A stretch of 62,463 nt of DNA, filler included, from Collodictyon triciliatum (lineage: Eukaryota), in NCBI GenBank assembly GCA_043381765.1. It is 5 parts of 5 records of this genome, joined end to end, with 100 filler letters (N's around TTAATTAATTAA, not from the genome) between each part and the next. Parts side by side here need not be neighbours in the genome. Positions count along the whole stretch, not along the records: positions 20,002 to 25,669 come from JBHJMP010000188.1; 4 more parts are not named here. One strand, 5' to 3'. Each line of letters opens with the position of its first letter. Position 1 is the first letter of the stretch. Made by a program: the position numbers and the translations under genes. This document shows positions 1-62,463 of the stretch, piece after piece. Below the pieces are notes generated by a model. It had not been told where the DNA came from. It searched no databases and saw only the letters and a list, made by a program, of their open reading frames with translations.

Positions 1-13201: not shown

Positions 13202-14563
13202 AAAAAAAAAAAATAACAATCATCAATTTGAGTAGTTTTTTTTTTTTTTTGCTTAATATGGCTGAGTGTCCACGCCAGAGAGAATTGCCACAGCAAGCCA
13301 CCCGAGCAAAACGCACATGACACAAACGAACCTTGCATCCGACGTCACGTATTCTTTCCCTCCATCGTTGTAGAGTTCAGCCAACCAAAGACGCACGAGC
13401 ATCTACAGTGATAGAGTTTTGAAGCTGTGGTTGCTGAACAAATCCTCAATCCCTTCAGACATACAATCACATCACATTCCTCAGCGACGTTTGTGGGGTG
13501 ATGGTGGGCGCATCAACAGGAATTAAGAAACATGAAGAGACGAGAAACGGGTGCTACCTCAATAGCAAACAGAACGCATAAAGCCACTCTTGGCGGACGT
13601 TCTTTCCTTCCGCACTGAGCCAAACAAGTGCTTCCCTGGAAAGTGTGCCTCTTTGAGAATTGTCTCTCAGCGGCTGAGCAAGGCACACCTTTTTGTTGGC
13701 ACATAGGAACGAAGTCTATGCTCAACCCATCAGCATCAGCATTACAATCACTGCCAAAATATCCGCCAAGGAGAAGGTTGAGCTGGCCTACTCGGGAGTC
13801 CTCAACACATCCTGCATCCTCAAGTGGTTTTTAGACAGGACAACTGGGTCTGCTGTTGTATTATCATCGACGGTCAAGGCGAGGCAGAAGCGGGCCTTTT
13901 GCCACCTGTTTTGCTTCTGTGCACTTGCCTTCCACCGCTTCAATCCATTTCAAGCCATTCCAGAAAAAGAAAAAGAAAAAAGAAAAAAGTAAAAAAAGTA
14001 AATAAATAGATTAAAAAGGTAAAAAAAAGTAAAAAAAGTAAAAAAAGAAGAAAAAAGAAGAAAAAAGAAGAAAAAAGAAGAAAAAAGAAGAAAAAAGAAA
14101 AAAAGAAAAAAAGAAAAAAAGAAAAAAAGAAAAAAAGAAATAAAGAAAAAAAGAAATAAAGAAAAAAAGAAATAAAGAAAAAAAGAAAAAAAGAAGAAAA
14201 GAAAAAAAGAATAAAAGAATAGAAAAAGGATAAGACACCCGGCTACAGTCACACAGTAAAATAATAATCGAATAAGTTGCACTGAAACCAAACCAAATAA
14301 AAAAAACGCGAGCCACTCTTCCCACTCATTACATACGGTATATTCAATATGAATAAATTAATACGACACCCGCGTTCCACAAGCACGATCTTTTCTGCGT
14401 CTTTTTTTTTTTTCCCTCTTTTTTCCCTCTTTTGTTTCTTTCTTCACATTCGGTGTGGGCGTTTGTTGGCGGGCGTGTTTTGTCTGTGTGCCTTGCATGG
14501 CCGAGTCTGCCCATCTTCTCACCCACACGGCCACCTCCTCTGTCTTAGAAAACGGCGCTCACC

Positions 14564-17500
14564 ATGTCGATCGACAGTCAAATCAATGTCGAGTATGTTC
14601 TCCTTGCCGAGTTTGACGTGGACAAAGGAGTTACGCTTCGACAACAATACCCACGGCCGATCGGAAAGGATGCCGAGTAAGTATCCCACCTCAGACTAGA
14701 CTCCGGAAGTCTTGCCAATAAATGAATAAATGAATAAATGAATAAATGAATAAATGAATAAATGAATAAATGAATAAATGAATAAATGAATAAATGAATA
14801 AATGAATAAATGAATAAATNNNNNNNNNNNNNNNNNNNNNNNNNNNNNNNNNNNNNNNNNNNNNNNNNNNNNNNNNNNNNNNNNNNNNNNNNNNNNNNNN
14901 NNNNNNNNNNNNNNNNNNNAAATGAATAAATGAATAAATGAATAAATGAATAAATGAATAAATGAATAAATGAATAAATGAATAAATGAATAAATGAATA
15001 AATGAATAAATGAATGAATAAATAAATGAATAAATAATAAATAATAAATAATAAATAATAAATCAAAAATCAATCAATAATTATGACAAAGCAGAATAAA
15101 ATTATCAAATATTATTACATACAAGAAAAAAGGGAAATGAGTCTTGTAAAAAAAAACTCACGCTCAAGAAGATAAAGGAATGGAAAAGGTTGAGTGAAAC
15201 CACTCTTGCTCCTTTCTGTTTCTTCATTTTGAGCCTTAAATCACATCTCAATATGATACAATGACCGAGTCAAAACTGTCCAACTTTTCTTTCTTCGCAG
15301 GGTGATTGGTTCACTTATGCTTCCCGACGGTGCGCACAATCGTGACTTGGATCTAGTCACGTTTCTTGTCAAAGTGCCTGCCTCAGATTTGGAGGATAAT
15401 TCAGAATATGTAATAATAAATAACCACAGCCTATCAAATGCCTATTTTCTCTCTTTTTAATGTTTTTTTTTATCTCTGAGTAACCCTCACTTTTATGCTT
15501 TTGATTTCATTCAATTCTACACAATATAAATGCATGAATAAGTTCTGTAAAGCACTTACAATACAAATATCATGTTTTTTTTTAATCGGCTGGTTCTATT
15601 CCATCGCTTTATTTTACCGTCTATGATGAAAAAAAAAACACATCAAGTTGAAGCTTCTGGAAAAAAAGTACCTTATCTTTCCAATGGAACATTTGATGTG
15701 CTTTTAAATATGAATGCTAGTGTATACTTTAAACCGTTAATTATGATTAAAATGCTGATTTCAGATAATCTCAAATTTATTTCATGTATCGATATAACCA
15801 CAGAAGAAAGAAAGGCTCATTCCTGGCAACGGCATACATTTACAAGGAAAATCAAGGTCTGAATTTCATAATCTTGACCATGTGTCTTTGTACTTCATAA
15901 CATAATGTACCCTAGATTGGAGCTTTCTTGAAGACTGTGATAAACCCTGTACCGTATGGATCGAAGAGTCGTCTTTGTTCATTCGGTCGCCTGCTGGAAT
16001 CGACGTCAAGATGTAATTTTGTCATCATATATTTGGCTTCAATATGTATATAGTATGGCTGTCCGATATGTATTCGGTAATCCTTTCTTGATATTGTCTG
16101 ATAAACATGCGTTTATATGTTCTCGTTTACTCTTAGAGAAATGCACCGAGGATTGAGATATACAGTCGACGAAAACCAAATGCACATCGTGCACAACAAA
16201 TACGGAATCGCATATGGTATTATCTTAAACGGGAAATACTTCGTCTTTACTATTTTTTTTTGTTTTGTTGTTGTTGATCAAAAATTACTCTCTGTTTGGG
16301 AAAAGTGGCCTCTTCAGATTTATAGCATATTTATTTACACGAAACCACATATAGCTTTGCATTTTCCAAAGGCTGAGTCAGCCAACTTATTTCAGAAGCA
16401 AATGCAAGATATGCAATTTTACTCTGAAAATGATGAACTGAAAGGGTATGTGGATGAAATCCTATTTAGCCAAGAGGAAGAAGACGCTTGGAAGATAGAC
16501 GAAGTTTCAGAAAGCAGAATGATGTATTGCTTTTGTGTTGTAAAAACAATGAAAGACGTAACGTTTCGTCGGGGTGCATCAATGAAATCAATAGCAATTT
16601 GTTCACCGTACCCTTTTGTACATATATTTAAGGTTTTCCCCTCAATTCAAATCTTACGTATAAGCTCCAACCCAACTCATAATCCATGGAAATGATTTCT
16701 CCTGTATTTTCAATCAAATGGCTTTGATTCCCTCCCTCAATTAAATTTAAATGTCCATTTGGGCCATTAACAGGATTTGATTGATTCTGCGTTGACAAAA
16801 TATTTTCAAGATCCATCCGAGAGCGTCTTGGCTGAGCTCTATGACTCTCTTAATATGCTTGACATCAAAGCAATACCCCGCCTTTCCCCTGCACAAAAAT
16901 CGGTATGTTTACATGATACATCCCCTTCTTCAGATTAACCATACCTTTGCTCAAATTCCTTTTCATACTTTGTTCTGAGAACACACCATCATCATTATTA
17001 TTATTTTAGAGCTTCTTTTGACCTTATCGACCATATTATATCTAAAATATGTACATTTTCGGGTATTAAAGGTATTTCGAAATCTTTGGCTTGCCACAAA
17101 AAAGATGGAGAAAAAATTTGAGATCACTTTTGAAGAAACGAAGCGTATAGTAAAAGTGCCACTTTGTCATTATCAAGATGAAGTTGGAGAGGTAATTCAA
17201 AATTATAGTTATTTGCCCTCACTTGATGGTTTATGCCATACAAGAATAAAATAAAATAGAAATAGATCAGTTTGAATCGAATTAAGGAAAAAATATAAAT
17301 ATATTCCTTTTTCTTTCATCACTCAGCCTTCAGTCATTGGATTGGTTAGGAGATTCCCCCAGAATTTCATGGCTATATTTAATGCAATTTTGTTACAGAA
17401 AAGGGTGGTGTTTATTGGCACTTACTCACCAATACATGAGATATGCAGTAGTGTTTTATCAGGTTAAAATTCGAACAACTTACGAAAATTGAGCTTATTG

Positions 17501-19731
17501 ATATTTGCTTGGTTCATTATTGTGTTCTTTGTTTTTTCAGTTTTCCATCTAATTGTAAGTATTGATGTAATTGCTGTTTCGTGCATTTAGCTATTCTGAT
17601 GCTCGCACCCCCTCTGGCTGGCGTGGTGTATAGAACATTTCCATACGCCAGTCTTGTCAATGTGAACTCAGTTCTTCAAACGTGATTGTTTCTTCATCAT
17701 CATATTCTTGTTTTGTACATAGGAACCGTACATTTACATAGAAAGAGTGGCACCATATTTCTCTTGTGATGCATTTAGTCCTTAGATAGCTAAGGTTATT
17801 TATCGGCCTTAAGAAGTGCTTTTTTTTTTGAATTAAGGCACCTATTGTAATATTTTTAAAAATATCTATCGTCGTCTTTTTCTGAAAAAGGCCTGGCTAT
17901 ATCGCTGGCGTGAGTAACCCGATGTTTGAGGAAAAGATAAACTGGTGGGACGTATTGTGTGACTTACAAACAGGCAAAGTTACTATAAGCCCTTCCATCA
18001 AATTTACAACGCAATTCGACCTTGAGTATGGCACACATACAGAATATGACAAGAAAATTGCCGAGCAGGTTATAAATTATATATATATTTGGTATTGTTC
18101 TTACGCATGTCATATTCTATTTGCATCAGGATATTTCTTGGGAAAATTGTTAAATTTGTTCAGCATTTTTGTATCGCCCAACATCTCTTCTATCGGATTA
18201 ATTAACCTTTTGGAGGAGACATCATTTTCCCATCCTTTTTCATCAAAATGTGTATTTCCATTCAAATAGGTGCTGGCTGCGCTTTCTGCTGGATTCGGGG
18301 AAGAGCGTGTTCGATACATTTTGCAGGGATATGCTTCTCAAATATTGCACGCTGCATCTGGGACAGAGATATATGGAGATGCTGCGGAGATGCGTGCTTT
18401 TGAAGAGGCAAACAGAGCACGTTTTGTACCGCTTGTAGATACCGATGCTTACATCTATTATAGCCAGGTTCATTGGATGGCAGTATCTTCTATCCTTTAA
18501 TAAGATAATGAAATAGAGAGAAAATATATAAGATGACATCATGACAAGAAAAGAAAAGAAAAGAAAAGAAAAGAAAAGAAAAGAAAAGAAAAGAAAAGAA
18601 AAGAAAAGAAAAGAAAAGAAAAGAAAAGAAAAGAAAAGAAAAGAAAAGAANNNNNNNNNNNNNNNNNNNNNNNNNNNNNNNNNNNNNNNNNNNNNNNNNN
18701 NNNNNNNNNNNNNNNNNNNNNNNNAAGACAAAAGACAAAAGACAAAAGACAAAAGACAAAAGACAAAAGACAAAAGACAAAAGACAAAAGACAAAAGACA
18801 AAAGACAAAAGACAAAAGACAAAAGACAAAAGACAAAAATAAATAGTTAGCTTTTTATACTGAAAGGCACTTTTACGCCAAAGCGATTTCCAACAATTTA
18901 ATAACACAACCAGGTTCAAAAGAAGCGATTGCTTGTTTCTCCGTTGCAAGGATTTAACGTTGCTGAAAAGGCAAAGCTCCTTCGAATCCAAAAGACGATG
19001 CCGGAAGAAGAATTATTGGCTGTCTACGAAAGTATACACACTCGAGTGCAAACAAATGGACAAGTTGTGCAGGTATTCCTTTTAGACAGAGTAAATGGCT
19101 TTATGAACCGAGTGATAGTGTTTTTGTACAAATGGAGAACAATAGAAAAGCAAGGGGCGCTTGTATTCGTGTATTCCTAACCTTTTTTTATTTTTATTTT
19201 TTGGACATACATTCGTTATGATATGGTCATGAAAAAGGAAGTGATTATCCACCAGCGATTGGCGTTATCATCGGTACACATTTTCTCACAATTATCCAGC
19301 TTTTGGCAGAGTTTCCAGACATCGCCGGAGGTTTGAATCCGCTGGCGTTTGGGTTGCTTCATCGGAACGAGATGATTCGAAGGATGACTTTTGATTTGCT
19401 CCTGAGAATCAGTGACACGAAGGTTTCTTGACTCCATTTATCGCTTCTCTTGTGTGATATGCATTAACATATTTGGATAACAGAGATGTTCCGAATTCAT
19501 CTTGGGGTTGCGTTTCCCCCTTTTGTTTTTAAGCCATTCCCATAACGCGTGAAATGTTACTGTCGTGTTCTTTGTTTGGGTGAATTCTGACGTAGTTTTG
19601 CACTGTACTCATAAAAGATTGGGGAGAAGCTGATGAATAGCCTCAACTTCTATCTCCAGGCCGCTTATCAACGACAGTACACAAATCGGTCTAGGGAGCG
19701 CATTTCAGAAAGTCACCATGCAGACGAATAA
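14564..19731 (+). CDS. Afi1/MesA (SPA)-family DENN-like polarity/trafficking protein with embedded EVH1/WH1-like domain, complete multi-exon gene
   Basis: VEYVLLAEFDVDKGVTLRQQYP; LMLPDGAHNRDLD; VVKTMKDVTFRRGASMKSIAICSPYPFVHIFK; NAILLQKRVVFIG; RTFPYASL; PGYIAGVSNPMFEEKINWWDVLCDLQTGKV; GGLNPLAFGLLH; stop TAA 19729-19731. These motifs are characteristic of fungal MesA/Afi1 homologues. Confidence 0.88.
14718..15060. repeat. (AATAAATG)n intronic repeat spanning a gap
   Basis: Same unit on both sides of Ns 14820-14919. Confidence 0.95.
18546..18838. repeat. (AAAAG)n then (AAAGACA)n intronic repeats flanking a gap
   Basis: Directly visible. Confidence 0.95.
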
Positions 19732-19734
19732 AAG

Positions 19735-20135
<401 letters not shown>

Positions 20136-20599
20136 CAAAAAAAAGAAAAAGAGAAATAGAGGATGAGAAGATCATAGGATCAGAGAAAAATGAGAGGAAA
20201 AGAGGATAAATAGCCCGTATGCGGCGTTGCTGCACTCTGAAGCTGGCACGAAAGAGGTGTTTGTCCAAATTCTGCCGTTTGTGGAAACAAACCAGCGTTA
20301 CTGAGTCCAAATAATTTTGCTGTTTATTGTGCATTTGCTGTTGTGGCACTTTGTTGAACGCTCCTTGACATTTTATTCATAATTCGGTCTTGACCTTCTC
20401 ATTCATTCTCAAATATGTAGATTGTTCGCTTTATCAATTCAGTCTGTCGACCCTATTCGAGCTTTTATTCCTTTTTTTTATTATTATTTTTCCACAAAAA
20501 AACTAGCCGTAAAAAAGGTTTATTTTATCTGGCTTCGTGTGGTGGCTGCGCTGAGGTTTATTTGTGTAATCACGCGGGTTGCGATGATATTGTCGAGAT

Positions 20600-22141
20600 T
20601 TACTTCGCACCGAGTTGCTCCACGAAACGGCGATTGTACTCAGCAAGTTCGACTTCCTCTGGCCGAGTCGCATCCACTACTTCAGTGATTTGACGCTGCA
20701 ACTCTCCCGACCGTGCGAGAAGGTATGCAAGTCTCCTACGTCCTTGGATAAAGCTTACCAGTTGTTCCTCAAATAGGAGTGCATCCGGTGCCGGGAGTCC
20801 GTGCTTTGCTGCAGAAACCTGCAATTAAGAAATCGCATACATTAATGTGCTCTCACAAATATGTTTGCAGGGTTGGTAACTGTAAAAGTGTTGTGACACT
20901 TACTTTTGGATGGATAAGGAAAGGCGCCTTTGCCAAGGTGAATTCAAGAGACGCTTCAAGTTGTACTTGTCGTTCCACAGATACGACAATTATAGCCTGT
21001 AAAAAGATTGATTTATTGAAGATGGTACTTAATAGCTGGATATATATATGGTTTGCGGTTGATCGTTAGTGCTCGACACCTTTTTGTGGTTCTCAGCCAC
21101 AGAGAGTTGGTCATGAATTTTGGTTGAATTAGATGATGCCGCTGAAAGGACAAGGAGGAAGACGGTCGAACTGTGGAAAAAGTTATAGTTAATTCTTGAA
21201 TCGATTAAAAATAATGACAGAAGGAAAAAGAAGAAAAAGAAGAAAAAGAAGAAAAAGAAGAAAAAGAAGAAAAAGAAGAAAAAGAAGAAAAAGNNNNNNN
21301 NNNNNNNNNNNNNNNNNNNNNNNNNNNNNNNNNNNNNNNNNNNNNNNNNNNNNNNNNNNNNNNNNNNNNNNNNNNNNNNNNNNNNNNNNNNNNAAAGAAG
21401 AAGAAAAAGAAGAAGAAAAAGAAGAAGAAAAAGAAGAAGAAAAAGAAGAAGAAAAAGAAAAAGAAGAAAAAGAAGAAGAAAAAGAAGAAGAAAAAGAAGA
21501 AGAAAAAGAAGAAGAAAAAGAAGAAGAAAAAGAAGAAGAAAAAGAAGAAGAAAAAGAAAAAGAAAAGAAGAAGAAAAAGAAGAAGAAGAAAAGAAGAAAA
21601 TGTGACACATGCTTCTTATTGAGATTTGAAGGTTTAAATAACCAAAATGTACCGCAGGATATCGCCTGACCCGCCGGCAGTATGTGTGATAGATTTGCGA
21701 TCGAAAAGGGCCTTTAATTCGTTGGCAGTACCAGAGTCGCTTGTGATATGGCTTATGTAAACACCACATTCTCCTACGCCAAGAAAAAGATTTAAAAGAT
21801 CTTTTAAAAAAGGGATTATAAAATAAACATAAATAAAGCGATTGACAAAATGGATGATATCGGTTATATTTCGCTCCGTGGATATGGATTCTGGCCAGTA
21901 TGTACCTTCGAGTGCCTAAAATGAGACATATAGATTATTTAGGTGTTTGTATGGAGATATGTACCATGAGGGTACACCTACCGTACTTTCCACTGTCATT
22001 CTTCCTTCATCTTTCTTTTTGGATTTTGCAGCTAAGATACATAATTTGAGTATTTGATTTTGTTTAGCGCGAAAAATTCTGTTATCCATAAATAATTTAT
22101 TAGGGCTGTAAAAAGTCAACATTCCACTAATTATGATGTAA

Positions 22142-22238
<97 letters not shown>

Positions 22239-25200
22239 TTTTCTCTATCCGACCAGGTTAATAATATCTTACCCTGTAAAAACAAGGGTTTGATGCCGGA
22301 GGCTAGTTGAGCCAATCGCTCTTCGTATCGCTCTTCCTCAGAGAAATCCAAAACCTGATTTCGTAACACGAGAGATTCCAAATCGATGTTCATCTTTGCC
22401 TTGTTTTTCCATATAGATATGATCTAAATCCAAAATCAAAGAAAGTAAATCAAAATAATTTTCCCGTCCGAATGGCATTTACAGATTATGATTAATATTT
22501 AAGAAGATCCAGACAATGTCTAATCTAGAGAAGACTAAAATTCCGAAATTGAAGTACGCACACAATAAATAAATAAAATGAGCAAATGCAAAAAGCAAAA
22601 AGCAAAAAGCAAAAAGCAAAAAGCAAAAAGCAAAAAGCAAAAAGCAAAAAGCAAAAAGCAAAAAGCAAAAAGCAAAAAGCAAATAGCGAATAGCAGAGGA
22701 ATAAAGAAACGACGATTCATTAAGAAAGGCCTACAGGAATATCGTTTTCTTTCGCAAATTGCAATCGAGACATGCAGTAGGAACCCTCTTCGTCAGCCGA
22801 AGCATACGAAATGATGAAAATAACAGCGCGAGATATTTTATACTTTTCCTGCTCCTGCAATGAAAGGGCGCTCTCGACGACAGCAGGTTTTTTCACGTAG
22901 CTAAATAGGTCGCCATATCTCTTCGAATAAGAAATCTGATAGAAAAATATTTGATGTCTAGTACTTGGGGTTCTCACCTGGTGATAAAATAGTTGGATAG
23001 CCCTTTGGATAATTTTTGACTGTATTCCAAATCCTTGGGCGAAAAGATAATCTGTACATCGGCTAATTTCACCAAGTCTGGGCAACAAGTAATTATTTGG
23101 AGCAAATGAAAATTATGTTTTAAAAATCAAATACACCACATTATATGCCATTCTTTATCCAATTTATGACCATTTCGATAAGAATAAAACAAGCAATTTT
23201 TTATTTTAAAAAAGAAAGGCATATGAAGGACATTAAGCACTTTTCTTCGCACATAATTATCAATACCTTTTATAGGAAATGCATCTTCCAGCTTCAAATA
23301 GTCTAATGGGGACTTAAGAGTAGAGTCCTTTAGAAGAATATCGCCTTTTATTCAAGTCAATTTTTATATAAATATTGCGAGGATAATACCGAACCAGTGA
23401 TTTGTAGAGTGTCAAGAAAATTGAGAGGATAAGTTAATTTTGGGACATCACTTCAAGTACTGAATTTACAAAAAAAAGTATGAGCTGATTATAATTTCCT
23501 ATAAACAAATGATGGAATAAAATCCCATTATTTAATATGCTTTGTCATAAACCTTGATATTGGGTCAACAATCGCAAAATATCAGTTCGGTTGTGGATTG
23601 CAGCAATATGCAATGGGGTCTTCCCTGTCTTTTCAACCACGTTGGGATTTACTTTGGCGTCTAAAAGAATCTACTTGCATGATGATAAGCTTAGCACCGG
23701 GATCTCATCAGCCACAGAATCAAGAATTATTTACTTGAACACATGGTTTGTATCCTTGCTCAACAGCGATGTGGAGCGCTGTATTACAATTCAGGTCGAC
23801 ATGGTTGAGATGCAGTTGATGAGGTGTATTCACTAGCCTCCTATTCAGGAGAAACAATTATGATGTTGATTAACTTCGAGAGGCGAAACGATATTTGCTT
23901 AAATCGGATCATATAAAAATCTCTCTGTAGCATGGCAATATAGAGCGATATATATAGGGAAAAAGGAAAAAGGGAAAAAGGAAAAAAGGAAAAAAAAAGG
24001 AAAAAAAGGGGAAAAAAGGGGAAAAAAGGGGAAAAAAAGGGAAAAAAGGGGAAAAAAGGGGAAAAAAGGGAAAAAAGACGGCGGAATGTGAGTGAATAAT
24101 CATTGAGAGAGGCATATACACATGGCAGATACTCATACTTCAGACTCTCTACGTTTCCATTCATCGCTGCGATGTGTAAGGGTGTTTGCTGGTTACTATC
24201 TTTTGCCGATGGGAGCCACCCATGCTCCAGCAGAGAGGAGACGATTCTTGTAATTATTATTTGACATTAACAGAAATATCTATGAAATTGAACAAACCGT
24301 CCAGAATCCCTTTAAGAAAAATCGAAGCCAAGATTCAGTATCATGTCAATTCAAATCGAAATATAGAAGTACAAGTGATGGTTCAACCGGGCTGCATGAT
24401 GCAGGGGAGTGGCCATGTCCTGATCTACTGAACCTGTCACAAGATCCCTGAGCATTTTTGTCTGAGCACCGTAGGATTTGAGAACTTTTTCAACTTCTTT
24501 GTGGTCACCATCGATTGTGTATTGCATCAAAACTTTACTGGCTGATTCTATGGATAGTCAAATTATCATTTATGTGATTGCGAACGTATTGTTCAACTAG
24601 AGTCACATAGATTATTGAAACATTCTGAAATCTGATTTAAGGATAGTTTTAAAGTAATCAATTATTTAAGAAATGTGGTCGATGGGATTATAAGTAGGTG
24701 TTTTCATATAATATTTACCTATATATACCAGTGTGATATATTTTCCCACAGAAAGTTTGAGTGGGTCCTTAATAATCCCTAAAAGCGTCGGAGCAAAAAC
24801 ACTATTTGGGTCATTCTCCTCTATATTTTTATTTTAGTTAATAAGTTATGTTCGTAAAAAAAACCACTAGAAATTTATAATTAAACGAATAAGCACAAAA
24901 ACAGGAGATAATTTAAAACCATCGGTATCATCCTCGTCGCTATCATCTTCACTTTCATCAGTATCATCGCTCTCTCCTATATCTTTTGAAGAATAGCCCA
25001 GTTGCATATACTTATTCCATCCCCATAGATATAGATTCCTAGAGCCTATGATGCAATGGTTATATAAGGATAATAGACTTAATTGTCCATAATGATTCTG
25101 AGGTTATAAAGTATTATTAAGATATTTGAATTTACGAGTAATTGCTGCTGTGTGACTTCCACCCGCACGAATTTCAATGACAGGTTCAGGTATTGCCGAT

Positions 25201-25437
25201 ACGTGTCTTGGTGTGTACTGATCCTTCTTTGTCGTATAGCCCAATTGGCCATTTTCGTGCAGTCCGCAAGTAAAGACCTTGCCATCAGCTGGATAAGAGA
25301 AAAATATTATTATTTTTGTTGGCGATGACCCTTCCGGATCCATGGGGCGAGAGGTGATATGTAATAATGATATATTATTCACATACACATGAGGAAAACT
25401 GTGTGATTATCTCCACATGATACAAAAGTAACCGTCC
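20600..25437 (-). CDS. RCC1-repeat + ankyrin-repeat + two TIR-like domains protein (TirA-like), 5' partial
   Basis: RCC1: VSCGDNHTVFL, DGKVFTCGLHENGQLG...IRAGGSHTAAIT, GNLYLWGWNKYMQLG. ANK: ATPLHHAARLNH, QTPLHIAAMNGNVESLK, NTALHIAVEQGY, GKTPLHIAAIHNR. TIR-like 1 (23051-22273): IIFSPKDLEYSQKL...SRAVIFIISYASA...SYCMSRLQFAKENDIPIISI...LDFS. TIR-like 2 (21773-20740): VYISHITSDSGTANELK...STVFLLVLSAASSNSTKIHDQLSVAENHKKAIIVV. Stop at 20600. Confidence 0.78.
21225..21600. repeat. A/G-only intronic repeats (AAAAAGAAG / GAAGAAGAAAAA)
   Basis: Directly visible, spans a gap. Confidence 0.95.
22142..22237. repeat. (AAT)n intronic microsatellite
   Basis: Directly visible. Confidence 0.95.
22588..22683. 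repeat. (AAAAAGC)n intronic microsatellite
   Basis: Directly visible. Confidence 0.95.
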
Positions 25438-25669
25438 TATCTCGACAATTTTTTTTTATTATGAGAAGGGAAAAACGTATTTTAGTGATGTATATAAAAA
25501 TATTTATTGACAAGGAGCGATTATAATTTTTCTTTTTACTAAATTCATAATAAAAAGTAGGAAACTGACCAAAAAGAAAAAGAAAAAGAAAAAGAAAAAG
25601 AAAAAGAAAAAGAAAAAGAAAAAGAAAAAGAAAAAGAAAAAGAAAAAGAAAAAGGAAAAGAAAAAGAAA

Positions 25670-25769
25670 NNNNNNNNNNNNNNNNNNNNNNNNNNNNNNN
25701 NNNNNNNNNNNNNTTAATTAATTAANNNNNNNNNNNNNNNNNNNNNNNNNNNNNNNNNNNNNNNNNNNN
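25670..25769. other. Artificial scaffold linker
   Basis: TTAATTAATTAA at 25714-25725 inside Ns. Confidence 0.95.
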
Positions 25770-25943
25770 TATTCTTTTATTCTTTTATTCTTTTATTCTT
25801 TTATTCTTTTATTCTTTTATTCTTTTATTCTTTTATTCTTTTATTCTTTTATTCTTTTATTCTTTTTGGTGAATTATAGTAGAAACAGCTATCGTAATGT
25901 ACATCATGTTGTCGTTATCTTTTAATCGTTGTTAGTGTATTAG

Positions 25944-26063
25944 GAAATGGACCAAAAGCAACAAATGCTCTCTGCTATGGTCTCAGAAAAAGAAAACGCT
26001 TTAAAAGAGCAAAACGTGAGTTAGATTTTGTTTAACTCTGTTTCCTTACTGATTTAAAAAAAA

Positions 26064-26118
<55 letters not shown>

Positions 26119-29100
26119 GGGGGTTGATGCCCTTATAATTTTTCAAAATATGATCTGAATATGTTTTCAAGGAGGAATATACTCGAGTTCATATGTATAT
26201 TCAGCAAGCGTATGATCAGCTGTCCAGCATAAATCGGTTCATAGACTCCACAAAGTAAAGACAATCAATCATTCGCATGATATGTATATATAATTTCTAT
26301 CGAGCACATTCTGTAATGTTACAATTAATAGCTGATATTGTCTATTTTGTTTACTAAATAGGTCATCCATACAAGACTTGGAGGGGATACGATCGGACAA
26401 CGATAAATCACCAGATACATTAGCGCCTACATATGATCGAGTCATTGTCGTGCTTATGCAACAAAATGCATACTTTAAGCAACAGGCCCATGCGTACAAA
26501 TCTTCTCATTTATAAAATATTCTTCTTTCAGTTCTTTTCAATAGTTCCTTGATATATTACTAATGTCATCTTATGTCATAATTTCATCGCTATATCATAT
26601 AGATACTATAAAGAGATTCAACTCTTGAAAGCAAACTGCGATGAAAAATCCCGAGATTCTCTGGGTCTTAACTCTGGAAAGGGAAAAAAATATGGAACTG
26701 TACCTGAGAGAGAGGTTTTACAAATTAAAGAAGAAAAAGAAAGAGTTGTGAATCGAGTGAAAAAAAGAAAAGGAGGATTTTGTCGTTCTTTTGCTTTTAT
26801 TGTCTCGTTAAACGCCTTTACATTTATCGCTCTTACCCCTCTCCTGCTGTAAGGTCAGGAGATCTCTTCTCAGTGTCTACTGGCTTATGGCTAAACCTTG
26901 GCATTTCCTGCTTAGAATTTAATCGAATTAAAAAAGCTGGACAAAGCAACTTCGTCATCAGAAAAAAGTACTCTGAATAAAACCAAAAAGTCTATCGATA
27001 GAAGAAAGGTAAATAAAAATAATAATCACATCAAGTAATATATAAGGGTATTGAATAAAATGCTGTGTTATCATTTTGTTTATTTCTTCTTTTTTTTTCT
27101 TTTTTAATTTTGGACTCAGAGTTCTCCACTTCCATCGGCAAAATCGAAAGATCATCTGGAAATTGTGTCTTTGGAGCCATCCAACCCGTCAAATTTGTAT
27201 ATGGTAATAGTTTTATGGTCTCTGAAATCGAATTCCATCATTTATTAAATGAGATTATATTCAAGGAAAGCGAAGTCACTTCGATGGCTTTGAGTACAAA
27301 GGAGATGAACTCGTCTGATATTCAGTCTCTTTCAAGTGTAATTTTTTAAAAAAAAATTAGCAAATCTTATTCCAATTCTTCATCTTCTCTTCCTCCATTA
27401 TCATTCAATTTTTTGCTTGATAAGGTCGCGTGTGTTTTATGAGCAAGTCTATTCCCTAACTTTCATTACTAACTTTAATCATTATATAGACAATTACTAT
27501 GGAACAACTACAGGTCGAGTGATGAATCGACCTTATTTCTTTTCTTTTTCTTTTTTCTTCTTGTTTAAGAACCACCCTTATAAATGATGGACGAAACCCC
27601 TCGTATGGAAACCGCACTAGCTTTGTATACCTAATTGAGATATAAACAATCTACTTCAGGACGAGAACCAGCTCTTGAAGAATACTATTCGAAGAGACCA
27701 AGACAAATTCAAGGAACTTGGAGAAAGAGTAATTGAAGCAGAAAAAGCATCTTTATTCATTCAAGATCAACTCCAATCACATCTCCAAATGGTCATACGT
27801 AATAATTATTTACACTTTATATTAACGCATACAGATATATGTATGCACTTGGTTTCGATGTAAGAGAGAGCAATCGTATTATACACATGAATCACGACAT
27901 TTGTAACATGTATGCGGATTACAAATCCTTTATGTATTATTCGTAGTTGAAAACGAAAAACTATCTCTTCAAATCCAAGAACTCAGTCGGTCCAGTCGAT
28001 ATTCTCTGTCATCAATGTCCTCTGATAAACAGCCCCCGATGTTATCATCAGGTATTTTATATATCATTTTACCTGGCATAACCTCGCTACACTTTGAATC
28101 GAATATACACTAAAGAATAAAAAAAAAAATCACTTTTCGCAGCTATGAGCGTACAAGAGGATATTCATTATTTCAGTCCAAGAGAATCCTCTCAAATGAG
28201 TAGAAATATTGTAAGCTGTAATGCAATTGTATTTTATTATATTCTAAATTATGCAAGAGGTCCCCCTCCGACCCTGTTCCATTGAGTTGAGGTCGAGATA
28301 TTATGGCTAGTGATTGAACTGGCATTTGAGTGCATACCAACTGATTTGATGTACAGACAGAGTTCAATACACATCCCGAACCCAGTCATCAAACGGAGGA
28401 TAAAATGGTTAGTAAAAACTCCAGATGCTGCTATTTTCTTAATAAAACTTCTTTGGTATATGTCTTGATTATTATGAGACTTACTCTAAGTGAATTTCGA
28501 AGTCATTTTCAGATCCTGACTTGAGAAAACTCCAAGAATTTAGTAACAAGGTACCATTACATTAGGCATTACCTAGCTAAAAATATATTCGATTTTTTTT
28601 TCAATGGCATCTATATGATTTATTTTCTATTCTTCCTTTCATATATAATTAATCTGAAAGACTTTATCCACATTTTAATTTTAGACCAAAGTTCTCTTGG
28701 ATGAAATTAATGTCCACAAAGCCGATCTCCTCACTGAAAATGAAATATTGAAGATGAATTTGATATCAATAAGTAATGAAGGGTTGCATGAATCCGAGGT
28801 CTTCAGAAGGGTAAAGATAATTTAAAATTGCTTTGTATCTGCTTATTTCTTGTTTGACGAAAATAGCTCCTAATAGTTAAATTTTTGATGATATTACCTG
28901 GTTGGTATCTATCAGAAATTGGAAGTTTACGAAAATGAGCTGAATTCTAAACAAAAAGTAATTGAGCAACTCCGAGAAGAAATGCAAAGTCTAAAGAGGG
29001 TATACCAGAAACACCTTTTTTTTCTTTTTTTCTTTTTTTCTTTTTTTCTTTTTTTCTTTTTTTCTTTTTCCTTTTATTCTTTTTTCTTTTTTTTCTTTTT

Positions 29101-29175
29101 ATTTAGGTTCTATAAAAATATTGTAGGAGTGTGAGCTCAAAATTGGCTATTAAGGCTATTTTTTTTTTTTTTTTT

Positions 29176-29254
<79 letters not shown>

Positions 29255-32200
29255 GTTTGTTTGTTTGTTTGTTTGTTTATGATAGCTTATCTCCGAATTA
29301 AAAGATCGAGAGTTTGGAGTCTTACAAGCCTCGCAAGGTTTTAAGAGCAAAGCGAGTTTATGCGATCGGGTATATATGCATACATTTATATTGAAACAAA
29401 ATGACCTGCAAAACTATTATATTTCAATTTGGTCAGTTTTAGTCTTAGTCTCATCCCGATAAGTGCTGAGAATTTTTTTAAGCTCAATTTCGAGTCATGT
29501 ATTTATTACATTTTAGCATGTGGTTTGGTTTTGTGTTTATCGTACCCCTTTTTTTTTCACATTTCCATATTGCATTACCAAGGAACTCGAAAAGTACAGA
29601 GCTACTGTGGCCACTCTTGAGAAACAGAATGAAGTTACCCTTTAATTTGCTTTATCATTATTGTTAATGATCTTCATACCTATTTGCGCATGTTCTGGCA
29701 AAGCTTATGTCGCGTTACATTCTTAGGAACTACAGGTCAGGATTAAGAATATGATTGAAACAGAACAGCAACAATCTATTTCACTGCAATCGCTTCGACA
29801 CACCTTGGCAATTCGCGATGTTGAATCGAAAAAACAACTGATTACAATAAAGGAGGCTCTCGAAGGTATTTCTCAGGCTCCTCGCTGAATATTTGTGTAT
29901 GAAATGATTAGTTTGCATATTACAACAAAAGTACCAAAATACTACACATCTCTTTTTTTTCTTTTGTTCTATGAGAGAAGAGTTATTATAAATATGTATA
30001 TTTGGCTCATGGTTAGTGAGGCAAAAAGAAATCGTCCGATGTCAAGAACTTTCGTCAACTAATACCAGACTTGAATTAGAACTGAGAGAGACTAAGTACA
30101 TCGTAATTTGTTCCAAAATTTACATGTTTTATCATCGTATCAAAAGGACAATCCATCGCTTGACATGCAGAATTTTCTATAAATAAATATAAAAAAATCT
30201 ATCAGGCAAGCGTTGGATACTCTCAGTAAGAAGAAAAAGGCTCAAATAGATTCCGAACAAGGTATCAAACAAAAGGTAACAAACATTGCATTAATCATAT
30301 TTATAGACTATACTTCGAAATATTTTCCCTTTATATCTACTTCAAAATATTTAATACAAAAGAATTATCAAATAAAAATAAATAAATAAACCTTTATCTC
30401 ACATGCTGGCTGTGGCCAGTTAATCATAAGTTTATGCTTTTTTTATATATATTTGAAAATCGTCACAGTTCGAAGTCAAAATCAAGTCTTTGGAAGAAGA
30501 ACTCAGGGACTACCAAGCCAAATACCAAAGTGAATCTAAAACACACGATTTGACTTTTATGTATACTTACAATATATGACCAAAAGGACTATCGTTGTCA
30601 CTTTTCGTTTTTTGTTTGCTATTTCTTTATCTTGCTTGTTTTCATTTTCCTCGTCCTTTCACCCTTTTTTACCCTTTTTTACCCTTTTTTTACCCTTTTT
30701 TTACCCTTTTTTTACCCTTTTTTTACCCTTTTTTACCCTTTTTTTACCCTTTTTTTACCCTTTTTTATTACTTTTTTTATTACTTTTTTTATTACTTTTT
30801 TATTACTTTTTTTATTACTTTTTTTATTACTTTTTTTATTACTTTTTTTATTACTTTTTTTATTACTTTTTTTATTACTTTTTTTATTACTTTTNNNNNN
30901 NNNNNNNNNNNNNNNNNNNNNNNNNNNNNNNNNNNNNNNNNNNNNNNNNNNNNNNNNNNNNNNNNNNNNNNNNNNNNNNNNNNNNNNNNNNNNNTAAAAA
31001 AAAAAAAAATCTTACCATTTCACCCACCAACATATTTATTTTTATTTCATGTCCTCACATTTTAAGTAAGGTGAACGGAAGACTATTTGTATAATGGCCA
31101 TAGACATCTTATTCATATTTATTTTACTTTTCCTTTCTCTTTCTTTCTCTTTCTTTCTCTTTCTTTCTCTTTCTTTCTCTTTCTTTCTCTTTCTTTCTCT
31201 TTCTTTCTCTTTCTTTCTCTTTCTTTCTTTCTCTTTCTTTCTTTCTCTTTCTTTCTTTCTCTTTCTTTCTTTCTCTTTCTTTCTCTTTCTTTCTTTCTTT
31301 CTCTTTCTTTCTCTTCCCTGTCTTAATTTTTTTATTTATTTATTTTATTTTTATTCTTTTATTCTTTTATTCTTTTATTCTTTTATTCTTTTATTCTTTT
31401 ATTCTTTTATTCTTTTATTCTTTTATTCTTCCTTTCAACCTTTAATTATTTTAATTATTTTAATTTTCCTGTCAAAATATGTATAATCCTATCTAGGCTT
31501 TTCAAGAAGAAATGAACACGTTGAGGAATCGATTGGAGGAAATTAACTCTAGAAATTCGGAGATATCTTTAGAGTTGGAACATAGACATCAGTTCCACCA
31601 AGATTATATTCGTTCATCGCACAAAGATGCCACCGAGATTTCTCGATTAAAAGCACAATTTACTATAATTACCCGGCAACTCGAAGAATCAACCAAGACT
31701 ATCGAAGGACTTAAGATGCGGCTAGAATCAGATTCGAAGAAGATGAAAGAGATTCGTCTCTTGGTAATATTTCTGATGATTTCATCATTTTCTGTCATTT
31801 TCTATCTTGCTCATCTCTTGATTGATGCAATCAATACATGTATCCTTAATTTCATATTTAGCATGCAAGACTTGGGATATCTATATAATGATATTGTTAT
31901 ATTATGATATTAACTTCATATATCGATATGGCTAAACTGATTTTTGGCAGAATGAATCCCTCTCAAACTCGTTTGATATCCTCATCGGCAAACTACAACA
32001 TTTGGATCATTCAGTCAGAATAGATTTTGTGAGGAATGTTGTTAAAGAAATGAATACATATAGTTCCTATTAATATATTACGAGTTTGGATTGGTCGAAT
32101 CAATTTATATTATTTACTTATGTATGTACAAATGAGAATAGGGTGATTCAGAATCATTTGAGAACACATCTTCTGCTCCTGTTGAGGTATTTCATTGTGG

Positions 32201-33197
32201 CGATATCATAATGGAAATATGTCTCGGGTTATAACCCATAGAAAAAGAAGAAGAAAAGTATTAATTTTTTTGTGCTTTGAGAACTATCAAAATTATTTTA
32301 TTTTAATTTTTTTGCATTTTCCGTATGGCTTTCTCTTACCCTTTTTAATTTTAATTTACTGTAGGACAAGATAAGGAATGTGGAATATTTGTTTTCGAGG
32401 ATAGAGGCATATATTCGATTGCAAGTTCAAAACTTTAGGCTGAAGCTGCATCGTGCTGATGAATCGTACTCTACTCTACAAAGTCAATTGGCTCTGTGCC
32501 AAAAACAAATGATTGAAAACCTTGTAACTTTCATTTATTTTTTCTTGCAAAATTAATGTACTTTGATGAATTTATTTTCTTTAGCATATATACAAAACCA
32601 TCTTTACATTCATCACATAACCATATGAGAAGAGAAAATCGAATACGAAGTAAGTATGTCCATGAAATGTGATAATATCGATTAAAGTGACACTGAATAC
32701 CTATCAGAAAAAAATAGAACACTTGGAATCTGGTGAAAATCTCGTTGAGGTCACACTCACAGAGAGCCTCAATATTAATGAACAACTATATCAAAATCTT
32801 GAAACAGCCAAGAGAGAAATTGATACTCTCAATCTGCAACTTAGCCAACAAACAGACCTTTACAGAATAGTGGTGAATGAAAAGGCATCACTGGAACAAA
32901 AGGTATGCCTTTGAGCTATGTGGGAAAATGGCCATTTGAAAAAAAAAAAATACAACTGCACCTTTCCATGTGAAATCTCTAATTAGCCAGATGTACAGCT
33001 ATTCGTAAACTGCCACATTCACACATGGATATAAACGCTCTTTATAAGCAATCTAGTTTACGCATGAAAAGACAACAATGAAGAATATGTCAAATTAGCA
33101 TTTTGTAAAGACGTTTATGTATAGTTTCATATTCTTTCGAAAGAATACGAGAGCTTCATGGTGGCTAAAATCAATACGGAGGGGAAACTTATTAATG
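25944..33197 (+). CDS. Large coiled-coil protein of unknown function, >20 exons, partial at both ends
   Basis: Successive GT-AG-bounded E/K/Q/L-rich exons, e.g. EMDQKQQMLSAMVSEKENALKEQN, LEVYENELNSKQKVIEQLREEMQSLKR, EEMNTLRNRLEEINSRNSEISLELE...LESDSKKMKEIRLL, LYQNLETAKREIDTLNLQL. No globular family recognised. Confidence 0.75.
30660..31430. repeat. Cluster of T-rich intronic repeats (TTTTTACCC, TTTTTTATTAC, TTCTTTCTCT, TTTTATTC)
   Basis: Directly visible. Confidence 0.9.
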
Positions 33198-33397
33198 TTT
33201 GTAATTGATTTCTTTCATTTATTCGGTCCAAATATCGTATATGATCGTTATAATGTGAATTTCTCACTGTAGCAGCTATATATTGTTTTTTTATTGTTTT
33301 TTATTGTTTTTTTATTGTTTTTTTATTGTTTTTTTATTGTTTTTTATTGTTTTTTTATTGTTTTTTTATTGTTTTTTATTGTTTTTTATTGTTTTTT

Positions 33398-33497
33398 NNN
33401 NNNNNNNNNNNNNNNNNNNNNNNNNNNNNNNNNNNNNNNNNTTAATTAATTAANNNNNNNNNNNNNNNNNNNNNNNNNNNNNNNNNNNNNNNNNNNN
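33398..33497. other. Artificial scaffold linker
   Basis: TTAATTAATTAA at 33442-33453 inside Ns. Confidence 0.95.
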
Positions 33498-33499
33498 TA

Positions 33500-36400
33500 T
33501 TCATAAGCCGCCTGGAAAATGTTGATGAGAAGATTGGATTATATCACTCTCATCTTGTCGAACTCTTATCTTCCTGTTGTTTTGGTGTTTGTGCTTCCAG
33601 TAAGAATGCTTGTCTATCTAGGATACCGATCGACACCATGGTAAAAATTGTCTCCAATCAATCCATCTACATTAACATCAGGACAGTATATTTGAAATTT
33701 CTCTGTAGCTTGTTGTTTGCATATGAAGCTGTTCTTGATTTTGGAGAGGATGGCGAAAGTGATGACACCAGCGATCAAAATTTAGCCAATGAACCCAGCT
33801 CATTCAATAACACGCTGAATGGGCAAGGGGAGTCAACCAAGATTATAGAATTTCTAAAGACTAATCAGAGTGACGTTATGCAAATGATTCACTCTTTTAG
33901 TCATTTCTTGACACAAAAATCCGACTTTGAAAACCCAACAAATGTTTCTAATGCACAAACTTCGGCATTCAGCTTTCACTCAATTCCATTCAGTGTAAGA
34001 GGCTCTTCAAACATGACTGACGACGCCTGGATGAGTCGATTTCCCAGAAACCCTGTATCATCGTGGTCTGAAGAAAACGTTCGTTTTTTCATCGAGGTGG
34101 CTATATTCATACGTGTTTTGGGATTCTATTTGGATGATTCTGGTCTATCAGGAATGCGACAAGCGGCCATAGAGACTAGTAAACTGCTTACTTTAACCTT
34201 TTTATCTGCACCGGATGCTGAATCCGTAAGGGTTGTTCCTTTCTTTTTAAATAAGATTTTCCAGACCCTTTGGAGAGGAAAAAGGCCCGAAATTTGGCAA
34301 GATTTTGCAGATAGGCAAACTGGATTTCTGGGAAAGATTTCATCGCTTCTTAATTCAGGAAATCCTAACTCTATAGAAATGGCTCCTTCTCGAAAATCCT
34401 CCACTACCTCAACTGCCAATACTATCCCTAAAGAGTTGATTGAATGGAATTCCAAGATTAAAGAGGTACAAGACATGATTTGTGAAAGGATACTCTCTAT
34501 GAATTCTGAGTCAACAGGACTACTTAATATTCTTTCAGGCCAAAACAACGTCCCAAAAAAAAGAGACATCACTTGTGAAGATAGACTCCTTCTTGAAGAA
34601 GAAAACCCAGGCTACCATGAAGTCGAAAATCAGATCGAATTTAAAAGTATTTACTTTGGAGATGTAACCATGGAGCTGAAATCACGCTTGTTTGCTATCA
34701 TATCTAGCCTGAAAGATTTGAATGAGCCTGGTATTCTAGAATCGAACCAAGATTTCGCTTTTATCTTCAACATATGCCAGCATCTCCAAACGACACGAGA
34801 TATTGGTATCACCTGGAGTCCCTGGCTATTCCAAGTATTAACATATGTCCTTTACTGCTGCCCAACGGACGTGGAATCTGACTCTCTTATGGGGGAAAAG
34901 ACTAAAAGTCCACATCAGCTTGACGGATTCTGCTTGACAGGACTTTCGACCTTAACGCAGATGCAACTATTGTATGTCAAACTTCAAATACCTGAAACGA
35001 TCCTCAGTCGCTTGAAGTTTTGTCAGGCAGGATGTCCTCAGCGCTCATCAATATTCAGACTCGGCATTTATCTTCTCAAAGGAGGAAATAAAATGGTTCA
35101 GAGTAGTATCTCAGATAACATCAAACAAGACCCAAAGAATGCAGTCATAAGAAAAATTCGCAGTGGCTTTTTAGAGGCCATAGAACATCTTGGGGGTTAT
35201 AGGGCAATACAAAACAAGAACGGAAAAGGAGCGGTAACTACAAGAACCCTTGTGGGAACCAGAAGAGATGAAAAACAACAAGAGACCGTTCAATTCATTA
35301 CAATATCCCTGCGCTTTATTCAACTTCTATGTGAAGGCCACAATCATGACATGCAAAACCTCCTACGCAACCAGCCGAAAAATTCTGTTGACCTTATATC
35401 TGAAGTGGTTGGGTTCATATTGTTCTTTCAAGAAGATACATGGGGTAGATTGCCCAGAGGTGCACAGGGATTAGACATTAACGCATATACTACCTTTGAA
35501 ATGCTCTCCACTATTATTGATATGGAATTACTGACCCAAGGATATAGAACGATGACAGAGTTTATGCAAGGGCCTTGCCTAGAGAACCAGAAGGCCATAT
35601 TGGATGCCAAGGCATGTGATTTTCTTGAGAAATTCCTCCGATATTTCGACCTAAGTAAAACATTCGGTTGTGGGCAAATATTGACTCCTGTCGAATTTTC
35701 ATCTAAATTGCATCTCCCCCTTTTAATGGATGAGTGGAACCTTCAATTAAATCAGCTTCAAATGAGCATGTTGGAATTTTTGGTTGGATTGATGGAAGGT
35801 AATCACGAAAACGGAACGCGCATTATTGATGAGATATGTCATATCGTCTTGATTGATAACATGACCTTTCATTTTGAACGTCATCACGCTTTTCATAAGG
35901 AACAACACAATGTTTTCAACAAATCAAAGCTTACTTTTACAAAGCCTCAGTTAGAGTCCCTCAGCGTTCACTCTATCAGGGAAAGAATGTCCCCATCGGT
36001 TCTAGTGCATGTGAAGCATATTGACCTCAGTAAGCTCGAAAGTGTCGTCGAGGTCGATTTCCGATATCGCAAATTTGTATACGGTTTGTGGTCTCGAGTC
36101 CATATCATGATTGGTTGCGAATATTACAAAATTATGCGTCTGCTTTCGGAGTCATCAATAGGACAAAAGTTGGCGAGAGACTTGCATGCTTGGGAATCCA
36201 ACCACAAACACTATAATGTTCATGAGTACGTCGCTCGAATAGAAATGTTGAGAGAAAACAAATTGGAACTTGTCCTTTTTAATGTTCCGAAAACCATTCG
36301 TGATTACTGGAAGTCACCGGAAATTCAAAGTGCAAAGCATGATATCTACTATCAAGTTGACCGCACAAACCCTGAAGACAAACTGCGGGACTTTTTGAAA

Positions 36401-37207
36401 AGGTCAAATCAATTAAACTATATGTTTGATAATTTGAATAAAATAAAGAAACTCGATTATGTACCCATTATGAAGCCAATTTACTATGCAACAAAAGCAA
36501 GGTCAGCCTGGAGAACCCTTTCATTTGCAGTCACAGTAATTATCAACATTCTGCTTTTGTCCGGAACCCAAGTCGGAGACACTGGCGACCAATATAACAT
36601 CAAAGAACCTGAGAAACGAGCAATCGATGGACTTGGTCACCTGCAACTTATCTTGTCGATTTTGATGATATTGACCACTTTGATAATATTTGCGCCTGTG
36701 AAGTACAAACAAGCTGCTGAAGAGGTCAGGTCCAAGGGGAAAAAATATCCGCTGCAGTCAAAGTTCTCTGGTCTCTGGAGCATATTGAGCGACAACGAAA
36801 TTGCATTTTTGTTCATCTATGTCTTTTTCAGCTTCGTTGCAGTTGCTAAGTCTCCATTCTTCTTTTGTGTCCATTTGCTTGATATTTTTTTCAAGAATCG
36901 ACTCTTGAACTATGTCCTTCGCTCTGTTTTTCAAAATATCACACAGTTGGCTGCAACAATCCTCCTTGGGGTTATAGTTATATACATTTTCACGATGATT
37001 GGATACTCTTCATTTCATGGACAATACGAATTTGGAGACGGAGCGGTGAATTGCTCCAATCTTTGGACATGTTTTCTGGGTCATTTAGATTTGGGTTTGA
37101 GAGGACCTCCAACTTGGCTGTCTGATGATTTAAGCTTTGAGAATTATCTCTTTGATGTTTTGTATAACATTTTGATTATACTCATACTGGTTGCAATTAT
37201 TTCTGGT
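33500..37207 (+). CDS. Inositol 1,4,5-trisphosphate receptor-like Ca2+ release channel (IP3R/RyR superfamily), internal fragment in a single giant exon
   Basis: Open from the scaffold start: YHSHLVELLSSCC; LGIYLLKGGNKMVQ; RIH-associated domain LRFIQLLCEGHNHDMQNLLRNQ and TMTEFMQGPCLENQ; RIEMLRENKLELVLFNVP; DKLRDFL; six-TM ion-transport region with HLLDIF, LNYVLRSV, LGVIVIYIFTMIGY, CSNLWTCF, LVAIISG. GTAAGT donor at 37208; the terminal exon(s) are lost after the gap. Confidence 0.93.
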
Positions 37208-38248
37208 GTAAGTGGTATCAATCAGTTTTCCATTTTTTTCTCTTTTTTCTTTTTCTTTTTCNNNNNNNNNNNNNNNNNNNNNNNNNNNNNNNNNNNNNNN
37301 NNNNNNNNNNNNNNNNNNNNNNNNNNNNNNNNNNNNNNNNNNNTTTTTTCTTTTTTTTCTTTTTTTTCTTTTTTTCTTTTTTCCTTTATGCTCCGCCGTT
37401 TGGAAGTCTAATGTGCTTGATGCTTGGTAAATCTGTAAATTGACAGGCCGGCGTCTGGGAGGCTCCGTCCGACCCTGGTGTGGACATCGGTCGCTGGCAA
37501 CTAATATACAAAGGAGAAGTTAGATTCAAATATTGTATCACTATATTTCTTCCTCCAGCAAAACAATTAACATATAAACCACATTTACTTACTCAAGCAA
37601 CATCTCATCCCAACGAAGTCGCTGCATACAACTACATCTTACCTATCCATTCCTCATCCTTTTCTATCTGGGTTGATTGTTCTTTCTGCCTACTTCCCAT
37701 CGCACTTATCACTCGTTGACAAACCACAAATACCAGACTGCTGCTCTGCCGTCGTCTTCATCCCTCACATTCACCTTGGTGTGCGAAGGCAAGAAAATCA
37801 CACCAACTCCACACGGGAATACCCCTCGCAAGAAAGTAAACTGAGAGTGGATTATGGTCTTTGTTCTTTGCACACATTTGTGTTGGATACGCGTGTAGGA
37901 TTTTATGCTGCCACTTGCATACCCATCCAGTCGAGGTCATAGTCATGGTTTTGTAGATAAAAGCTGCCAGAAAGAATAAAACGTGCCGATTCCTGACACC
38001 ACCCTTAGAGTTTTCTTGTCTTCCTTCCTCTATCTTCTTTTTCATTTTTCATTTTTCATTTTTCATTTTTCATTTTTCATTTTTCATTTTTCATTTTTCA
38101 TTTTTCATTTTTCATTTTTCATTTTTCATTTTTTTTACCGTTGCGCCATGCTTTTCAATCACCTCTCAAGCATTCGGAAGGAGTAAGCAAGCAGAAAAAC
38201 AGAAATAGCTTATTCGAACAAGACTTGCGTGTCTCAGTTCTGCCAGAG

Positions 38249-56595: not shown

Positions 56596-57135
56596 GACTT
56601 TTTTTTCCTTCCTTTCGGCTGCATGTTGTCGTTTGTGTGGATTGTGGATTTATTATTCAGAAATTATCATTCGGCCCCCCTCCCTCGGGTTTTGTCCCAA
56701 GATTTACAGTGTTTTAAGGCATCGTTTTTCATATATTCGCCACAAATCCTCTGTCAAACTAATCAATATATGTTCTACAGGTTAAAAATGAATGGCAAGC
56801 CGTCCCGTCCGATTCGTATGAAAGAGCATTCCGATGAATTTTCTCCATTCTCTTGAACCAAGAGAAGAAAAATCAATCCATCAATTGAAAGCTTGAGATT
56901 AAAAATAGATTCAAGCGTTAATATCGAGGTTCAATTTCCCAACAGATTAAAAAAAAAAGTTGGATAATCACTGGGGTATTTTAAAAGTGGAAAAACGCTG
57001 TTTTATTTCATGGTGTTTATTATTTTCCCTGCAGAGGTATTAATATGCACTTGACGCAGAGGCAGTAATGAAAAGATATCAAAAAATGCGGAGAGAATGA
57101 GTGCTCCAAATATGCACCAATCAAAATAAAAATAT

Positions 57136-58967
57136 TCATACAGTATGTCTGTTCCTCTTGTGGGTAATTGTCACATGGTGCAGAAAAGAGGCTACATTTG
57201 CATAATAACTCATCCCATATCTTGATTCAATGTCGTTGTGGCCTGCACCTTCGATTAGCCAGCACCTCCAAAGCTTCAAAGCAGATTCCGCCAATGTCTG
57301 AAAAAGAGGGATAGTCAACTACTTGATATTTAAGGAACTTGTTTGATGTCGTCACTTGACATGAATTAGCCTTTTTTCTAATATTTTTTTCTAATATGTA
57401 TCAAGACATGCAGGTGACTTAATCAAGATGGGGTGTGATGGGGAATAAATACACGTCCATGACTGGATGCGATGACCGTATCGTCGACGCCATGGATTAC
57501 ATACAGAGGACATCTGGCAAGATGTTGGAAAAATATCAGTAAAAATGATTATAGTTAAAAAAAAATTGTAATATCTGACGATGGTTCTATCATGTGCCAT
57601 TAGATAGATAAACGGATTGACAATTATGCTAGTACGTTATACGTGGAACTTTCTTGTAGTTTTTGTAAATATCAAGTGGAGATTCGATTCCCTTGAGATC
57701 CTTTTGTTTTAGAGTAGGAATAGGCGAGAAAAGGGGGGTTACTGGAGATGAAGAGAAAGTAATTCATAATCGAGGATCGTGTTTATAGCGACAGTATTAT
57801 TCAATGGGACTTAGCCTTCAAGATATGAATGAGAGATATCTGACGTTTCTTGATTTCATATCCCTGTTTTACATAAATTATTTTCACAAATGTGTAACAT
57901 ATTTCAAAACCTTGACAACTCTAATGGCAGACGTAAGGCCTGATTGAATTATAAACCCGCCGATATCTTGGTGGTGACGAAGGGCACATTCGCAAGTCGG
58001 ACCGCTTCCAATACTGCGCCCGAGTCTGCACGTTTTACGTTGATGATTTTTGTGTATGATATAATAGAGCCATTACTTTACGAAATTGTATACTCTAAAA
58101 GGATTGGTTCTCAATCATAAGTATGATAAACTTAGTTTTCTTTCAAGATATGAATTTAAAGCGTCGTGGACATTGTAACATATGAAAAGAAAATCCCTCG
58201 ATTGAAATATTACAAAATTATATCTTTTGGGTTCACTTTAAGCACATTCAATGCGTATTGGTAGACTGTCTCGATGTCCTCGTAAGTGCTGCTTTCACTT
58301 GGTGAGCCTTCGCTAAGTCCATAGCCCCCATAATCGTAACATAGTATGTTTACCTATGATAGGTGCTTCAGTCTTGGAGAATGTATATTCATTCATCCGA
58401 TTTCTAAAAGCAAATATTTTTATCATGGCTTTTACCTTATATTAAACGAGTGCTTTCAAATAATAAGTTTAGTATTACCTGACTATAATTCGCAAGATTA
58501 ACAAGAAGTGGTCTTGAAAACCCCAGATCTTCAGCATTCCCATGACTATATATAATAGTCTGCGTGGCTCTGCATAATAGATTTGTTGGCGAGTAAAGTG
58601 TGTCATAAAAAGAAGATATATGCATGTATATGTGTATTTGTATATAAATAAGTACTGCTTCCGACGAACATGTAGAGTTGCTATTCTTCGCCCAGAACCC
58701 GTTTTTATATACTGGAAGTCCTCAGTGATACTTTCAAAGTTTGCTGCATCCACAAACCAACGCACCTTGAGAATCGGTAAGTCAAAAACTGCAACATCCC
58801 AGACTCGAAACAGACGAAAAACGATTTGAAGACAGAGAGCTCTAGAGATAAGAAGCAGGTACGCGATGGAAACAAGAACTCCTTGAGGCACAACAAACCC
58901 TCCCTCCTCGTTCTTGATAGCTTGGACTTGGCGGTAGGAATGCCATTCGATTGATTACGAGACCCAT
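57136..58967 (-). CDS. ABHD17-like alpha/beta hydrolase (depalmitoylase family)
   Basis: MGLVINRMAFLPPSPSY; TIIYSHGNAEDLG; NILCYDYGGYGLSEGSPSESSTYEDIE; nucleophile motif GRSIGSGP; YVIHGVDDTVI; IEGAGHNDIE; stop 57136-57138. The S-D-H triad is present. Confidence 0.9.
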
Positions 58968-59234
58968 CGCCCAAGCTTATTTTTTCCCTTTTATTTTTGT
59001 GCATATTAATGATAAAATGAATATGTTGGAAATAACAGTCAAAGAAAAAGAGAAGAGAATATAAGAAAAGAAAAGAAAAGAAAAGAAAAGAAAAGGTTCT
59101 GTGCGCTGAAGAAAGAGACGCTCGAGGAGGACGCGAAGCAACCATCGAGGTCGAGAAAGGAAGTACACGTGAGTTTATTTTTATTTTATTTTTTTACATT
59201 GTGATCTTAACGCACGAAGGAAAGCCTGCGACTC

Positions 59235-59801
59235 GTTTTTGTTTTGTTTTGTTTTGTTTTGTTTTGTTTTGTTTTGTTTTGTTTTGTTTTGTTTTGTTTT
59301 GTTTTGTTTTGTTTTGTTTTGTTTTGTTTTGTTTTGTTTTGTTNNNNNNNNNNNNNNNNNNNNNNNNNNNNNNNNNNNNNNNNNNNNNNNNNNNNNNNNN
59401 NNNNNNNNNNNNNNNNNNNNNNNNNNNNNNNNNNNNNNNNNNNNNNNNNNNNNNNNNNNNNNNNNNNNNNNNNNNNNNNNNNNNNNNNNNNNNNNNNNNN
59501 NNNNNNNNNNNNNNNNNNNNNNNNNNNNNNNNNNNNNNNNNNNNNNNNNNNNNNNNNNNNNNNNNNNNNNNNNNNNNNNNNNNNNNNNNNNNNNNNNNNN
59601 NNNNNNNNNNNNNNNNNNNNNNNNNNNNNNNNNNNNNNNNNNNNNNNNNNNNNNNNNNNNNNNNNNNNNNNNNNNNNNNNNNNNNNNNNNNNNNNNNNNN
59701 GACAGAGACAGAGACAGAGACAGAGACAGAGACAGAGACAGAGACAGAGACAGAGACAGAGACAGAGACAGAGACAGAGACAGAGACAGAGACAGAGACA
59801 G
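59235..59801. repeat. (GTTTT)n and (GACAGA)n flanking a gap
   Basis: Directly visible. Confidence 0.95.
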
Positions 59802-60364
59802 CAACAGATAACCTTTGTTTCGGCTGGAATGTCTTTATCAGAGTATCACATAATCATTCACTTAAGAGCCAGAATGAGTAGCGTGGAAAATACATCAGAC
59901 ACGGGGGCAACGTAACACCGGATGCATGGCCATCACATAATACGCCGATGATATTATTTACTTGACCAGAACAGATAGTGTAAGAAACAGTATTTACAAG
60001 TGGTTACGTTCAAATTCATCAGAGGCGATACCTTAATAACTAACAATTCTCCACTTCGAGGCCAAGCACCGCCTTCTTTTGTCGTAATAATATTTTGCTT
60101 ATGGGTTTATGCTTCACATCGGTGATGAATTGAGGTACACATTCGTAATTTTAGTAAGTATGTGCGTAGCAACAATAGCAATAAAGGTAAACCCTCTTGA
60201 TTAAATAAAGCGAGAAAATTAAGAATCTTTTATATGGGTACTTGATTTTATAACCTTCAATAAAATACAAAAATATGATGAAATAGATAAAGAAATATAG
60301 TTAGAAGAAAAATTACAACGATTGCAAAGATGTTCTTATTTATGGAATAGCTTTGAGCACACTG

Positions 60365-62192
60365 CTAGAATATGACGTCTACATCATTCTCAGCATATTC
60401 GTCCAGAAGTGATGAAGATGGGTCGATGCTTCCAGAGTCAGGGGCTATTTGCGTTAATACGATTTTTGAAAGAAGAAAGCAGTTCCAAAAATGCAAACAA
60501 ACACTATTGTAGATGCTTACGCATAATATAAATATATGTTTCTATGCCTGACATGTTTAAAAATATTGAAAGGATTCGAGTTATAACATTTGAAACCTGC
60601 GATGCTCAGTGAAGATGTGGCTTCTGTGATTCGCTCAAGGTCCTTTTTCTCTTGGTCTCTTTTCTTTTTCTTCTGGATCAGCTTCAAACTGTAAGGTGAC
60701 TTATTACATCAGTACAAACAGTCATGGATGTAAGTTATTCTATGAAAAAAAATCCTTTATTCTTTCTTCATGTAAATATATAAGAGAGGAAACCCTTTTT
60801 ATATAATTTTTTTTATTAATTGATGATTGGTTTAAAGAAGTATGTTTTGATAGCACTGACCGAAAGTATTCCTCTCTTTCCATTTCATCCAGCTCGCTGC
60901 GGATATATGCTAACGTTGTTTCAATACGGGGCTGTGTAATGGGTATATGAATCAGTTAACTGGGTTTTCTAAAGAAAAAATAATCATTAGTGTCTTTTGC
61001 GATTCTAATATTCATTTATTCAAATTTTGCCAAATTGCATCAGAAAATTTATTACATACGATGACGACGTGCTCCAGAGCATTCACCCGTCGATTGGTCA
61101 CTTTGATGACATTATCCAAAGTCTTATACGATGTCTAAGAGTAAATAATCAAAGGATTTTTAATGATTTGAAAGAAATAAATGGAGAACAGTTCAAAAAA
61201 AAAAACCTGCAATGAAGCCAATGATATTAAAATTTCAATCAATGATTGGAATGATGTTCTGCAATTTTGAATTTGTTGGCCTCCTTTAGAAAGGCCGGCC
61301 ATGGCTTGTACTATGTGTTCCACTCATTCAAAATATTGTGATATTATATTACGGCAACTTGGCATCATGTCGACTGTTTTTTAATGTGTCATTTTTGCTG
61401 AATTATTCGAATTGCTTTAAGTAGATAAGTAAAATCTGATTGTGGAATCGATTAGAATTCTACGCAGACCATTTGTCCCTTCATAAAGGGGGTCAAACAC
61501 AGGTAATTTAACACCAGCTACGTTATCAGTTCTGCTTCGAATCTTCATCGACGGCTGCTCCGCATTTTCAACCACTGTTTGTCTGATTTTATATTGTTTT
61601 CATACGAGATTATTTTCATTAAATATGAACACTTTTTTCTCATGATAATCATCTACTTATGAATATACGAGTAGAGTAATAAATGGAAATTACCAATACA
61701 TATAGAAGAAATAAAAAAAATCATATCTCTAAAACAAATGATGTCTTTCTTTAATCATGTCGGTAAGTTGTCTCAGTCAAAACTGTAAAACTCACGAGAA
61801 ATCACCAGCAACATATTTAGCCTCGGTCAAAGCAAACATGGAGGCCTTCATCCTGGACCCCATGAGTTCTTTTTTCTGAATTGGTACCAAATTATAAGTG
61901 GATGAATCGAACAGAATCTAAGTACATTTGTCAGAAGCAAATCCCTTGTCGCGTGTGATTTAGAAATCAAAGAGAAAGGTTTTTTTTTTATTCTTCCTTT
62001 CAACTTTTTGTGCAGGACCGTGGGGTAAATCAAAGAGAAAGGTAATGATTATCTACAGGAGGGTTGTTTGAGTACCTCTAGAATCTTGTGGATAATTGCA
62101 CGGTATCGTACTTGAAGCGCATCACTTTTCTTCTTCAACAAAGAGTGACCTTTCGATGCCCCTTGCAGGCGCAGGTTTAATAGAGTCAAGGT
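60365..62192 (-). CDS. ATP6V1D: V-type proton ATPase subunit D (first exon lies beyond the window end)
   Basis: RLQGASKGHSLLKKKSDAL; KELMG...FALTEAKY; DNVAGVKLPVF; GLSKGGQQIQ...LASLQ|TS; IKVTNRRVNALEHVVI|PRIETTLAYIRSELDEMEREEYFR|LKLIQ; ends DVDVIF*. Confidence 0.95.
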
Positions 62193-62369
62193 CCTAAGTT
62201 ACAAAGTATAAATACATCGTGTAACAGAGACCATTGACTTTGGCTTTATTTAGCGTTGGATGGTCTTATATTTGACTTCTAGCGCATAAAATGCCGATAA
62301 AAGGAACGCATTGTATAGAATCAATAAATTTTTTTGTTTTTTGATTTTTGTTTTTTGTATTTTCATTTT

Positions 62370-62463
62370 GTTTTTGTTTTTGTTTTTGTTTTTGTTTTTG
62401 TTTTTGTTTTTGTTTTTGTTTTTGTTTTTGTTTTTGTTTTTGTTTTTGTTTTTGTTTTTGTTT
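62370..62463. repeat. (TTTTTG)n in V-ATPase D intron 1
   Basis: Directly visible. Confidence 0.95.

What the first reader, a model, noticed from the sequence alone, without database searches (positions are those of the whole stretch)
20600..25437. RCC1-ankyrin-TIR-TIR protein: candidate protist innate-immune sensor/adaptor
Seen: splicing short exons that the ORF track misses gives RCC1 repeats, at least four ankyrin repeats and two tandem TIR-like folds. TIR1 exons are 23051-22978, 22900-22735 and 22423-22273; TIR2 exons are 21773-21653, 21170-21080, 20996-20904 and 20818-20600. Both show the TIR pattern: (V/I)xIS/FS..D...a..L, then S.xvhhhhS..s..S, then ..L..A.....I(I/V).h. Established: TIR domains signal in animal, plant and bacterial immunity. 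From memory, Dictyostelium TirA, needed for antibacterial defence, also couples TIR to RCC1-type repeats; this should be verified. Inference: a repeat-based sensor with a tandem-TIR output, i.e. a TirA-like cell-autonomous defence module in an unstudied lineage.
Basis: partly seen in the sequence, partly recalled or inferred. Interest (0 to 1): 0.78.

Follow-up and report, generated by a model that had tools for sequence, protein, structure and literature searches.

The report
RCC1-ankyrin protein with two TIR domains
A real but cut-off protist gene joins RCC1 and ankyrin repeats to two diverged TIR "immune-type" domains, the same layout recently described for Dictyostelium TirE, and both TIR domains seem to lack the residue needed for enzyme activity.

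Summary
All 7 C-terminal exons have AG/GT borders, join in frame (304 aa) and end at a TAA. Eight further exons upstream continue the frame. Pfam confirms RCC1 (E 3.7e-13) and ankyrin repeats.

Single TIR exons give no Pfam hit. The spliced modules do match a TIR_2 profile I built from 67 bacterial domains: 15.1 and 16.5 bits, 24.8 together, reached by 0 of 2000 shuffles each. They score 0.2-1.3 bits against a receiver-domain control. hhalign and ESM-Atlas features agree. The fold could not be modelled and no RNA could be laid.

The conserved catalytic Glu column holds Arg in TIR1 and Gln in TIR2, so an adaptor role is likelier than an NADase role.

The gene is 5'-truncated. It sits on a 5.7-kb scaffold joined to the others by synthetic spacers, so only about 2.3 RCC1 repeats are seen and the window neighbours mean nothing.

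The recalled precedent is wrong in name. A 2026 preprint describes TirE, not TirA, as RCC1 repeats plus two diverged tandem TIRs. Orthology to TirE and any immune role remain untested. The lineage is probably near Diphylleia.

The parts
25387..25436 (-). First visible exon: end of an RCC1 blade. It needs 2 bases from an upstream exon that is not on this scaffold.
   Evidence: tag|G acceptor and GTATGT donor read. Pfam RCC1_2 E 0.00069 and RCC1 E 0.0038 on 25382-25453.
25136..25288 (-). Exon with one complete RCC1 repeat.
   Evidence: Pfam RCC1 50.3 bits, E 3.7e-13, profile positions 1-50 of 50. Chosen by the exon-chaining script.
24920..25045 (-). Exon with the start of a further RCC1 repeat, followed by an acidic Asp/Glu/Ser-rich linker. 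The donor may instead be 24903 or 24897.
   Evidence: Pfam RCC1 E 0.0012. Own RCC1 profile E 0.0068. Donor alternatives.
24719..24818 (-). Optional extra exon (acceptor 24818, 24815 or 24767) that would complete the third RCC1 blade. Unresolved.
   Evidence: All 6 tested combinations stay open and in frame. No Pfam hit on this block. Not chosen by the chaining script.
24373..24547 (-). Exon with ankyrin repeat 1 (weak).
   Evidence: Ank_2 E 0.017 on 24354-24557. In the chain.
24139..24246 (-). Exon with ankyrin repeat 2.
   Evidence: Ank_4 36.1 bits, E 7.3e-9.
23735..23840 (-). Exon with ankyrin repeat 3.
   Evidence: Ank_4 24.4 bits, E 3.6e-5.
23553..23670 (-). Exon with ankyrin repeat 4.
   Evidence: Ank_4 30.2 bits; Ank 28.6 bits, E 1.6e-6.
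23253..23344 (-). Linker exon, possibly a capping ankyrin repeat. Weak acceptor, and the least certain exon of the model.
   Evidence: Needed to keep the frame between 23553 and 23051. No Pfam hit on 23130-23351.
22273..23051 (-). TIR module 1, in three exons: 23051-22978, 22900-22735, 22423-22273.
20600..21773 (-). TIR module 2 plus a helical C-terminal tail, in four exons: 21773-21653, 21170-21080, 20996-20904, 20818-20600. TAA stop at 20602-20600.
   Evidence: Borders and frame. TIR_2 profile 16.5 bits, E 4.7e-7, reached by 0 of 2000 shuffles. hhalign P 0.0015-0.0027. ESM-Atlas: 23 of 30 hits in the TIR_2 set, 0.92, 172 shared features.
21294..21393 (.). 100-N assembly gap inside the intron between the first two TIR2 exons. 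A small exon could be missing here.
   Evidence: TIR2 is about 13 residues shorter than the profile between profile positions 23 and 47.
25670..25769 (.). Synthetic spacer (44 N + TTAATTAATTAA + 44 N) that ends the scaffold and cuts off the 5' part of the gene.
   Evidence: Four identical spacers in the window.

Best explanation
This is the 3' two-thirds or more of one intron-rich protist gene. It has at least 15 exons and at least 613 codons, and is cut at the scaffold end. It encodes a soluble protein with no signal or membrane segment in the visible part.

Domain order, N to C:
- the last ~2.3 repeats of an RCC1 beta-propeller;
- an acidic linker;
- four to five ankyrin repeats;
- two highly diverged TIR_2-type domains in tandem;
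- a ~45-residue helical tail.

This is the layout described for Dictyostelium TirE.

Likely working (inferred): the propeller and the ankyrin stack are protein- or ligand-binding surfaces. The two TIR domains both lack the catalytic glutamate (Arg in TIR1, Gln in TIR2). They would therefore act as a non-enzymatic TIR-TIR interaction or oligomerisation platform, like animal adaptor TIRs (MyD88, TIRAP, BCAP), and not as NAD-cleaving signal generators.

A role in cell-autonomous defence is possible but rests only on what TIR domains do elsewhere.
For: Shown:
- Exon borders, frame and stop.
- Independent recovery by a codon-usage chaining script.
- 14 of 14 exons richer in G+C than the preceding intron.
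- RCC1 and ankyrin Pfam hits over cut-off.
- The two spliced modules score 15.1 and 16.5 bits (24.8 together) against a TIR_2 profile built from 67 bacterial TIR_2 domains. 0 of 2000 shuffles of each reach the real score; best shuffles 8.5, 9.8 and 9.4 bits. Reversed sequences score 1.9-2.6 bits. 78 tiles of other open frames in the window score at most 4.7 bits.
- Two separate sub-profiles still hit both modules: cyanobacterial (30 sequences) and Bacteroidota (32 sequences), 10.3-16.0 bits.
- Against a receiver-domain profile of another alpha/beta fold the modules score 0.2-1.3 bits. Cross-family noise between the two profiles is at most 6.5 bits.
- hhalign: TIR1 P 6e-6 to 9.5e-5, TIR2 P 0.0015-0.0027, against 0.08-0.21 for the control.
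- ESM-Atlas features of one exon from each module point to TIR_2 clusters.
- The Glu column is Glu in 61 and Gln in 6 of 67 bacterial domains. It is Arg in TIR1 and Gln in TIR2.

Precedent: the TirE description in PMC13142454 (passages read).
Against: - No transcript evidence.
- Pfam's own TIR models gave no hit on any of the 7 single-exon pieces, and the whole spliced domain could not be given to Pfam or to a structure predictor.
- TIR2's hhalign probability is low (11-17%).
- TIR2 is ~13 residues short in the betaB-alphaB region and spans an assembly gap.
- TIR1 and TIR2 are not significantly alike in a direct comparison.
- No homologue was found in any sequence search, so nothing is known about conservation.
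- The alignment register around the Glu column is model-dependent: TIR1 has a 2-residue insertion just before it, and TIR2 has an Asp one position earlier.
- The RCC1 exons could belong to a separate upstream gene.
Confidence: 0.6

Rival explanations
1. There are two adjacent genes. An RCC1-propeller gene ends at the stop at 24870. A separate ankyrin-TIR-TIR gene starts at an in-frame ATG inside 24557-24354.
For: The open frame of the third RCC1 exon runs on to a stop at 24870. The first ankyrin block contains an in-frame Met. The gap of about 330 nt is not impossible as an intergenic distance in a compact genome. No RNA evidence joins them.
Against: GT donors at 24920, 24903 and 24897 and the acceptor at 24547 give an in-frame join with an intron of ordinary size for this gene: 372 nt, within the range 64-499. 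The acidic stretch looks like an interdomain linker. TirE joins RCC1 repeats and tandem TIRs in one protein.
Confidence: 0.2
2. The TIR domains are active NAD-consuming enzymes that use a non-canonical catalytic residue, for example the Asp just before the Gln in TIR2. The protein would then be a true sensor with an enzymatic output.
For: TIR2 has Asp one position before the Glu column. The alignment register of such diverged domains is uncertain. Many TIRs once thought to be adaptors proved catalytic; I saw only the abstract of the preprint 10.64898/2026.04.20.719644, in the listing.
Against: The column is Arg in TIR1 and Gln in TIR2. TIR1 has no acidic residue within two positions of it.
Confidence: 0.12
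3. The C-terminal modules are not TIR domains. They are some other small alpha/beta domain, or chance frames.
For: No Pfam TIR hit on single exons. No PDB hit for the 55-residue exon. TIR2's hhalign probability is only 11-17%. No structure model was made.
Against: Profile scores lie far above 2000 shuffles, reversed sequences, 78 other open-frame tiles and a receiver-domain control. Both modules align in register with the betaA, betaC-alphaC and betaD motifs of the profile. Independent protein-language-model features of two different exons give TIR_2.
Confidence: 0.08

Closest known systems
Dictyostelium discoideum TirE (DDB_G0278125), as described in bioRxiv 2026, PMC13142454 (passages read)
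   Same: Multiple RCC1 repeats plus two diverged TIR domains in tandem that standard Pfam HMMs miss. Cytosolic protist protein of unknown function.
   Different: Ankyrin repeats are not mentioned for TirE in the passages I read. The lineage differs: Amoebozoa there, probably a Diphylleia-like (CRuMs) protist here. Sequence kinship was not tested, because the TirE sequence could not be fetched with the searches available. The TirE clade and its relatives may be listed in supplements I could not see.
Dictyostelium TirA
   Same: Soluble TIR-domain protein of a phagocytic protist, linked to antibacterial defence (PMC5758549, passages).
   Different: Nothing I read couples TirA to RCC1 repeats or to a second TIR domain. 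The review holds 0 occurrences of 'RCC1'.
Animal adaptor TIR proteins BCAP/PIK3AP1 and BANK1 (a TIR_3 domain with ankyrin repeats; the architecture is recalled, and the TIR_3 assignment is in PMC13142454 section 5)
   Same: A non-enzymatic TIR combined with ankyrin repeats in a cytosolic scaffold.
   Different: They have a single N-terminal TIR of another Pfam subtype, no RCC1 propeller, and a different domain order.
Bacterial TIR proteins with RCC1-like propellers in gut Clostridia
   Same: A TIR domain fused to an RCC1-type propeller as the presumed sensor.
   Different: According to those notes they are prokaryotic, with a single catalytically intact TIR at the N-terminus and zinc ribbons. 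I did not test them here.
SARM1 (ARM-SAM-SAM-TIR; recalled)
   Same: A repeat domain that regulates a C-terminal TIR in a cytosolic protein.
   Different: SARM1 has one catalytic TIR with the glutamate, SAM-domain octamerisation, and no RCC1 or ankyrin repeats.

Membership tests
TIR / STIR clan (TIR_2-type) | Significant match to a TIR family profile over most of the domain | tested here: met
   Against a home-built TIR_2 profile (67 bacterial domains picked by Pfam PF13676), TIR1 scores 15.1 bits and TIR2 16.5 bits, with 0 of 2000 shuffles as high. The control fold gives 0.2-1.3 bits. hhalign P is 6e-6 to 9.5e-5 for TIR1 and 0.0015-0.0027 for TIR2. Pfam's own model on the 7 single-exon pieces gave 0 TIR hits. 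The whole spliced domain could not be given to Pfam.
TIR / STIR clan (TIR_2-type) | Flavodoxin-like five-stranded alpha/beta fold | not testable with these tools
Catalytic (NADase) TIR subclass | Conserved glutamate in helix alphaC | tested here: not met
   The column is Glu in 61 and Gln in 6 of 67 bacterial domains. It is Arg in TIR1 and Gln in TIR2.
TirE-like proteins (RCC1 + tandem diverged TIR) | RCC1 repeats N-terminal to two tandem TIR domains in one protein | tested here: met
   Frame-consistent exon chain from 25436 to 20600. A single transcript is not shown.
TirE-like proteins (RCC1 + tandem diverged TIR) | Sequence homology to DDB_G0278125 beyond shared domain types | not tested
   The TirE sequence was not obtainable. 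Searches with the TIR1 exon and the RCC1 exon returned no eukaryotic relative.
RCC1 beta-propeller | RCC1 repeat match over the Pfam cut-off | tested here: met
   PF00415 scores 50.3 bits against a cut-off of 21.7.
RCC1 beta-propeller | Seven blades forming a closed propeller | tested here: inconclusive
   Only about 2.3 repeats are visible. No further RCC1 match lies upstream of 25453 in the window, and the scaffold ends at 25669.
Ankyrin repeat proteins | Several consecutive ANK repeats over the Pfam cut-off | tested here: met
   Three exons score over the Ank_4 cut-off and a fourth is weak.
   The review passages and the preprint assign the RCC1 repeats to TirE, not TirA.

The most novel reading that the evidence does not exclude
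RCC1-(ankyrin)-tandem-pseudo-TIR proteins could be an ancient eukaryotic family. It would be shared by Amoebozoa (TirE) and a Diphylleia-like CRuMs protist and so would predate the split of these supergroups. In it a pair of catalytically dead TIR domains would form a built-in heterodimer that nucleates signalling assemblies once the propeller and ankyrin sensors engage a microbial or cellular ligand. That would be an adaptor-type TIR pathway outside animals.
Probability: 0.2. Interest if true: 0.6.

Novelty: new member of a known kind. Interest (0 to 1): 0.4.

Why it matters
TIR domains are a shared currency of immunity in bacteria, plants and animals, but their roles in free-living protists are almost unknown.

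This gene shows that the RCC1-plus-tandem-TIR layout just described in Dictyostelium (TirE) also occurs, with ankyrin repeats added, in what seems to be a very distant and barely studied lineage. It also suggests that both TIRs have lost the catalytic glutamate.

If the two proteins prove to be orthologues, the family would be old. It would offer a tractable case of non-enzymatic TIR signalling outside animals.

As it stands this is a well-supported annotation of a truncated gene, not a new kind of system.

Tried and rejected
- **RNA evidence.** No RNA holder was listed. Nothing was laid, so expression and splice junctions remain untested.
- **Whole genome.** None is held for this window.
- **Homologue searches that found nothing useful.**
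  - TIR1 exon against 5.8 billion clusters, longer proteins: 9 candidates, none at E<=1.
  - Same exon by exhaustive phmmer against 1.84 billion representatives: 0 hits at E<=0.001.
  - Same exon against PDB sequences: 0 hits at E<=10.
  - RCC1 exon: 3 hits among 15 candidates. All read as generic RCC1-repeat proteins and none resembles TIR.
  - Metagenome scan: 1 locus (L001) among 436 pattern matches. It is a bacterial-looking contig that matches only through a chance 9-residue identity, so I rejected it.
- **Earlier findings of this scan.** None on this genome, and none by sequence.
- **Rfam on the scaffold.** 0 matches.
- **Upstream RCC1 exons.** Regex and profile scans of all six frames found none between 25453 and 33400. 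The five 5' exons proposed by my chaining script (27241-26355) lie beyond a synthetic spacer, so I discard them.
The script's variants (acceptor 21915 plus an extra exon 22031-21982; donor 21101) add or remove residues that do not fit the TIR profile.
Full report
**What the DNA is**

The window is AT-rich (27-43% G+C) eukaryotic DNA. It is full of microsatellites and short spliceosomal introns.

It is not one continuous piece. Four identical 100-nt spacers, each 44 N + TTAATTAATTAA + 44 N, lie at 13102-13201, 19902-20001, 25670-25769 and 33398-33497. The 12-mer puts a stop in all six frames, and from recall this is a device for joining separate contigs. I therefore read the window as at least five scaffolds strung together.

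The finding lies on a 5,668-nt scaffold (20002-25669) with one internal 100-N gap. Genes elsewhere in the window are not necessarily its neighbours, so I draw nothing from context.

**The exons**

Six have a GT behind and the last ends at TAA. Joined, they give 915 nt in one frame, 304 codons.
- I wrote an exon-chaining script that knows only GT/AG, open frames and the codon usage of an unrelated 3.7-kb ORF of the window. It recovered 4 of the 7 exons exactly and one border of each of the other 3. It also linked them in frame to seven exons further up: 25288-25136, 25045-24920, 24547-24373, 24246-24139, 23840-23735, 23670-23553 and 23344-23253.
- Reading the sequence showed one more exon, 25436-25387. 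It has a tag|G acceptor and a GTATGT donor, and it joins 25288 across a split Ser codon to give a textbook RCC1 blade junction.
- The resulting 15-exon model is open for 613 codons.
- 14 of 14 exons that have a preceding intron are richer in G+C than that intron (0.34-0.53 against 0.24-0.41). Introns measure 64-499 nt.
- The first exon needs two bases from an exon that is not on the scaffold, so the gene is 5'-truncated by the assembly.
- An optional exon at 24818/24815/24767-24719 would complete the third RCC1 blade. All 6 tested variants stay in frame and I cannot choose between them.
- Exon 23344-23253 has a poor acceptor and is the weakest link of the model.

**RCC1 and ankyrin**

Pfam results:

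| Region (minus strand) | Family | Result |
|---|---|---|
| 25107-25406 | RCC1 | 50.3 bits, E 3.7e-13, full repeat |
| 24870-25103 | RCC1 | partial, E 0.0012 |
| 25382-25453 | RCC1 / RCC1_2 | partial, E 0.0038 / 0.00069 |
| three exons | Ank_4 | 36.1, 24.4 and 30.2 bits (cut-off 22.7) |
| 24354-24557 | Ank_2 | weak, E 0.017 |

A regex scan and a home-built RCC1 profile over all six frames found no further RCC1 exon upstream of 25453. That fits the scaffold end.

**The TIR question**

*What failed.* None of the 7 single-exon pieces hit a TIR model in Pfam at E<=10. The 55-residue TIR1 exon hit nothing in PDB sequences. It also hit nothing in two very large protein searches.

I collected 67 bacterial TIR_2 domains, picked by Pfam PF13676 in cyanobacterial, Bacteroidota and three other genomes, and built a profile from them.

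*HMMER scores.* E-values are for a search space of one sequence.

| Query | Bits | E-value | Best of 2000 shuffles | Shuffles reaching the real score |
|---|---|---|---|---|
| Spliced C-terminus | 24.8 | 1.2e-9 | 9.4 | 0 of 2000 |
| TIR1 alone | 15.1 | 1.2e-6 | 8.5 | 0 of 2000 |
| TIR2 alone | 16.5 | 4.7e-7 | 9.8 | 0 of 2000 |

*Controls.*
- Reversed sequences score 1.9-2.6 bits.
- 78 tiles of other long open frames of the window score at most 4.7 bits.
- Profiles built from the cyanobacterial (30) or the Bacteroidota (32) sequences alone still hit both modules, at 10.3-16.0 bits.
- A profile of 30 receiver domains, another small alpha/beta fold, gives the modules 0.2-1.3 bits. Cross-family noise between the two profiles is at most 6.5 bits.

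*Other lines.*
- hhalign gives TIR1 P 6e-6 to 9.5e-5 over 110-112 columns (probability 59-85%). It gives TIR2 P 0.0015-0.0027 (probability 11-17%). The receiver control gives P 0.08-0.21.
- ESM-Atlas features of one exon per module point to TIR_2 clusters. The TIR1 exon scores 0.91 with 133 shared features, which is a weak lead. For the TIR2 exon, 23 of 30 hits fall in the TIR_2 set, at 0.92 with 172 shared features.

*Conclusion.* Both modules are diverged TIR_2-type domains at the level of sequence profiles. TIR1 is better supported than TIR2.

*Caveats on TIR2.* It is about 13 residues short between the betaB strand and helix alphaB, and the intron there holds the 100-N gap, so a small exon may be missing. 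The two modules are not significantly alike in a direct comparison, so they are not a recent duplication.

**Catalytic residue**

In the alignment to the profile, one column is Glu in 61 and Gln in 6 of the 67 bacterial domains. From established knowledge this is the NADase glutamate of helix alphaC. It is Arg in TIR1 and Gln in TIR2. TIR1 has no acidic residue within two positions, and TIR2 has an Asp one position before.

I therefore infer that the tandem TIR works as an interaction platform and not as an NAD-cleaving enzyme. The register of such diverged sequences is uncertain, so this is an inference, not a demonstration.

**What is known**

- A review calls TirA a soluble TIR-domain protein and never mentions RCC1 (PMC5758549, passages).
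- A 2026 preprint (PMC13142454; passages and section 5 read) lists five Dictyostelium TIR proteins. [quoted passage not shown] That is the layout found here, down to Pfam's blindness.
- TirE has no reported function in the passages I read.
- Full-text searches for RCC1 + ankyrin + 'TIR domain' (1 paper, on coral and dinoflagellate genomes, listing only) and for RCC1 + 'TIR domains' + tandem (3 papers, of which 2 were listed and only the preprint looks relevant by title) gave no other precedent.
- I could not fetch the TirE sequence, so orthology is untested. The preprint's supplementary tables, which may list TirE's clade and relatives, were not available to me.
- Earlier notes of this scan describe bacterial TIR proteins fused to RCC1-like propellers. 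I did not check them.

**Whose gene**

A RyR/IP3R-like channel ORF lies on another scaffold of the window (33500-37258, with RIH_assoc and Ion_trans domains). It is 57% identical over 98% of a 601-residue region to a EukProt protein of Diphylleia rotans. The next best hit covers only 20% of the region.

If all scaffolds come from one genome, the organism is a protist nearest to the collodictyonids (CRuMs) among sequenced taxa.

**Verdict**

- The architecture is real but incomplete.
- The TIR call is supported by sequence profiles, not by structure.
- The 'TirA-like' label should read 'TirE-like'.
- The defence role is a guess.
- The missing glutamates point to an adaptor, not an enzymatic output.
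- I file this as a new member of a recently described kind.

Noticed in passing
window 13102-13201, 19902-20001, 25670-25769, 33398-33497: Four identical 100-nt spacers (44 N + TTAATTAATTAA + 44 N). The window appears to be at least five separate scaffolds joined artificially, so adjacency across these points cannot be trusted.
   Followed up: yes
window 7745-9016, minus strand: A second gene with RCC1 repeats on another scaffold (Pfam RCC1 E 1.1e-10 and 2.8e-9; a weak further repeat at 8306-8404). No TIR-like exon was detected near it. Whether it relates to the truncated gene is unknown.
   Followed up: partly
window 33500-37258, plus strand: A single 3.7-kb open frame for the C-terminal half of a RyR/IP3R-like calcium channel (RIH_assoc E 3.2e-22; Ion_trans E 3.1e-5, just under its cut-off). 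It is cut at both ends by N runs. It is 57% identical to a Diphylleia rotans EukProt protein, which gives the only clue to the lineage.
   Followed up: partly
window 17886-18269, plus strand: An exon with a SPA (stabilization of polarity axis / AVL9-type) domain, Pfam E 1.7e-12.
   Followed up: no
window 21294-21393: A 100-N gap flanked by long poly-T and (CTT)n tracts lies inside a TIR2 intron. TIR2 is about 13 residues shorter than the TIR_2 profile just there, so an exon might be missing.
   Followed up: partly
whole window, e.g. 9731-10643, 21205-21615, 25507-25669: Microsatellites and homopolymer tracts are unusually dense. Scaffold ends tend to fall in them, which probably explains the fragmented assembly.
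   Followed up: no
L001 1639-1779: The only metagenome 'relative' of the TIR1 exon is a bacterial-looking contig. Its long open frame shares a 9-residue identity with the exon by chance and is not a homologue.
   Followed up: yes
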